Assembly (NCBI GenBank): GCA_041572575.1 | Contig: JBFFSH010000086.1 | Location: 1-10,636, forward strand | DNA: 10,636 nt | Source of the DNA: Thermodesulfobacteriota bacterium | Lineage (GTDB): Bacteria > Desulfobacterota_D > UBA1144 > Nemesobacterales > N074bin48 | Direction of reading: 5' to 3' | In this document: positions 1 to 10,636 of the stretch, one piece after another | How positions within the stretch are numbered: the first letter of the stretch is position 1 | How the letters are laid out: each line of letters begins with the position of its first letter | Position numbers and translations under genes: made by a program | The notes under the pieces: generated by a model | What the model saw: only the letters and a program-made list of their open reading frames with translations | The model's database searches: none | What the model was told of the DNA's origin: nothing

Positions 1-216
1 AGTTTCTGCCATAAAATGCACACCACAAAATACTATAATATCAGCATCTGTCCTGCCAGCCTGCTGAGAAAGACCCAGTGAATCGCCTACAAAGTCCGCT
101 ATATCCTGTACATCCGGTATTTGGTAGTTATGTGCAAGGATAACGGCGTTTTTTTCTTTTCTGAGTCTGTCTATTTCGGCAATAATATCGGCTTTATTTT
201 CCATCTCTTGTACCAT
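1..216 (-). CDS. nadA: Quinolinate synthase A, N-terminal part (runs off the left edge of the window)
   Basis: Not in the ORF track; translated by hand as [72 protein letters not shown]. Contains the NadA signatures ILAHNYQ, DFVGDSL and [10 protein letters not shown]. Lies directly downstream of nadC. Start is ATG at 216 or 204. Confidence 0.96.
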
Positions 217-233
217 TAATTGTAATATAACAA

Positions 234-1082
234 CTACTCTAGAACATACAACCCAATATCGAGTGATATTGCAGAATGAGTAAGTGCTCCCACTGAAATA
301 TAGTCCACACCGGTCTTGGCATATTGCTTTATATTATTAATATTGATCCCACCCGATGCTTCTGTTTTAGCTTTCCCATCTATTATTTCAAGTGCTTTTT
401 TGATTTTATCAGGTGACATATTATCCAGCATAATTATATCAACCCCGGATTTTAATGCTTCACGAACCTCTCTAAAATTACTCGTTTCCACTTCGATTGT
501 TTTATTTTTATTTTTTGCCCTCGCTTTTTCAACAGCTTTTTCAATGTCTCCGGCTATAGTTATATGGTTGTTCTTTATAAGTACTGCATCAAAGAGTCCA
601 AACCTGTGGTTATAACAGCCTCCTACTGTAACTGCATATTTCTGAAGTATTCTAAGCCCGGGCGTTGTCTTCCGCGTGTCCAGAATTTTAACTCCAGTTC
701 CTTTTGTTTTTTCTACAAATCTGCTTGATAATGTAGCTATACCTGAGAGTCGCTGCAGTAAGTTAAGAGCCAGCCTTTCACCTGTTAACACCGCCCTAAC
801 AGAGCCTCTGATCTCAGCGATTATATCACCAGGTTTTATTGCATCGCCATCCTTCTTTATCGGGATGTATTTTGTTTTGGGATCGAGCTTTTTAAATACA
901 AGCTCCGCTACTGGGTTTCCGGCAACTACTCCTCTGTCTTTTGACTTTATAACAGCTACACATTTGAGCTTGTCATTTACAATTGAATTGGTAGTAATAT
1001 CGCCTCTGCCTATATCTTCCTTGAGAGATAGATTTACAATCTTTTCAACTGCTTTTAGGTCTAATAGTATCTGGTCTATCAA
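234..1082 (-). CDS. nadC: Nicotinate-nucleotide diphosphorylase (carboxylating), quinolinate phosphoribosyltransferase
   Basis: Motifs [72 protein letters not shown] start. Adjacent to nadA. Confidence 0.97.
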
Positions 1083-1177
1083 TTTATTATTATTTATCCT
1101 AAAGACGTTTTAGTTATCTAATATTACAGCAGATATTAAAGATTCAAATTAATATTAATTCTATTAATATATCTCTC

Positions 1178-1205
1178 TTGATTCATCTCAAAAACCATTT
1201 AACAT
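1178..1205 (+). promoter_or_regulatory. Putative sigma70 promoter for apgM (TTGATT-N16-TAACAT), predicting a leaderless transcript
   Basis: TTGATT at 1178-1183 and TAACAT at 1200-1205, followed by 7 nt and the ATG at 1213. No Shine-Dalgarno is visible. Confidence 0.45.
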
Positions 1206-1212
1206 CTGCTCT

Positions 1213-2418
1213 ATGAAATATGTAATATTACAGGGCGATGGTATGCCCGACCACAAGCTTGCTGAACTTGGCGGAAAGACACCACTGGAAGTAGCAGATA
1301 CGCCAAATCTTGATTACATTGCTAAATATGCAGGAACATTCGGGATGGTTAAGACTATTCCCGATAACTATCCACCCGGAAGTGACGTGGGTAACCTCAC
1401 TGTACTTGGCTACGATCCGAAAAAATACTACACCGGCAGATCCCCACTTGAAGCTGCAAGTATAGGTGTTGAGCTTAAACCAACAGATGTAACCCTAAGG
1501 TGCAACCTAGTAACACTCTCAGGAAATACCGGCTCAGAAATCATGGAAGACTACAGTGCGGGGCATATTACCACTGAAGAGGCGCACGAAATAATTAAAG
1601 ATATTAAAGCAGAGTTGGATGGTGACGGTTTTACATTCCATCCGGGAATAAGCTACAGACATCTACTTGTCTGGTCAGATGGAAACAAGGATGTTATTAC
1701 AACTCCGCCACATGATATTTCAGGAAAGAAAATTAGTCCCCACATTCCCGTAGGTCAGGGTGCTGATCTCTTATTAGAATTAATCAAAAAGTCACAAGAT
1801 GTTTTGAAAGATCATCCTGTAAACAATAAGAGGATTGAGCAAGGACAAAATCCTGTTACAAGCATCTGGCTCTGGGGACAGGGGACCGCACCCGCTATGC
1901 CAAGCTTTAAAGAGCTTTATGGACTCTCGGGTTCGGTAATTTCTGCAGTAGATCTTGTAAAAGGTATTGGACATTATGCCAAGCTGGATGTGATTGATGT
2001 TCCGGGTGCCACGGGGTATCTGGATACAAACTATGAGGGAAAGGTGGAATATGCACTAAATTCTCTAAAAAATGTTGACATTACTATGATACATATTGAA
2101 TCCACAGATGAAACGGGCCATGTGGGTGATGCAAAGTTAAAAATTCAGGCAGTAGAAGATTTTGATAAACGTGTTGTAGCTCATGTTTTAGAAGGCATAA
2201 AAAAATTTGGAGACTACAGGATTTTAGTGATGTCTGATCATCCGACTCCAATTGATATAAGAACCCATACCAGCGATCCGGTTCCTTTTGCGATATTAAG
2301 CTCAGATGATACAGAAATCAGAAATGATAGTTATGTTTACACAGAAGACTGTGCCGCAAGTACCGGCGAGTTTGAAGACGAAGGATGGAAACTTCTGGGC
2401 AGATTGATTGGTAAATAG
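1213..2418 (+). CDS. apgM: Cofactor-independent phosphoglycerate mutase, ApgM (archaeal-type) family, alkaline phosphatase superfamily
   Basis: Motifs GDGMPD, GKTPLEVADTPNLD, PGSDVGN (catalytic Ser), YTGRSPLEAAS, DYSAGHI, SYRHL, TTPPHD, WLWGQG, ISAVDL, GATGYLDTNY, DETGH, SDHPTP, HTSDPVPF. Confidence 0.93.
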   Translation: MKYVILQGDGMPDHKLAELGGKTPLEVADTPNLDYIAKYAGTFGMVKTIPDNYPPGSDVGNLTVLGYDPKKYYTGRSPLEAASIGVELKPTDVTLRCNLVTLSGNTGSEIMEDYSAGHITTEEAHEIIKDIKAELDGDGFTFHPGISYRHLLVWSDGNKDVITTPPHDISGKKISPHIPVGQGADLLLELIKKSQDVLKDHPVNNKRIEQGQNPVTSIWLWGQGTAPAMPSFKELYGLSGSVISAVDLVKGIGHYAKLDVIDVPGATGYLDTNYEGKVEYALNSLKNVDITMIHIESTDETGHVGDAKLKIQAVEDFDKRVVAHVLEGIKKFGDYRILVMSDHPTPIDIRTHTSDPVPFAILSSDDTEIRNDSYVYTEDCAASTGEFEDEGWKLLGRLIGK

Positions 2419-2441
2419 ATCTTTTATGCTGCTTTAACAAT

Positions 2442-2963
2442 TCAGACTAATAAATCTTTTTTCTTATTAGAGTTCAAACCATCTCTTTCAGCAAGGCTAA
2501 GCAGTATATGAAGCTCGTTTTCAGCAGACTTTCGCACCTTATCCATTGCAGCTTTTATAGCCTGATAGTTATCCTGAAATTCATTGTCCTTTAAGTCTTC
2601 CAGTACTTTAGCGCCAAGTTTTTGGACTTCTTGGGTAGAAATATCACCTGACTGTACTCTTATTTCTCCCATGGTTTTTAGTTTTGGCAGAAAATATTCA
2701 TAAATCCTGTTATCCACAAAATTTTCTATAAATAGATATGCAGAGGCGAGTGTGGCAATTGCGCTGTCATTATCTTTAAGCAATAATAAAGTTGCAAGCG
2801 ATCTCTTAATGGTCTTTTTGGGTGTTCCAAGCTCAGTCTCAGATCTTATACCAAGTAAGTTTATTGAATTAGAATCCGTTTCTAAAACCTTGCCAAATTC
2901 TTTAACTACATTCCATAACCTCTCATAATTTGCATCGCGTCTTTGCTGTGTTAGTGAGCTCAT
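2442..2963 (-). CDS. Hypothetical protein, 173 aa, soluble and predicted helical
   Basis: ATG start 12 nt after the mazG stop with GGGA upstream. Fills the gap between mazG and the convergent apgM. No family recognised. Confidence 0.75.
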   Translation of the reverse strand: MSSLTQQRRDANYERLWNVVKEFGKVLETDSNSINLLGIRSETELGTPKKTIKRSLATLLLLKDNDSAIATLASAYLFIENFVDNRIYEYFLPKLKTMGEIRVQSGDISTQEVQKLGAKVLEDLKDNEFQDNYQAIKAAMDKVRKSAENELHILLSLAERDGLNSNKKKDLLV

Positions 2964-2975
2964 TTTAATATCCCG

Positions 2976-3740
2976 TTAGTCTGATTTTATTTCATTCCAA
3001 ATACTGTCCATTTCTCCAAGCGAAAGTTCAGATAACTGTTTTCCCTGTTGTTTGGCCTTTTCTTCAATCCTTGAAAACCTGGAAATGAATTTGTTTACTG
3101 CCTGATGAGCAGAACTTTCCCCATCGATTTTCAAGTGCCTGCCAAGATTTACCAGAGTAAATATAAGGTCTCCCCACTCCTGCTCTATTCCCTCAGCATC
3201 TCCCTTTTTTATCTCTACTTTTAGTTCATTTAATTCTTCATCTACTTTTTGCAAAACATCGTGGGAGTCCTGCCAGTCAAAGCCTACATTTGAAGCTTTT
3301 TCACCAACCCTCTGTGCTCTTAGAAGAGCGGGCATATCTCTTGGAATTTCAAGCAGTGTTCTTTTTCTCTTTTTTTCTTTTAATTTTTGTGTCTGCCAGC
3401 TTTTAACTGCTTCCTCTGCATTTTTAGCCTTTTTTTCACCAAAAACATGAGGATGTCTTCTTATAAGCTTGTTATGAAGACTATTAATTATAACATCAAT
3501 ATCAAATTTCTTCTCCTCCTGGCCTATCTGTGCAGCAAATATCACCTGAAAAAACAGGTCTCCAAGCTCTTCGGTTATCTCATCTACATCCTCTGATTCA
3601 ATTGCCTGAACAGCTTCATAAGCCTCTTCAATGATATAGGATTTCAGCTTTTGTAAATCCTGCTCTTTGTCCCAGGGACATCCTTCAGGGCTTCTGAGGT
3701 ATCTTGCAAGCTCCACCAGATCTTCAAATTTTTTGCTCAT
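2976..3740 (-). CDS. mazG: Nucleoside triphosphate pyrophosphohydrolase MazG (tandem-domain type)
   Basis: Motifs LRSPEGCPWDKEQ, IEEAYE, EELGDLFFQVIF, KLIRRHPHVFG, PALLRA, GFDW, EELNEL, EWGDLIF, KFISRF. ATGA overlap with the upstream hydrolase stop at 3737-3740. Confidence 0.96.
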   Translation of the reverse strand: MSKKFEDLVELARYLRSPEGCPWDKEQDLQKLKSYIIEEAYEAVQAIESEDVDEITEELGDLFFQVIFAAQIGQEEKKFDIDVIINSLHNKLIRRHPHVFGEKKAKNAEEAVKSWQTQKLKEKKRKRTLLEIPRDMPALLRAQRVGEKASNVGFDWQDSHDVLQKVDEELNELKVEIKKGDAEGIEQEWGDLIFTLVNLGRHLKIDGESSAHQAVNKFISRFSRIEEKAKQQGKQLSELSLGEMDSIWNEIKSD

Positions 3741-4687
3741 AAATTCCTGACTTTCCTGCCTCCAAGAGTAATCTCCTTTATCTTCATAGTCTTATCAAAC
3801 ACATATCTAAGTGTAAATGGTGTCCTTCTTGAGAGCATCCTGAACCTTAAATCAACAATTTCGACAATATGCTCATCTCCGCTCCTAAGATATTTGGCAA
3901 CAGGAAAATCAGCAAACCAGAAATACAGTTTAGCTACCCTGTGATCCCTAGCGGCATCTACAAAACCATTTACATCAGATTTTGAAAATGATTCAAAGAT
4001 AAGAGAATCCTTGGAGAGTGAAGAAACTTGTGCCCTGTAAAAGCTGTCTTTGGTTTCTACCACCCCAAGCCAGTAAAATGGGGCTAGGGGTCTTGGATAA
4101 ATGTCGAGTTTTTCTACCTGCGTGTTATGTGTTTTAGTATATTCAATAATCCTGTTTTTGTTGTGTTCTTTTACAAAATAACAAGTCATCAGATAAGAGC
4201 TTAGAAACAAAAATATGATAACCGATGTTTTAAATGCTAATGCTCTTTTTTTATAGGAGACGATCAGGCCCGCAATCACTGGAAGTGTAATAAACGGATC
4301 GAGAATAAAAACCAGATTCCAATTATATCTTTTAATACTTATGGGATCGAAAGCAACCGTTCCATATGCTGTTATCAGGTCAAAAAATATGTGTGAATAC
4401 ATTCCTAGAAGCACCATGGGGTATATCTTTTTGTATTCACGGGTTTTAAAAATAAGAGTTGTAATGTATGTAACCAAGATTGAAAAAAGTGGTACAGCTA
4501 ATAATGAATGAGTAATCCCGCGGTGATAGCGCATTGTAAAATCAGGCCCTAAAATAGCCACTATTACATCAATATCCGGAAAAATGGATCCAAATAGAAA
4601 AGAATAGGTCGCAATTTTTCCAAATTTTTGGTAGTAGCCGGTTTTTGAACCAAGGCTTCCTATAAGTCCGTGAGTAATTGTATCCAA
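3737..4687 (-). CDS. Membrane-bound metal-dependent hydrolase (YdjM/YfhP-like, 'LexA-binding inner membrane-associated putative hydrolase' family)
   Basis: Family motifs MDTITH, PDID, HRGITHS, SHIFFD and ILDP, with several hydrophobic segments and a soluble C-terminal domain. TTG start 3 nt after the peptidase stop. Confidence 0.88.
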   Translation of the reverse strand: MDTITHGLIGSLGSKTGYYQKFGKIATYSFLFGSIFPDIDVIVAILGPDFTMRYHRGITHSLLAVPLFSILVTYITTLIFKTREYKKIYPMVLLGMYSHIFFDLITAYGTVAFDPISIKRYNWNLVFILDPFITLPVIAGLIVSYKKRALAFKTSVIIFLFLSSYLMTCYFVKEHNKNRIIEYTKTHNTQVEKLDIYPRPLAPFYWLGVVETKDSFYRAQVSSLSKDSLIFESFSKSDVNGFVDAARDHRVAKLYFWFADFPVAKYLRSGDEHIVEIVDLRFRMLSRRTPFTLRYVFDKTMKIKEITLGGRKVRNL

Positions 4688-4690
4688 AAT

Positions 4691-5815
4691 CTAAACCTGA
4701 AATTTTTTGGGAAATTTACTTAATACTTCACACCCAGTTCTAGTAACCAGGACAACATCCTCTATCCTAATACCGCCTAGTTTTTCATAATAAAGCCCTG
4801 GTTCTACAGTTACCACATTTCCAGCCTCGAGAACGTCATCTCCTTTACTAACTCTCGGAAGTTCGTGTATTTCAAGCCCAAGTCCGTGACCTGTGGAATG
4901 GATAAACCCCTGTTGCTTTCCGTCAATAACTGCTGTTTTGAAACCGCTTTTATCAAAATAATCCACAATAGCATTATGAACATCTTTTGAATTTACACCG
5001 TGCTTTATCATATCTATACCGATTTTTTGTCCTTTGAGCACTACGCTGTACATTTTTTTTAATTCTTTAGATGGCTCTCCCTTGATAATGGTGCGTGTCA
5101 TATCACCAAAATAGCCGGTCTTTTGAGACCTGGGGAATATATCTATCACTACTGGAGTGCCTGATATTATAGGGCCTGAGCCCGAATGATGGGGCATAGA
5201 ACCCTGAACTCCCGATGCCACAATAGTATGAGAAGCTGTGTAGCCATGTTTTGATAGAAATGAGTTAATTTCTCCCTGAATAAATTCAGAAGTCAGAACT
5301 TTACCATTGAAATAAAGCCTGTTCTTCTTAGCTTTCGACAGACTTATAATATTAACAGCCACCCTCATTGCATCAGCAGTCCACTTAAGTGACTGTTTTA
5401 ATGAAGCAACTTCATGTGGATGTTTTTTTAATCTGCCCTCAAAAAAAGGCTCTGATTTTTTAGGGACTATCTTATAGCCTAATTTTCTTAATTGATCTGC
5501 ATATTTGATTGGAAATCTACCAGGTACTTCTGCACTTTTTATCTTTCGTTCTTTAAAAATCAGATCTACTATATCAGCAAAACCTGCTTTTTTTCTCTTA
5601 GCTGCAGGAATTTTTTTTATATATTCAGAAAACGATATTATTTTATCTACCGTGGCTTCTTCCCTGCCCCTATCTATCTCCAGATCACTTAGAACCAATA
5701 TTTTCTTGCGTTTATGTTCTATGTATATGCATGGGTCGGGTACAAAGAAACGAGTTTTATAAAATAGGTCTGCATTGCCTTCAGATGTATCTATTATTAA
5801 ATAAGCTTTATTCAT
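4691..5815 (-). CDS. Xaa-Pro aminopeptidase/dipeptidase, peptidase M24 family
   Basis: All pita-bread fold metal ligands are present: VIDIFP, GDMTRT, HSTGHGLGLEIHE, TVEPGLY, GIRIED. Creatinase-like N-terminal domain. ATG at 5815 (MNKAY) preferred over the TTG at 5842. Confidence 0.93.
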   Translation of the reverse strand: MNKAYLIIDTSEGNADLFYKTRFFVPDPCIYIEHKRKKILVLSDLEIDRGREEATVDKIISFSEYIKKIPAAKRKKAGFADIVDLIFKERKIKSAEVPGRFPIKYADQLRKLGYKIVPKKSEPFFEGRLKKHPHEVASLKQSLKWTADAMRVAVNIISLSKAKKNRLYFNGKVLTSEFIQGEINSFLSKHGYTASHTIVASGVQGSMPHHSGSGPIISGTPVVIDIFPRSQKTGYFGDMTRTIIKGEPSKELKKMYSVVLKGQKIGIDMIKHGVNSKDVHNAIVDYFDKSGFKTAVIDGKQQGFIHSTGHGLGLEIHELPRVSKGDDVLEAGNVVTVEPGLYYEKLGGIRIEDVVLVTRTGCEVLSKFPKKFQV

Positions 5816-5998
5816 GATATTTACTTTAGTTATTAACAGCAATATAATTACATTAAGTTACAAAGATATCATAATTAATTTCATATCAAATTAATTGTAC
5901 AAATAACAAAAAATATTTTAAAAAACTCGTAAATTTATGAAACTAAATACTGCATTGTATAAAATTAACCGTAGCACTAAAATTTTACTAAATATTTG

Positions 5999-6006
5999 GG
6001 GGACAG
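5999..6006 (+). repeat. GGGGACAG motif matching the GGGG-W-S-A-S terminal motif associated with inverted-repeat-flanked Y1 tyrosine transposase genes; solo left-end remnant
   Basis: The only G-run in a very AT-rich intergenic region, 40 nt upstream of the Y1-transposase homolog ATG. No inverted copy seen downstream of the gene. Confidence 0.4.
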
Positions 6007-6028
6007 TTTTTATTTATTAAAAAATATC

Positions 6029-6037
6029 TGATAAAAT
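6029..6037 (+). promoter_or_regulatory. Putative extended -10 promoter (TGaTAAAAT) for the RAYT-like gene
   Basis: TG at 6029-6030 and TAAAAT at 6032-6037, 9 nt before the ATG at 6047. An overlapping TATACT lies at 6037-6042. Confidence 0.4.
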
Positions 6038-6046
6038 ATACTCAGT

Positions 6047-6895
6047 ATGGCAAGACCTGTAAGATTAGAATTCAAAAATGCAGTTTACTTTATTAGTTCA
6101 AAATCAAGCGGCAGAAAACACATTGTAAAAGATGATGCTGACCGTCAAACATTTCTTGACACACTGGAATATGTTGTCAACAGATACCGCTGGAAATGTC
6201 ATGCATACTGTATAGGAAATACCGAATATAACATCGCAATAGAGACCCCCAGGGGAAACCTATCTGTCGGTATGCGACAATTAAACGGTATTTATACCCA
6301 GAAATTTAACAGAAAAAACAAAAAAAGCGGTAATGTGTTTCAGGGAAGATTTAAGGCTGTAGTTGTACAAAAAGATAAATATTTGCTCGATATATGCAGA
6401 CACGTAGTCACATTATCTCAAAGAGAAGGTATAACAAACAACATAAACACCTTCAAATGGAGCAGTTACAGAGCAACTTCTGGTACCGTAGATGTTCCCG
6501 AATTTTTACATGTTGAATGGATACACTCCCAGTTTGCTAAAAGAACCAAAAATGCCCAGGATAAATACAGGGATTACATTAAAGGTGCCAATAAAGCAGA
6601 AAATCCGCTTGATAGCGTAAGAGGACAGATACTTCTTGGAGATGAGCAATTTATTGAGCAGATGACCCTTATGCTCATTAAAGGCAGAAATAAAGAAGAT
6701 GTTCCTAAATGGCAAAGACATATAAAAAGACCTCCACTTGAAGAAATATTTAAAGGAATCGAAACTAAATCTGCAAAACAGAGAAATAAAAAAGTGAAAG
6801 AAGCTCATGGCAAACACGGATACACTCTAAAGGACATAGGACAGTATCTAGGGCTTCATTACACTTCTATAAGCAGAATAATTAACAGTATTTAA
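6047..6895 (+). CDS. REP-associated tyrosine transposase (RAYT)/IS200-like Y1_Tnp homolog with C-terminal HTH; catalytic residues substituted, predicted nuclease-dead
   Basis: Family scaffold motifs MARPVRLEF, DDADRQTFL, CHAYC, ETPRGNLSVGMRQLNGIYTQKFNR, VFQGRFKA, WSSYRAT, ILLGDEQF and C-terminal GYTLKDIGQYLGLHYTSISRII (HTH). The HUH position reads NTEYN and the catalytic Tyr/NP region reads RHVVTLSQREG. Confidence 0.9.
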   Translation: MARPVRLEFKNAVYFISSKSSGRKHIVKDDADRQTFLDTLEYVVNRYRWKCHAYCIGNTEYNIAIETPRGNLSVGMRQLNGIYTQKFNRKNKKSGNVFQGRFKAVVVQKDKYLLDICRHVVTLSQREGITNNINTFKWSSYRATSGTVDVPEFLHVEWIHSQFAKRTKNAQDKYRDYIKGANKAENPLDSVRGQILLGDEQFIEQMTLMLIKGRNKEDVPKWQRHIKRPPLEEIFKGIETKSAKQRNKKVKEAHGKHGYTLKDIGQYLGLHYTSISRIINSI

Positions 6896-6910
6896 GTAGG
6901 GTCTTATAAT
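6882..6910 (+). promoter_or_regulatory. Near-consensus sigma70 promoter for pyrD (TTAACA-N17-TATAAT)
   Basis: -35 TTAACA at 6882-6887 (5/6 match, inside the last codons of the upstream gene), 17-nt spacer, perfect -10 TATAAT at 6905-6910. Confidence 0.6.
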
Positions 6911-6939
6911 TCTTTAATCTTTTTATCTGATTTTTTTTC

Positions 6940-6964
6940 ATTTACAGATATCCTTTCTGTAAAT
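6940..6964. repeat. 9-bp perfect inverted repeat ATTTACAGA-N7-TCTGTAAAT immediately before the pyrD start
   Basis: Arms at 6940-6948 and 6956-6964, loop TATCCTT. Ends 2 nt before the ATG at 6967. Confidence 0.7.
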
Positions 6965-6966
6965 TC

Positions 6967-8067
6967 ATGTACAAACAAATTGTAAGTCCAATATTAGACC
7001 ATCTGGATTCAGAGACTTGGCACAATTTTGCCCGTGAGTCACTTCATCATTGTGAATCCTTTTCACCACTACTAAGGCTAGTAGAGCTTTTTAATTTTGG
7101 AGCCAGGCGGCTTATTGATGATAGATTAAAAGTAAACCTCAGTGGAATCGATTTTGATAACCCCGTAACAGTAGGCGCCGGCTGGGATAAATATGGAAGA
7201 GCAGTAAAAGCACTGTGGCACCTTGGATTTTCAGGTGTTGAAGTGGGTACAGTGGTTTTTCATCCACAACCGGGAAATCCAAAACCAAGGCAGTTTATGA
7301 TTGCACCAGGGGTTGGTGTAAACTGGCTTGGGTTTAATAGCCCCGGAATGGATAAAATTAAAGAAAACCTCAACAGATATAAAAACTCGGGTATTCCAAT
7401 CGGTATAAGTATTGGTAAAAATAAAAATCTGGATGATAAGGAAATTGCGTGGGCACACAGAGCTGTGGCCGAAGAGTTATATGACTTCGCATCTTATTTC
7501 GCAGTAAACGTAAGCTCTCCAAATACCCCGGGCTTGAGAAAGCTTCAGGATAAAAAACCTCTTGGCGAAATTATCGCCGCGGTAAAAGACTCCATGAAAG
7601 GTAAGAAGGTTAAAAAACCTGTTTTTATCAAAATTGCCCCCGAGCTTACTTTTCATGCCATAGATGAGGTAATCGATGTTGTAGAAGAAAATAAAATCTC
7701 TGGTATTATCGCATCAAATACAACTATAAATACTGAAATTAAAGCAAAATATGGCACAAGATGGAAAGAATCACAGGGCGGCCTCAGTGGAGACGACCCC
7801 GATTACAGAAAACTTGTAAATGACCAGATAAAGCATATTTATAAACAGACTAAGGGAAAGATGGAAATTATTGGGGTAGGCGGCATAAATAGTTCTGAAA
7901 CTGCTTTGGAAAAAATCAAAGCGGGAGCCAAGCTTCTTCAGTTAGTAACCGCCATCCGCGGCGAAGGTCCTTCAGTTGCCGGAAAAATTAACACCGGGCT
8001 TTTGAACTTCATGATTAAAGAGGGTGTGAAGGATGTTAGTGAATTAGTTGGAACAGACGCAGATTAA
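6967..8067 (+). CDS. pyrD: Quinone-dependent dihydroorotate dehydrogenase (class 2)
   Basis: N-terminal membrane-association helices (LDSETWH) and motifs NPVTVGAGWDK, EVGTV, QPGNPKPR, NWLGFNSPG, NVSSPNTPGLR (catalytic Ser), KIAPEL, SNTT, GGLSG, GVGGI. Confidence 0.96.
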   Translation: MYKQIVSPILDHLDSETWHNFARESLHHCESFSPLLRLVELFNFGARRLIDDRLKVNLSGIDFDNPVTVGAGWDKYGRAVKALWHLGFSGVEVGTVVFHPQPGNPKPRQFMIAPGVGVNWLGFNSPGMDKIKENLNRYKNSGIPIGISIGKNKNLDDKEIAWAHRAVAEELYDFASYFAVNVSSPNTPGLRKLQDKKPLGEIIAAVKDSMKGKKVKKPVFIKIAPELTFHAIDEVIDVVEENKISGIIASNTTINTEIKAKYGTRWKESQGGLSGDDPDYRKLVNDQIKHIYKQTKGKMEIIGVGGINSSETALEKIKAGAKLLQLVTAIRGEGPSVAGKINTGLLNFMIKEGVKDVSELVGTDAD

Positions 8068-8069
8068 TT

Positions 8070-9251
8070 CTATGTTGTATAATCCGAATTAAATTTCACA
8101 TAGTCCACTGTGAGGTCACTCGTAAGTATAAAAGAACTCTTTTTTCCGCTATTCAGATCAAGAGTGATTTCTATGTCTTTTTGTTTTAGGTATTTAGCGG
8201 CCTTTTTTTCATTCATTACAGCCATACCGTTTTTACAAACCTGATGCTTCCCAAAGTAAAGATCAATTTTATCCGGATTAAATTTTACTCCGGCCCGTCC
8301 CGCTGCCCCTAATATCCTGCCCCAGTTTGGATCCTGGCCATACAGGGCAGTCTTAACAAGCGTGGAAGTACCAATTGTATGGGCTAACTTATCCGCATCT
8401 TTTATTGTTTTTGTTCCCTTAATATTTATTCGTGCTACCTTTGTTGCCCCTTCTCCGTCTTCAACTATCTTGTATGCTACATCGCTTAAAACCCCATTCA
8501 ATGCATCTTCAACCTTTTTATAGTTTCTGCCGTTAAATTTTATAGGTTTATTCCCCGCATATCCATTTGTTAATAAGAGCACTGTATCGTTTGTAGATGT
8601 ATCTCCATCGACTGTAATCTTGTTAAACGAATCATTCACTGCACTTTTTAACAGTCTGTCCTGTGCTGTTTTTTCCAAAGCAATATCTGTTATGGCAAAG
8701 CAAAGCATCGTTGCCATATTAGGTGAGATCATCCCTGCACCTTTACCAATTGCTGTAATAGTTCCCTGCTTACCATCAATTTTAATTTTCTTAGACGACA
8801 TTTTAATAAAAGCATCTGTTGTCTTTATGGCTTGGGCTGCGTCATTTATACCGGCTTCTGAGAGTGAATTAACAATATCGGGTATCGACATTTTTATTTT
8901 GCTTAAATGTGAAGTAAGAAACGCTCCAATAAGCCCCGTGGATGAGGGAATAACGAGTGAATCTTTTATATGTAATTCTTTTGCAACAGCTTTCGTGATT
9001 TCATTTGCGTCTTTTATACCCTGCTTACCGGTGCATACATTTGCAATTCCACTGTTTATAACTACAGCCTGACACTTGCCTGACTTAACTTTTCTCTGCC
9101 CAATAATCACAGGAGCCGCCTTAACCACATTTGTAGTAAATACACCGGATACCTGTGCCGGTGTCTCAGAATATATAAGCGCAAGATCCTTTTTCTTACT
9201 TCTTTTAATTCCACTGTAAATACCCGATGCCTTAAACCCTTTTACAATCAT
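8070..9251 (-). CDS. argJ: Glutamate N-acetyltransferase / ornithine acetyltransferase ArgJ
   Basis: Motifs DLALI, GVFTTN, NSGIANVCTG, SSTGLIG, TTD, KGAGMISPNMATML (autocleavage Thr), VDGDTSTND, DGEGATK, DPNWGRI, C-terminal DYVKFNSDYTT. GGAG upstream of the ATG. Confidence 0.97.
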   Translation of the reverse strand: MIVKGFKASGIYSGIKRSKKKDLALIYSETPAQVSGVFTTNVVKAAPVIIGQRKVKSGKCQAVVINSGIANVCTGKQGIKDANEITKAVAKELHIKDSLVIPSSTGLIGAFLTSHLSKIKMSIPDIVNSLSEAGINDAAQAIKTTDAFIKMSSKKIKIDGKQGTITAIGKGAGMISPNMATMLCFAITDIALEKTAQDRLLKSAVNDSFNKITVDGDTSTNDTVLLLTNGYAGNKPIKFNGRNYKKVEDALNGVLSDVAYKIVEDGEGATKVARINIKGTKTIKDADKLAHTIGTSTLVKTALYGQDPNWGRILGAAGRAGVKFNPDKIDLYFGKHQVCKNGMAVMNEKKAAKYLKQKDIEITLDLNSGKKSSFILTSDLTVDYVKFNSDYTT

Positions 9252-9256
9252 CTGTA

Positions 9257-9955
9257 CTAGTTCTCCATTACAAATCGTTCTGACTTGAATTCTTTACCCG
9301 TATGAAATTTTGTAAATCTTGTAAGAAGTGCAATATTTTTCATTATTGTTTGTTTATCATTTTTATCAAATTTTTTTATAAATTTATATCCCTCGACCTT
9401 TGCTCCTAATTTTTTCCCACATTCTATACAGGCAATCCCTCCCTGCCTTATGCTCAAATATCCCTCATCCACTACATCCCTGCCACAGCTAAAACAGGCG
9501 GTTAATTCAGGGGTTAACCCTACACACCTAAGCGCTTTATATTGAAACCTTGGTATCATGTTAATAATATCATTTTTTTCACAAATATGCTCAATGCTTG
9601 AATGCAGTAGTTCATATAAATCTCTGTTCGGCTCCTCTGCTTCAGACAAATTTTCTATATACTCTAGTATAAAGCTGCCCCACTTATACTTATCCAGGTC
9701 ATTCATAATATCTGCATAAGATTTAATGATGCTGCAGTCTTCAAGATACTTAATATGCCTGATACCAGGCTTGAACTTAATCTTAAGATTTAAAAACGGC
9801 TCGAGCCTTCCGCCAAATCTTTTTGAGCTTTTTTTGGCACTCCTTGCAATACAGCTTATTTTTCCGAAATCAGATGAATAAAAACTGATGATATAATCAG
9901 CTTCTTTATAAACTGTTTTTTTTAGAACAAAAGCATGTGTTATTTGTTCTGTCAT
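9257..9955 (-). CDS. recO: DNA repair protein RecO
   Basis: N-terminal OB fold (AFVLKK..YKEAD, GKISCIARSAKKSSKRFGGRLEPF) and Zn finger CFSC...CIEC. Sits in the common mgtE-recO context. Confidence 0.92.
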   Translation of the reverse strand: MTEQITHAFVLKKTVYKEADYIISFYSSDFGKISCIARSAKKSSKRFGGRLEPFLNLKIKFKPGIRHIKYLEDCSIIKSYADIMNDLDKYKWGSFILEYIENLSEAEEPNRDLYELLHSSIEHICEKNDIINMIPRFQYKALRCVGLTPELTACFSCGRDVVDEGYLSIRQGGIACIECGKKLGAKVEGYKFIKKFDKNDKQTIMKNIALLTRFTKFHTGKEFKSERFVMEN

Positions 9956-9957
9956 TT

Positions 9958-10636
9958 TTAGAATATAAGCATTGCTATGAATAGATAAACAACCGAGCCG
10001 AAGATGTCATTGAACATGGTAAGAAACGGCCCTGATGCTGCAGCCGGATCGAACTTGAATTTTTGCAGTAAAAGCGGGCTAGCCGCCCCTATGAATGACG
10101 TAGCCATAGTTGCAGACATCATGGCAATAAACACTGCAAGAGCAAGTTTTAGGACCTGTGGTTCACCTTTGCCTATGATTATACCGGCGGTAGCTGCCAC
10201 AAGACCGCAGACTACGCCAATCGAAAGTCCCACCTTCACTTCAGAGAGAACAAGCTTGTAAATTTGTGAAAAAGTAATAGTGCCCATACCAAGGCTTCTA
10301 ATTACAATGGTTGTAGTCTGTATCCCTACATTTCCACCCGTAGCCATAATTGCCGGCATAAATGCTGCAAGTATAGCAACTTTTTCCAGTGTTGGCTGGA
10401 AGGCGTAGACAATGATAAGAGCTATGAGAAGTTCACCAACAAGGGTTAAGAGAAGCCATGGGGTACGAAGTTTAATTCGTGTAATAGTTGGTGTGTAAAT
10501 AGGATGCATCTGGTCCTGCACACCGGCAAGCTGATACATATCCTCTGAAGCCTCTTCTGTTATAACATCTATGATGTCGTCCGCTGTTATTCGGCCCAGC
10601 AGTTTTCCCGTTTCATCTATAACAGGCAGAGCAAAA
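9958..10636 (-). CDS. mgtE: Magnesium transporter MgtE, C-terminal part (5' end lies beyond the window)
   Basis: The frame stays open from 10539 to the window edge: FALPVIDETGKLLGRITADDIIDVITEEASEDMYQLAG (CBS domain and plug helix). Then RTPWL, FMPAIMATGGNVGIQT and DPAAASGPFLTMFND membrane-domain motifs. Confidence 0.96.
   Translation of the reverse strand, partial: FALPVIDETGKLLGRITADDIIDVITEEASEDMYQLAGVQDQMHPIYTPTITRIKLRTPWLLLTLVGELLIALIIVYAFQPTLEKVAILAAFMPAIMATGGNVGIQTTTIVIRSLGMGTITFSQIYKLVLSEVKVGLSIGVVCGLVAATAGIIIGKGEPQVLKLALAVFIAMMSATMATSFIGAASPLLLQKFKFDPAAASGPFLTMFNDIFGSVVYLFIAMLIF

Follow-up and report, generated by a model that had tools for sequence, protein, structure and literature searches.

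A TIRYT transposase gene without its catalytic residues, very probably kept by selection at a fixed bacterial locus

Locus, protein and family

The window (the whole 10,636-nt stretch of DNA that was analysed) carries an intact gene for a 282-residue protein derived from a Y1 transposase, with a divergent M24 peptidase gene on one side and pyrD on the other. Features of the locus are given below together with what each assignment is based on.

4691..5842, reverse strand: M24 peptidase gene, divergent conserved neighbour across a common spacer (Pfam, synteny)
5999..6017, forward strand: left terminal-repeat remnant fitting GGGGWSAS, 47 nt before the start codon, predicted binding site (motif, relatives)
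6029..6037, forward strand: candidate extended -10 of a leaderless or nearly leaderless promoter (by eye, in register with relatives)
6047..6895, forward strand: intact gene, catalytically eroded derivative of TIRYT (TnpA-Y1 subclass 2.1), 282 aa (ORF, profile, alignment, fold)
6062..6463, forward strand: Y1/HUH-fold core, residues 6-139 (profile, model, Foldseek, conserved columns)
6089..6103, forward strand: first-strand motif with H15 changed to F and R19 to K (alignment)
6224..6232, forward strand: former HuH metal ligands, now E60-Y61-N62 (codons, alignment)
6401..6415, forward strand: former Y---N motif with Y119 changed to H (6401-6403) and the ligand N123 to L (6413-6415) (codons, alignment)
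6812..6886, forward strand: predicted C-terminal helix-turn-helix (HTH), residues 256-280 (weak Pfam HTH_3 match, E = 0.062; model helices)
6967..8067, forward strand: pyrD, conserved downstream neighbour (Pfam, synteny)

We refer to the window protein as P0001, to its genome as G000 and to the family of that genome as f1, with f2 to f9 being other families of the same class; Lnnn, Gnnn, Cn and Xn denote homologue loci, genomes, contigs of G000 and public sequencing runs, respectively. The public runs containing the stretch are marine. Two proteins matching P0001 at 97% and 80% identity carry the source name Candidatus Dadabacteria and the product name 'addiction module toxin RelE', the latter of which we regard as a misannotation, as Pfam and NCBIfam returned zero RelE families.

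A good sigma-70-like promoter was seen at 6882-6910, and a hairpin with a 9-bp stem at 6940-6964 lies just before the pyrD start (z = -3.6) and is kept in 5/5 clade loci checked. Enteric pyrC and pyrD are governed by start-site-dependent translational switches, and the pyrD hairpin may be such a switch. Further, loci L111-L113 contain an extra ORF of 114-138 aa between pyrD and argJ that is missing from the window (8067-8070), and a 173-aa ORF at window positions 2442-2963, for which Pfam gave no significant match, keeps its position in 6 clade loci.

The reading frame of the transposase-derived gene, 6047-6895 on the forward strand, contains no internal stops, as stated in the initial annotation. 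P0001 matched the REP-associated tyrosine transposase model NF047646 over residues 6-139 with E = 5.9e-10 and 39 bits (cut-off 80) and Pfam Y1_Tnp weakly (E = 0.015). Identity to intact TIRYT members is 44-50%, and alignment to intact 282-residue homologues such as P0018, which passes the NF047646 cut-off, gave 50% identity with zero gaps, in good agreement with the gap-free alignment originally drawn by eye. We collected 286 distinct homologues, 20 of which make up the P0001 clade (down to 57% identity) while 244 fall outside the named lineages. No significant match was obtained in a PDB sequence search with P0001. A single structural model, built from 16 sequences, has a mean pLDDT of 61.5 with residues 112-198 below 50, and its top Foldseek matches are the IS608, ISDra2 and E. 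coli TnpA-REP structures. The Y1 core retains the N-terminal arm, the motif of helix 71-88, G100-R101 and the proximal SS motif W138-S139-S140, which is present in 20/20 clade members. The modelled HTH helices (261-268 and 272-280) reach a pLDDT of about 80-90, and the HTH_3 match is stronger in the homologues L003 and L004 (E = 5e-3 to 5e-4).

Length, SS motif and C-terminal HTH together place the protein in TnpA-Y1 subclass 2.1. Quentin et al. (2018, PMC6006769) equate this subclass with TIR-flanked TIRYTs and describe it as the second-largest Y1 group, present in about 15% of the species sampled; the left-repeat motif GGGGWSAS was published for the TIRYT/TIRtron system by Di Nocera et al. 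(2013, PMC3733652). P0001 resembles TIRYTs in its Y1 core and left repeat, in the SS motif that follows the Tyr helix and in having an HTH at its C-terminus. It differs from them in having no HuH motif, no Y---N motif and no right repeat, and in occupying a single, fixed, vertically inherited locus under purifying selection. Judged from its sequence, P0001 is a TIRYT descendant for which strict membership fails, since HuH, Tyr and right repeat are gone. The initial annotation of a RAYT/IS200-like protein was thus correct in its Y1 ancestry but not in the parent family, which is the TIR-associated subclass 2.1 and neither RAYT nor IS200. TnpA of the IS200/IS605 group (subclass 1.1) has about 150 residues, a Y---Q motif, subterminal hairpins and many near-identical copies, in contrast to the 282 residues, single copy and hairpin-free left end found here. 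The E. coli TnpA-REP/RAYT protein (PDB 4ER8; Messing et al. 2012, PMC3479197) has the same core fold (Foldseek E = 3.3e-4, rmsd 3.2 A, 124 columns) and is likewise a domesticated low-copy host gene. It is described there as catalytically active and as binding REP hairpins, whereas P0001 has no equivalents of H59, H61, Y115 and N119 and does have an HTH. Flanking REP hairpins, typical of REP-associated RAYTs (subclass 2.2 and kin), are missing at the window gene, and no other repeat family was found around it.

Loss of the active site under purifying selection

In E. coli TnpA-REP the active site consists of Y115 and the ligands H59, H61 and N119 (PMC3479197; PMC6006769), to which H119, E60, N62 and L123 of P0001 are equivalent. 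At the HuH motif (NH[YF]H) P0001 reads T59-E60-Y61-N62 and at the Y---NP motif H119-V-V-T-L123-S124, and the codons are those first reported (GAA TAT AAC at 6224-6232 and CAC at 6401-6403). We defined conserved columns as those at least 94% conserved among the 244 homologues outside the dead lineages, yielding 77 columns, at 18 of which (about a quarter) P0001 departs. As proposed originally, the changes are concentrated at the active site: all four of H60, H62, Y119 and N123 are changed compared with 14 of the 73 others (Fisher p = 0.002). These four residues are present together in 229/244 outside homologues. Within the clade, neither His of the HuH motif is kept by any of the 20 members, and N123, H15 and R19 are missing from 20/20. 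At residue 119, 8 members have Y, 9 have H and 3 have L, with H and L spread over several branches. The reported loss of HuH and Tyr therefore holds for the window protein, but N96, listed with them, is not a clade-wide loss as the position is H in 16/20. Three features had been overlooked: the change of N123, the third metal ligand, to L, the HTH at the C-terminus and the kept left terminal repeat.

The residues now occupying the metal site invite comparison with other nucleases. The HEN motif of ColE1-type (MOBP5) relaxases is similar to E-x-N at the residue level. Relaxases in which HEN replaces the 3H motif are described (PMC3394729), and P0001 could accordingly be a nuclease with a rebuilt metal site, given that E60 is found in 14/20 and N62 in 13/20 clade members and Y119 is kept in 8/20. 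We consider this very improbable. E60 and N62 are limited to a subclade, with early-branching members having K, Q or L at position 60 and C, S or A at position 62, and the site further suffers from the variable residue 119 and the universal loss of N123. The only tyrosine left in the Tyr helix is Y112, named by the initial annotation as an alternative nucleophile; it is common to intact members and hence not newly recruited.

The losses are not restricted to this one sequence. Close orthologues do not retain the H-x-H pair, the reading frame is intact in every clade member down to 57% identity, and private decay is ruled out by these common losses and by dN/dS values far below 1. An assembly error is likewise ruled out because proteins at 97%, 84% and 80% identity share E60, N62 and H119; contigs of four public runs have no other letters at these codons among the matches listed.

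Selection was quantified as dN/dS using Nei-Gojobori counts. The P0001 gene compared with L112 gave 0.056 (38 synonymous and 9 non-synonymous changes), while neighbouring genes in the same comparison gave 0.070 (pyrD), 0.067 (argJ), 0.046 (recO) and 0.151 (M24). Values in the clade range from 0.056 to 0.17, the latter for the pair L115-L119, at synonymous distances of up to about 2; more distant pairs gave 0.07-0.14 with synonymous sites near saturation. The locus is fixed, which speaks against mobility. Wherever a contig reaches a neighbour, M24 or pyrD is in place at 10/10 clade loci with available DNA (pyrD downstream at 9, M24 upstream at 7), several of these loci being near-identical so that they represent about four lineages. 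The orthologue is single-copy and fixed between the two genes, and the one other family homologue in G000 is an intact element on contig C6 that has both repeats and is 26% identical.

A recently immobilised transposase undergoing neutral decay without any host function would explain why 18 of the 77 most conserved columns have changed. It is incompatible with intact frames to 57% identity, with the low dN/dS and with the fixed locus, and is refuted by dN/dS and synteny unless the assemblies are chimeric, leaving it with hardly any probability. The selection for a non-catalytic role postulated in the initial annotation is thus supported by the orthologue losses, the low dN/dS and the fixed single-copy locus, and we regard the gene as very probably catalytically dead and kept by selection. 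Single copy number, fixed locus and purifying selection are also the hallmarks of a domesticated transposase. Of 924 sequences, Quentin et al. excluded 202 as probably non-functional because their core was incomplete or motifs were missing (PMC6006769); here, a motif-less subclass 2.1 member of the type that was set aside is under housekeeping-level selection.

There is a weak hint that the gene may be expressed. Metatranscriptome X5 yielded contigs covering 6052-6678 and 6684-6852 but reached only 8/30 window bins, run X8 was patchy (19/30 bins) and X1 covered 30/30 bins in a DNA-like manner. The hint is weak because the runs were picked by means of this gene.

The retained left end and the search for its sites

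While the right end has disappeared, the left end is preserved. The left motif lies 44-48 nt ahead of the start codon in 149/181 loci. After exclusion of short-flank loci and repeat fetches of one place, it was present at 53/53 dead-lineage loci, none of which has an inverted right partner (at least 12/14 letters; 0/53), compared with 98/118 intact-class loci and 9/13 further loci outside the intact pattern. Between the window gene and pyrD the best inverted match is 9/14. Compared with L119, 18/19 letters of the left end are identical but only 25/59 of the letters upstream of it. The left end does not fold (z = 0.08, no hairpin), and since the parent family is not a hairpin-binding RAYT or IS200 either, the binding of hairpin ssDNA or RNA suggested in the initial annotation is disfavoured.

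The end may also serve the promoter. Many relatives have a -35-like hexamer where the repeat ends and, 6-10 nt ahead of the start codon, a -10-like hexamer, an arrangement that points to a leaderless transcript; in the window, the candidate -10 at 6029-6037 was not called by a consensus promoter scan. However, the half of the site that contains GGG is located upstream of the -35 and is nevertheless fixed, so that a promoter alone is insufficient to explain its conservation. Covariation of repeat variants with protein residues could not be read as a pattern due to too few variants.

We propose, with a probability of roughly 60%, that P0001 is a non-cutting, sequence-specific DNA-binding protein that acts on the old terminal-repeat sequence and has been maintained at a single locus by purifying selection. 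This proposal builds on the directly observed ancestry, clade-wide loss of H60, H62 and N123, fixed locus, low dN/dS and preferential preservation of the left end. The repeat at 5999-6017 would still be recognized by the HTH together with conserved faces of the Y1 core. Protein bound there, just upstream of and overlapping the probable -35, would control its own expression level and might in addition affect the divergent M24 operon across the common 204-bp spacer. Self-control alone cannot account for the selection, so that a host target is required; by position alone, the M24 operon is the nearest candidate, and in the sister lineage treated below the likely targets would be a dispersed family of 14-bp sites.

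A less probable alternative, to which we give perhaps a third of that weight, is a non-catalytic binder of RNA or single-stranded DNA, for instance at replication forks, which would act through an RRM-like Y1 core and keep the left end as promoter only. Residues 1-145 have a dN/dS of 0.03-0.04 (window compared with L112 and L113) and the HTH 0.07-0.2; this stronger constraint on the core speaks against a sequence-specific binder and also fits a single-strand binder, as do the fold matches to ssDNA-binding TnpA structures and the overlap of the repeat with the -35-like hexamer in many relatives. The conservation of the end portion upstream of the -35 and the missing hairpin argue against it, as do exact sites inside coding sequences that travel with the gene in the sister lineage.

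A dispersed site family was not found in G000, which again favours the single-strand alternative. At three positions the left end in this genome has diverged from the canonical core. Its exact 12-mer has 9 matches compared with 0.8 expected, 6 of which belong to one IS256-type element and 1 to the gene itself. Across exact and degenerate patterns at most 5 distinct matches were seen for one 12-mer compared with 1.0 expected, and looser patterns gave no excess. G001, the other f1 genome, also showed no excess, with 7 matches of a 10-mer and 7 control matches. Only 1/6 non-self G001 sites is kept in G000, which is within chance; this common site, in an iscS-like gene, has a chance of about 5% when taken alone (47/97 codons identical nearby) and is one of six tried. 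A separate 10-mer family (GGAGCTCGCA and overlaps) is present in G000 in about 45 copies compared with about 1 expected.

Two other elements reside in the same genome. An intact TIRtron with both ends and a DnaA-like tail lies at G000:C6:51351-52378 (L002, L335) and at the common locus on G001:C114 (L336), beside an mraZ-like gene. Its own end occurs in 6 and 9 copies in the two f1 genomes and differs from the end of the P0001 gene at 3/13 positions. An IS256-family element at G000:C8:48568-49634 (L334) and at five contig ends has at least 6 copies. It contains an exact 13-bp match to the left end of the dead gene; the match falls within the opening codons of a 43-aa ORF, which overlaps the IS256 transposase frame, making a frameshift possible. 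The element was not found in G001 (74% complete).

P0001 might be a brake on a co-resident element, either on the C6 TIRtron by end occupancy or multimer poisoning or on the IS256-family element. Both f1 genomes do hold the intact TIRtron with its end copies, and G000 the exact left-end match in a six-copy element. We nevertheless find a brake unlikely, even more so than a single-strand binder. The C6 protein is distant in sequence and differs in its tail, which is DnaA-like; E. coli TnpA-REP, the relative that has been characterised, is reported as a monomer (PMC3479197), and the insertion sequence appears much younger than the gene. Moreover, a second family member (E <= 1e-30) is missing in 45/47 sister-lineage genomes, so that the dominant-negative role put forward in the initial annotation cannot be a general one.

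Sister lineages and recurrent erosion

A profile search of 120 class genomes found a homologue in 2/2 f1, 5/5 f3, 5/6 f6 and 37/37 f8 genomes, compared with 0/2 in f5, 0/19 in f9 and 1/33 in f2. Going by these matches, the gene is near-core in the sister lineage (f3, f6 and f8), occurring in 47/48 genomes of 1.2-2.4 Mb, and 45/47 have exactly one family match at E <= 1e-30. Erosion has taken a different form in each family: both His are lost in f3, one His and N123 in f8, and in f6 HuH is kept while Tyr is mostly lost. L022 keeps all four residues but misses the right end. Median dN/dS is 0.11 in f8 (379 pairs), 0.15 in f3 and 0.16 in f6.

In these genomes a site family can be counted. The 12-bp core GGGTCARGTCTT has 3-12 exact copies in each of the 47 gene-bearing f3, f6 and f8 genomes, one copy being the gene's own promoter, compared with 0-1 copies in 61 genomes without a profile match and 0-3 copies of the reversed control; the genomes are related and not independent, and hence no significance test was applied. 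Flanking letters outside the search pattern are also constrained, with a purine before the core and G or T after it at 52/53 distinct sites each. Sites are found in intergenic regions as well as within unrelated genes, in all frames. MatP/matS, Noc/NBS and SlmA are well-known site-specific chromosome organisers. The sister lineage is similar to such systems in that each genome has about 5-12 copies of a 14-bp site, which occurs both in spacers and within genes and, in one family, clusters around a candidate origin. The differences are that the proteins are not homologous, that the site lacks a palindrome and stems from a transposon end, and that it was not found for the window gene. In three f3 genera (L245, L273, L278) a canonical site is retained 15-27 bp away from the birA start, between birA-like and zinc-ribbon genes.

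In f6, a pair of sites spaced about 91 bp apart occupies the spacer after mnmE in 5/5 gene-bearing genomes (9/10 exact). This spacer is a candidate origin by motif content only, having DnaA-box-like motifs and a parS-like motif. Motifs of both kinds were also noted in the mnmE spacers of G000 and of f3, f6 and f8 (L247, L253, L265, L266, L267, L289, L285), with no DnaA-box-like motif in the one f8 genome inspected for it; in f6 the boxes reach into the 3' end of the adjoining aminotransferase gene. The mnmE spacers of G000, G003, G010 and G014 contain zero sites within one mismatch of the canonical core, which limits the origin link to f6. Two in-gene f6 sites, in a hydrolase gene and in accB, are exact in 4/5 gene-bearing genomes each, G027 departing at both.

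In G017, the f6 genome that yielded no copy of the gene, 2 sites match the 14-mer with at most one mismatch, compared with 19 in G006 and 17 in G027 (controls 5, 5 and 6); each of its origin sites differs at one position and each in-gene site at three. Loss of the gene together with its sites is suggested by this pattern, but as both neighbours of the locus, a 119-aa ORF and ccmC, stop at contig ends, the value of G017 as a clean gene-loss control is weakened.

The bearing of these sites on the window gene depends on how the lineages are related, and that the site evidence stems from f3, f6 and f8 is a point against P0001 being a sequence-specific binder. In quick trees with the catalytic columns masked, f3, f6 and f8 form one branch, while the P0001 clade is sister to L004, which has HuH, Tyr and Asn but no right end. 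The free tree thus separates the P0001 clade from f3, f6 and f8, although a single origin of f1, f3, f6 and f8 is not rejected (AU p = 0.13). A single origin of all eroded lineages including the f7 clade was rejected (AU p = 0.010), and by these trees eroded forms in the class have at least two origins. Among 128 full-length representatives (best 150, 50% clustering), 38 are without at least one of the four residues, a figure that query and clustering both bias towards divergent forms; it suggests that catalytic loss arose repeatedly in the family.

Taken together, the dead, selected TIRYT is a well-supported variant of a known family. Two jobs appear to be separated: the cutting residues and the right end are lost, whereas the left end and a further conserved surface are retained. 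Columns kept across the dead lineages comprise M1, R3, R6, E8, N71-N88, G95, G100, R101, W138-S140, Q194-G198, H271, Y272 and S276, and are predicted to mark the DNA-reading surface. The separation hence predicts repeat-reading residues as well as exact candidate sites, including the two beside DnaA boxes. If the proposed sequence-specific binding holds true, a prokaryotic transposase would have been turned into a sequence-specific DNA-binding factor along with its sites. TldR proteins, described as TnpB-derived nuclease-dead repressors (PMC13565253), similarly are transposon nucleases that lost catalysis and became DNA-binding host proteins; P0001 has a different fold, shows no indication of a guide RNA, and would recognize its old repeat through the protein itself. 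Searching mainly the open literature, we found no published reports of selected dead TIRYTs, although the alignments of the defining papers may contain such members, and no functional study of subclass 2.1. The present analysis contributes the site counts and the origin-region sites.

More tentatively, dead TIR-associated transposases might constitute a type of bacterial chromosome-binding protein that has evolved repeatedly, uses an old transposon end as host site and has become core at least twice in this class of bacteria. The f6 protein, whose two sites flank DnaA boxes, would then be a regulator of replication initiation or origin organisation, and the window gene would have the same role at a site that has drifted and is more degenerate. 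We consider this broader scheme doubtful as a whole, with perhaps one chance in four of being right.

Eroded relatives also occur elsewhere. In an f7 lineage (L005, L006, L007, L126) HuH is kept, Tyr is mostly changed to His and the right end is lost, and the lineage has its own drifted left end, which is single-copy in 3/3 genomes. Syntenic Tyr-to-His homologues without repeats were further seen at L069 and L106 in gammaproteobacterial MAGs and likely represent another domestication.
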